From NCBI GenBank assembly GCA_035084275.1, contig CM068748.1:12772001-12836000 (forward strand): 64,000 nt of DNA, read 5' to 3'. Origin of the DNA: Hydrolagus colliei. Lineage: Eukaryota. A program made the translations under genes and the position numbers. Positions 1-64,000 of this stretch are shown one piece after another (position 1 is the first letter of the stretch; each line of letters opens with the position of its first letter). The notes beneath the pieces are model-generated. The model was given only the letters and a program-made list of their open reading frames with translations. It was not told the DNA's origin and made no database searches.

Positions 1-319
1 GCAAGCAAAAATGATGTAGTTCAAACCCACTTATCTTGATAGTTTCAGTTTTGACCTCCTCTATGTATCTATGGAGAATGAGAAAAAAAAAGCTAAACTG
101 GAGATAATGCTGGAGTACAATTCTGAAACAACTATAGCATTCCAGTCAGTCAATCAATTTCCATTCGCTCTTTCTGCATAGAAGTTCGATGTATCAAAAC
201 ATTTCCCATTTGTTTCCACACCCAAAAATTCCTAATGCAAACAGAATACTTAGATTAAGTGTTCAGATTCATTCAAACAAGCCTTAATCTGAGAATGGCA
301 CATGGCACAATTCTTTCAT

Positions 320-361
320 TTTAGTGCTAAGTGCGACAAATTTAGTGCTTAGTGCGACAAA
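320..361. repeat. 21-bp tandem duplication
   Basis: tttagtgctaagtgcgacaaa followed by tttagtgcttagtgcgacaaa (1 mismatch). Confidence 0.9.
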
Positions 362-749
362 TACAGCTAGCAAATTACATCCTGGCTAACATGCAATATA
401 AAACTAATCACTTTGATGCAAAACAGTTGCTTAACACTAAGTGTTCTGCTCAGCATCAGTTAATTAAATGTGATGTGTTACAATTAGCATCATTGATCAT
501 TTTACATCAGTAGATTTATAGAATTCTTCAACAATATGAAACTTGAATCCAAGTACAGTATAACACAGTTCTTGCTCCTCTGCTCAAAGAGAAATAGAAA
601 AGAAATCAAGTATAATAAAAAGGGTTTTCTACACATCAGATGTATTTAGATTCCAACAGCTTCAAGCAAAATTAATGAACTGATATTAGTTAATTTTTGA
701 GAGGAAAAATTGTATAAAGCTAACAATACAGTACACTCAGCACACGTAT

Positions 750-1048
750 ACAGTGGAGCTCCTGACTTACAAGTATGAGACCTGTGTTTAAATCCTGGCA
801 GATCAGGGCAAAACCTTGGGCAAGTTTCCTTACTCCACACAACCTAATAATAATTTGTCTAAAAAACACGTAATAAAATTGGTCATTTCAATCCATGACT
901 GTTTGTGGGACACCGCTGTGCGCAATTGGCTGCCGTGTTTCTCCCACAAATATACAGTCAATTCACTTTATAGTATATTCTGTGAAGCACTTTGAGACGT
1001 TGATAAGATGTGAAAAGCGCAATATCAAATGCATGGATTATTATTATA
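750..1048 (+). mobile_element. tRNA-derived SINE with Deu-like body and L2-type 3' tail (SINE2-1_CM-like)
   Basis: Head ggagctcctg...gtttaaatcc (degenerate B box), body gggacaccgctgtgcgcaattggctgcc, tail gtgaagcactttgagac...gtgaaaagcgcaatatcaaatgca(tta)n; homologous to many copies in the window. Confidence 0.9.
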
Positions 1049-1503
1049 ACAATTGTATTGATGTAGGAAGCCTTCGGTGAGAGTTTGGATGAACAAAGCC
1101 TTTTTGCCCATTCAAAGAAGTAGAGGAAAAAGAGAGAGAGGTTCAACTCTTTTGAGATCAAGGTAAAAGCCATGACAATGCAGACATGGAAATAATCAGA
1201 CCATACTCTGAGCACATTGTTAAATTATCAAGACTATTCAAAAGATTGAAATCACACAAATACAAAAAAAAGTACAAATTCTTGAAATGAATGATATGTT
1301 GTCAAAACATTGTGCTGGTAAGAAAAATGCATGGAAGCATTGCTTTCCCTCCAACACAATATTTCATTACTATTAACCATGCAATTGGGAAATTGTATTA
1401 AAAAAACAAGATGGAGAATTTTAGAAAAACACATGGAGTTATTAACCTAACAAAAGCTGAGTTTCTTTTGGTCTTTCTTTAAAAGTTGTTTTTTGCATTT
1501 ACT

Positions 1504-1568
1504 TCAGCGCCTTGGGACATCCTCCCGATGTGAAAGGTGCTCTAAAAATGTAATTTGGTTGTTTTGTT
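1504..1568 (+). mobile_element. L2 LINE 3' terminal stem-loop fragment (type b tail)
   Basis: cagcgccttgggacatcctcccgatgtgaaaggtgct plus gtt-rich tail; matches 44109-44172 and the reverse complement of 48469-48540. Confidence 0.85.
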
Positions 1569-2444
1569 ACATTTGCACAAAGCAAGAAGTCGACAATCAT
1601 TTCAGCTTAAGCATCTTAACATTTCATAGTTAAAACCAAATCCTTTACATTCCTTCTTATTAAAAATTACAGTACTTAAACTCTTTACTACAAGAACATA
1701 GATACAAATCACACTACCCTTGCTCGATTCAACACCAAATGCACGGATCGCTACCAGCATGTAGAATAACTTAGAATAAAATTGCCATTATTTTTCTGCC
1801 TATCTGTTAAATTGTTTTTTTGTGCTGATCGAGGTAATGGTCTGTCTAAAATAAATCTGAAATCTATTGGGTGTAATGCTTTAAAAATGGAATGTAATAA
1901 TTCACTGGAGACAGTACTTGTGAAGTCCTGACTTTTCTACAGGGTTATAAATGGAACCCGTTGTCAGTGAAGTAAAATTATCCCAATCAGACATCTCGAG
2001 GATGATGTCAACTCTAACTGAAACTCAAGAGTTAAATAGTTTCAGATAGTTTCTAAAGTCTTTAGTGTAACATCAGCGGGGAGATAGCAGTATTCCTCAA
2101 TAGTTTGTGCGCCATCACCCTCACCCCAGTTAATAAATCAATTGCCTTTATTGTGGGTGCATTGGTTGGAATCACATGGACGCAGCTCTTGCTTGACAGT
2201 ATGTGATGAACGACTGACAGGTTCAACTGTTTTGAGACCTAAAGGCCTGAGGTCCTGCAAAGAATTAAGAAAATAAGATTCTGAGATACAAATACAGATT
2301 AATATGATGGATTACAAGGAAAGTAAAACTGATGGATGGAACAATGCTATTGAAGGTTATCTGCATATGAATACATCGCAGCACAATAAAATAGTCACAG
2401 TTACAACATTGAATTCTGAGTAGAAGTTTGCATTGTTATTCATA

Positions 2445-2745
2445 ATAATATTAATTCTTACATTTGATACAGTCTTTAACAAAAGGAGAGCATTTCAAGG
2501 CGCTTCACGGGATATACTGAAAAGTGTAGGGACTGCATTCTGTGGATGAATGCGACAGCCAACTAGGACATGGCAAAGTCCTACAAATAACCATGAAATG
2601 AATCACCTATTTTCATATCAGCAGGAGAAACTCCCTTCTGTTTTCAACTCACGCCATGGGATTTTAATGTCCGCCTGAACAGCAGTCAGTACCTTGGTTT
2701 AATGACTTTTGAAGGACAGCACCTCCAAGAATATAGCAACGATTA
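2445..2745 (-). mobile_element. Older long Deu-domain SINE (AmnSINE1/SacSINE1-like), decayed
   Basis: gccatgggattttaatgtccgcctgaacag and ggtttaatgacttttgaaggacagcacctcc are the reverse complement of the Deu core seen at 33480-33580; L2-type tail at about 2450-2510. Confidence 0.7.
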
Positions 2746-2839
2746 CAAGCTCAATATCCCGATGTGGGAAAATGCAGTAGCATCTCATTTTATTTATACA
2801 TCTGTTGTAGAATTACATGTTTTGTATACTGCAAAGTAA

Positions 2840-2935
2840 ATTTGTCAATTTACTTTGCAGTATACTATATGAAGAACTTTGAGACGTTTAGAAGATGTGA
2901 AAAGTGCTATATCAAATGTAAGGATTATTATTATG
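2840..2935 (+). mobile_element. SINE 3' fragment
   Basis: gtcaatttactttgcagtata...tttgagacgtttagaagatgtgaaaagtgctatatcaaatgtaaggattattatt. Confidence 0.85.
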
Positions 2936-3929
2936 ATCCACATCAAGGTTAAAGGCTAACACACCAATCACCTTATTTCTTTATGCAAATTTTCTCCTTT
3001 GTTCAGCAGGGACAGGCAGGCTGAAGGTGTTTTCTTTCACCCCTCACAATGAGTTGGGCCAAATGATTTGCTTCCTTCCCTGCTGCTATGTAATATGTAA
3101 TTAAATACATGGTTAAACTTTTTTTAAAGTTATATATTGAATACTATTAAGGATCCAGTCTAAGAATATGGTTAATTATCGCAGTAATAATAATATTTAG
3201 CACCGTTTCAGGACATAACCCCGATTATGTAACAGATATGTTGGTCCCATGCTGCAGGCTGCAGAGGAAATTCAGTGCTGGAAAGGATAATGAAATGTCA
3301 CAAGAGGTGATTTATAATCTAATTAACTAGATTTCTAAAGTAAAATTAACGTACTTTTGCTGACTGCTAAAAATGCATACAAAAATTTGCTTTGCCATGG
3401 GGCAGAAGAGATTTCTCTAATTGTCCATATGCTTTCATTTTATTATTTTCCCTATTTAGCATTGGAGTAATTTTATAATGCTTAGAATCATCCAAAATTT
3501 AATTAAAATCCTCTACCAGTTTTCTATGTGCCCCAGCTTAACAGTTTGATGAAAACCCTGTTTTTGACCATTTACTTTGTAAATCAACTATGCCAAGCAA
3601 CCATTCATTGACTGATAAACGTTAGACCTGAAAGTTTCAAATAATTTCTTACAGTAGCATATAATGCAAATATAAATATACAGCTTTTGCTTTCAAAGTA
3701 ACAGTGGATCTTTCCTGCAAGTGAGAAGTAAATACTTTCCGATTAACAGCTTGTACTGACACAGAACTGATAACATAGGTTGATCATTTTTTGTGCTATA
3801 ATCGGGTGTACATTCTAGTGCTTCTCTGAAAACAGCACAAAATGTAACAAGAGATCGGAACTTGAAATGCTTATAAGATACATTGTGGAGTTCATCATAT
3901 GTTGATCATTGAAAACTACAATCTTTTTA

Positions 3930-5400
3930 CAACAGTTTCCCCAAGGGAAATCCCATTATGAGGGTGATTGGTGCTTGGTAATAGAATAAACTTTGAATTT
4001 TAGCATCATCAAGCACTCCTGAGTAAAGCATGTCATGGATAGTTTGAAGGCAAATAAACAATGTGCCTTTAACCTTCATCTCAGAAGAGCTTTCCGGCTT
4101 CATCAGTATGGCGTCCATTTCTGCAATACATGTCTTTATGATCTCTTTGAGCAAACCCAGAAATACTAATTTGATGGTACAGAAAGGGATGGAGTTGATC
4201 TCAGCACTGTTCTGGTTTAAAACAAAATTGAATTGTAGGATGAAAATGGTAAATGTCAAAGGAATACAAGCTATCGCAGAAGAGATGTGATAGGTCAGAT
4301 AGGAATATTTATGCTTCATCTAAATCAAAGCACTATTGAACCTATGTATAAAACATAACAAAAGAAGATCTGAACCCGAGTTACTAAGAAGAGACATGGT
4401 GTTGTTTATCAAATCAACAAAATGATGGGGAAATTGGGTAAGATAAAGATCCTATGAATCTGGCACTGTATTTTATACAGTTACAAACAATTTGAGGATA
4501 TTAATGTAACATCCCCAAATCACTTCTTCTGATCGGAGGATATCGTGTCAGGATATCGTGTCTACAAGACAGACAATAATGAGATGGCATCTCAAATGAT
4601 TTCCTAAAAATATGCCAATAGAGAGTGATGAAGAGTTTAAAAGTTGAATAATGTTAACTTAAAGAACAGGAAGCATGTACTGTGTTGAGCATCCATCCAG
4701 CACTTTTACCCCTAGCGGTTTAAAATAAATATTTATTTTGTTACCAAACTCAAGAGAATTTTCTTATTAATAACCCAATGGAATATTTGCCTGTACAATA
4801 GTCAGTTATAGTTACTGAGCTGCAAAGTGCAGCAGCTTTATCAACAATTCTGAGATCTCAGAAATGTCAGTGCTTTGAAGTTTTTGAGATAGAAGAACAA
4901 GGATTATTGCAAAATATCACTATACAAAAACAAAGAATTGGTTTGCGGTTGTTAAAAGAGATGCTCTGGAGAGTATGCAAACAAGTGCAAATACAACAAA
5001 TTCTGGGCTGAAATCCAAAACCTACAACAATAGATTGAGGAAGCTTAGGTTATTTTCCAATTAGAAAAGAAGGTTAAGGGGCGATATTATACAAGTATTC
5101 AAATTAGTGTAAGATTTGATAAAAATGGAAATTAATACATTCTTCATAGTGCATGTACAGCATAGGATGAGAAAGTTTGATAAGATGTGTAAGAAAAGGC
5201 CTAACAAGGAAGCAATTTCCGCTCAGATCATATATACGTGTGGAATAAGCTGCTCCCGACAGGGTGGATTCCCTCACCCAGAAGACAGTTGGGAACATAT
5301 TTGGTACAAATGGAGATTGAATGAAATAGGAAAGCATGTCTAATTTACGCAATGATTAAATAGCTCAGAGATTATAGAGTTTGCAGTGGACAAACAGTTA
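3930..5400 (+). mobile_element. Highly decayed CR1-clade LINE (ORF2 RT remnant and 3' end)
   Basis: About 4975-5110 translates MQTSANTTNSGLKSKTYNNRLRKLRLFSN*KRRLRGDIIQVFKL, matching the CR1 C-terminal pattern VQRRATKMIPGL..LSYEERL..LGLFSLEKRRLRGDLIEVFK; about 4100-4280 (HQYGVHFCNTCLYDLFEQ...KGIQ) weakly resembles the QHGF..SCLTNLLEFFE region; many stops. Confidence 0.65.
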
Positions 5401-7907
5401 TGTATAGTCTAAGCAGACTCTAGATTTGCCGAGACTACAAGCAGAGTTCTACACAATGCAAATGACAGCATTTTATATGCTAATTTGGTCTTCTGCAATT
5501 TAAGAAGGAAGTTGCATTCAGTATATATATATTTTTTAAAAGATATAAATTATTAAACATCACTAATGTCCATCTCAAATTGAATGCTGTACAATCAGCC
5601 CCCATTTATTTATGCTCCTATTTTTCTACAGTGACAAAAAAAACTTCATCAAACAAAAAAATTTCCTGGTCTTTTTTGTTCTCATCATTTGATCTTCATT
5701 TCTTTGCAGACTTTTGTGTAATTTTTTTAAAATTTTTTAAAAACTTTTTTCTTCTTTTCTCATCTTCCAGTTTTGTCACCGCTGAACTGCTCCCCAAGGC
5801 AGATTCCTCTCCTGCAGCTGTGTTAACCCATTTCAACTTCATATTTAAAAACTTTTACTGTTTCACTTTATCTCTGCTTGGACTGTTTGGCTATCGCATT
5901 ACTTTCCAACAAAGCAACATCACACTTTATCAGAGGAACTCAAAAGTACATTTGAAGTGTTGATAATTTCCACTTATAGCTGTTTTTAATAGGTTCTGCT
6001 GGAAAGATCTGTCTTCGCATAGTTTATTCTAATATTTCTTTCAGGTGCAGATTTTTAAATCACAGCTCTTTATGATTTTGTACGTTAGTATAAGAGGGCA
6101 AATTGCGATACCAGCTTCCGTTTAGAAACAAAATCATTACCTCACACTTAAGAAAGGGTGTTACAATGACTAAAGCCATAGAGATAGTGCCAAGAAGGTT
6201 CAAGCCACTTTGCCCCCACCTTCTGGAACGCTCTTCTAAAATCCCTTCATATTGACCTCTCACTCTGTGCATTCAACTTCTATCTAAAGACTTAGATTGT
6301 GTTTTCAATAACCCCCCCCCACCCCTGCACCACGCCCACTCCCAGCAGCTTCCTGCCACCTTAGGTTCTTCCTTCATCTGTGTAAAGCCTCATGCGTAGT
6401 ACAAGTGTAGTTCAACATTATAAGTAGCATCATCAGATAGTGATTATTCAAGTCCTATTTTGGAAGCATCAATCTTGGAAAAAGTACCTCTTGCAGATCT
6501 GCATATTAAAATCACTAGCATCTTGCCAAGCAGGAAGATACAATACACCGCTACCTTTAAAAACACTTGTGTTTCAAAATAAATGTTGGGACAGGCAAAT
6601 AATTTCTCATCGTTAACCATTTATTTTTCCTAAAATTTGAACTTTTCTGTTGGCTATAGGTGGCTTCTTCTGTGGAAACAGTTAGTTTACATTTAAAACA
6701 CTTACAATACTTCTTGTTACCACAATAGTTTATCAGTGTAGAATTTGTTTATTTGGGTGGTGGGGAGTCGGTGGTGGGTGAGGGGAAAGGGTGAGGGGGA
6801 AAAAACTAAATTAAATTAGAACATAATGCATCATTTAATTTTTAAATATCCATTACCTTGTTAACACAAAATAAAATGAACAGTTTATGAATGTAAAGTG
6901 AGGTTGTTGTTAATTGAACATTCAGTTAAAATACAGATCGAGGACAAAAGCAGTCTTTCGCTGGACGTTTTAATTTAGGGCAAGAACTGGTCACAGAGGT
7001 CACATCAGTTTTTTTTAAAAAGTTAAGAGTGCAGCTCGTGGATTTGATATTGCAGATCTGCAGGAAGTGCATTTCTGAGATTAATGCTTCCAAATGATTA
7101 CTTGAATAATGAGTGGCTGATGATGCTATTTCTTATGATGTAGACTTATAGAGGTCTCTTAGGGGAGCAATAAAAAGTGATTATAGAAAGTCTTCGGGGC
7201 ACAATTGACAATGCATATGTTGATAAGGTCAAAGAGAAACTGTCTAGTTTTTCGCAAGCAAGTTATTACATTAATACTATGTAAAGAAGTGCACTTATGT
7301 TTAAAAAGGAGAGACAGTATATTATAAAAAAATTCCCCCATTCAACAATAAGGCCGCTGCATTAGAAATTAGAAATAATATGCACACAGCAGATATTGTG
7401 ATGCAGTTTCACAGCCTGCTGGTTGTGCACATTTGACACAAAATGCAGGTTATACACATTGCGATCGGACAGTCATGAATATAGTGACAGGAAAGGTTAG
7501 ACATGTTGGCTTAGGTCATATTGTCCTTTTCATGCTCATTCTTGGTCATCAGTCATGGAATGTTAAATACCTAAAATCTCAGGATTTTTATTTCCAACAA
7601 CTGCTTAAAACAGATGACTACATTTTGGAAAACCGAATAGAAAATGTTAATGTATTTTACTGAATGAAAATGTGGGCTGAATGGTGGGTTGTCCAGGAGT
7701 AACAATTCATGTGCTGTTCATTGGAACCAATTGACTTCCTACATTACAAATTCACTCTTTGAAACATAAGCAGTTATCCTTTTACAGTAACTAGTTATAT
7801 TCTACACATAAATAGGCTACAGTATATAGATGTGTACCAGTGCATATATTGGCAAGAATAATGGAAACATGTTGAGTAGTGCTGGATATACTGAAAAACG
7901 TATTAAA

Positions 7908-8994
7908 ATCCTCCTCCATTGCCTGTACTCCGTTATCCACCTCAGTGGGACTGCACTTGCCTGGTTCGAGTCCTACCTCACAAACCGCCGGCAGTACATC
8001 TCCACAAACGGCTTTTTCTCCCACTTTCACCCGGTTACCTGTGGGGTACCCCAAGGATCCTTCCTGCCCCTAAAACTCTCTGAACCCAAATGCAACTTGT
8101 CAGGTTCAACCCCCAATTATCCTTCCTCCCCACATCCAGTCCCTCACCAGCACCACTTTCTTCTATCTCCGACGCATCACCCGTCTCCGCTAATATCTCA
8201 CCCCAAAAGCCGTCAAAACCCACATGCCTAATAATAATCCATCCCCCAAAAAACACAATAATAAAATTGGTCATTTCAATCCACGACTGTTTGTGGGACA
8301 CTGCTGTGCCCAATTGACTGCTGTGTTTCACCCACAAATATACAGTCAATTCAATTTACAGTATATTCTGTGAAGCGCTTTGAGACATTGATAAGATGTG
8401 AAAAGCGCCATATCAAATGCAAGGATTATTATTATTATTTGTCACCCCTCGGCTGGACTATTCAAATGCCCTTCTCGCCGGTCTCCCTTTCGCTACCGTT
8501 CATAAGGTCATCCTGAATTCTGCCGCCTGCATTCTTACCCATACCAAACTCTGCTCCAAGGTAACTCCAGTCCTTGCCAGACTGCACTGGCTCCCTGTCC
8601 TGGAGAGGATCAATTTCAAGATCCTCACTTTTGATTTCAAATCCCTCCATGCACCCCACTACCTCTCTGACCTCCTCACAACAGTATCCTTTGCCTTCGC
8701 TCCACCTGGTCTGGCCTCCTCCTTGTCCCCCAAATCCTCCATTCCACCATCGGCAGCCGTAACTTCAGCCACTACGCCCCGAAGTTCTGGAACTCCTTTC
8801 CTCACTCCCTTCACTTCGCCGTCTCTCTTCCTACTTTCGGGTCGCAGCTAAAGACCTTGCTTTTTGACCGCACTTTCGGTCACCTTCTTCTGCCTTCCCC
8901 TGGCATGGCCCCGGGATTCATTATAGGGAAGCACTCTGAGACACTGTGCTGCACGGAGGGCACTAAATAAATCCAAGTGGTTGTTGCTGTTGTT
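7908..8994 (+). mobile_element. L2 LINE fragment (type a), internally deleted and interrupted by a SINE
   Basis: ILLHCLYSVIHLSGTALAWFESYLTNRRQYISTNGF..VTCGVPQGS and FVTPRLDYSNALLAGLP..LHWLPVLERINFKIL; colinear with 31860-33027; (gtt)n tail. Confidence 0.95.
8222..8438 (+). mobile_element. 5'-truncated SINE nested in the L2
   Basis: catgcctaataataatcc...gggacactgctgtgcccaattg...gtgaagcgctttgagac...caaggattattatt. Confidence 0.93.
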
Positions 8995-11299
8995 AGAGAA
9001 GTGCTCACTGAGGGCAGTTCAATATCTTCCACACTAAAATATTACACCACAAACTATTGACATTTTCTCCCAATGCTTCCCTTTGGTCAACGTTGATGAA
9101 CATTAGAAGAAGCCTTTAGATGGGTTAGGTCGTGAAATTATCGTGAATGCAGCCCCTGGTCTTTATATCTGCAGAACATGTTCATTTTGTCAATCACCAA
9201 GGTATAGGGATGGACATCCCACTTATTTTTCATGCTGCTTGACAACGAGATACAAATGCACTTATTCGTCATCAGGGAATACAGAAACTGGTCACAATGC
9301 ATTTTTACTTAACTGCTAATTTGTTTTGCATCAAATTTGCAGCAGAATCCCAGAAATTGGTCAACTGCCAACCACTTTGAGTCACTTAGTCTAGTTAAGT
9401 TTCAGAGCAACAATTCCTACAAATTGTCCTCAGAGTACTCCAGTGCTACAAAAACAGAAGATTTCCCTGAGGCTGGAACACGCTTTGCTCTCAGTTTTCA
9501 AATTAAATTTCATCGGTTGTTACCAAGTATTTAAGCAAGACCTGAGCTGGTCAACTGTCTGCATCGACCTCGAAGAGAAAGTTGCATCCAGTTTAAATCG
9601 GCGTGGTCCCAATGAGATTACGTCTCAAGCTTTACTTCTGTAACAATTTGAAAATCAAAGTGAAAGGGTAGAGGTATGGAAGGAGTTCTCTAATAATTCT
9701 ATATCCTAAAATTCTAATATATTTAGCAAAGACTAAAATTCCTGAACACCTCAAATGCACCTGTGTCAGATTAGCTTCCTTTCTATTAGTTGAAATGAAT
9801 AGCACATCACAGGGATGATCATTGAGCTTGCTTTAACCACAACTGTTTGAATTGTCTGTGGGTTTGGGAGCTTCTAATATTTCTTCACCAAAACCAATCC
9901 AAATAAAATAATTCATTTCATCCAGGATATTAATTTCCACATAACCATCGGCCAGTCTGAGAGTCTGCAGGCAAAATATTAAACCTTTATTTGACCCCCA
10001 AATGGATGTGAAATCCTGAAACACAGTGCAGATTCCATCTCTTTGGTATTTAAAAGAAAAAGCCACCCCAGGAGCAAGTTGTCTCCAAGAGATGTTGCCC
10101 TTATAATCAAATACAGTGTTGAGATTTCTAGTACAGCTTCCTGTAGATGTCTATTCATGCAGCACCTTCTCAATAGGAAGTGAACTTTCATGTCAGTTTA
10201 CCATACAACACCTAGTAATCATTCTGAATCCCACACTCTGGCATTAGTATTACTTTAACATATTCCAAGCGGTGTGTCAACTCCACTGACTGAGCAAATG
10301 GAGGACCAACATGGTTGCTAAGCCAAGCATTCCAGTTGGCGATACTTCCCCTGAACTCTGATCTTCATGACCAATTCTGTAATTGGCAGGAACACAAAGG
10401 TTGAGAGTTTAGTCAGGGATGTCAGTGGACAAACTAATCTTCCTGAAGTGGAACTCTGAAGTGAAAAGATGATCCTTCATCAGAGAAGACCCTCCTCATA
10501 TTTTTCTTTCTTCCATCAGTAGAAAATTTCAACAAACCTTAAAATTAAATTACTGCATGGTCGTCTCAATTCATTTGATACAAGCAGATGACAACTGTTT
10601 TCAATATCAAAACGGGAATAAATTGTACTTCACTTAAGCTTCAGATCCACAAAATGTAAAGATCAACCTCAACCCACAGCGGTAATCAGATTCAGTCATG
10701 TTTGGCAGATTCAGTCAACATCGGGAGGAATTATGATCACCACTTCAGTATCCTCTTCTCTGTTGTAAGAGAGTTCGGCAGACAACCGAGATCCTTTTAT
10801 ACTTACTACCAATTGTTATAGCTGTTCATAGAATACTAGAGGTGACATCTGAATAACATAACTACTGTACTGGCAGTGATTGTCCTGTTCAATCACAGGT
10901 GTAATTCCTTTCAACAGCTCCCTTCCCCAGCAATCCAGAATGGCATTCGATGATAGAAATAACACATTATTGTCAACTATTACAGGAACGACTGATCCCT
11001 TCTCAATGAACATGATCGAACATGCATTCTAATTACCAGATTTAGCAAAGCCTCATGCAACTGTCAATCAAATGATCAATCAGCTTTATTGAGAATAGAA
11101 CTTTTACCCACAATTAAACTGCAACATTGTACTTCAATCTAAACTATAATGTAAAGTGATGAATGCCCAGGAATTATTCCATACACCACAAAAGGTGAGG
11201 AGTATAACTGCAGCACAATTTCCAACAGTGCAAATGATTTATAAACTGTGACACCAAACCGTGAGCAAATTATTCTTATCTAAAATCTAGGAAAATTTA

Positions 11300-11450
11300 A
11301 AAATTGGTCACTCACTACATAGCTGTTTGTGCAATTGATTGCCACATTGCATCCATAATAGTCAAATCCACTTTACAGTATATCCTGTGAAGCACTTTGA
11401 GATGCCTATAATGTGACAAGGGGCTGTATCAAATGCAAAGATTATTATAT
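11300..11450 (+). mobile_element. Decayed SINE 3' half
   Basis: aattggtcactc...cactttacagtatatcctgtgaagcactttgagatg...atcaaatgcaaagattatt. Confidence 0.8.
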
Positions 11451-12979
11451 ATCCCTGCATAGATTTGACCTAGCGCCTTTCACATTGGGAGGTTATCTAA
11501 AAGCTCTCCATGGGCTACATTGTGAAATGGAGTGACTGTTTTGTGTGCAAGCATAAACACTTATTCCACTTTGATTCAAATAATCACTTGGCTTCCAGTG
11601 GATCTCATGGTAGCTAGCATAATTTGATCAACCAATAAGTGATGGAAACCAAATGTTTCCAATTGTCACAATTATTGTAGTGATACCCCAGAGATAACTT
11701 AAGAAAGCAAAACAAGTAATATCTTACTGTGTATATCACACACACATAATATGTACTCGACCTTGCAAAAATTGCTAATCATCCCTGGCTGAACCATCTT
11801 CCTATGTGAGCAAGTAACTTTCCAGACCATACAATAATGGATGTCAAAAAGCACTATTCTTCAATAAGTGCTATTGGTGACATTTTTTGCTCACTGTTGT
11901 TATCAAAGATTCACAAACCTAATGACAGAGTTTTTGGAGGAAGGAACGTTTGATCCAAAGGAAGGATTTTAAAGCTGCTGAATTTGCATGTTTTCAGATT
12001 CCAAATCTGTCTATCTTTTGATTCTTTTTCCAAATGTGAAAGAAAAATACAAGTACTGACTGCAAGCCGACAGACGTTAAGCTGAGTGAGCAAAGGCACC
12101 TTCAGACTTGGGATCGAGTCACCATACGTTCTCTGCAACTTGTGAAATTCACAGGACCACGACAATTTATATGATGTACAATTAATACATGAGGCCCAGA
12201 GTTAAATTTGTTTCACAGTCAATCATAATAAGTTGCCGTTCACCATTTTTTCAGGAGGGACTTCTTTGTATCCCTTGTCCTCCAAATATATGGATTTCAA
12301 AAGGAAAGGGAACTGGTTCTGATTGAAGAAGTGGAATGCTAATACTGCATTCTGATTGAAGCACAAAGCAAAAGTATTTTATTTTAACCTTAACTGGATT
12401 TCAGCCCAATTACTGCCATTCGGCAACGATGCCCCCCAAAGATTGTCATTTACCTCATGTTCTAATAAAAGTTTCATCAACTTTATTCAGTCATTGGCAT
12501 TGTTCTAACCTTCAGTTCTGCCATGGGATTTGACTATAGAAATCGTAGCCTGCTGAGCTAACAGTAAGAGCAGTTTGCTGATAAGCAGTGAATGGAATTG
12601 TAGCAGACTGACACTATAGTCACCTTTACAGGGAAAAATCAATGTCAGCTTCGATTACTATAATCCGATTTAACTTCTGCAGTTGCGGCAGTCCCTTCTC
12701 CTGGTCCGCCCATTCTTACCCAGCAATTTGCACCCAGAAGAATAAAACCAAAGAGATTAAAAATTTGCTTATGGTATATACAGCATAATCATTTAGAATT
12801 ACAGAATGAATACCATATCCAGTCTGTGCTGCACGTGACTTTGAAGGGCTAGAGGTTCACTCTGGCTCCAAAAGTATATAAATCTTCCACCTGCCCCAGC
12901 GCTGTCACCTTGAGAAGTATAAACAACAAATAATCTTATATTTGATACAGCACCTTTCATATTGGAAGGACATCTCAAG

Positions 12980-13612
12980 TGTCTCCTGGCTCCACCACTG
13001 CATCTTCCCTCAGGCTGCCGAGACCCTCATCCACTCATTTGTCATATCTACGGTGGACTGGGCAAACACCCTGCTTGTCAACCTTCCCAACTCTTCCCTC
13101 CACATCTACAGATCATTCAGAACTCTGCTGCTCATGTACTTTACCGCACCAGGTTCCGTGACCGTGTCACCTCCACCCTCACTCGACTCAACCAGAAGAT
13201 AGAGTTGAAAATCCTCATCCTCATCCTTCAAAGCCTTCCACGACCTTGCTCCTTCCTGTTTCTGTGGCCTGCTAACCCCATATCGACCTGTCTGTTCCCT
13301 CTAATCAGCAGGCCACGTTTCCCGCTGGCCTGGCCCGGCCTGACCCACACCACCATTGCTGTTCAAGCCTTCAGCCTCTCTGCCCACAACCTCTGGAACT
13401 CTATCCTAGAGTCCCTTTGCCTTGTTCCCTCTCTTGCGTCCTTCAAGACACGTCTCAAGACTCGCGACTTTGGTTATCCTCCTACTACTTCCCTTCCTTC
13501 CCTCCACCCATTTCAATCTAATCTCTGCTCATATCCAAATCCCTGACTGTCTAATGACTTGGGATGTCCTCCCAAAGTGAAAGACACAAAACTAATGTAA
13601 TTTGTTGTGTTA
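12980..13612 (+). mobile_element. L2 LINE 3' fragment (type b)
   Basis: AAETLIHSFVISTVDWANTLLVNLP and LQIIQNSAAHVL..IELKILIL..AFSLSAHNLWNS..FKTRLKT; tail ttgggatgtcctcccaaagtgaaag..ttgttg. Confidence 0.9.
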
Positions 13613-15129
13613 TCATCTCAAAGTGCTTCAGGATATATTGTAAAGTGGAGAGGCTATGATTTTTGTAGCTCGACAATTCACCCAGTTTAAAAATACATAG
13701 ATTGTTTAAACAATTGATTTTAAAAAGAAATCCATTAATACTCAAGGCACTGCTCTGTTAAAAAGCTCAGGTGTGCACTTGAGTGAAGAGCATCTTGTGT
13801 TAATCAAATTTAATTTGAGCGATTCTGGTGGGCTCTGTCAATACAAAAAATAAAGGCAATTAGCAGTCTCAAGGGAGATCTAGAATTGTTAGCCCTCCAT
13901 ATTGCCTTGCCCTTTTTTGAGATATTGGGAAGAAAATTCAAGAAATCTCCAGTGCCATACATTAACATGTTCAAATCTTTATGCAAAGAGTTAGTCTGAA
14001 AAATATGAAACCAATGGCAACTCCTGTCCCTCCCCAATCACCTATTATATGTTCCTGGAAGTCCCTCTTTGACTGCACATTTGCTCATCTTTCCTCTCCC
14101 CACACACTCAGCTTCCAACTCCAGTTTTAGGTCATCCTTCCATCGTGAAAGGAGCGATATAAATGTGAATTGTATTGTAACATGATATTTGTAAGTCGGG
14201 GCTTAGGTATAGTTATCAAATATTAATTTGCAAAGTTTCCTTCCTAATCCTTCTATCACAAAGAGACAGGTCCATCAGTCCAGAGGTCAGATACAATACT
14301 TGTGAACTGCCATGCAATCTTAGTCCATTCCCCAATCCTTAACTGATTGACTTAACTACCATGAGGCTTGTGAACAAACTTTCTGGGAAAGGCTGCTATA
14401 ATTCTCCCTATAGCTTGAATAGTAATCATCCAAAAGTGCCACAGAATTACTTTTTTTTAAAGAAACTTGCACCATTGCTAATTCACAGGTGACTTATCTC
14501 TCTGTTTATAAGAAACTTGATTCAATTTGCTGAAGGAATGTGAGGCATATATCTACAGCAGTGCTTCATCTTTTTTTAAAAAGGCAGTCAGTGCAATTCA
14601 ACCGATGAGCATGAAATCAAAGATCCTCAATGAGGATAGCCAAAAGGTGGGCTTAGCAGAGCTGACAACTGCATGGCTTGAGCTCAAACTAAACAGATAA
14701 TACCTGAATAATCCATTGAGCAAGGTGGACACACAAAATGTTTCAGTGAATTGGACCCTTCATCAATTCCTCAGTTGGACACATACTGGAACCCATCAAA
14801 TTGTGACTCCACTAACTGGAACTGTGATACATCAATATAGTTTCTTAGCTCTCTGTATAATAATCAGACCATATATTCATATATGAATCCCAAATATGAT
14901 GTGCTCACAAACTTATATTCTGGATATCATTTTCTACCAACTGTCATCTCAGGCCTCAGAATTTCTAACTTAAATATCTGCAAATGAATTGAAAACACCT
15001 TTGCAATGTAGTTTACAATATGCCAGATATTCAATGTCATATTATAGATTGTCTGAACAACTATTGTTTAATCACAAAGGACACTGTCCCAGAAGCCACA
15101 CTGACACACATATATATATATATCACAAA

Positions 15130-15420
15130 ATACTCATACCGTCTTCACTCCAGTCCTTGCCAGGCACCTCCCTATCTCTCCAACCTGCTTACATCCCACC
15201 CGCATACTCGATACCTTTGTTCGCATGGCTCTAGTCACCTGTATGCTCCTCATCTCCTCCATTCCATCATCGGAAGCGATGCCTTCATCCAGTATGCTCC
15301 TGATATATGGAAGTCTCTGCCTTGATCCCTCTGCCTTGCCCCTCGTTAACCACTTTGATATCACACCTGAAGGCATTCCTCTTGAATTGGGCCTTCAATC
15401 ATCTACCCCCAATCCCAGGT
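15130..15420 (+). mobile_element. Decayed L2 3' fragment
   Basis: APPYLSNLLTSHPHTRYLCS..SIIGSDAFIQYAPDIWKSLP aligns to APPYLSDLLSPQLSTRCLRS..GGRTFSHYAPRLWNSLP of the 32315 ORF. Confidence 0.85.
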
Positions 15421-16087
15421 TTAGTTGCAAAGGACAATTTAAGAACAAACACCAGAAAGATCTAAGCATCCAAATGCTCTTCTTATGCCTCCAAGGTGTA
15501 GAGCATTGTGAGAGCTGCATTGTGGTTGGCCAATAAAATACATTTTCTTGATTAATTACAATTATTTTCCTTTACAGTATATCAATAAGATCTTGAAATT
15601 ATTCCAATATCGAGATTTTTGTTCTCTTCATAGAATTTCAACTGAAAAGTAATGACAGCTCTGGGTTGGTTCAGTTTTCATTTGACTGTGTCTGGTAACA
15701 TTAATGTCAAAGTACCCACTTGGCTACATAATTATCACATCTCATATGCTACTGTAAATCACAAATAACATTTACAGTCACTTGGACAATGTTGACTTCC
15801 TTTGGATGCTGTCTTTTTTTCACATCAAACAGAATACAGTATTAAAGACGAGGGAACAAAAGAAACATCAAAGTTCAAATAACTATATTGATCATAACAT
15901 TTGCTTTAGAGTTCAGGGTTAGACTTAAACCATAATAATCATCTACAGTTCTTTTGAAAATTCATTTCTCTCAATTAAGTCAATTACCTTTTAAAATATA
16001 TTGGCCTTATAATTAGTCTGTGTCAAAGTGCATTTGTTTTGCCCTGTCACCTGCAAACCTGTAGTCTCTATGTTGAGATGATGTCTA

Positions 16088-16322
16088 TGTGGAGTCCTGT
16101 AGCCTTTTGGTTGGAGCACTTGCCTCATAAATGTGAGGACCTTGCTTGGATTCCCGGAAAGGGCAAAATCTTGGGCAAGTTCCCGAACACCACACGCCTC
16201 TGTTTATCTAGCAGTAAGTAAGAACCCAATTGTTAATCAATTGGCAGATCACTTTCTGGGGGTAATAATCCCTTCAAAATAAATATTGATCACCAGCCTG
16301 CAAGGATTGTTATTGTCATTAT
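16088..16322 (+). mobile_element. tRNA-derived SINE variant (same head, different body)
   Basis: ggagtcctgtagcc..ggttggagcacttgcctcataa..ttggattcc..tcttgggcaagttcc head, then acgcctctgtttatctagcagtaagtaagaaccc, which is absent from other copies; ends gcaaggattgttattg. Confidence 0.75.
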
Positions 16323-19300
16323 TGCAGAAAATTGAATTTATTGGTCCAAGAATATTCAACAAGGATTGTATATTGAAGCAAAGAATAATCTCAAAAACAA
16401 AACCAGTGATCGCAAAAACAAAACCATTCTTGCTTTGGATGATATTTAGTTCCACAGGGAAGTGGGGGGCTGTATTAAATCCCAGATTAAGGGATTATCA
16501 TTAATTAGATGTCTGTGTCTGAAAGGACTCTGTCTGTCTTGGCCATGATACAATATCTTTTAATCTCCAGCTAGTGCTGAAATCAGTCACTCTTCAGACA
16601 GCCACAGGATTTGAAGAGGAGAGAGGCCCCTTCGATTAATGCCTGTCACACACAGTCATCAGTCCAGAAAATAAGATTACGGCTGACAAGCATTTTAGAA
16701 AAGAAAACACAAGAGAATTTAATTTGTTCAGCAAGCCTAAGATTGTTGTTCTATTTCTGTCAGACACTTCATATTTGGGAGGCTTAGTGTCTAGCATGTA
16801 TCCATTTAATTTTTCACCTATTTAAACTGAGATGAAGTTGCCTCAGTCCTCTGAGTACAACTCATGCTATACAGGCATTTCAAATATTGTACAGAAGTGC
16901 ATACTGAGCAGTGGCAAAGTGAACCAGGCTTTAGAGACAGAGACTGGAATGCAATTCAGTTATATTCTACTTATAGCTCTCATATTCTGCCCATGGAGAT
17001 TATGTTATACAAGGCAATGCTTTAGCATATTTCAACTCTATGATTTTACAGGATGCAATGACTTCCTGATGGGCAACAAAGAAAAGCCCTAAAAGTCCCT
17101 TTGAAAATGTGCCACCGCTGGATGGTGCAGCTATTCCAGGAGGGGGAGGGGTGTATTTTAAGGCCAAAATAATGATATAAGGGAAAAGCTATAAAGGTAC
17201 TTTGTCCATTTTTCTGCTGTTTGTGGTCTTTGAACATCAGTGCCTGCATAAATGGCTACCCAGAGACATTCCTGCACTGGTTCCACACTGCATTAGGATA
17301 CATGTATTTTAAAATTTAACATTGCAGAGAATTCAACAACAACAATAAAATTCTTCTAAGAACTGTACATGAATGGCTTCCACATTAAGATTGAATTGAA
17401 TAACTTGGCACAATTCCATGCACTGCAGAATCTGAAGAAGAAAACATACCACATATATTCTATGTACAATGTATCACTAGCAGGTTAACAGTCCATCCAC
17501 TCAACCTGCAAAACATCTGAAACAAATGCTTTGGAACAATTTTGAAGGAAATTTGTGACCATCCTATTCAGCTGGTGAGCTCAGAAATATTTTCCCCCTT
17601 TAGTACAAGAGGGTTTGGGCAACAGTTATGATAAAATGTACCAAACGTATTTCATTACAATGTTATGCAAAAGCAACATTTTCAAATAAAGTTGCCAGAT
17701 AAGCAATTCTGCCTACACCCACTGCTTATTTAGCCATAAGTAGGCTGCTGATCACTTTTGTGTTTATTTACACAAAATGATTTCATTTTAATGATATTTT
17801 GAGGTACTGTATTTGGTACCAAAAAAGAGTTTGATCTTAAGTCTAGTAGGTTTTTTTTCCTTTTTTTGTAGTTGCAGAAATACTTGTGTTGCATTGTGTT
17901 GATGTGTTTCATAGTCAAATGACTGCTTTTCAAGCAAAGGCCATTGAACATGTTTTGCCCATCTGCTTTCAGTGGTTTTGCAGATATTGATAGATTTTTG
18001 ATGAGATTCAAATTGTCAAACTGTCCTTCTTGTGTCATTTGTGATCCCAATTCTATCACAATGGTCCCCACAAGAAGATGCTCACTCTCCATTGCTGGAG
18101 CCTCCTTGGTTCTGAAAGAATTTTGCAAAACATTTCATCTGCTTTTTTTGCGATTGTTTACGACTTGATATTTAAATGTAAAGTACAAGAGATGTCTTCA
18201 TAAAGAAGGAATTGTGACTTTACGATCTGTTATCTTCTTTGTTTTACTCCCTAAATTTACATCTGGTCAAAGAGGTAAATTTTTTAGGTGGGATTTAAAA
18301 ATAGAAGGGAGTGAGATGGGATGTGGGGGAATAGGGGGAGAAAATGTTACACATTTCTATGCATCACCTTGTGTTTTTTTTTAAAAGAATCTCTTCACAA
18401 GGAGTTATCTTGGTTACTATTTTCCTTGCACCTACTTTAAACATTTGTGTGGCATCCCAGCTTGATGACCTGCAAAAATGATGACAACTTCAGCACACAT
18501 AGATGCGTTTTGCAAGTCCAATGGTCCCCTCAACAAGATGTTCACTCTCCATTTCTGTAGATTCTTTAGCTCTGGGAGAATCTTGAGAAATATTTCATCT
18601 GCTTTTCTTTTGCAATTATTTACTATTTGACATTGCCTTGTCAGGTAGTCAGCCAGGCCACAAGGTGGTAGAATAAAGCAAAGACCTGCTGACAAGACCT
18701 CACATTAGGGTATTTTCAGAGAGAGGGATTGAGGTGTGTTGTTGGGCAGAGCACAGGGAGCTTGTCTGGATTCATATATCTCACTTAAGAAAATTCAGCG
18801 GATGCAAAGAACACAAAAATGGAATAATGCCCAGCACAAATGGCTTTTACCTCAATTTACCCCCAAAAAAACTTTGTTTTTGAGATAAAGAAAACTAAAT
18901 ATAACAATTATTAAAGTTGCCCTCACCTCAATCTTGAAAAATAACAAGAAAACGTTTTCGCTCCCATCACTGTAAGTATATAAGGCGCAATATCAAATGC
19001 AAGGATTATTATGATTATTATAACCTTAAGTTTGGCTAAACATTCAAAATAACCTCAGTTTTTCCTGGCAGCATACAAGCATCTAGTATTAATTTGACCA
19101 TTTCCATAATAAACATTATACGTAAATACTACCCTTGCACCCTCTCCGCCCTAACATTATTTTACTCTCAAGCAATGTTGCCCCATGTTGTGCTCAGCAC
19201 AAAGAGGTGCCTGTAATAATTCGCACTGAAAGTCTGCTTAAGGAAAACAAACTCATGCTTGGGTGGAAGTTGCCCCGCCAGCCATTAATTTCAGGTTGCT

Positions 19301-19564
19301 GGTCTCCGTATTTCAAATTAAACATTCAGATCTTTTGCAAATGGTTTTTGTCACTCAAATTGAACCATGCCAGTGTCCCATGTGATTAAGGGTGCAGAAT
19401 CATATTTTCTTTTAGAACATATAACATGATGAAAATATACCACCAGGATAAATGAGGTGGTGTGTGGTGGGTGGGGGTGGGGTGGTAGATGAGTGTAAAT
19501 GGAGATGAGAGAAGGGAAGAGGGGAAGAGAGAGAGATGAGAGTAAATAACCACATGGAGGTTTG

Positions 19565-19690
19565 ACAATAATAATTGTTGTGTTTATTTAGCGCCCTTAT
19601 CACATCTTCGAGATGTCTCAAAGTGAATTGACTGTATATGTTGTGGGCAAAACCTGCAGCCAATTGGGCACAGCAATAGTGCACATTCTG
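19565..19690 (-). mobile_element. SINE 3' fragment
   Basis: aagtgaattgactgtatatgttgtgggcaaaacctgcagccaattgggcacagc is the reverse complement of the SINE body. Confidence 0.8.
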
Positions 19691-19759
19691 CTGGTTCACG
19701 CAGAGTGTAGACCTTGTAGAAGCAGGTTATAGCTAATAACTTCAACATTCAATTAGACA

Positions 19760-20150
19760 TCACTGTTTTGATTGTAGAATGTCTTGGTGCACTTCACAAA
19801 AAGAGATTTGGACTGTGAGTAAGTGAGGAGAAAGGGGCTGAGGGGGGAAGTTATGTAAATCTGGTCAAAGAGATAGATTTTTTAGGTGGGATTTAAAAAT
19901 AGAAGGGAGTGAGATGGGATGTGGGGGAATAGGGGGAGAAAATGCTAGCGTCAGGAGCCTAGTAGCTGAAGATTCGGCCACCAGTGAGACGAAGGGATGG
20001 GAGGTGGCCAGTAAGTTTGAGGAAGAATCAGGGTGAAGAAAGGGATCTGAGAGATAGGGATCTGCTATGAAATAATTTAAAGTGAAGACGAGGACCTTGA
20101 AGTCTAACTGATAGGAATCAGGAAGAACACTGTGGGGTGGGAGGGGGTGG
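19760..20150 (-). mobile_element. Decayed L2 3' fragment
   Basis: Minus-strand translation LDFKVLVFTLNY..PYLSDP..IFKSHLKNL resembles L2 IDFKILTLVFK..PYLSDL..FKSQLKTFL. Confidence 0.75.
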
Positions 20151-21041
20151 TTACACATTGGGTGTTTGTATGTAGTGAAGGTGAAGTTGTGAACAATGAG
20201 TGGAGTATTAAATCAGCTGTATTTTATGGATAGTGGAAGATAGTAGAAGGGTGTTTGACTAAAATGCTACTAACTGCACACACTCTGGTAGAATCAGTCA
20301 ACGAACCCACATTCACTCTTCCCAGTGAGTTATCAACATTGGTACAACGACCTTTTAGACCAACAAAACATTCACATAACCCTTCTCAAACATGTTTTTT
20401 TCTTATTTAAAAGGGACATCACTGATATGCTCAATTGTCTGTGAGACGCTTGCCTGCCCGCCAGGATTCATCAACGTTATTCTGGACAGGCTGTGATTAA
20501 ATGCATTGTGATTAAAAGCCACCTGGGATTGTTATAAGGTAAAATTAAAAGCTGTTTGTGGTGGAAAGCTGCTGGGAAACAGTGCAGCAGATGGGGGTGA
20601 AAATGATCCTGCAATATGACCACTGCAGAGACTCTTCCAATGCACCAGGAGCTAAAGACAACCCCTGAACTGATGACTAATCCCTCTATATGTACTGGCA
20701 GTATTCATGGTTGAATTCAACAGCATTTACATAATGCTATCGGAAATATAAAATAACTAATACAAAGTTGTTTGATCCACTCATAATTCCCATGTCTTAA
20801 GTATCAAATCTTCTGAACAAAAATCATTCATGACATGGTTTTACTATAAGCTACTGCATCATAGCGTTGTTTATCTAAAAAAAATCATAAAACCATCTGG
20901 TACCTTTGAAATAAATTTTATAGAACATAAGGGAACAAATGATTTACGAGATCCTTTCCCAGTGAAAGGATTTCACTAGGAAATCTAACCTGGTCAGATA
21001 TCCACATGAACACCACACTTAAAATTACCAGACTTGTATTT

Positions 21042-21081
21042 CACCTTAATGTTAATTAAAGCACCTTAATGTTAATTAAAG
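21042..21081. repeat. Perfect 20-bp tandem duplication
   Basis: caccttaatgttaattaaag twice. Confidence 0.95.
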
Positions 21082-21435
21082 AGAATGTGAAAAGGGATCA
21101 AAGGCAGTTTCTGGTTTTCAATTATTGAATAGAGATGAGCAAAAGGCAAAATAAACTCACTACATTCTTAATCCAACTCCATGAGATTAGCATAGAATGA
21201 GGATTCTGTGTGGCAATGGGGAAACATAACATCTGCTTGAAGTTGAATTGGCTCTGTGTAGATGTGTCTTGAGACAGTAAGAGTAATCGATGGCACTGTG
21301 GATGAGGTTGAACAGTTTAATGTCCTCAACAAGTAAGTCCTCACCCAAATATGCAGCGGATCAGATAAAATATACTATTTTTAAATGAAGAGGTGAACTC
21401 TGCTGTTTAACCCACTATTCATCAAACGCAGGAGA

Positions 21436-21708
21436 ATAACAACAACAACAAAATTACATTGATAGAGTGCCTTTCATCTCGGGAGGACATCCCAAGGCGC
21501 TAAACAGTCAGGTCGGGACCCGAGGAAGGGAGAGGGGCAGGGTAGGGGGGAATGGCGGGAGAGAGTTAGGAGGGGAGGGAAAGAGTTGGGAGGGCAGCAG
21601 AAAGCACGATCAAAGAGGGGGTTCTTGAGACCGGCCTTGAAGGAGACAAGGGAGGGAGCGAGGCGAAGAGACTGTTGGATGGAGTTCCAGATTGTGGGGG
21701 CAGAACAG
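21436..21708 (-). mobile_element. L2 3' fragment (type b)
   Basis: (aac)n tail, gtgcctttcatctcgggaggacatcccaaggcgct stem-loop, gagttccagattgtgggggc (reverse complement encodes APTIWNS). Confidence 0.9.
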
Positions 21709-21863
21709 TGTTAATTGCACAAAAACAACATTTTCGAATTCTAACATCTCAGCTACGTGGCAAGACTGCAAAATCAATATAAAATTAAGATGTTTTAAGC
21801 TTTGAATTTACAATTACAGGGAAATGGATTGACTCCATTTCAACTCATAAAGTATCCCTACAA

Positions 21864-22010
21864 TCAACAACAACAACAACAACAACAACTTTGATTTATA
21901 TAGCGCCCTCCACGCCGGACGGTGTCTCAGAGCGTTTCACAATAGCGGACCCCGGGACCGAGCCATGGGCAAGAGTAGAAAGGTGACCAAAGGCGCCGTC
22001 GAAGAGAAAG
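21864..22010 (-). mobile_element. L2 3' end (type a), young
   Basis: (aac)n tail; reverse complement translates FLFDGAFGHLSTLAHGSVPGSAIVKRSETPSGVEGAI*, matching 32903-33010. Confidence 0.93.
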
Positions 22011-23054
22011 AAACCAACAACCATTTCTCCCATGAGTCTGGACTGGATTCAAAATTGGGTCCAAAAATGACTTACTTTCATTTTTCCTTTTTAACAGTTA
22101 ATAATATCTCTCTACTTAAGTCAATTTTTCTATAGCATATTGAAAACATATATTGTAAAAAGTGGTTCAGAAATGCTGCATCAGTGAGAGTTGGGGGCAA
22201 TAATGTGTTGAACAGTAAAATGGAATTGTGTATGAAGCTGAAATCTGCATGATAAACCTGAAAATTGTTGCATTTTGTCAGTAAATACCTCCTCATTCGC
22301 CAGTTTATCAGATATTTAATTCAGACCTTTGAAAATCCAATGTCAACAACAGGCATATTTGAAATAATCCATCCTATTTAGAATATTAAAAGCAATTTGA
22401 TTTGAAACAATTTGCATTCAGTAAAGCACTTACGAAGCTAACAAAAAAGGATTAACAGTTATTTATTGTGACAAGTATTAGTGGCAATCTCACACGACTA
22501 AACTGGACACTAATTTACTGCAGAAAACTGAAATGAGATAAAACTGTTCACAGTGTCATCCGTTTCATTGATTCTAGGGTGAAACCAACTCACAGTGGAC
22601 CAACCTGCCACACTAAGGGATCATAAATAAGGAAATAGGAAAGTTACACAAATACTTTAAAAAACAGTTTTAAGTAACAGGAAATCAGGCCTCAAGCTTC
22701 AAATCCAAGGCTGACTGTGAGCTCAACAAATAGTCATGCACTTTCACCAGCTTTGCCTCTTTTCAGCCAAGGAATACTTCATATCAGGGGAGACTACAGT
22801 GGCAGGAATAAAACAACTGTCAGAAATAGGTAATCGCCTTAAAGGACTTGAACTTACACCAAGAATCTTCTGACACTGACCGTACGTATCATGATGCAAT
22901 GAGAGAAATATAAAGCACTTCCTAACAAGGCAGAGAAGCAGACTCAGATAAGAAATTGCACTGGGTTACTCAGATTCTTTTTCAAGGAGGAGATCACTCA
23001 GTAGAATAAGCAGAATGCTGGGATCAGTTCAGCCTCTTATCCTGTTAGCTGAGA

Positions 23055-23358
23055 AATAATAATAATAATAATCCTTGTACAGTATTTGATATAACGCTTT
23101 TCACAACTTCTAGACATCTCAAAGTAGTTCACAGAATACATTGTAAAGTGAATTGATTGTATTTTGTGGGTGAAATGCAGTAGCCAATTGCACACAGGAG
23201 TGTGCCCCAAACAGTTGTCGATTGAAGTGACCAATTTATTATTGGTTGTTTTGAGAGATTATTATCAAGCATATGGAGTAAGGAAATTTGCCCAAGGTTT
23301 CGCCCTGCTGGGAATCGAACCCAGCAGAGTGCTCTAACCACTGAGCTACAGGACTCCG
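23055..23358 (-). mobile_element. Near full-length tRNA-derived SINE
   Basis: Reverse complement head ggagtcctgtagctcagtggttagagc (A box) and gttcgattcc (B box), Deu-like body, (tta)n tail. Confidence 0.93.
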
Positions 23359-23411
23359 CATGGTACGTAGCCCTCAGCAGCTATTGCACAAAATAGCCCA
23401 TGTCAGTTTGG

Positions 23412-23772
23412 TTAATAATAATAATACTTGCATTTGATATAGCGCTTTCCACATCTTATCAATGTCCCAAAGCGCTTCACAGAATATACTGTAAGGTGAA
23501 TCGACTGTATATATATTTGTGGGCGAATCGCGGCAGCCAATTGCGCACAGCAATGTCCCACACACAGTCGTTGATTGAAATGACCAATTTTATTATTGTG
23601 GGGTTTTTTTTTTGAGGGATAATTATTAGGCGTGTGGAGTAAGGAAACTTGCCCAAGGTTTCGCCCTGACCTGCCTGGATTCGAACACAGGTCTCCCCAG
23701 CTTGATCTCCCCAGCTTTGTCTCCCCAGCTTGCAAGACAAATGCTCTAACCACTGAGCCACAGGAGCTCCAC
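23412..23772 (-). mobile_element. Full-length tRNA-derived SINE with an internal triplication
   Basis: Reverse complement tggctcagtgg (A box) and gttcgaatcc (B box), full body and L2-type tail; tctccccagctt occurs three times at about 23692-23731. Confidence 0.95.
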
Positions 23773-23839
23773 AAATTATGAAGCAAAATAAACATCAGCT
23801 GCAGAGAAATTTATGAGTTTCCCTTATCTCCAGTGTTGG

Positions 23840-24090
23840 AGATACCGGCCTTCACAGGAGACTTCAACCCAAAGTCTCATCTGCCTGTTCAGGTGGGTGA
23901 AAAGGATACCATTGTCACTTAAGCTATTCACCTCGTGGCTGTTTGCGGGACATTGCTGAGCACAAACTGCCTGCTACATTTGCCCACCAAAGAAAAAGTC
24001 GCTACACTTGATAATAATTACCTGCAAATTGCTTTGAGACATTTTGACACTTCATCTGCTGTATAAAATGCAAGCACTTGTTTTATTTGT
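23840..24090 (+). mobile_element. Older long Deu-domain SINE fragment
   Basis: catctgcctgttcaggtgggtgaaaaggataccattgtcac..gctgtttgcgggacattgctgagcacaaactgcctgc..gctttgagac. Confidence 0.75.
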
Positions 24091-27000
24091 TGATTCTTCT
24101 CTTTCTATTGGGAGTAAAAGATTAACAGAAATACAGTGGCACAGATTCAGTTAATGAAATCATATAGACTGAGAAGCTAAAAAAAACAATCTCCGCTTTG
24201 CGCAATATTTGGTTGATAAGACACATGCAAAGCAACCTCTTGGGCCCCATTGTTCCAGGCCTTTAATTAATGAAATGTACAGAGTCCAAAGCAAATTACC
24301 AACAAAGCACACACCGAAAGCAAATCTTTATTTGATATAACTCCAGGGAAAATGTTTTAAAAACACAAAAGGAGAGAAATAACCATCAAAGAAGCCATCT
24401 TTATTACATGTAGAGTGAATGAAAATTAATTCATTTCACCAGATCAAGCTGATAAAACATGGATTAATCCAGCCTTTGGAGGCTAATTTATGTTCAAGTG
24501 AGTTAAGAAACAAATGAGAAAAGTCACATCTTATTACTTCCACTGGATTATTATGTAAAGCTTTGTTCAGTTCAACAGGAAAGAAACAATAGACTGAAGG
24601 TGCAGTCTGATATATATGTGATAATTCCCCGTTCCTAACAGCTGCAGATTCACAACCTAATGACTGGAATTAAACTGAGGAATGTAATTACATAGAAATT
24701 CAGCAATTCATTTTGGAGACAAAAGAAGAGGGCTTGCTTGCACAGCCTGGTCTCCTGAGAGAAGTCCTCAGGTACACAATGAACAGACCTGCTCACTATT
24801 AACTAACATTTACATCTTTATCATTACTAACATTTGCATCTGTAGAAGCCGAGGAGCCATGCTGAGAACTAAGCATCAGACAAGAAAGCTGGTAGCATTG
24901 AAACCATGGTCAGGTAATGACTCTGTCTTATCATAGCAGCATGTATGGATGACATCTGCCAGGCATTGATATTGGGGTTAGATAAAGTTTCGAAAAGCTG
25001 TAGTGTGAATTGTTCAGTGTCAGGAGATATGTCATTGCCAAATTTCTTGGACAAACCCCCTGTGACATGAAGTGAGAAACCGATGCATTTTCATTTAATC
25101 TAATTTGAAAAACAAGCCTAGCAAAATAGGATAGGGATGCAACTCATATATTGGATTTTACAGGAGTTAGATTTGATGGATCTCATCTTCCAATGGAATT
25201 GTCTTTTTGAAACAAAAGGTCACCAAAGGGAAAGCAAGTCTTCCAGCTTTTTTTTTAGCATGTTAAAAACCATCACTTTGCCAAATGTGGCTAAAGTAGC
25301 TCTAAACCATCTGTGATGGAACACCATTAATCATTCTTTTAATGCCTTTTAAAGTGTGGACTTAAGGCATCGGACACAAAAGAATAACATTTATTTCTAA
25401 TTGACTATTTGTAGAGGACATGTCAGACACTCTTCATTGAAATGGTAGATGAAAAAAAGTTTTCTGAAATGCTTACAGGAAAATCAATAATGCTTGTCAG
25501 CAAGCAGAAAGAATGATGAGGCAGGGGAACTATTTCCGCATCTCTAGCTGCTCTACCTGTGCTGGGCAAACACTTTCATTTTGGTGATGTCTCATTCAAT
25601 CACAAAATATTTGGACTGTGTCTTCAGAGCAGAGGGATAAGAACACACTTTCTGTTCAGAAAAAGCCAATTTGTAACATGTTGGTCAGAAAAGGTATCAC
25701 TTACCATACTTTCTTATGAACGCTTTATTGCCGCTACATCTGTCCTTGTTATGAAGAAACACAGCAGTGCTTAGATGTAGTTTATATTAAATATGAATGG
25801 TGATTGCTATGCAACAAGACTTGCTTGTGCAGCTGATGTAATTGAGTGCTACAATGGAAAGAGATAAGAGCTAGAAATAGGTGCAACAGAGAGGAAAAAA
25901 AACAAAAAAATCAATACAAGGAAAAGGTATGTCAACAAAGCAGTTATAGGAGCAGGAGGTCTTTTATTCTTATTTGAGGTTAAAGTATTTACTCCTCCAC
26001 CCCATCCCCACCACTGCCATCACCAATTCCCTGGAGTCTCCAGATTATACTTTGAGTGTGATTTAGTAAGTGTAAAGCTAACCTTCTTCCGAGTGTCTGC
26101 CATTCACAATCTCAATTGAGTCCTGGAAAAAGGTGCTCATGAAATATTCTTCTCCCTTTGACTTTTGCATTCTCCCTTGTAGTGAGCACCTGGCTTCTCA
26201 ACTCTCTCTGCTGTGGTATGACCATGACCATTGAGCTGATCAGCCATTGGCAACAGATCAGCAAGTAGATAAAGAATGGTGGGGTGGGGGAATAGGACTT
26301 AATTCACTGCTCCACAGCACACAACCCTGGTACCCAAATGCACAGTGGCACAATCGCATTATTGTACAACATCAAACATAAATACTGCACACAAATGCTA
26401 AAGTACAAACTTATACCACAAGACATTCCCATCAGTTATAATTTGAGAATTTTCAACACATCTGTTATTACTTGATTTCACAATTATACATTTCTAAGCA
26501 AAGGCACAATGCTTGACACAATTGTACTATTGAATCATCCCATTGCAGAGCATGCCTGTGAGAATCCTGATATTTTGCGGGGTGATCGAGATCTATGAAT
26601 ACTTTGGTACCACTTTGATATTGAAAAAAGCCAAGATCCAGCTGGAGAATGAAGATGCAGCTGAAGGTTAGGGCAGTGGGGATGGAGAGATTTGGAGATT
26701 GTAAAATATAAATTCATTCATGAAAATAATGTCATTATCAGAGCCCAGTCTGTGTGCTCCAGATCAAAAGAGTTTGAGGCCAAGCATATGATTCCAACTT
26801 AATCATTTCTTAATCATGAACATTATGTAGAATTCCTAATCCCAGTCCAACAATTGTACACGTTGGCTGTATATTGAAGTTTTATTTATGTATTGAATTT
26901 TTGTATGTTGAAGTTTAATTTTTTTTAATCAGACATTTTCGATTCCTGAAATCCCACAACAATCACAGAAGTACAAGTTACACAGAGATCTTCTAAATTA

Positions 27001-29053
27001 AGACAATTTTTTGAATTTTCTCTATTTATACATAATCATAAACTTTAGACAAAATAGTCTTACAGGCAAAGAATAGATGTGAATTTGGGACTCACATTCA
27101 TCTATGGTTAGTCAATTTACATGTGTCCTTTTCTTTGAATAGATATATAAGCTTTTATTTCATGACAAAAGTGAGCCAAATAGATAAATGACATGCTAAT
27201 TAGACTGGCCAATTTGTGGAAGTGTACTACATATCTAGTAATCGCGGGTCCAATGGACACCCATGTTATAAGTGGACAAGACACTTCATAACAGAATTAA
27301 CCTGCAGTTACCTAAGAATAAATAAAAGTGGCATGAAAGCTTGTGCATAGTACAATGACTTTCATTTTTCAAGTTCATCAACCAAACATTCAGAATAATG
27401 GGCTTGACGGGGTGGGGTGGTGGGGAGGGCAGGAAGGAACATGTTTGTTATAAATAGAAAACTGCAATCGTCATGAGCAATAATGTACACAATGAAACCT
27501 GAACATCCAACAATATTGATTTAAAAATAGGTAGGTATTGATACTAAAGTTAAGATGCCTTTGGGATTCATTACTACATTTCTTCTGACATTGATAGACT
27601 AACTTGCTTTTATTCCTAGACTAAACAGGCTATTATCTTTGACCCTTCTGAAAGTGAAGTAAAGAACTGTCTGAAGGTACAGCAGCTGCAGGAGGCGAGG
27701 CCTGACACAGTGCTGTAATGTCCGATCCCTGATGGCCCTGCTTATCTTGAGCACCTGGACAGCTCGCTGCTTGTACAGACCCCCTGAGGTGAGTTTATCG
27801 TTCTCTAGCATTGAACTGGATGATCACAGATAAAACTGTGGCAGCAAAAGCCTTTAGTTCGAGCAGAGTTTGATCAAGAAGATAATTGGCTTGGTTGAGT
27901 ATGGGACCCAAAGTGCAGTGGACTGTCCTTTAATATTCAAATACCTGATTATCAAGGCTGCCAAATATTACTGAAAGGCAGGTGCAACATTATCAGTGCA
28001 AAACAGTGCAATAGGATTACATAAACATCTAATTACTCCTACAATTCAAAACCCATAGGGATTTCTCCCAATATTTTGTTAGTTTATTCCTGTGCCCAAT
28101 AGACTTACCCTATATATTGCAAATAGCTACTTTGCAAAAGCAATGCAAAGTATTGCTTTGCAAATCTGAACGTCATTGTTTGCACATAAAAACTAAAATA
28201 ATGCCATATTAATCATATTTCAATGGCAAAAGGATAGGAGAATATTGCTTTCAAGCACGCACATTAAATTATGTACATAAATAAATTACAGAATCAGGAA
28301 ACAATTGCACTTCTGTTTTGTGCCATTAGCAAAAGGAAAGGATTCCTAGCCTACAAATGGCTATTTGTGGTTTTATGCTAAAGGGTTAATTGATGTGAAC
28401 AAAGACATCAATTTGTACATGCTGCTCTGTTTTATGAAATTAAAACTAACCTACTTGTATTGCATGATGCAATGTCATCAGTACTTTACTGCAGGACAAG
28501 TACTTCCTAAGTGCTTTGTGTTTTTATTGTGAAAATTATTACAATGCTGTAATGGACAATAAAACGGTCCCATTACTGAGTTCTCCTGCACTACTTACCC
28601 ATTCTGATGGGCAATATATTTCAGTACAGTTGCATTGTGCATGAATTATAGTACTTTAAAGCCATCAGCAATCAAAAGACACAGTCTAATCACCACTCTC
28701 TTTATCCTTTGCTTTTAACCCTAAGACAATCAAGGCTAACCGTGTTAACCAGCTGGCTCTGTCTTGGAAAAATAAATATGGTTCTTTTGACATCAAGATA
28801 TTTACTCTGTGATGTGCATTGACTAATTTTGACATCCACCTGATAATATTCCGGAAATAGCAGTATCTTGATAACTAGGTTTGAACTCGATTGATTCTTG
28901 TTGAATAGCATTACCAGATTATGATCAGCGTTTCTGTATACATTTGGAAGAGCAATTACTGTGATGAAATATCAAAACAAAAAGACTGCAAAAGGAGAAA
29001 GTTTTTTAATATCATTCATTTTTAAGAACTTTTTAAGCCTGTTTCCACTTCCC

Positions 29054-29110
29054 TAGAATTACATAGAACGATAAGGAAGGAAACAGGCCTTTCGGCCCAA
29101 CTTGTCCATT
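29054..29110 (-). mobile_element. CR1 3' terminal fragment
   Basis: catagaac..gaaacaggcctttcggccca is the reverse complement of the CR1 end tgggccgaatggcct..ttctatg seen at 51605-51650. Confidence 0.7.
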
Positions 29111-30332
29111 GCCATTTGCATGTCTTTCATCAAAGCGGCTGATAGGCAGCTGGCTCTAATAACTCTGTTAAAGCTACAAGGAAACATGAGATCCTACTTC
29201 ATTGTAACATTGTCAGCTGGGTCCAATAACTTCGAAGTTGTTTTAGAAGCAAAATGTAATATCACTTCCGTCGCACCACATAGGCACACAACGTGTAGGA
29301 ATCACCGCTGATGTCAATTTATTTGCAGAGTGACATTAGCAGCACTTTCTGCGCATAGTGTGCATGTTCAAAGTTCAGGAAATAATGTCAGCGATGGTTC
29401 CCACACTTAGCCTCAGGTACTCAACATGCAATATGTGATATCAGTGGCAACCTACTGCCCAGGAGTTGATCTTTTTTTAGAGAGCGGAAAGCAGGTAAGC
29501 CAGTATGAGAAACTAGGTGCATCATTTAGTCTTAGTCCACAGCAGCAAGACAGTCCTCTGGAGATAGGAGCTGCATTGCTGTTCCTCTGACTTTGGGCAG
29601 AACATCACTGCTTTGACTCTCACTAAGTAACATGCTCAGCTAGTCCTGCCAACTCAACGCAAATCATTTGGTAAATCTCTCAGTTACAGCAGAAGTCAAC
29701 GGTTTTAGATTCCCCTCCACAAGGCTCCAGTATTCCAGTTCTCGTGATCAGCTGACACTATCAATGGGTGCTGTTGGCAAGTGGCTCCATATGGTCCAGC
29801 ACACATAATGTTTGCCTGATTTGGCAATGAGATTTAAACTAGTCAACAAAGAAACAAAACAGGCATTCATGTCATGTGAGTAGAGCCAATGTAGCAAAGC
29901 ACCAGTTTAGTCGTGTCACAAAGAACACACTGATGACGTGCATTCTTTAGACGCTGTTTGGTTTGTTCTTTATAACTTATTGGCACATGGTCCAAAAACA
30001 TAAAGCAATAGTAAAGCTTGCCTTAAGTATATCTGGCAAACTCCCTAAACAAAAAATGAGAGCATTTGCTTTTCCAAGTTGTGCATCTCAAGGTTTCAAG
30101 ATCAGATTACTGCTCCTGTAATGTTATTACGAGGACATTTGTATTGTGAGAACATCAAAGCAAAATTATGAGCTTCTCTTTCCTCCTCATAAAATGATGC
30201 CAACCCCTCTTCCATTACCAAAATGGTCATCAGAAGAGTGCACATAATTTTCAATATTATTTATTTACTCATCTTCTCATTGCAGCCAGCAGTAGTAAAT
30301 GCTTATGCCTTTGAAATGCTAACTATAGCAAC

Positions 30333-30460
30333 CTCTGTTCGACCGCATCTTTTCACCCTCCCCCTGGCTCGGCCCCGGGCTCTGCTTTGTGAAGCGCTCT
30401 GAGACGCTGCCTCGTTTGGAGGGTGCTATTTAAATCCAAGTTGTTGTTGTTGTTGTTATT
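30333..30460 (+). mobile_element. L2 3' end (type a)
   Basis: ttcgaccgc..cccctggctcggccccgggc..gtgaagcgctctgagacgc..ggagggtgctatttaaatccaa(gtt)n. Confidence 0.92.
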
Positions 30461-30767
30461 ATAACATGTTTAGGTTCATAACAAGTTAAGACACTGCATT
30501 ACAATAGGTCCATGACACGGCTGGCTGCTGATCACTCTTCTGGATCATCAAATCACTTTGGACATCACATTCTATGTCCAGTGTAGACTTGCCAGCTCTT
30601 CTTGCACATGCAGATCCAGTTATAAAAGAGCTCCAGAGGGTTCCTTATATTGTGTTTATACACTGTTTTCTGTTATTTCTGTTTGATTAAAATAACCTAA
30701 TACATCAGATAACTAAGTACATATCCATCCCACCCATGAATAATATTGAACTCCACCTCAAACCTCA

Positions 30768-31066
30768 ACAATAATAATAATCCTTGCATTTGATATAATG
30801 CTTTTCACGTCTTTTAGACATCTCAAAGAGCTTCACAGAATATACTGTAAAGTGAATTGACTGTATATTTGTGGTCGAAACATGGTAGCCAATTGTGCAC
30901 AGCAGTGTCTCACAACAGTCATGGATTGAAATGACCGATTTTTTTTTGACAGATTATAATTAGGCATGTGCAGTAAAGAAAATTGCCCAAGTTTTCTCCC
31001 TGCCTAAAATCAAATCCCGTCTTGCTTGTAAGACAAGTGCTTTAACCTTTGAGTGACAGGACTCTA
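30768..31066 (-). mobile_element. tRNA-derived SINE, near full length
   Basis: aataatccttgcatttgatat tail, body, and head cttgtaagacaagtgctttaacc..caggactc on the minus strand. Confidence 0.9.
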
Positions 31067-31339
31067 AGCACCAGCAATTCCAGCTGTTCTGAGAGACATC
31101 AAATCTAGGATGAGCTTTAAATTCTTGAGTAATGTTAGCTGAAGAATTGGACTTGAATTGGTTAAATGGCATCAGGTAAATCTCTCGCTTTATAAAAAAA
31201 ATTGTTTTCTTCGTTCACCCATTCGCTTGATTAACTCAAGAATGTTTGTTGACTCAGATGAATTATCAATAAATGATCCTATCACTCACAGTGCATTTAG
31301 TGAATAAAAATTTCTAACGTTGTTTAGTAACACTTGAAA

Positions 31340-31535
31340 GCAATTCCTCAAAAAAACAAGAATAATTTGGTCACTCAATCCACAACTGTTTGTCGAACAT
31401 AGCTCTGTGCAGTTGTCTGCCACGTTTTACCCATAAATATACGGTCAATTCAGTTTACAGTATATTCCGTGAAGCGCTTTGATACGCCTCGAAGACGTGA
31501 AAAGCTCTAAATAAATGCAAGGATTATTATTATCA
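31340..31535 (+). mobile_element. SINE 3' half
   Basis: ggtcactcaatccacaactg..gtgaagcgctttgatacg..gacgtgaaaagc..gcaaggattattatt. Confidence 0.88.
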
Positions 31536-31678
31536 TATGATAATCGACTATTTAATTCACCAGCCATTTCTCAAGGGATTCATTGAATAATATGTAACTG
31601 GGCAAAAGGTTTTCAACTTTTAATGGAAAATAATAATCAGAAAGAGGGGAAAATACAATCCTTGGGTCAATCTGTAAT

Positions 31679-33027
31679 ATGTACCTCTCCTCCCACTCCC
31701 TCTTCGAACCCCTCCAGTCCGGTTTCCGCCCTGCCCACAGTACAGAGACTGCGCTTGTGAAAGTCACAAACGATGTCCTCTCTATCTGTGACCAGGGTTC
31801 CCTCTGCCTCCTTATCCTCCTGGACCTGTCGGCTGCCTTTGACACAGTTGACCACGCCATCCTCCTCCACCACCTGTCCTCCGCTGTCCACCTCAGTGGG
31901 ACCGCACTCGCCTGGTTTGAGTCCTACCTCACAAATCGCCAGCAGTACATCTGCACAAATGGTTTTTCCTCCCACACTCACCCAGTTACCTGTGGGGTAC
32001 CCCAGGGATCCATCCTTGGCCCCCTCCTTTTCCTCATCTACACTCTTCCTCTTGGGGATGTGATCCGCAGACATGGGGCACAATTCCACATGTACGCGGA
32101 TGACACACAACTCTATCTCTCCACTTCACTTTGTGACCCCCAGTCCCCCGATGTTCTGTCAGCCTGCCTTTCGCACATCAGGGGCTGGATGAGCACACAT
32201 TTCTTGCAGCTGAATGTTGACAAGACGGAGGCCATACTCCTTGGCTCTCGTCAACGTCTCCATTCGCACAGCTGACTCCACCTTCCCGGCCTGCCCCTAA
32301 AACTCACCAAACCTGTGCGCAACCTTGGCATCAGGTTTGACCCCCAACTGTCCTTCCTCCCCCACATCTGGTCCGTCACCAGCACTGCCTTCTACCACCT
32401 CCGACGGATCGTCCGTCTCCGGCAATACCTCACCTTAAAAGCCGCCGAAACCTTGGTCCATGCCTTTGTCACCTCTCGGCTGGACTACTGCAACACCCTC
32501 CTTGCCGGTCTCCCCTCCACCACAATCCACAAAATCCAGTTTATCCAGAACTCTGCTGCCTGCATACTCACCCGCTCTAAGCTTCGCTCCCCCATTACCC
32601 CAGTCCTTGCCAGACTTCACTGGCTCCCTATCCCAGAGAGGATCGACTTCAAGATCCTCACCCTTGTTTTCAAATCCCTCCACTCCTCTGCACCCCCCTA
32701 TCTCTCTGATCTCCTCTCCCCACAACTCAGCACCCGCTGCCTTCGTTCCTCTGGGTCTGGCCTCCTCCATGTCCCCCGAGTCCTCCGCTCCACCCTCGGC
32801 GGCCGTACCTTTAGCCACTACGCCCCGAGGCTCTGGAACTCCCTTCCTCACTTGCTTCGCCTCGCCCCCTCTCTTCCCAGTTTCAGGTCACAGTTGAAGA
32901 CCTTTCTCTTCGACCGAGCTTTTGGTCACCTTCCTGCCCCTGGCTCGGTCCCGGGACCCGCTACTGTGAAGCGCTCTGAGATGCCTTCTGGCGTGGAGGG
33001 CGCTATATAAATCGAAGTTGTTGTTGT
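31679..33027 (+). mobile_element. 5'-truncated, near-intact L2 LINE; ORF2 reverse transcriptase with one in-frame stop
   Basis: QSGFRPAHSTETAL, LLDLSAAFDTVDH, GVPQGSILGPLLF, YADDTQLY, NLGIRFD, SRLDYCN, LHWLP, LWNSLP; ORFs 31679-32275 and 32315-33010 share a frame, separated by TGA at 32273-32275; (gtt)n tail. Confidence 0.98.
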
Positions 33028-33399
33028 AGTACTTTCTCTTTAGTCAAAAATGTGAATACCGCTGCAGAAGCAAACAGCTTTTTATGGCTACTATCATAAA
33101 ACCATTAAAATAAAAATGCTAATGTGATATTTCAACTGTTATCTGCAACCGTGTTCCGTGAAGAGAGGGATGTTAGAACAGGTGCAAAAAATATCGCAAA
33201 TGAGGTCCCATAAGTGAGGCATTTTTTCGTGAAGATCATACATAAGGCAATCTCTCATGACTATCTTATTTGCAAAGAAGTATTTGTACAGCAGGCTGAA
33301 AGGTATCATTCTGTCTTTGGTGGGTATTTTAAATGTTAGCTTTGCTCAGCCTAGGTGCCAGCCTGGAAGCATGCTAAATGACTGAATGACTCTCTGAGG

Positions 33400-33800
33400 C
33401 TCTGAGTTCTCGTTGAGACTTTGAACCCACGTAGTTTAGGCTAGGTTGACAATGCAACACAATGCTAGGGGTGTGCTTCTCTTGAAGTGCTGTCATTCAG
33501 ATGAAACATTAAGCCTGAATAGACGGACACAATCCTGTCCGTCTATTCAGGCAGACATTAAAGATTCCATGGCAATATTCTAAAACAGAGTTTCTCCCAG
33601 GGTTCTGGACAATAATCCCTCAAATATATTTGCCATTCACTTCATGGGTATTTGCGGATACTGTTGTGCCCAAATAGGCTATGATGTTCGCCTACAAGAT
33701 ACATGGTCACTTCACTTTATTGCAGTTCTTGTGAAGCACTTTGAGATGTCCTCCTAACATGAAAGGCACTATATCACACAAAAGGATTATTGTTATTATC
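33400..33800 (+). mobile_element. Older long Deu-domain SINE (AmnSINE1/SacSINE1-like)
   Basis: gaagtgctgtcattcagatgaaacattaa..ttcaggcagacattaaagattccatggcaatattc..ttctggacaata..gtgaagcactttgagatgtcc..tgaaaggcactatat. Confidence 0.8.
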
Positions 33801-36029
33801 ACTCTGGATTTCGACTCACCATTTCCCTGCTGTCGGCCCACATTTTCTGATTTATCTGGCCTTTTTAGCTTTCAGACCTTGGTTTGAACTCTGCCTGGAG
33901 GACAATTTTATTTTTGCAGCCAGCTGTTGAGATTCTTTGTGAAATAAGTTTGAAAATCTTGAAACATTTTGAAGTGGGCGGGAAGTCTATAGCATAAAGC
34001 AGCCCATAACTCTTCACTAATTGGTGCTAAATTGGGCACACTCAGTTAGAAAGGCACAGGCTCTCCAGCGATAGAATTGAAAGGTCAACAAGGTGCCGCA
34101 GACTGTTGTTGCGTGCCTGGGGTTAATCGTATTTTGGGAGGGGAAGAAGGAGGAGTGTTACACCTAAAGCAGGCTGCAACGAGGTGAGAATTGGATAATG
34201 CTGGCTCGAGGTGCAAAAATTAGGTTAATGTTACATTCCCTGATCTTTCCATCTCTCACCTCAATGGTTGTCTCTATCCTCTCCCGCCTACAAATAAACA
34301 GGAGATCAACTCAATTGTGGTAATTATACAAATCCATTGAAATGGTGATTCTCCAGCAACAGCTAGTTCCCTATGACTTCCATGTAACTGCATTAGGAAG
34401 AGCTGATCTACAATCACACGTATAAGTTATGCACCCAACTATTTTATTAATGAGGAAAGGGAGCGATATGCTGTCTGGGCTCTGGCATTAGCAAAAACTG
34501 GTCACTAAGGCGGCTCTTTGATAAGTGACAAAGATAGTGGTGGGAGATTGCCCTTTTAATGATAAACATTCCGCGAATGGTTCTTCTGTACATTTGAATC
34601 CATGTCACCCTCACTGTAGCTCAATAATGTAGACTCATGAGGTTTCACTTTATCCAGGTAGTTCTGATTAAAAAAATCACCATTCATCTTCAAAAAGATT
34701 GCTTTGAAGCAAAACATTTAACTTTTTTCCCCTCTTAATTAGATCCCTGAAGATGATGGAGAGAAATTTGAGAAAAAGATTACAGTATGTCAGGTGCAAG
34801 AGGGGCATCAACAGATGAAACTTTGCAATTAGTGGTAATGTTAGTTACTCTACTCTATTCCTGAACACTAGTGCATTGTTTTCATGGTATACAGTACATG
34901 ATACAGTGATTGTATTACAGTATTAAGAGAATGAGCCCCACTGAGTGACTTGCAGATGGAGACTAATTAAGAAAGCAAATGTCTTAGCTTTATAAATCAT
35001 ATAATGACTAAAGTCACACATGCACCCAAGTCTCATTCAGTTTCATCCCCAAATACTTAGATGTCTTTGTACTAATTATAGTTTTAAATCAGATAAATGG
35101 CTAAATCGCAACAGCTTCTTGGTCTCAAATCCATCCTAAATATTATGCAAATGATCAACATGCTTTGGATCATGACATCAATATCACTGAAGTACATTTG
35201 CAGAAACCTATAACACAGATTTTACCATGCTATTCATTTTAGTGCTTGATTTGCTCTTTACTAAAGCAAATCTAGCGTTATTGTCGTAAAATCACCAAAC
35301 ATAATGCATTCCCTTTTACTGAGTTAAAAATTCTCTTGTAAATATAATGGAGCCTTTGAATCCAATAAAATCCTTACCTACTTTAAAGCGAGGGATAATA
35401 GCAGGTTAGACTCTGACAACAGATCCTGACCAACTTCCAGGTCACTGTCAACATCACTTCCAATTTAATGTGCTTGCCCAACACAGGAAATGATATCGGC
35501 AGTGACCTGATGAACCAGACGTTGGACATTTGTTAAAACACAAAGCCGAAATGGCCAGTTTCTGGGGCAATAGGTCATGAGAACGTTACATGTGCAGCAA
35601 AGCAGGCAGTGATATCAACAGCAACCTGATGACCTGGAAACAAGTTATTTTAGCCCAAAGGGGCCTTGAGGTGACTGATTAATTAATATGGATAATTTAT
35701 GGCAAGGACACTGGGTGGAAATCTGTTCTCTTTTGCATAGAGAGAACATGGAGACAACCTGGGGCTTCAGTTTGGCATCTCAATTGAAGGATACCCTGCC
35801 ACTGATAATGCCGCAATTCCTCCAAACTTAGACAAAAGTGTCAGCCTCGAACAAATTTTGTGATGAGAATGCATGCAGGAAATAACTTTCACCTATTTAT
35901 ATTTATCCTGATGATAATTTTTGGTCATTTTTAGATTAAATGCTATCACAACTTTTTGGGCACTCTGCTTAAAACCCTTGTGCACATATTATAAGGCACC
36001 TGCTTTATAAAGGTTGCCATATAACTGTC

Positions 36030-36362
36030 GTGTTTCGCCTACAGTCAATTATAAATATACAGTCAATTCACTTTACAGTATATTCTGTGAAGTACTTTAA
36101 GACGTCGATAAGATGTGAAAAGCGCAATATCAAATGCAACAATTATTATTATTACTATTATTATACATATAATAATCCATCACAAAAATATAAATTGATA
36201 ATTTTTCTTGACTGTTTGTGGGACACTACTGTGTGTAATTGGCTGCCGCATTTCACTTAGAAATATCTAGTCATTTCACTTAATATATATTCTGTGAAGC
36301 ACTTTAAGATGTCCAGATGATGTGAAAAGCACTATATCAAATGCAGACATTATTATTATTAT
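36030..36362 (+). mobile_element. Two adjacent 5'-truncated SINE copies
   Basis: Two SINE tails in tandem (ending about 36165 and 36362), each with gtgaag..ttt.agac..gatgtgaaaagc..atatcaaatgca. Confidence 0.9.
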
Positions 36363-36429
36363 CCTAGTTGGGGGCTTATTTTTTTAAATTAGTTCTTGTG
36401 CCACAAGTAGCTGAAATTAACTCTCTGCA

Positions 36430-36471
36430 TGCATTCTATATTCTTAGAAATGCATTTTATATTCTTAGAAA
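36430..36471. repeat. 21-bp tandem duplication
   Basis: tgcattctatattcttagaaa followed by tgcattttatattcttagaaa. Confidence 0.85.
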
Positions 36472-37454
36472 TGTATGAATGTTCACGGAGGAGGAAAAGT
36501 AACAGCTAGTAACATTGCTGCAGATTAATCAAGAAATAATCTGGTGTTGATTTACTGAAACAATTTCATGCCAACTTTTTTTTTACTGAAGACAAACAAT
36601 TTGTTCTCAGTGTGCAAAGGAACACAATGAAGCTTTCAAGTGGTGTGACCATCCAGTGAGCTCTATGGTCTAGGAGAAAGAAATGTTAAACAGGGTGTGG
36701 ATGATCCGCAATCAATCCTATATTCCTTTCCTCTGTCAGTCAACTATCGCCATGAACTACAAATAAAGCAAGCAAAGCACAAAGAGTAGCATCCAAAATG
36801 GTTGCTTGATATCGTATCCAGGGACTATTACAAGGTCACAGTAATACAGGGATTTATGAGAAGAATGGAGTTTACCATACTTGCCAAGTCTAACACTGAG
36901 GAGCTGTTGCCAAAGTCCACTCCCACTCTGGCAAAAACATACGAAAAACCTACCAATTCAATTTCTCTGAGGTAATAACAATACCACAGGGTCTTCATCT
37001 GAGCTATCCTTTCAAATGCATAGCTTTTGAAGCAGTCTGCTTCTCTGAATACATTAAATCTTATTGCAAATTAATTTCTCTCATCTTTCCCTCATGGACT
37101 CCTACTTATACAGATGCCTGTTGTATGTAAGTTACCACAGTTGATAGGAGGCAATTTATATTTCTTTCTTGTGGACTCTGATTCCAAAAAACAACTTGGA
37201 GCAGCAGATAGTTTCCTATTGAAAGCATATTCCCATGGCAACATTCAGTCTTACCTGATCTGTGTTTTGTCCTGCCACTAACCCCACTCTTGATTAGTTG
37301 AGAGCAGAGTAATTCATCTGAAATCCTCATTGGGTGGTCTTCTGTTGTTGGGTGGTAGGGGTGAGAGTAGCGGCAAAATGTATTTACTCAGCAAAAGCAG
37401 AGGTAGCAAGACAGTGATGGGCAACAAGGTCAAATTCATGGTAACCAAACTCAA

Positions 37455-37820
37455 TAAAAACGATGCTTGCATTTGATATAATGCATTTCTTGTCAGGAGG
37501 ACATATTGAAGTACATCACAGGATTTAATATAATGAGTAGTGACTGAATATCTTGCACGCAGCAACCAACCTAAGTATTGGCGGCTAGGACAATCGGGAG
37601 AAATTCCCTTCTCTTTTCAAATAGTGCCATTGGATCTTTAACATCTAGCTGAACAGACAGGCAGACAGGTTCTTGGTTTAATGTTTCATTCCAAGGACAG
37701 TACTTCTAACAATACTGTGCACACTTCCCAGAAATGCACCAGAGTTCCAGGCTTAGGCTTTGGAAATTCAAAGCAGCAACTTGGGGTCTGAACAAACAAC
37801 TTCAGTGCTACAACTGACAC
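37455..37820 (-). mobile_element. Older long Deu-domain SINE
   Basis: ttcaaatagtgccattggatctttaacatctagctgaacagacaggcagacaggttcttggtttaatgtttcattccaaggacag is the reverse complement of the Deu core. Confidence 0.8.
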
Positions 37821-39099
37821 CCGGAACTACCCACCCACCCCCAAACTCCAACCCAAACTCCATCATTTTGATCCAGATTTCAACAATGCAAAACTGCTCC
37901 ATTCAGTCTTACTTCAAAACATTAATTTTAGCATTATCTACTTTTGCAAAAACAATGAACCTCATTGTGCATTTTTTCCACTTACAGACACAGAAATTGC
38001 AGAGATAAGTTCAAATAGAATACTGTAAAAGCCATTATGTGATAGACATCATGTAAGTATGCTGATTGCTGTGAAAGAATTTAAGGACACACTGGGTTAG
38101 TGTAATCTAATAGGCATCACAGATGAGGATGGATAATGTCATGCATTTCAGCACCTACAGATTAACACAGCAACATGCCGTGACTTCAGCAACATGCCAA
38201 AAATAAGTCTACGTGTTGCAATGCACCAGTACTGGCCTCTGCTCAATTGAGTTTAATATTGCTTCAGGATAGCATGAACATTAACACATTACACTCACCA
38301 CTGAAATGGTCTTCAGCCCAAGTTATACCATGCAGCACCGAACTCGCACAAGAATACAACAAAACTTGTCTTTACTCGTCACAAGCAAGTAGCCATTGAA
38401 GTTTTGTGGAAACTCGCCTTCAGGGCAATTGCCATCCATTTACTGACCAGCAGACACCAACCTCTCAGACCTATCACCTGTGCGGTTCATTAATGAGCCA
38501 CAGCAGCTTCTCATGGGCTGATGACTTGATTAATAGAACAAACTGTGAGCTCGTCAGGGTAGTAGAGCTTGCATACATGGGGCCAGGACTTACTGAAAAA
38601 ATTGAACAGTTTTAATAACATTATCCATCCTCATCAATGATAACTGGTAATATGTGAATCTCATCAAAGGCTTAACCCCGTGCCTTCCACACACATATGT
38701 GTGCCCAATCAACTGGTTAGGAAATATATATTTAAAACAAAACAAGATGGAAATTTCTTTAGTCATTTCCTTATCAACGACGTAAGTAAAAATCAATAAT
38801 ATGATACATCTTGCGTTTTTTTTTAAAAAAGACAAAGTTGCACATCAATATGCAGTGATTATCGCTGAATATTAACATGAAGATATTTCCACAATTCTGA
38901 CAAAAAAAGGAATAATATGAATAAGAGTTAATAGTATTAATTCTGTTCATTAATCCACATGTTGCTGTTTAAGAAGTTAATTTGTGAGCTTCCATAACTA
39001 TGTACATATGTGCAACAAACAATTAAAAAAATCCTAGGATTTGATACAATAATATCTATACCTGCCTATAATATCTATAACATCTATAACTTCATATTG

Positions 39100-39400
39100 C
39101 ATATGGTTCTGGACACAGTGACATACTGTAACTTTCCAGGTCCAATAGGCAGTGCAGAGTAGAGAAACAAGGATGATCTTCAATGTTAGAAGAAGTTGCT
39201 GAAGGCAGTAATCAGACAATGTAGGACTCTCCATTCTTGAAAGGAGATGTTTGAGAGAGATCCTTATGGTAGAATATAACATTTCAAGTAGTTTGAGAAA
39301 GTAAACACAAAATAAAATGATCAGATACACCAAGAGAGCACAACAAGAGAACATTTTTCGAGTTGCAAACAGCAATTTCAGGACAGACACCAAGAAGCAT
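39100..39400 (+). mobile_element. Decayed CR1 ORF2 3' remnant
   Basis: gtaggactctccattcttgaaaggagatgtttgagagagatccttatggtagaatataacatt translates VGLSILERRCLREILMVEYNI, resembling LGLFSLEKRRLRGDLIEVYKI. Confidence 0.6.
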
Positions 39401-39411
39401 TTGTTCACCTG

Positions 39412-39715
39412 GAATGGAACACAGCAACAGGAGTAGGCCATTCAGCTCTTCACGCCTATTCCGCCATTTAATTAGATCATGGCTGATCCGTACCTCAACT
39501 AATCCCTTCAATTCCAATTTCCTGTTTTCTCTCCATATCCCTTAATACCCTGACCTACCAACAATCTATCAACCTCACTCTTGAAGGTGTTGATGGATCC
39601 AGCATCCACGGCCTTTTGGGGAATAGAATTTCAGATTTCTACCACCCTTTGAGTGAAAAACTGCTTCCTGATTTCACTCTAAAATGACTTGGTTCTCATT
39701 TTAAAAACATGCCCT
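39412..39715 (-). mobile_element. CR1 LINE 3' end
   Basis: caggagtaggccattcagc..gatcatggctgatc..gaatagaatttcagatttctaccaccctttgagtgaaaaa (reverse complement FFTQRVVEI*NS, the CR1 terminal motif). Confidence 0.88.
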
Positions 39716-39949
39716 GTATCTTCAGCACCTTCAGACTTCCACCCGACATAAAAGGTGCTTTACAACTGTAATTTGTTATATGTGGTAGCAGTGTGGTAAA
39801 GGCAGCATTATATATTAGAAATTTGCTGCCTACATACATTTTCCACAAGTCTGGCCTTAGGCCATTATGTATTAAAAAAATGGAAAGTTAGCACTAACAG
39901 TTCACAATTTTGCAGTGCTGTCTCATACCCTGCTGATTTGCTATGGTTA

Positions 39950-40135
39950 CAACAACAAATTAAATTTCTCTACTGCCTTTCACATTGGGAGGATGTCCCA
40001 CGGGGCTGGACATTGAGCGATTTCAACCCAAGCAGCAGGGTGGAATCGGGAGGTGTTGGATGCAGAGAGGGTAGGGATAGAAGGTTGCAGAGGAGATGTG
40101 CCTTGAAGGAGGTATTCCAAAAGTTGAGGACAGAG
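39950..40135 (-). mobile_element. Decayed L2 3' fragment (type b)
   Basis: acaacaac tail, gcctttcacattgggaggatgtccca stem-loop, gtattccaaaagttgaggacagag. Confidence 0.75.
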
Positions 40136-40431
40136 AACACAGGTTCAATTGCATATCAAGGAGATCAAATTAAATGTTGTGCTGTAACAGTTAGATATAC
40201 TGTATCAGTGTCCCTTTTAGACAAATAGCTTCAGAAAAGGATTAGTGTTGGTTGTTCTACGAATTGATTCCATCTGTACAGGGGGAGAAGCCAGGGTTGT
40301 GGAATTCAGGAATTGGATTAAAATTCCCCAGTAATTTATGTTGGATTCACATTAGGATTCAGGGACAGTGTACACAATACTTGCCCCCAGGAACTAAAGT
40401 GGATGTGCGAAGCACCTTATAGAGTAGGTTT

Positions 40432-40501
40432 GTGGAATCCTGAAGCTCAGTGGTCAGAGCACTCGCCTTACAAGCGAGAGATCTGGCTTATTATTATTAT
40501 T
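40432..40501 (+). mobile_element. SINE head joined directly to a (tta)n tail
   Basis: gtggaatcctgaagctcagtggtcagagcactcgccttacaagcgagagatctggc followed by ttattattattat. Confidence 0.8.
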
Positions 40502-42384
40502 TCACATAAGCATGGAGGGATGTAGCTTGATGTGCCAAATAGCACTGGAGTGTCAGCACTAGTCTATGTGAGTTCAAAGTCTCTACAAGGAGAGCTAGAC
40601 ATTACTGTTGGTAAGTGCATGCCCAGAACTCTGCTATCGAGTGCCAAACACTGGTCTCTTTATTGAAGAGCCAAGAATTGTCCCTGAACGATTTTAGCTA
40701 TGTTGCCAATAAATAGAGATTGGGATAATTTGTGTACCTACATGATGGAGGTGTGGAGGAGTAAAAGGTATGAATCAGACTGTCTTTGAAAAACTAATGA
40801 GGAGAAACAAGAGTAACTTGTTATTTATGCTGTTTCTCATATTGCCTAACTCTTTGTCTCCTGCTTCTTTAGATTGTGTTTAGGGTTGTGAATGATTAAT
40901 AGTGTGCTTTACAGAGCTGCAGACAGCACTATCTCGAATGACAATGATATCTCTGTGTCTCTCCAATGGGATCAGTGCATCTCTCTTGCTCATATTTTAA
41001 GAACTGAAAAGCAGTCCTGCACATGAGAAAATTTATCAGGGAACATCCACAAGCTAACAGTGTTGCAGAATGAGATCATTTCCAAAAGGCAAACATTCAA
41101 GGAGGAAAATCTCCCTTGGGATTAACCGAACAATTTTCAAAGAGCAAAGTTTGTAATGTCACCAGCCCAGCAGAAATGCACGCGAATATAAAAATGTTTC
41201 TATAAGTGCTTCAGGTGATATGCAAAGGGGGCGACCTGGCTGCCTGAACTGCGGTGTTCAGATGTTGTGAAGGTAAAACTCTAAGCAGCTTCTTGTTCAC
41301 AACCTGACAGAGATAAATGATCAGACTATATTTACTCTATAACAATGTAATGTGGCAGCAGGGAGTCTCCCATCTGCATTGAAACTATCCAATAGACCAC
41401 TCAGTTTTCAAATTCCTAACTGTGCTGTTTTATATTGAAATTTAAACAGCGCACTCAGGTGATTGGATTGACATTCCTTCACCTGCCAGGTTAAGTCGTT
41501 ACAGGGAAAGCAAAATAAACTCCACAAAATAGTTCACCAAAGCGCTGGCACACCATCATTCATCACTGCCAAAAACATAAGCATCTCCAGCCTTGGCCAG
41601 AGGCTGACAGATTTCTATTCCTGGAGAAGAAGATTTGAAGACACTGAAAACATTAAAATCGACTTTGCTGGAAGATAAATGGAGATTGGGCTGATTTACG
41701 AAAACATCACAGTGATACACTAATAAACCCAGAAATGCGAGGAGTGGAACACTGTTAAACACTCAAAATAACATTAACTTTCTTAGAATGAATGCATTGT
41801 GTTTTGTTGTTGGGGAGAGGAATGCAACTAATATTCTGGGAAGGTGACACTGAGGGACAAATCTAAGAGCACATTAAAAAATTGGAGTTGCAATACTCAG
41901 GAAACAAGATTTCAGTGCATCCAAGAGAATGGGGGTGGGGGTGGTGGGGTGGGTGTGCTCTCCCTACTTTAAAGGTCACAATGTATTACATTCACCAATC
42001 TCAATCAAGCTTTGATTGTGTCAAATTAGCTTTGATTGGATCAGTATTCATATAGTAAAACTACTCAGGATTTGCTCCCCAAATTTCTGGAATTTTGAGA
42101 AGTCACAGAAATAGCTAGTGTGGTTACTGTGATGCACTCAGATGTGATTCAGTAGGTCCTATTGTTAGGGTAAAGGAGGTTTGGCTCCTCATGTGAACAC
42201 AAAATAGCTCTCCTAAAATAATTGAATCCTGACAAAATCAAGATTGATTCTCACATTATTTGGCAAAACTGTAATTAAATGGTGACATTAATTACTGAGA
42301 TTTCATAACTCATATATCATGTTAAATATGATAAGATTATGATAAAGAACTATATAAAACCCAAAAGTATTATTATATTACACA

Positions 42385-42565
42385 TAAAAAATAATAATTT
42401 GGTCACTCAATCCACGACTGTCTGTGGGACACTGCTGTTTGCAATTGGCTGCTGAGTTTCGCCCACAAATATATATAGTCAACTCACTTTACAGTATATT
42501 CTTTGAGACGTCTAGAAGATATGGAAAGCGCTATATCAAATGCAAGGATTATTATTATTATTATT
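42385..42565 (+). mobile_element. SINE 3' half
   Basis: ggtcactcaatccacgactgtctgtgggacactgctg..ggaaagcgctatatcaaatgcaagga(tta)n. Confidence 0.92.
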
Positions 42566-42944
42566 AAAGCTCGTCTTCTAACTTTTTGGATGTTAAACAA
42601 AAAAGAGATTTATGTAATCAATGGACCATCATAATTCTGGCTTCCTGCTAACTGTGGCAGAGGTTAACATCTTATAACACAATTTCATAGACAGAACTAA
42701 AGGGGTGGATCTAGTTAAATATTAATCTTTATATTTCATATTGCACCTTACACATTAGGAGCACCCCTCAAAGTCTTCGCAAGATAAACTGTAAAATGTA
42801 GTGATTGTGTATTTTGTCGACAACTCATTCACACAAGTATCCATACTTTTCCTGCCTCTGTACTATACTGTCATGCTAGAGCTACCCATAATTCAACATT
42901 TAAATGAATTGCTCCCTAATTAACATTGTGTGAAAAATAAGTAA

Positions 42945-43115
42945 AGAGAAAAAATGTTGGAATAAAACCGAAACACTCAGCATGTCAGGCAGCATCTATG
43001 GAGAAAGGAAAAGTGAGTCAATGTTTTTGGTCCACAACCCATCATCAGAACAGGATTCCCAGCAATTTCTGTTTTTGTTTCAGATTTCCAGCATCTGCAG
43101 TATTTTTTGTGTTTT
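42945..43115. mobile_element. Short shark-type repeat resembling a Penelope pseudo-LTR derivative
   Basis: actcagcatgtcaggcagcatctatggagaaag..acccatcatcagaac..ccagcaatttctgtttttgtttcagatttccagcatctgcag matches, from memory, a widespread chondrichthyan repeat; minus strand carries a hammerhead-like CTGATGA core. Confidence 0.65.
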
Positions 43116-43814
43116 TTTAATGTAATTGATATCAACAAATGTGAACTATTATAAATTTATCAAAATGTAGCTATGTTTTATGTCCTGGTAACATCTGACT
43201 ACTGTTGAATTACATAGAAAGATATTTTGTAGCCTGGAAAATTTAAAACAGATGAATGGTTCTATTATCCAAAAATACTCATACTGTATTTAGTTTCATG
43301 CTCAGTTTAATTAGTGGAACAAGTTGCAGGTGATGTGCCTCGCGAGTATTTGAATACTTTACAATTCAAATCTCTTTATCCATCTTTCTCAACTGTACAG
43401 TTTAGTCCAATGCTCCACAATAAGTTATTTAATACATTGTGGAGAATAGTTTGATGTTTTTAAGACTCTCAGGATTCCTTGTACATAATGTTTGGCAAAA
43501 GCTTTATATTTTAGGAGATTTCCGGTTTGCAATAGAATAATTCAAAAACCAAATGGTTCATTTAAAAACCTCTGCAGTATCAGTATCACTCCTGGCCTTG
43601 GAGCATCTCCCAGTATAGAAAAATTATAACATTTATTCAAAGTGATGATAGAGACCAAATAGAGTTGCTAGCCTTTCATTGTTGCCTGGGTAAATAATAA
43701 TAAAAAATAGTCCTTGCATTTGATATAATCCCTTTTCAGGCCATCAAAGTGTTTCACAGGATTTCAACCGCCAAGTGAACATGTGGTACCAAAATCAAAT
43801 GAAATACTTATCAC

Positions 43815-44172
43815 TATCTACATCTGCAACTTCCTAACCCCCCCTAGCAACCTGCCCCCCCTCCTCTGCTCAGCAGGCTCTGGCTTGCTCCACGTCCACC
43901 GCCCCACCATTGTCAGGCGAACCTTCAGCCACTCTGGAACTGCATCCCATAGTCCCGCTGCCTCGTCCCCTCCCTGGCCTCCTTCAAGTCTCACCTCAAG
44001 ACCCTTCACTTTAACTGTCCCATCGCTTTAACTGTCACCCAAAATCACCCCCTTTCCCGCCACCCTCCTCAACCCCGACCCCAGCTTGGGTCTAAAATAA
44101 TGACTGATCAGCGCCTTGGGACATCCTCCTGATGTGAAAGGCGCTATACAAGTGTAATTTTATTGTTGTTGT
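43815..44172 (+). mobile_element. L2 3' fragment (type b)
   Basis: SAGSGLLHVHRPTIVRRTFSH; tail cagcgccttgggacatcctcctgatgtgaaaggcgctataca..(gtt)n. Confidence 0.92.
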
Positions 44173-44173
44173 T

Positions 44174-44472
44174 ATAGCTCAGTGGTTGGAGTAGTTGCCT
44201 CACAAGCAAGAGACCTGGGTTCGTTTCCCGGCAGGTCAGGATGAAATCTTGGCCAACTTTCCTGACCCGATATGCCTGATAATACTTCCCCAAAAAACAA
44301 TAATAAATTGGTCATTTCAATGTATGACTATTTGTGGGATACTGCTCTGCACAATTGGCTGCTACGTTTCGCCCACATATATACAGTCCACTTTACAGCA
44401 TATCCTGTGAAGCTCTCTCAGATGTCTAGCAGACATGAAGAGCGCATATCAAATGCAAGGATTATTATTATC
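44174..44472 (+). mobile_element. tRNA-derived SINE directly abutting the L2 tail
   Basis: tagctcagtgg (A box), gttcgtttcc (B-box variant), full body, gcaaggattattatt. Confidence 0.92.
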
Positions 44473-45039
44473 TTACTATAATGCATGTTCAAAGATGCAG
44501 ATTAGTTTTGCTAAGTATAAACCGGTTGTTAAACTTTTGATAAAAGTCTACGCTATGATTTGTCAAAGATAAACAATTCAACTCAAGGACCTTGCAGAAT
44601 ATTGTATTATATTACACCACCCAATTCCTATGGAGAGATTTACATAACATCTCACAGGTATGAGCAACACTGTTAAAATTGACAAAAATGATTACAAAAC
44701 AATTCCTAGATGCATATTGTGCACTGAGCTTTATTGCCAAATCAGTGGTGTTAACATCCGTAGATTCCTGCTCAAATTGTATTTGATCTGGTTAAGTATT
44801 GTGTAGCGTTCTACTCACCACATCATAAAGTAATATTCAGATTCTAGAGGCAACATGGAATAACACAACAAGGATGATTATCAATCTTAGAATTATCAAT
44901 CTTTAGTTATCTTTAAGATAACTAAAGGCTGGAGCAATTCAATCTGCAAAACTACTGTTTCACAATTATCGAGTTATTATATACTGTATAAGGTATCATA
45001 TGTGATTCAGAAAAATACTTTCAGGTCTGCCAAGGCAGA

Positions 45040-45430
45040 ATGACGAGAGGGCTTGAGTTAAGTTGTGAAGGGCACACAGTGGGAAGCATTTCTTCACATA
45101 TAAAAGGGTAATTAATAGTTGAACTCAGGTGGGTGGCTTGAAGGTCAGAGTTACTGCAGATAGATTTGTCCACGGAAGGAATTCATATAACAAAGTACTG
45201 CACTGCTCACAATCACTGTATGGAGACGTTCATATCTCTCTATTGATTTCAACAAAGAAGCAGTCTTAATCATTTGTTATCCTCACCTCACCCAGGAAGG
45301 TTGGAATAGGCTAGGACACTGGACTCTAACCAGCCTTGATGTTTGATGATGTAATGGGAAGAGATAGGGTAAGCATTCTGGAAGAATATCAAATGAGCTA
45401 AAGGTCCGTCTTCATCTACATCTCTCTTGT
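45040..45430 (+). mobile_element. Very decayed CR1 3' end
   Basis: gaagcatttcttcacatataaaagggtaattaatagttgaactc resembles KHFFT.RVINSWNSL; gagctaaaggtccgtcttcatc near the end resembles the CR1 terminus. Confidence 0.5.
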
Positions 45431-46473
45431 GATATTCATAACTCATTCAATCATCAATGCATTTTCTGTATCCAAACAGAAAGAACCTGTCATTTAATCA
45501 GTATTATCTCCAATAGCCTCAGAGAAATACATGTCCATTCAAGTGATCATTTTCTGTAAAACTCGACAAGTCAATACTCCTCCCTCCCATCTGCTGGCAG
45601 CTGCTCTAATGCCTTGGATGAACCACTCTATGTGCAATGCAGACCTGGGAGAATGTTTCCCCAAATTGTGCTCAAATTATGTCTCTCTAAAGGGCAGCTT
45701 TGAAAAAAAAACACAATTTCAAATTTGGAGACTGGACATCATTCAGGACATCATTAACCTAAAACATCAAACTAATAGTCCCAGTCGTAGCCAAACTTCA
45801 CGTATTCATATTAAAAGGATCTTATGAATTATAATACAAAATATGTAAGTCACTTAATGTACCCATCGAGGGCATCAGTACATTCATATTCAATTGAGAG
45901 TCTTGTGAGTAAAGCATTCAACCACAATATCGGTAATCTTTAGTGATAAGGGCCCAGCTACAAATTTCATTTTGTCCAATATCAAATAGCATTCATGGCA
46001 TTATAGATGAGGATAATTCTAGCTACAAATCCTTGTCCTGTTGTACTTTACATTTTTTGTGTCAATTATAATCAAACAGGCATCGTTCCTTTCACTACGG
46101 GAGGTGATGAGAGTTTTGGAGATCAGTGAAGATTGCCATTCTCACCCATTGAGCACCTTCTGCAGAGCACACAAATTAATAAACTGTTTCTTCTGACTTT
46201 AATGAGGAAGCTGCCAATAAAGATTTACTGCCAACGAATTGGAATCAATACCTTGGCTGTAATTAAGCAGCTTAAAGGAGGAAATGTATTGAAAGTGCTG
46301 TAACACCAAGCACTAGAGTGAAGGGAGACGAGAGACTGAATGGCTAACAAAGGCACTAAAATAATGCAGACATTGGCCATTTATGCTGGCCATCTCAATA
46401 CTGTACACCGGCAGCAGCATGACAGGAAAAACTTTTTATTTTATTAATGAATCTGTTTCTGCTTACTCCTCAC

Positions 46474-46573
46474 CTGTCCGTAGCCTTCGGACATCTTTCA
46501 GGGCACATGAATGGATGAAGAAAAATTGTAGATCGAGTAAAAGATCCTTTCATGGTTTCAGAAGGGAGAGATG
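46474..46573 (-). other. Candidate exon in a repeat-free block
   Basis: Donor CAG|gtgagg at 46474/46473; acceptor ttttttttgttgggctaccag or internal tgccctgaaag; CpGs retained. Confidence 0.3.
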
Positions 46574-47317
46574 CTGGTAGCCCAACAAAAAAAAAGATGA
46601 ATCATCTAAAAATCATGTAATGTTTCATACCCTCGTTGATGGGCAACCAAACCTTGAAATCTTTATTGACATTTAGCACACCAGCTGATCAGTAATTGCA
46701 ATAGGGTCTGAATCTCTGATGATGTCATGTAAAAGAAGCTTCTGAACTTCTGCAAAGCTTGGTTTCTCTTTGACGAAAATCATTACAGGTTTTGGAAAGA
46801 ATGTGAGGCAGATTAACTCCATGGAATAAATAACCTCCTTTAAAACTTCACCCAACGAGCGTGAGCGAAAGACGTGAGACTGCAGCAGAGTTCTACTGCA
46901 AGAATTAAGAGGGGTTTTTTTCCCACTCTGGAATTTTTTAAATGTCTTTAAATTTTCAAGTTGAGTAAAGCAGTAAAAATAAGTTATCACAAAACTGTGG
47001 AAAAAAGTTTTAGAATATTGCACAATTAAATCAGAAATAGAAGATTTCTCTTGACCAGCCTGGCTCGCTGAGCTGTGAAGATGAGAACGCTGTGAAGCAG
47101 TGATGCAGGTTTAGGTGAAATATATTTCCAGTGGTCATTACTGTGAACGCCTCACTTGCATTGCCAATGACAAGTAAATTCTGTAGCTGTCAAGAGTTTC
47201 AAAGCTCTCAAAATGAATTTCACTAAATTTGTGGAGAAAGATATGTCAAATCTCTACTCTTTCAACCCTCCTCAAATGATCCATCCTGCATTACAACCAA
47301 GATTTTCCCTTTGCATT

Positions 47318-47500
47318 TTTTCTCTTCTCTCTTGCAAGCATTGAGTCATGCCAGAGTATGACTTAACAGAAGCTAGCGGTTCTCTATTGCATCATCCAAT
47401 GGCCTTCATTCATGCTTAATTCCAGATGGCATGAGTTGAAAGATTATTTGACCATGGGGACATTACAAGTGAACCTAACCCTGCTCTCAACTACCATTCA
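47318..47500. mobile_element. Ancient interspersed repeat fragment, related to 50040-50125
   Basis: Resembles from memory a common shark repeat (…tatttgaccatggggacattacaagtgaacctaaccctgctctca); family not named. Confidence 0.4.
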
Positions 47501-48374
47501 CAAAAGATGAAAGTAACACTTACTTTATTGATTCCTCCAATGTTATTAGTATTAGCAAAGGTCCCCTGCACTCCAACTCATTGTGACCTTAAACACAAGA
47601 CCAAGAAATATAAGAATACAGTGTCTAACCAAGAGCTGTAATTTCACCTGCTCAGGGTCACTAAGTATCAAAAGGACTGGCTTCAGTCCCAAGAGCCAAG
47701 TGTGGGTATGCTGTGAAGCCTTTTTCTGTTTCAGTAAATCTCGCCATATTGTGTGCCTTGAAGGCACGTGTGCAATCATTTGCATAGTTTATCACCAACA
47801 GAACTAAAAATAAAATCTTCAAATGAAAGTTTCAACTTGCCGTACTCACTCCAACACTACAGTTGGGCTCAAAGGTGTCGTCTCCTGATATTATCCTTTC
47901 TGATCATGGCACCCAGCAATTTAATCCAGCTTCAGAGGATACCATTTTAACTCAGGCAAAATCATTTGAAACAATACTCAAATTCTAGCTCTGGAGAAAA
48001 GGATCAAGCCTAGTATCGCTATGCAGGAATCCAAGATGATGTTTGAAATATTTCGCAAGCCAACTTCAGGCCCAGCCACAGGGCCAATGGTAAATGTGGG
48101 TGGGGGAGAGAGGGAGGGAAGAGGAAATTTGTATCCATGGCTAATCTTTAGCAATAGATTGAGAATGTGAAAATGTGATCATATTAAATCTGATATGAAC
48201 ATTACATTTTTCACCCATTATTGCATTATCATAGTCATCATCTCCATCCCTCTCTAATCATCTCCACCATTCTCTAATACAAGCGTGCAGATTGTATTCA
48301 AGTCCCTCATTGGTGCGCTAAATGGCTTGTTTCTGTGCTGTAATATTCTCTGATTCTATACCTGTGAAATGGAG

Positions 48375-48715
48375 TCATAGACTATTATAATAATACCAAT
48401 TACAGCACAAAAGGAGGCCATTTGGCCCATTGGGACAGGGCTGACTCTTTGGAAGACTTAGCCAATCAACAACAACAACAACAACAATTTACATTTATAG
48501 AGCGCCTTTCACGTCGGGAGGACGTCCCAAGGCGCTGAACAGGAGGCGTGTGACCTGAGCTGGGAGGGGAGTGTTTGGGAAGGGGTGAAACACGAAGGGG
48601 AGGTAAAAGAGTTTGGGGTGGAACAAAAGGCACGATCGAAGAGGAAAGTCTTCAAACCGGCCTCGAAAGAGGAAAGGGAAGAGACGAAATCAGTCCCATT
48701 CCCTCATTCTTTCCC
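48375..48715 (-). mobile_element. CR1 3' end interrupted by an L2
   Basis: acagcacaaaaggaggccatttggccca..ggctgactctttggaagacttagccaatca resumes after the L2 as gtcccattccctcattctttccc. Confidence 0.8.
48469..48687 (-). mobile_element. Young L2 3' fragment (type b) with a 5-bp TSD
   Basis: (aac)n tail, agcgcctttcacgtcgggaggacgtcccaaggcgct; flanked by aatca at 48464-48468 and 48688-48692. Confidence 0.93.
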
Positions 48716-48717
48716 TA

Positions 48718-48905
48718 TATACGTCTAATAATAATCCCTAAAATAATATTCAATCCACGACTGTTTGTAGAACACTGCCGTGCGCAAATGTCTGCCGGGT
48801 TTTGCCCACACATACACAGTTAATCCACTTTACAGTATATTCTGTGAAGCATCTAGAAGACATGAAAAGCACTATAGGATTATTATTATTATTATTATTA
48901 TTATA
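48718..48905 (+). mobile_element. 5'-truncated SINE
   Basis: acgtctaataataatccc..tcaatccacgactgtttg..cactttacagtatattctgtgaagc..gga(tta)n. Confidence 0.9.
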
Positions 48906-50559
48906 CTTGTAGTATGAGCTACAAGTAATCTTATAATCATGGACTAATAGAGAGTGTTAAAATGCATTTCACGTCTCACATTTAAAGAGTGCTTTGTAGA
49001 ATTCGTAATGATTTAGCATTTTGTATGCCAAGTTTTACAAATACGAGGTCAAATCCCTTTACAAGCATGCATTGGTGGAAAAAAAAGTTTCCAATTATGT
49101 ATTCAGAACTAATGATAGCTCAGTAATCCCAGATCCTTCTTATTCCTGAAAAGTCAATCTGATTTTGGTGTGAGCAGAACAACAACAACTTAAATTTATA
49201 AAGCAGAAGTACTTTTACTAGTGTATATTCAGTAATACAGAATGGTAGCAGGGACCTGGATCACTGAGGTCTCCAGGAAGCTGACACATTGTAAATAGCA
49301 AATTACTGAAGCAAGCCAAGCTAGCCGAACAAATTAAATGTTGTAAACACTGCTAACAAACACCAAACAGACTACCACCCAGAACTAAATCAAATCAAAT
49401 TAAGTCAGTCTGTAAATCTGTCCGCATTTCTTATGCCTTCGCCTTCAAATAATTAAGTTATTGTGATCTTGTTCATGCAAATAGATCACACAATTTGCCA
49501 GGATTGGAAGTTAAAGCACCAAAGTCCTGAACACTCTGGGGTGCAGGCTCCCAGCTGTTCAATACTCTGTACTGTATTTCGTGATTGTTGATTCTGCTGA
49601 TAAACAGACTGACTGATTGATTGATTGATTGGTCTTTTTATCTATAGATCGTGTTCTAAATAACCCGTCAATTAATGGATTTCAATAGATGCAACAATCC
49701 TGCTTGGTAAATTATCTGCTCCATACAATTGCACAACACATTAATTTAACGTACAATTGATGCACTCTAGCTTCTAGCTCTCACTTTAATTTACATTGCA
49801 TTGAATTAGTGTACTCTTTATTCTTTATATCAGATCACTTGCCCTACAGTCATTCAATGCTCCACAATTATCAAACCTAATAAGCATCATTAAATAGCAA
49901 GTCTGTGTGCACCTGCAGACGTGGATGTGAAAGGCACTATACAACTGTAATTTTGTTGTTGTTGTTGGTAGTGGTGGTGCAAGAGTCACCAACTGTTCTC
50001 CCAAATGAAACAGAAGGAGTGTACACCCATTGCTCAGCTCAACAACTCAAGTATTGCTCTTTGACCATGGAAGCCAAATAGAAACTGAGAGTGAGGAAGA
50101 AAATCATTTTGCAAATGAGGGCGGGCTGTGGCCTGTCATTGAGGAGAAGTCACTTCCTCAATCAATACGGTCAACACCTCATTTGTGTAGAGTTGGGGAA
50201 ATGAATTTCTTCCACAGGGCTAAGCAATCAATACAGTGAACAGCATGGCCTGAAGGGGGCTGAGGCTAACTAGTTGCCTGGAGCAGTTACTTGCAGTGTT
50301 AAGGAAAAGGTAAATTATTGTCGACCAAACCTTTGCCCCTAGGAGACTTCTCATCTAGTTTTGAAATGTGAAAAAATGAACCCCACCACCTCTAAATTTA
50401 GCTTTTGTGGGAATCAGCTAATAGTCAGGAAATGAAATAGTGACTGATTGTGTGAAGTGAGATGTAATAGCTCTATTCTGTTGGAAACTAGAATATGAAT
50501 GAATTCGGAAGCGTTCCAGTCATTCAGGGAAATATGTACATTCAGATAGCCTGAAACAT

Positions 50560-50988
50560 AAAAATGAGGCCTAAAACTGTGGCAATTTCTAATAGGGCAA
50601 CTGATTTAAGTGCTCAGACCATTAAACCAAGATATCTTTTGTTCAGGTAAACATTGAGTACTGTATATCATACCACTATTTGAAAAAAGATGGAAGTTTC
50701 TCTTCGTGTTCTGGACAACAATCCCCCAAATTAAACTGGTCATCAGTTCATGGCTGCTGTGATTTAACTCAGTCTAAAGCAAGGTTAGGAAGCTTCATTA
50801 TTTGTCAATAATATTTGTCAATCCAAATATTTTTTCACCAATTTACTCTAAAAGGAATAGCCAATAGCTTGTGCGACATTCAGCGAAACAAGATTCAGTC
50901 ATTATGCTTTACAGTATATTATGTGAACTACTTTGAAATGTCCTCCTGATGGAAAAGGCACTTTATAAAATGTAGGGATTATTATGAA
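50560..50988 (+). mobile_element. Older long Deu-domain SINE, decayed
   Basis: cagaccattaaaccaag..gttcaggtaaacatt..ccactatttgaaaaaaga..gttctggacaacaatccc..ctttgaaatgtcctcctgatggaaaaggcactttataaaatg. Confidence 0.7.
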
Positions 50989-51265
50989 GTAAGAGACAGT
51001 TTCAGAAGCATAAATGCAGCAGATGTGATTTGAATTGGACTTTTTTCCCCAGTGGTCCTGCTACCAGCCTGTTGGATAGGCCCTTTGTGAATGTTATTAA
51101 AGCCTAAACTCAGCATTTAAATGCTTTGGATTTTTTTTTTAAAAAGCGAAGCAGCAGCAAGAGATTTGCATCAATAATTCACTCCTGTCATCATGGAATT
51201 ATCTCCTCATGGCAAAAATTCAGAGTAGTCCCCAATGAACATTTTAACATTTATTTCAATTCACT

Positions 51266-51651
51266 AGACCTATAGACCTAATAGAGGTTTATAAGATTAT
51301 GAGAGGTTTCGACGGGGTGAATAGGAAAAGACTGTTTCCACTGGTGGACGAATCAGTGATTCGTGGTCACAGATTTAAAATAGTTTCGAAACGAAGCAGA
51401 GGGGAGCTGAGGAGAAATTTTTTCACTCGGCGGGTTCTTCGAATCTGGAATGCATTGCCTGAAAAGGTGGTGGAGGCAGATTCCAAAACAGCTTTTAAAA
51501 GGGAATTAGATCTTTATTTAGGAAGAGCAGGTCTGTTAGGTTATGGGGAGAAAGCTGGGCAGTGGGATTGAGTTGCTGTGTTCAAAGAGCCGGCACAGAC
51601 TAGATGGGCCGAATGGCCTCCTTTTGTGCCATAAAATTCTATGATTCTATG
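51266..51651 (+). mobile_element. Young CR1 LINE 3' end
   Basis: DLIEVYKIMRGFDGVNRKRLFPL..RGHRFKI..RRNFFTRRVLRIWNALP..FKRELD; 3' end gggccgaatggcct with (attctatg)2 tail. Confidence 0.96.
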
Positions 51652-52719
51652 ACTTCAGGATAGCTAGAAGTAATTTTATTTAGTAAATTGTTTTTGAAAC
51701 TGACTGTTTTGGTGTGTTTATGATTTGGATGAAGGATGCTGGTGTTCTATACTAAAACTCTTGCTCTTCTGAAACACACTGAAGCTAAGTGAAACATAGT
51801 AAAATATCTCGCACATCAGAATATTTACAGATGCATAGAATAAAGCTCCTTCTACTTTTTCCAATTGTATGTCTTAAATGCACTTGTACGGCACCAAATG
51901 ATATATTCTAATTTCTGAGTCATCCCTTCAGCCTTTCTCAATGAAACCCCAGTAATGTCCATAGATATACATAGCCCTTAGGAATTAAGTTTAATTTGAT
52001 TGAACCAGTCCCATATAGAAATCTTGAAGCTTGCATATATGAGTCTTTGAGATCTGAAAAGAGTTTTATGAAGTTCAATTTTGTGCAATTAGAAAAACAA
52101 AAGGGAAGATGTGACTCAAGGTTTAAAACAAAGCAAACCATTTGAAGATGAAAGTGGCATTTTGAACAAACAATAACAATTTGCATACGCTGCCCTACAC
52201 ATAGAATTGCATGTGAGAGGCATTCTAACCTAAACTCATAAAAAGAACCAGAAGGAATAATAATAGACTGCGAAAGCCATGAGTTTGAGATTACATGCAC
52301 AATACCTTGACCCTTTGGATGATTGAGTCATGAAACAGACTGCCTCAAAATACAACAAATAAAGGCCCTATTGAAATGTTCAAAAATGAATTAGATCAAT
52401 TACTGATTCAGCAAAGTGAGCATTATGTAGGCCTGGAGTAAAAACAGGAAAGTCAGACAAGGGCTTTGCGTAAATGAATCCTCCTGACATGAAAGACGCT
52501 CTGTAAATATAATTTTGTTGTTGTTCTTGAATAAACTATTCTCATTTCTACTTTGGTTAGACTATCAAACATGGTTCTAGACTAGATTTGAACAACAACA
52601 AGAAAATTACATTTGTATAGCTCCTTTCACGTTGGGAGGAAGTGTTTTCCTTCTTGCTATAGTAGGATAAGATAACCTCCAGTAACCTAATCACAGGGCA
52701 TTGTGTGAGCACTATCTAG

Positions 52720-54140
52720 TAGGGAACGGCGATATGGGAATTTTCCGGATATGGATATATCGGTTGGCTCATATCGAGATATACCGAAATACCGATATTT
52801 TCCGTTTTTTCGTACTGCGCATTCGGCGTGCGCGCGCATTCGGGGCCTATCTTCTCAGGAGGTAAATATATTTCTCTCTCTGTGTCTCTCACTCTCTCCA
52901 TCTCTGTGTTTTTCTGTCTGTGTCTCTCTATGTCTCTCTCCCTCTCTCCTCTCTCACATCCCCCCACATCTCTATCTATCTGTATATTATCACATCCACC
53001 CCGTCTCTCACCCCCCCCCCCCCCCGCCGTCCCTCTCTCGCACCCCCCACCCCCGTCGTCTCTCTCCCCCACCACCCCCCCAGCCGTCTCTTTCTCCCTC
53101 CCCCCCAACCCCGCCGTCTCTCTCTCCCTCCCCCCCAACCCCGCCGTCTCTCTCTCCCTCCCCCCCCAGCCGTCTCTCTCCCCCTCTACCCCCCAGCCGT
53201 CTCTCTCCCCCTCTACCCCCCAGCCGTCACTCTCCCCCTCTACCCCCCAGCCGTCACTCTCCCCCTCTCCCCCACAGCTGTCTCTCTCCCCCTCTCCCCC
53301 CCAGCCATCTCTCTCCCCCCCAGCCATCTCTCTCCCCCTCTCCCCCACAGCCGTCTCTCTCCCCCTCTCCCCCACCCCCAGCCGTCTCTCTCCCCCTCTC
53401 CCCCCCCCAGCCGTCTCTCTCCCCCCCCCAGCCGTCTCTCTCCCCTCTCCCCCTTCCCCCAGCCGTCTCTCTCCCCCTCTCCTCCCCCCCCCCCCCAGCC
53501 GTCTCTCCCCCTCTCCCCCCCCCCCAGCCATCTCTCTCCCCCTCTCCCCCCCTCAGCCGTCTCTCTCCCCCTCTCCCCCCCCCAGCCGTCTATCTGCCCC
53601 TCCCCCCAGCCGTCTCTCTCCCCCTCCCCCCAGCAGTCTCTCTCCCCCTCACCCATCCCCCCAGCCGTCTCTCTCCCCCTCTCCTCCTCCCCCCAGCCGT
53701 CTCTCCCCCTCTCCTCCCCCCCCCCCCAGCCGTCTCTCTCCCCCTCTCCCCCCCCAGCCGTCTCTCTCCCCCTCCCCCCAGCCGTCTCTCTCCCCCTCAC
53801 CACCCCCCCCAGCCGTCTCTCTCCCCCTCACCCGCCCCCCCCAGCAGTCTCTCTCCCCCTCACCCCCCACCCACAGCCGTCTCTCTCCCTCCACCCCTTG
53901 CATACCTGTATATTGTATTCGAGGACTATGAATACAAGATGGCGGCTTTGCACCTCGGTCTGTGCATTGTGTATAGAGATGAGCATTCTGGGTCTTGTAG
54001 TTGATTGTGCTCGCATCCCGATTTTTTACCTCGATATACCGTTTTTCGATATATCGTTATTTTTAAAATGTCTATATCGGCATATCGATATGAAAATCAT
54101 ATCGGGTTTTAGCGATATACCGATATGTCGCCGTTCCCTA
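52720..54140. mobile_element. Non-autonomous hAT-superfamily DNA transposon carrying a minisatellite
   Basis: 13-bp perfect TIRs tagggaacggcga (52720-52732) and tcgccgttcccta (54128-54140); 8-bp TSD ctatctag (52712-52719, 54141-54148); many subterminal gatat/atatc motifs; no transposase ORF. Confidence 0.93.
53000..53900. repeat. C-rich minisatellite with a variable unit of about 22-32 bp (cccagccgtctctctcccc(ctct)cccc)
   Basis: Tens of consecutive units with a near-invariant cagccgtctctct core and variable C runs. Confidence 0.97.
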
Positions 54141-54673
54141 CTATCTAGTCATCTGGCAATTTTTCATCTCTTAAAACATCAGTCAGCATGGCCCAACATG
54201 AAGACACATCACACCCTTAGATGTGTCACAGAATGGCAGGATGAAGGACTGTATGGGAGCTCTTTATCTCAGGCTCACTGTCATGGGAAACTACCCAAAG
54301 CTCTGCTACCCAGAATGAGGAACGCGGTCATTGGGCCTTTTGGTTACAGCAAAAATTCAGAGTGGTCCACAATGAACCTTTCAATATTTATTTCAATTCA
54401 CTTCAGGCTAGTTAGAAGTAACATTACTTAAGGATTTGTTTTCCTGAAACTGACTGTTTTAGTGGGTTTTATGATCATTCGATTGAGGGATGATACTCTA
54501 TCCTAAAACCGTCTTGCATCATGGGTTTCATTGTAAAATACCTCGCTCATCCAGAAGAGGTTAGTTTGGACACTTTTAAGCATGGCATTTTATACGTCAG
54601 TCACTTGGCTGACAAAAAACAATTTGTACCTTTCTCATGTAACTGCAATATCCATAAATATGTATAGAATAAG

Positions 54674-54905
54674 CAGTCCCGTAGCTCAGTGGTTAGAGTA
54701 CTCGCCTTACAAGCAAGAGATCTTGATTCAATTCCAGGCATGATGAAACCTTGGGCAATTTTTGATGTGTGCGATTTGCTGCCGAGTTTCGCCTACAAAT
54801 ATACAGTCAATTCACTTTACAATCTATTGTGTGAAGAGCTTTGAGACATCTAGAAGATGTGAAAAATGCCATATCAAATCAAATGATTATTATCAAATGC
54901 AAGGA
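54674..54905 (+). mobile_element. tRNA-derived SINE with an internal deletion
   Basis: gtcccgtagctcagtggttagag (A box), attcaattcc (B-like), aaaccttgggcaa, then 3' body and tail. Confidence 0.9.
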
Positions 54906-55001
54906 ATATGGAGATTTTTTAAAAAAAATCCATAAATAAAGCTTAAATTTATTATAAACCAGATTCCCTTGGGAACACAATGAATAGTTAAGGAACCTTA
55001 C

Positions 55002-55079
55002 CTGGTCTGTGCTTCTAGATTCCTCTGGTATCATCAAAGGAGATACAACAGATTTCTGTTCCTCAGTGGACACTGCCAT
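55002..55079 (-). CDS. Candidate first coding exon MAVSTEEQKSVVSPLMIPEESRSTDQ
   Basis: ATG with G at +4 and an upstream in-frame TAG; 26 codons ending at a consensus donor CAG|gtaagg; non-repetitive sequence; no homologue recognised. Confidence 0.3.
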
Positions 55080-57899
55080 CAGCTATTTCAATGCTCTTCA
55101 CAACATTACAGGAGACCAGAAGAGTCTCTGAAGGTCAATGCCAAAGGATTGTTAAGAAGGAGACGCACAGGGTGGAACAGACACTATTGTCCACAATATA
55201 CTGAATGCTGCCTAACTTTGAATCCTCAGAAACCAATTATAACAAGTTGTTAAACTGTAAGTGAATCTGTATGCACTATAATCTAACAACAATTTAACAA
55301 TTTACATTTACATTCATATATTTCATGCTGGGAGGATGTCTCAAAGCATTTTACAGAATTAACTTCCCAAGCTGGGGTGGGAGGGAGCTAAAGTGGATGG
55401 TGAAATAGTAACAATACTGTGATAAGTCTTCAAATCTCAAGTGCAGAAATGTATTGCATTGCATTTTCCGTGCTTCACTTGTTTCTCGACCCGCAAAAGA
55501 AGTTTCTACATTCGATTCCTTCAATTCAGCAGTTGATCAGGCAGGGAAACAGTTCGGAATTATTTCCTGATAAGTAGATGACTACGAAAGACTGATCTCC
55601 CATGTGAAACAGTTTCATTTAATTTCAGAAATAAATATTTGAGTAGGCCAGAAGTATCTAAAATACACTCTGACACTTCACATTTGTCATCATCTTTCAA
55701 GCCATTAAAACCCTTTAAATGTCCTTAATAAATGGCAATGTGCTTCTCCTTGCAACAATTGCCTTATTACACATTGCTGCTGTATTATAATGAGATATTA
55801 AAGGTGAGACAGCATAGGGCACTGAAGCAATGCTGACGAAGTAGGAATGTAGAAGAGGAACAGGCCAGTTAGTCAATAAGGTAAAGCTGCAGATTTCATG
55901 ATTAGTGGCTTTCTTCCTTTGCAAAGCCAATAATTATTTTTATAAGCGGTAAACATTTGTGGCAATGCAGCAAAGGTAACACTTGAAAGTTATTTTCACC
56001 CAAGAAAATAACGACATCAACAGTGTCAGTTCCTATGGTATTTAGTTCTACTTGTTTACACATGTACCTGCTCAAAGAAATAGTCTTTCACCTACCCTAC
56101 TTTTTCCCCATTTACTTTAACATCAAACATTATAGAATGCAGCGAATGTGATGAAAATGTCTATATTTTTCTCCCACCTTCAAAAATCTTCCAAATATAT
56201 GTCTCTTCAACTGTGCCTTTGTCAACTACAGTATTCAAATAACTATCTGGCAAGTGTTTTGCTGTGCTTTGCTTCGTGAAAATGGTGCTTACTGCAAGTC
56301 GTTGCAGTATTTTTGGATAGAATGGTGAGGGAGAGAGTTGGCTGCATTTTTCAATCTTGTCTGTCTCGATTCTTAAACAGGAAACAACACATTGTCCTTT
56401 GTTTTATTCTCACATTTTCTCCAATACAGTTTCTTCCTGCCTACAATCGGGAAAACAATTAAGTCACTATTTTCTTAAAGGGCCATTCATTTTAAAGAAA
56501 ACAAATAATGAGCAGACCCTCTATTTTTGTCATTCTTTTCCCCTCACATGACCTGCAAACACAATAATGCTGTTGATGGAATTTATTCCCCACACGTTTC
56601 TAAACTAAAATGGTTTGCCGAACACTTTTCCCACAATAGCCATGCCCTTTAAGTTCAGCAAGGAAAATCAATGCTTATTTTATAAGCAAAACTGAGGTGT
56701 GCACAATTTTACTCTAATTGGAACATTCAACGTAACTTTCCTCCTGATATAAAAAAGTACAAACCATATTGATTGCTGTTAAATGCAGAGCAAAGTTCAC
56801 GCCCTGGAAATGTACAATTATTTGACCCAGCTGATGAATTTAAGACCAGTTACATTTGTCGCGATTCGCTGCACTAGCATCTTTCACTCGATTTATTAAT
56901 GGCTGCAAATGTTGAAAGAAGTGGGATTGCTGCCTTATGGGTTGTTAGAAAAATACGTGGGCGAAAGCTTTTATAGCACAGAATGGTTTTCATACCAAAT
57001 GAATAATTATCTGGTATCTTGCAAATAACACTGCATTAGCCTATTCTGGAAACCTCAAATGGTTTTGATGCTAACCCATGTCTATCCCATTATAGCCCAT
57101 GCACATTAGGTTAGTCATTGACCTCATGCAGACCAAGGGGCTCTGAATGACCCAAATTCTTGCCTCCAAAGTATTCTTCTGTTGCTGCTGATACCTCAAA
57201 CGTAATTTCTGGCAGCCTTGCATTTTATCACAGACTGCCATTCTCAGTAAAACGTTAATGTCAAGTGAGTTCCTCATTGCACAGTGCAGCTCAATGGGCT
57301 GCACATAGTGTTCAAAAAGTGAAGCTAAATGGACTGAATAACACATTACCCAAGGAAGATTGAGTACTAACCAATGTGTTATACAGCTTTCCAGACTGAG
57401 CAATATATTACACAATTAGGGGAACTCTGTGGGCTGATCAGTGCATTTACACAAAGAGAAACTGAGTGGACTGAGTGAGGCATTGACACATGGACATTTT
57501 GAGGATTATAAATTGTGCTGAAAGTGGAACCTCTGTTGATTAATGAGTTACATTTACAAGCATATATCCAATAAAAGTTAAAGGAGCATTCATTCCTTTA
57601 GCACTAAAATCGGTATTGTAGCAGTTTGGGAGCAAATTTCAAACATAATTCACGTGATGTTACATTTGCTGTGACATCTGTTGTGCTGGTAAGGTAGAAG
57701 CGAACCGAGGGCTACGCCGGACATCTTTGCCAGCTATTTTAAATGAAGCATCTAGGGAAGCAGCTGATTGTCGGGTGGCTCCTTGACCCGCAATGAAGAG
57801 TTTGTTGCAGTCACTCCAACAATTCTGATCTATATGAGGGCAAGAAATTAAAAAAAATACTAAATAGTCACACACATGATTTATTCTTACAATATTTTC

Positions 57900-58072
57900 A
57901 TCACTGGTCACATCAATCCACAACTGTATGTGGGATACTGTTGTGCGCAATTGGTTGCAGTGTTTTGCCCACATATAGTCAGTTCAGTTTACAATATATT
58001 CTGTAAAATTCTTTGAGACATGTAGAAGACATGAAAAGTGCAATATCAAATGCAAAGATTATTATTGTTATC
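57900..58072 (+). mobile_element. SINE 3' half
   Basis: ggtcacatcaatccacaactgtatgtgggatactgttgtgcgcaattgg..ctttgagacatgtagaagacatgaaaagtgcaatatcaaatgcaaagattatt. Confidence 0.9.
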
Positions 58073-58171
58073 CTAGGAATTTTTGTTTTACCAAAACATA
58101 CCTCCCTCTACATTCAGGTTGAATCTAGTGGGAACATTTAGAGGGCTGATTTTTTTTTAGTGAAGCCAGTT

Positions 58172-58595
58172 TACAACACAACACTTGCATTTGTACAATG
58201 ACCTTCACATAGAGTAACTGCTCAAGGCACTGCACCAAAACAGGGTCAAAGGATGAGGAAGTGGAGCAAAAGGTAGGGAGATGGAGGAAGGAGAGATATC
58301 CATTGGCATGTTCAAAGTGGTAAGTTTTAAGAGATGAGATTGAGACAGATGGGGTGGGGGAAGGGGCAAAATGAATGAGTAAAGGAGGAGAGTTCCAAAG
58401 GTTAGGGGCTCAGCCATCAATTGTGATGCAGAGAGTGTGAAGAACATACAACAAGCCTGAGTTTGCTGAACAAAGGGAAGAAGCACAAGGTGCAGTAGAA
58501 GAAGACTAGAGAGACAAGGAGGTGCTCGGATATAAAGGGATTTTTAGGGGAGGATCTTGAAGTTAATCTACTGTAAAACAGCATGCCAGTGGATC
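58172..58595 (-). mobile_element. Decayed L2 3' fragment
   Basis: acaacacaac tail, purine-rich body, agagttccaaaggttaggggc (reverse complement APNLWNS), gaggatcttgaagttaatc (reverse complement INFKIL). Confidence 0.8.
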
Positions 58596-58965
58596 GTGTC
58601 TTAAATTTATATTAAAGAGAAACTATGGCTATGAGTACAATTTGTGTAGAATATTAACTTTTATTAGTATCACCCTCTGCATATGAGTAGATGTCTATTT
58701 TATCCATATTTTCCCTTATGCAGTCCTGGCCATTCCAATAAAGTTACAAAACCATCTAATTTCTTCAGTATTCATAGTTCAAGGTAATTTTTTCTACTAA
58801 AAATCCTTAACAGATGTTAAAAATTAAGTTGTCAATAATAATTATTCCTGCCAATTTATTTTGAAAGGTAGTTATATTCTTTCAACCTTCTTAATATTTT
58901 CCTATGTACTGATATTTAACATTGGAATTCTACACAGAATCAATGAGTATACATGTAATGTATTC

Positions 58966-59016
58966 AACGGTATTTGAACAAGCACAGTAACGGTATTTGA
59001 ACAACCAACGGTATTT
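58966..59016. repeat. Short triplicated motif
   Basis: aacggtatttgaaca twice plus aacggtattt, with short spacers. Confidence 0.8.
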
Positions 59017-61538
59017 AAAACTTGAAAGGCAATTTTTGCAATGTAACGCAGTGAAATAGTTTTACTGAGAACAAGGACTCATTCTGCTCAGGAAGTGAGA
59101 TCATTTTCAGGCATGGAACAGCACAGACATTTAACTCTTATGAATCGAGTAAACAAAATAACTGATGTCAGGCAAATTTCGTATGATGCCATTTTGCATT
59201 GAAATAAAAGTGATAAACTAAAAGTAACACCAGGAAACATAATAAATATTTTATTTTATCTGCAAACTCTCCTCAGATGGTTTGTACTAAACCAGTGGTT
59301 TTCAGACATAGCATGCTTTGTTTGATCAAACCAACTGCATGAAAACATGTAGCTCCCGCCATTTGAAATGTGTACAACTTAAGAGAGAGGATGTTAAAGT
59401 TCATTCACTGAGAAAAAGGCTGCCAATGGAGCCAGGTAAGGATGATGTGGAGGAGAGAGGTTGCAGGCTGTATTTCTGAATGGTCTGGAGCTTGTGGAGC
59501 ATGCAGTTGTAGAGTTTAAACTCAAATTCTGCTTTTTTTTTTGCTGATTCATCATATGGAACAGTTCAAATTTAATAGTTTAACCCAAGCATCTTAGAAA
59601 CAATTGGACATATATGGAAGCAATGCAAAAAAACAGAAAAATTACATAATAACTCCATGTTTTGTTCTGTCTACTTCTCGTTCTGCAGTTGTGTTCCAGC
59701 ATACAAACCTGTGTGAATGCCCTTGGTCCCAACAAAGTGAGATCTCAAATACAAAAGTTGACTGAGAGGCAAACCATCTATGAGTTGATTTTTCAAATTA
59801 GTTTTGGTCAAATTAAATTGGGAGCATTGTTTTAATCAAGGAAAGTAAGGTTGTAGGAAGCCTTACCCTGAAACATTCCTTAAATATAGGAGAAATTGAT
59901 GGGGAGAGAACAGCTTGTAACTATGTACTGTACTATTCATTAAAAAAAATTAGGTCAATAAAGTTTGCTGAGTTTACCGTTTGAAGCCTCAGCCGTAAAA
60001 GCATCAAACGGATGTTACACATGGATGAAAGCAATCATTAAAAAATTGCAACTTTTGCAGAGAAAGGCTCAATTTGATCAAATAACATCTCATAGCTGTG
60101 TTGAAAATGAGGCATGTGCTGTCAAGCACATTCAGTGGGTTATTTCAGGTGCACCAGAAAAAACCCATAGTTTTTGTGGTTTCTGAACAATGATCATCAG
60201 TATTAAAATTTGGCAAAATATCTTTGGGGAAATACAACTCATATCAAATGTGCCAAATATTAAGCATATTAGCAGTGAGTAATAATAGGCAGCAAGGTAA
60301 GCTACAATTCTGTTATTGCACCCTGAGACCCATATAAAATGGACGGTTCCCCAGTCTGGCGCTTATTAGGGTTTGAAGTGAGATCAGTGCAAGCTGTCTC
60401 TATCCAGTTGCTGATGTACAGAGCCTATGGTATTAAATTATCCATGATGTAGTTTGCAATCCTATTCAGAAAGACCACAAAAAATGACTGGTGTTGCAAT
60501 TGGACATCTGAATCCTGTATTGAGGTGCATTATGGAGAGAATGTGGACAGTTATTTCCCACACATTACACAACATTTCGGAATGTGTAAATAACATTAGC
60601 AGTAAAAAGTGGAACAATGTTCCATTTCCACTGCACTGACAGAATGAGTATTATTCTCAACCAGGATATGAACATGAATTACTTGCAGGGAATTATTCTA
60701 TTCCATATGTGTTTACCTCGCGTTTCAAGTTAAAGCTCTATGGCACCGAAGAGCAAACAGGGCTTGCTTAAATTCTTGTCAACTTCTCACACTTGCTACA
60801 ATTCACGGGAACATTTATATATTTAAGAAAAATTTAACAACAACTTGCATTTTTATAGTACATCTTGGAGCACTAAAAATTCAATCACTGCACCAAAAGG
60901 GAATCTAAATCTCTTTTATCCTTGAATAAGACGTAATTCAGCTTTCTATAGTCCATAAAAGGTTCTGTTTAATTGACACATAACACCCAATAGCTCTTTG
61001 TATTGACATTTAAAGTATTTATTTCACAAGAGTGTTGTTAAATCTTGACTTTTTTTTGGAAAGTGATAGTTTATAAATAACTGTTATAGAAAAGGAATGC
61101 AAGAACTGCCAGAAGCCAATAGGTTTGTGTGTTGCCTAAAGACAGGCTCCCTCTGTTGTGAAAACACATTTACTCAAACTGATCATATTTAGGTTCGGTT
61201 GACCGATATCCCCGTACTGCAAGACAACGAGTTAAATGTTCAGATGTCTTCTCCTCTTTACCCTTATTTCTGCCAACAGCCAACGCTCCCTCTGATTTAA
61301 GAGGCTACAGTCTTCAACAACAAAAGGTTGTGGTGCTCCAATGTCATACAGCTGAGGGTACTAGTCTATAAAGTATTTCCATCATCAGCAGTTACCCCTG
61401 CAACTAGCAATCCTGTTGCAGTATGACAAAGCAAATACTGAAAGTAGGTGTACTTCATAGAGGTGCAAAATCCAGTCAACAAATTAACAGTAGTGGGGTG
61501 AACACTTTGCACAAGGGCACAGTTTTGGTGCAATAGAC

Positions 61539-61607
61539 TAACAACAACAACAACAAAATTACACTTGTATAGCGCCTTTCACGTCAGGAGGACGTCCCAA
61601 GGCGCTG
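61539..61607 (-). mobile_element. L2 terminal stem-loop only (type b)
   Basis: (aac)n tail plus agcgcctttcacgtcaggaggacgtcccaaggcgctg. Confidence 0.9.
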
Positions 61608-63266
61608 GGTACTTCAGCCTGAAGCTATCACCAACTTTGGTGAAATATGCTTGCAACGAGTTAAATATTCTGCACTTGCCATTTTTTTTCTAGTCAACAA
61701 AGTATCTGACACATGAGAAAACCATCTCTGAGAGTTGCACATATGTATGCCAAATACACACAGTAATTCTGTCCCTGGGGGAAGCACCCACTTACCTAAT
61801 TTTCCAGAGTATTAGATGTAGGTTGGCAAGAGTCAATGCTTTTGGATTTCAGGTAAAACCACATTTGAATTCTGCATATTTGTTGAAGGGCACAATCCCA
61901 CTAAATTGTCACTGAGCATTTGTTTTATTGCAACAGGCAAATAACAACTGCTCCTGAAACCATTTCTAGGTGTTCGGAGCATCAGGCACCATCACGATTC
62001 ACACAGGCTTAACACCTCTTTTATACTTCATTGGCCATTGCAAAACAACTGCAAAGTCATAATAATTTACTGTGAATCATTCAATATGAACAAGAATTCA
62101 TGAACCAAATCAGTCTGAATACAGCTTCAAATCTATCCTTACACCAAGCATTTGAAAATTCCACAACCATCTACGTTACAGATCAGTCGAAAATGTCAGC
62201 CCATCCTTTCCGATAAAATATGTAAAATATCACATCAAACAATGTTGGCATCATGTTGTTCTTTCTTTCATGCAAAGAACCTCACAACTCACAAGTTATC
62301 TGCTAATAAGAAAACTTACACAACGATTTATTTATTTTCACTTCAAAGCACATGAGACTTCTACCAATGACCAACTCTTGCTTAAACAGTGCATGATTGT
62401 GCCTCATATTCCCTCACCCACTGGTTTCCTTCCTCTCTGTATGAAGTGAGACACCTCCTTCACATTTATCCTTGGCATGTGGTAAAAACATTGTGCCGCT
62501 ATGTGCTAAGGTGTAATTGGAATTGATACCTAGTCACCAACTTTGTTCCAATTTTTACCAAAAATGCCTCAGCACATAAAGGGTTAAAAATGTGCCTGTC
62601 AAAAGTAGAAGTGAATTAATAACATTACACTTCATCTCAGCTCAGAAGGGAAAACAGAAATATTATGTTCAATTAGATGAAACGCCAAGCATACTGTCAT
62701 CATTATGTGAAATTAATTGACCAGTCAGTTACTGTCTACCAAAGACTCATGCCACTTGAAGTAATGGAATGCTTTTTCATACACCTTCATACATCCTGAA
62801 AATCACGAATATCAAACACTTTGTCCCACTGCCTGGATCGAATTTTTGTCATTTAGTAATTTACCAGGATGCAACAACCATCTGTTCATTTATTCTGAAT
62901 TTCTGAAGCTGACTTTAAGTCGCTTGATGGATTGTGGTGCAGGAAATTGGAAGGGAAGAACTACATTATGCTACAAACCTCAGTAGGTACATGTTCCTAC
63001 CTACATAGAGTTCATCACATAAGTCATTTCAGTGCCCAGATTCTTCCCTTAAATTGCACTTACTCAGCGAAAATGTACTACAAACAGTTGGCATTTGTGT
63101 TTGAGCGCAAGAGTAGTATTTTTGTAGAATTTAAAGTGTTAATTTATATATGAAAATATGTATCCAGATTGGCGCTTGTAAGCAAATGTCTAAAACATAG
63201 TCAAACACTGCATGTCCGTAAATTTAGAATAGGTCACTGAATTAATTTAAAAGTTACAAATCCCTG

Positions 63267-63298
63267 CTTTAATAAACATATACTTTAATAAACATATA
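63267..63298. repeat. 16-bp tandem duplication
   Basis: ctttaataaacatata twice. Confidence 0.9.
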
Positions 63299-64000
63299 CA
63301 TATACATATACAACCAGTTTCAAGAACAAGCAATACCTTGTTCTTTACAGATATTTGGCAATCATAGCCCAAATCAAATACAGTGGAGCCATGTGAGAGG
63401 TTTGTGTCACTGGCCCCTTACTCTCATAGTTCTGAACTCTACTATGCACTTTTGGTTCATGTCCTTTGCATAAAATGCACCAGTAATGTACCTCTGAATG
63501 AATGTTTCCAAATGAATGAACCACCTGTTAGTCAAAGATATTAATCAACTTCTTATTTCATATTTGTGCAGCAATGTTATTTACCCATGTTTTACATTTT
63601 GTCATATCAAAGCAACCACAGTCTGTACATAACAGTTCTTCAATTATTTTGCAGCCCAATAAGTTGTCCGTATTGCTGGGAATCCAGTGACTGCTCAGTG
63701 TTTTTATTGCACCTCAACCTTCCCTGGCCTTTCAGATAGGCAACGTTAATGTTAACAACCTTTACTTAATAGCCTTTATACATCACAGTTTTAGGGGAAA
63801 AAATTACAAAATGTATTTAAATAGAATTTCTTCCCCGTGATATCAATTTTAAACTGAATTGATCTGAGTTGGGTTTAAAAAATAAATATTTCAAAGCAGC
63901 ATTTTTATATATCTAGCCAATTTTTAAAAAATCATTTAATTTTAAAAAATTCATTTTTCAGAAGCAAAGCAATAAATCACTGGGGCACTGATAGCATGAC

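What the first reader, a model, noticed from the sequence alone, without database searches (positions are those of the whole stretch)
52712..54148. Young non-autonomous hAT element carrying a 0.9 kb G4-prone minisatellite
Seen: perfect 13-bp TIRs starting TAGGG, a perfect 8-bp TSD (ctatctag), dense subterminal gatat/atatc repeats at both ends, undecayed CpGs, and an internal (cccagccgtctctctcccc..)n array with extreme C/G strand skew. Known: 8-bp TSDs with short TIRs and subterminal repeats are hAT hallmarks. Inference: a recently mobile DNA transposon family in a window otherwise dominated by LINEs and SINEs, able to spread a VNTR that could form G-quadruplexes on the minus strand. An autonomous transposase partner should exist or have existed recently.
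Basis: partly seen in the sequence, partly recalled or inferred. Interest (0 to 1): 0.7.

Follow-up and report, generated by a model that had tools for sequence, protein, structure and literature searches.

The report
P-element minisatellite hitchhiking inside hAT transposon
This is one of thousands of copies of a small cut-and-paste jumping element that carries the remains of a second, unrelated jumping element, whose repetitive interior likely grew step by step into a long G-rich repeat predicted to fold into four-stranded DNA; it is an unusually readable example of known processes, not new machinery.

Summary
Window 52720-54140 is a non-autonomous hAT element with a 16-bp family TIR (one mismatch here, hence "13 bp"). 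The genome has 1,349 exact matches to its left end. TSDs are perfect in 45 of 48 complete copies, with consensus nTnnnnAn. Three-exon BED/DDE/hAT-dimer parents with the same TIR exist, none clearly intact. A related organism has the empty site.

It is a P-element MITE that inserted into an older hAT MITE. Free copies have their own TIRs, 8-bp TSDs and P-transposase relatives. The composite (at least 6,315 copies) survives in successive stages: P left arm lost, hAT end shortened, pyrimidine tract grown from about 80 to about 700-800 bp, hAT tips replaced by the parent's newer TIR. One locus shows unequal crossover between copies. G-quadruplex folding is predicted only. CpGs do decay, 4-10 times faster than other C/G. 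The captured P end also gained a THAP11/ZNF143 (M4) motif, possibly by chance. The scan noted what is likely this family earlier (e1-9268270); the part of that note I saw does not mention a P origin.

The parts
52712..52719 (.). Left 8-bp hAT target-site duplication
   Evidence: single copy at the empty site in organism B
52720..52735 (+). hAT TIR, 16 bp, newer TAGGGAAC type; corresponds to the end downstream of the parent's transposase gene (the gene would read on the minus strand)
52736..52845 (+). hAT subterminal region: GATAT-type repeats, then GCGCGCATT-type repeats. The outer ~50 bp match the coding parent, the inner part matches the older MITE (mosaic end)
52838..52845 (+). Surviving left copy of the 8-bp target duplication (ATTCGGGG) made when the P-MITE inserted
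   Evidence: both copies still flank the insert in 5 of 32 two-armed ancestors, 2 of them perfectly
52847..52997 (+). Interior of the captured P-MITE: (TC)n/TCTG tract. The P left arm that lay upstream was deleted at 52846/52847
   Evidence: 72% identity over 288 columns to the free P-MITE L347; two-armed ancestors
52998..53894 (+). Minisatellite, ~31 units of ~27 bp, C-rich on +, G-rich on - (two G-runs per unit); G4 predicted on the minus strand
53895..54007 (+). Right subterminal region and decayed right TIR of the P-MITE
   Evidence: aligns with free P-MITEs and with the end of a P-transposase-bearing element
53935..53946 (+). YY1-type motif (consensus recalled); improved by one change in the youngest subfamily
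53989..54001 (-). Perfect match to the M4 promoter motif ACTAYRNNNCCCR (THAP11/HCF-1, overlaps ZNF143 sites); absent from the free P elements aligned
54008..54124 (+). Shortened hAT subterminal region with GATAT-type repeats (5' end of the parent)
   Evidence: 89% identity to parents L112/L115 over 94-99 bp
54125..54140 (-). hAT TIR, 16 bp, one private mismatch at 54127
54141..54148 (.). Right 8-bp hAT target-site duplication

Best explanation
A non-autonomous hAT element with thousands of relatives in this genome, likely moved in trans by a three-exon hAT transposase with the same terminal repeats, carries as cargo the remains of a P-element MITE whose pyrimidine-rich interior likely grew into the minisatellite. 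Shown by sequence: TIRs, TSDs, coding parents, the empty site, free P-MITEs, and nested two-armed copies with the P target duplication. Inferred order: (1) a P-MITE with GA-rich tracts inserted into the GCGCGCATT repeats of a short hAT MITE; (2) one P target copy and then the P left arm were lost; (3) the hAT end on the other side was shortened; (4) the tract lengthened and homogenised into a 27-bp unit, likely by slippage and unequal exchange or gap repair between copies; (5) the outer ~50 bp were replaced by the parent's newer TIR, likely by recombination, giving the latest wave of ~1,300 copies. BED domains would bind the GATAT repeats, by analogy with Hermes. The array is most likely passive cargo, and G4 folding is predicted, untested.
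For: Family: 1,349 exact left-end 21-mers, control 0; 6,315 exact 25-mers of the P end, control 0. In 60 C1 copies taken from the left-end list, 48 were complete array copies: TSD perfect in 45, one mismatch in 2, five in 1; length 761-2,489 bp; T at position 2 in 43 of 60, A at position 7 in 44 of 60. Parents: L108, L109 and L115 (4.8-5.2 kb) have the same TIR and perfect TSDs; exons 984/411/531 bp in the undeleted copies; zf-BED and Dimer_Tnp_hAT; match to Hermes. Parent homology is limited to ~95-125 bp at each end. Empty site: one 174-bp contig of organism B lays on 52585-52719 and on 54140-54183 with left-flank letters in front. P origin: of 10 free elements with both CACTG ends, 8 have 8-bp TSDs matching at 7 or 8 of 8. 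Their long forms encode TNP-like RNaseH_C (E 6e-21) and GTP-binding (E 9e-35) domains. Series: median array 83, 227, 195, 840 and 661 bp, with divergence from group consensus 3.3, 2.9, 2.6, 1.9 and 1.4% across five stages (n = 12, 3, 18, 11, 50). Mosaic ends. Unequal crossover: L101/L212, young copy, spacer, chimera, identical spacer (398 of 398), old copy.
Against: No clearly intact transposase was found. Of 11 parents with all exon anchors, 2 are open throughout: L107 has ACG where the others have ATG, and L114 lacks the first catalytic Asp. No polymorphism was seen: both runs of organism A laid are filled at the right junction. The order of stages is read from coexisting copies and stepwise shared changes, not from a rooted tree. 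The groups came from different exact-match searches, which bias divergence downwards unequally. Array length did not rise in the last step (stage 4 vs 5, p = 0.44). 19 of 116 loci could not be classified. The L101 tandem rests on one assembly.
Confidence: 0.88

Rival explanations
1. The cargo is adaptive for the element: gains of host-factor motifs (M4/THAP11-ZNF143, YY1) and a longer G4-prone array make copies more accessible or easier to copy, so these variants out-replicated their ancestors.
For: Two substitutions create a perfect M4 match in the captured P end, and a later one improves the YY1-type motif (motif). The M4 form has 6,315 exact 25-mers against 126 for the ancestral form. Arrays are longer in stage 4 than in stage 3 (p = 0.0008).
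Against: The motifs were noticed after the fact, and any change fixed in a successful source copy would show the same pattern. The ancestral form is also older, so it has fewer exact matches. CpGs decay 4-10 times faster than other C/G, so copies look methylated. A second derivative without this cargo also reached high copy number. The array did not grow in the last wave.
Confidence: 0.12
2. The element is a plain internal-deletion derivative of the hAT parent, and the array comes from the parent's own purine-rich tract.
For: The parent has a GA-rich tract inside the same end and on the same strand; low-complexity matches of 66-70%.
Against: The unit differs. The unique sequence on both sides of the array matches free P-MITEs, not the parent. 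Two-armed intermediates exist.
Confidence: 0.03
3. The interior is a captured host promoter and first exon (it has promoter motifs and a splice-donor-like site).
For: M4 and YY1-type motifs, CpG richness.
Against: The same sequence is the terminal arm of free elements with 8-bp TSDs and P-transposase remnants, and the M4 match arose after capture.
Confidence: 0.02

Closest known systems
Non-autonomous hAT elements of the Ac-type target class (Hermes, Tol2, Ac/Ds)
   Same: Short TIR, 8-bp TSD with nTnnnnAn preference as for Hermes, subterminal repeats within ~100-200 bp of the ends (PMC10368747, passages); BED + catalytic core + dimerisation domain in the parent; best named relatives are 'ZBED1-like' proteins at 31-42% identity.
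   Different: The interior is foreign (P-derived) rather than a deletion remnant; the ends were updated together with the parent; closest protein found is only 50% identical.
Tandem-repeat-carrying MITEs (Xenopus miDNA4 and Xstir; oyster CgHINE; clam MITEs)
   Same: A non-autonomous DNA element disperses an internal array of variable copy number (reviews PMC12628747 and PMC9659126, passages).
   Different: miDNA4 is a Tc1/mariner MITE thought to have captured a pre-existing repeat. Here the carrier is hAT, the donor is a P-MITE, and the birth of the unit can be followed through surviving stages.
Vertebrate P-like elements (zebrafish Pdre, THAP9)
   Same: 8-bp TSD, CA..TG termini, internally deleted derivatives (bioRxiv 2024.03.22.586318, passages); P-type RNase H and GTP-binding domains.
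   Different: Different TIR sequence, about 30 bp; only broken copies found; its main legacy is as a passenger in hAT, with thousands of copies against at most 126 exact ancestral-type ends.

Membership tests
hAT superfamily (non-autonomous member) | Short terminal inverted repeats | tested here: met
   16-bp TIR across copies
hAT superfamily (non-autonomous member) | 8-bp target-site duplication that differs between loci | tested here: met
   45 of 48 perfect; empty site
hAT superfamily (non-autonomous member) | Partner with the same ends encoding a BED/DDE/dimerisation transposase | tested here: met
hAT superfamily (non-autonomous member) | No coding capacity of its own | tested here: met
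   Only low-complexity frames across the array; no parent coding homology
hAT superfamily (non-autonomous member) | Mobilisation by that transposase | not testable with these tools
   Inferred from shared ends and TSD pattern
hAT Ac family (vs Buster) | TSD consensus nTnnnnAn rather than nnnTAnnn | tested here: met
   T2 43 of 60, A7 44 of 60, p about 1e-11; Buster consensus from PMC3517528; that nTnnnnAn marks the Ac family as a whole is recalled
hAT Ac family (vs Buster) | Transposase falls in the Ac clade of a tree | not tested
   No tree with named references was built; ZBED1-like names are only suggestive
P superfamily (origin of the cargo) | TIRs with 8-bp TSD in free copies | tested here: met
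   8 of 10 free elements match at 7 or 8 of 8
P superfamily (origin of the cargo) | Same ends on elements encoding P-type transposase domains | tested here: met
   PF21789 in L337, L356, L357; PF21788 in L357
P superfamily (origin of the cargo) | N-terminal THAP domain | tested here: inconclusive
   A 33-aa first-exon piece looks THAP-like by eye, but Pfam gave no THAP hit
G-quadruplex-forming minisatellite | Four G-runs with short loops | tested here: met
   7 strict (loops up to 7) and 15 relaxed (loops up to 12) motifs; G4Hunter 2.0; two units are needed per G4
G-quadruplex-forming minisatellite | Folding in vitro or in cells | not testable with these tools
   Needs CD/NMR or G4 mapping
VNTR (allelic length variation) | Length differs between alleles at one locus | not testable with these tools

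The most novel reading that the evidence does not exclude
A non-coding transposon lineage evolved under selection to recruit host promoter factors. After a hAT MITE captured a P-element end, that end was converted stepwise into a perfect THAP11/ZNF143 (M4) site plus a YY1 site, and a G4-prone array grew beside it. Each gain preceded a larger wave of copies, so thousands of promoter-motif-plus-G4 cassettes were seeded in one lineage within about 2-3% sequence divergence.
Probability: 0.12. Interest if true: 0.65.

Novelty: new variant of a known kind. Interest (0 to 1): 0.4.

Why it matters
Non-autonomous hAT elements and repeat-carrying MITEs are well known. The value here is an almost complete fossil series in one genome. 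It shows where a minisatellite came from, how a passenger from one DNA-transposon superfamily was amplified far beyond its own copy number by another, and how a non-autonomous lineage stayed mobile by taking over its partner's new ends. It makes three questions testable: how arrays are born and grow inside mobile DNA, whether TIRs co-evolve by end exchange, and whether cargo motifs are selected. The family also supplies thousands of dispersed G4-prone arrays and at least one case of unequal crossover, and it gives lineage markers (absent at this site in a close relative).

Tried and rejected
1. The parent's GA-rich tract as source of the array: rejected.
2. Host promoter capture: rejected.
3. 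CACTA/EnSpm identity of the insert, suggested by CACTG ends: rejected, since free copies have 8-bp TSDs and P domains.
4. Escape from methylation: not supported. CpG transitions 12 of 300 against 20 of 2,100 at other C/G in the young group; 16 of 96 against 8 of 468 in the oldest.
5. Intact transposases: none clear among 16 hAT loci or the 3 P loci; these searches score only the best candidates.
6. Expression: no RNA holder listed, so no evidence either way.
7. Polymorphism in organism A: the left junction had no contig cover in X1/X5, so only the right junction is informative; the two runs share the same listed differences from the assembly and may not be independent.
8. ViennaRNA placed G4s on pairs of units, but its energy (-79 kcal/mol with DNA parameters) is implausible and is not used; ordinary hairpin folding is weak.
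9. Pfam missed the C-terminal P fragment.
10. A pattern from L228's left arm was private to that copy.
11. No tRNA genes in the window; no other member of either family in the window or 10 kb each side.
12. Ten paper searches listed no description of this family or of a P-MITE amplified inside a hAT MITE. Most hits were seen only as listings, no supplements were read, and Repbase/Dfam were not available, so the family may already have a library name.

Full report
Observation. The element spans 52720-54140 (1,421 bp) between two CTATCTAG copies. The ends are inverted for 13 bp, then one mismatch. Most other copies show a perfect 16-bp TIR, so the window copy has one private change at 54127. The ends are rich in GATAT-type words and CpG (o/e 2-3 against 0.32). 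The interior holds about 31 units of about 27 bp, C-rich on the plus strand. G4Hunter averages 2.0 on the minus strand. Each unit has two G-runs, so a quadruplex would need two units. The host is a 1.0-Gb genome; earlier notes of this scan call it a chimaera, which I did not test.

Family. The left 21-mer occurs exactly 1,349 times, control 0. I fetched 60 chromosome-1 sites from that list in order, skipping those already held. Of these, 48 were complete array copies, 3 were a different 1.9-kb derivative, 1 was a 3.25-kb array copy without the right unique segment, and 8 had no right end within 4 kb. TSDs were perfect in 45 of 48. Lengths ran from 761 to 2,489 bp (8-62 units). Target sites had T at position 2 in 43 of 60 and A at position 7 in 44 of 60, the pattern reported for Hermes (PMC10368747, passages) and unlike Buster (PMC3517528, passages). 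Copies differ from their consensus by 2.2% (right) and 2.9% (left); the window copy differs at 9 of 520 positions.

Partner. A search for the hAT dimerisation domain led to 4.8-5.7-kb elements with the same TIR; L108, L109 and L115 have perfect TSDs. They encode a three-exon transposase of about 640 aa with zf-BED and Dimer_Tnp_hAT domains, aligned to Hermes across two acidic motifs and CxxH. The closest protein found is 50% identical; named ones are mostly ZBED1-like. Of 16 loci examined, 11 had all exon anchors and 2 were open throughout: L107 has ACG at the start position, and L114 lacks the first catalytic Asp. The young parents are 97-99% identical to each other. The source was therefore active recently, but no clearly intact copy was seen.

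Age. One 174-bp contig of organism B covers the left flank to 52719 and the right flank from 54140, with a single CTATCTAG: an empty site. Flank divergence is about 24 differences in 1,115 laid letters, about 2%. Contig depth over the element tip is 636 in organism B against 329,000-516,000 in organism A. This is no copy number, but it suggests that the newest tip type is nearly absent from B. Both runs of organism A that were laid are filled at the right junction.

The interior is not hAT. Homology to the parent ends about 95-125 bp inside each tip. A 25-mer from the right unique segment occurs 6,315 times. I examined 40 of the first 46 listed sites (6 skipped as already held): only 3 had the new TIR, most had an older TAGGGTCC TIR, and some had a more complete interior. 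In those, the cargo has two inverted arms beginning CACTG, a G-rich tract on the left arm and a C-rich one on the right. A pattern that excludes hAT flanks gave 72 sites, mostly mutated family copies, but also free elements. Of 10 free elements with both ends, 8 have 8-bp TSDs matching at 7 or 8 positions, one at 6 and one at 4. Some are GA-tract MITEs of 690-800 bp, some are ~630-bp MITEs without tracts, and three long ones carry P-type RNase H or GTP-binding domains. Zebrafish P-like elements also make 8-bp TSDs (bioRxiv 2024.03.22.586318, passages). In 5 of 32 two-armed nested copies the P target duplication ATTCGGGG still flanks both sides and the right arm is ancestral. The window element matches free MITE L347 from 52844 onwards and again up to 54002.

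History (order inferred). Five stages coexist: two-armed insert; left arm deleted; hAT right end shortened from about 308 to about 138 bp beyond the motif; array homogenised and long; TIR switched to TAGGGAAC. Median array length is 83, 227, 195, 840 and 661 bp. Divergence from group consensus is 3.3, 2.9, 2.6, 1.9 and 1.4% (n = 12, 3, 18, 11, 50; 3 unclassified; 19 of 116 loci not parsed). Growth is significant from stage 1 to 3 and from 3 to 4, but not from 4 to 5. Changes in the P arm accumulate stepwise in the same order. The coding parents show the same old and new TIRs. The young element's outer ~50 bp match the parent while its inner part matches the old MITE, which points to end replacement by recombination. 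Sampling by exact patterns biases these divergences, and no rooted tree was built.

Consequences. At L101/L212 a young and an old copy, each with its own TSD, flank a chimera (old left end, young right end) and two identical 398-bp spacers; the arrays are 1,095, 366 and 897 bp. This is the signature of unequal crossover between neighbouring copies, seen in one assembly. Three more copies have discordant TSDs (L020, L048, L176). CpG transitions run 4-10 times above other C/G transitions, so copies appear methylated. The P arm gained a perfect M4 motif (PMC5006282, abstract; overlap with ZNF143/THAP11 sites in PMC3627581, passages) and later a better YY1-type site (consensus recalled). The ancestral arm has 126 exact matches against 6,315. 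Selection on these motifs is possible, but it was noticed after the fact, and a cargo-free derivative also multiplied.

Comparison and verdict. It works like, and by tested features is, a non-autonomous hAT with an Ac-type target preference. Repeat-carrying MITEs are known (PMC12628747 and PMC9659126, passages). Ten paper searches listed no description of this family or of this P-in-hAT route, but repeat libraries could not be checked. Verdict: a real, well-explained element and a new variant of a known kind, worth attention as a traceable case of minisatellite birth and cross-superfamily hitchhiking. Interest 0.4.

Noticed in passing
L131, L155, L169, L187, L188, L190-L197 (e.g. G000:C1:12563034-12564938): A second high-copy non-autonomous derivative (1.6-2.4 kb) with the same new TIR keeps the BED-coding first ~146 codons and the parent's own GA-rich tract; 1,727 first-look candidates.
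   Followed up: partly
L106, L113, L114, L115 (parents): Nested, older TIRs (TAGTGTCC / TCGTTTCC types) lie inside both ends of the coding elements, so the parent seems to have grown by adding new ends and ~850 bp of sequence with a purine-rich tract.
   Followed up: partly
L102 (G000:C6:57782000-57787000); L188: Two hAT elements head to tail share one 8-bp target sequence (GTGTATAG in L102; GTATATAG in L188): tandem insertion at the same site.
   Followed up: no
L336/L356 (G000:C1:20078086-20089197), L337, L357: Broken P-superfamily transposons; the C1 copy is ~11 kb with nested insertions and a 7-of-8 TSD; a ~630-bp P-MITE family also exists.
   Followed up: partly
L357:2300-2700: A P element ends right next to a GC-rich stretch whose translation reads like a gene start (MAAYVEILRREFP...), possibly an insertion at a promoter.
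   Followed up: no
window 52479-52640: Two inverted 53-nt arms (77%) of a very high-copy short repeat; millions of summed contig depth in all four runs, likely SINE/LINE tail pieces.
   Followed up: no
window 31637-33010: Reverse-transcriptase fragment (RVT_1, E 3e-27) of a non-LTR element, broken by a stop.
   Followed up: no
L119:4892-6910, L120:4828-6828, L121:3181-5160, L123:4799-6976, L125:4753-7302: Long open frames (660-850 aa) with hAT dimerisation domains from other hAT families or domesticated ZBED-type genes; a large second hAT family (L082-L090) also appears.
   Followed up: no
L228, L235, L264 and other stage-1 copies: The stretch before the array carries changing microsatellites (TCTA, TCCA, TCTG) in old copies that were reduced in later stages, while the neighbouring tract expanded.
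   Followed up: no
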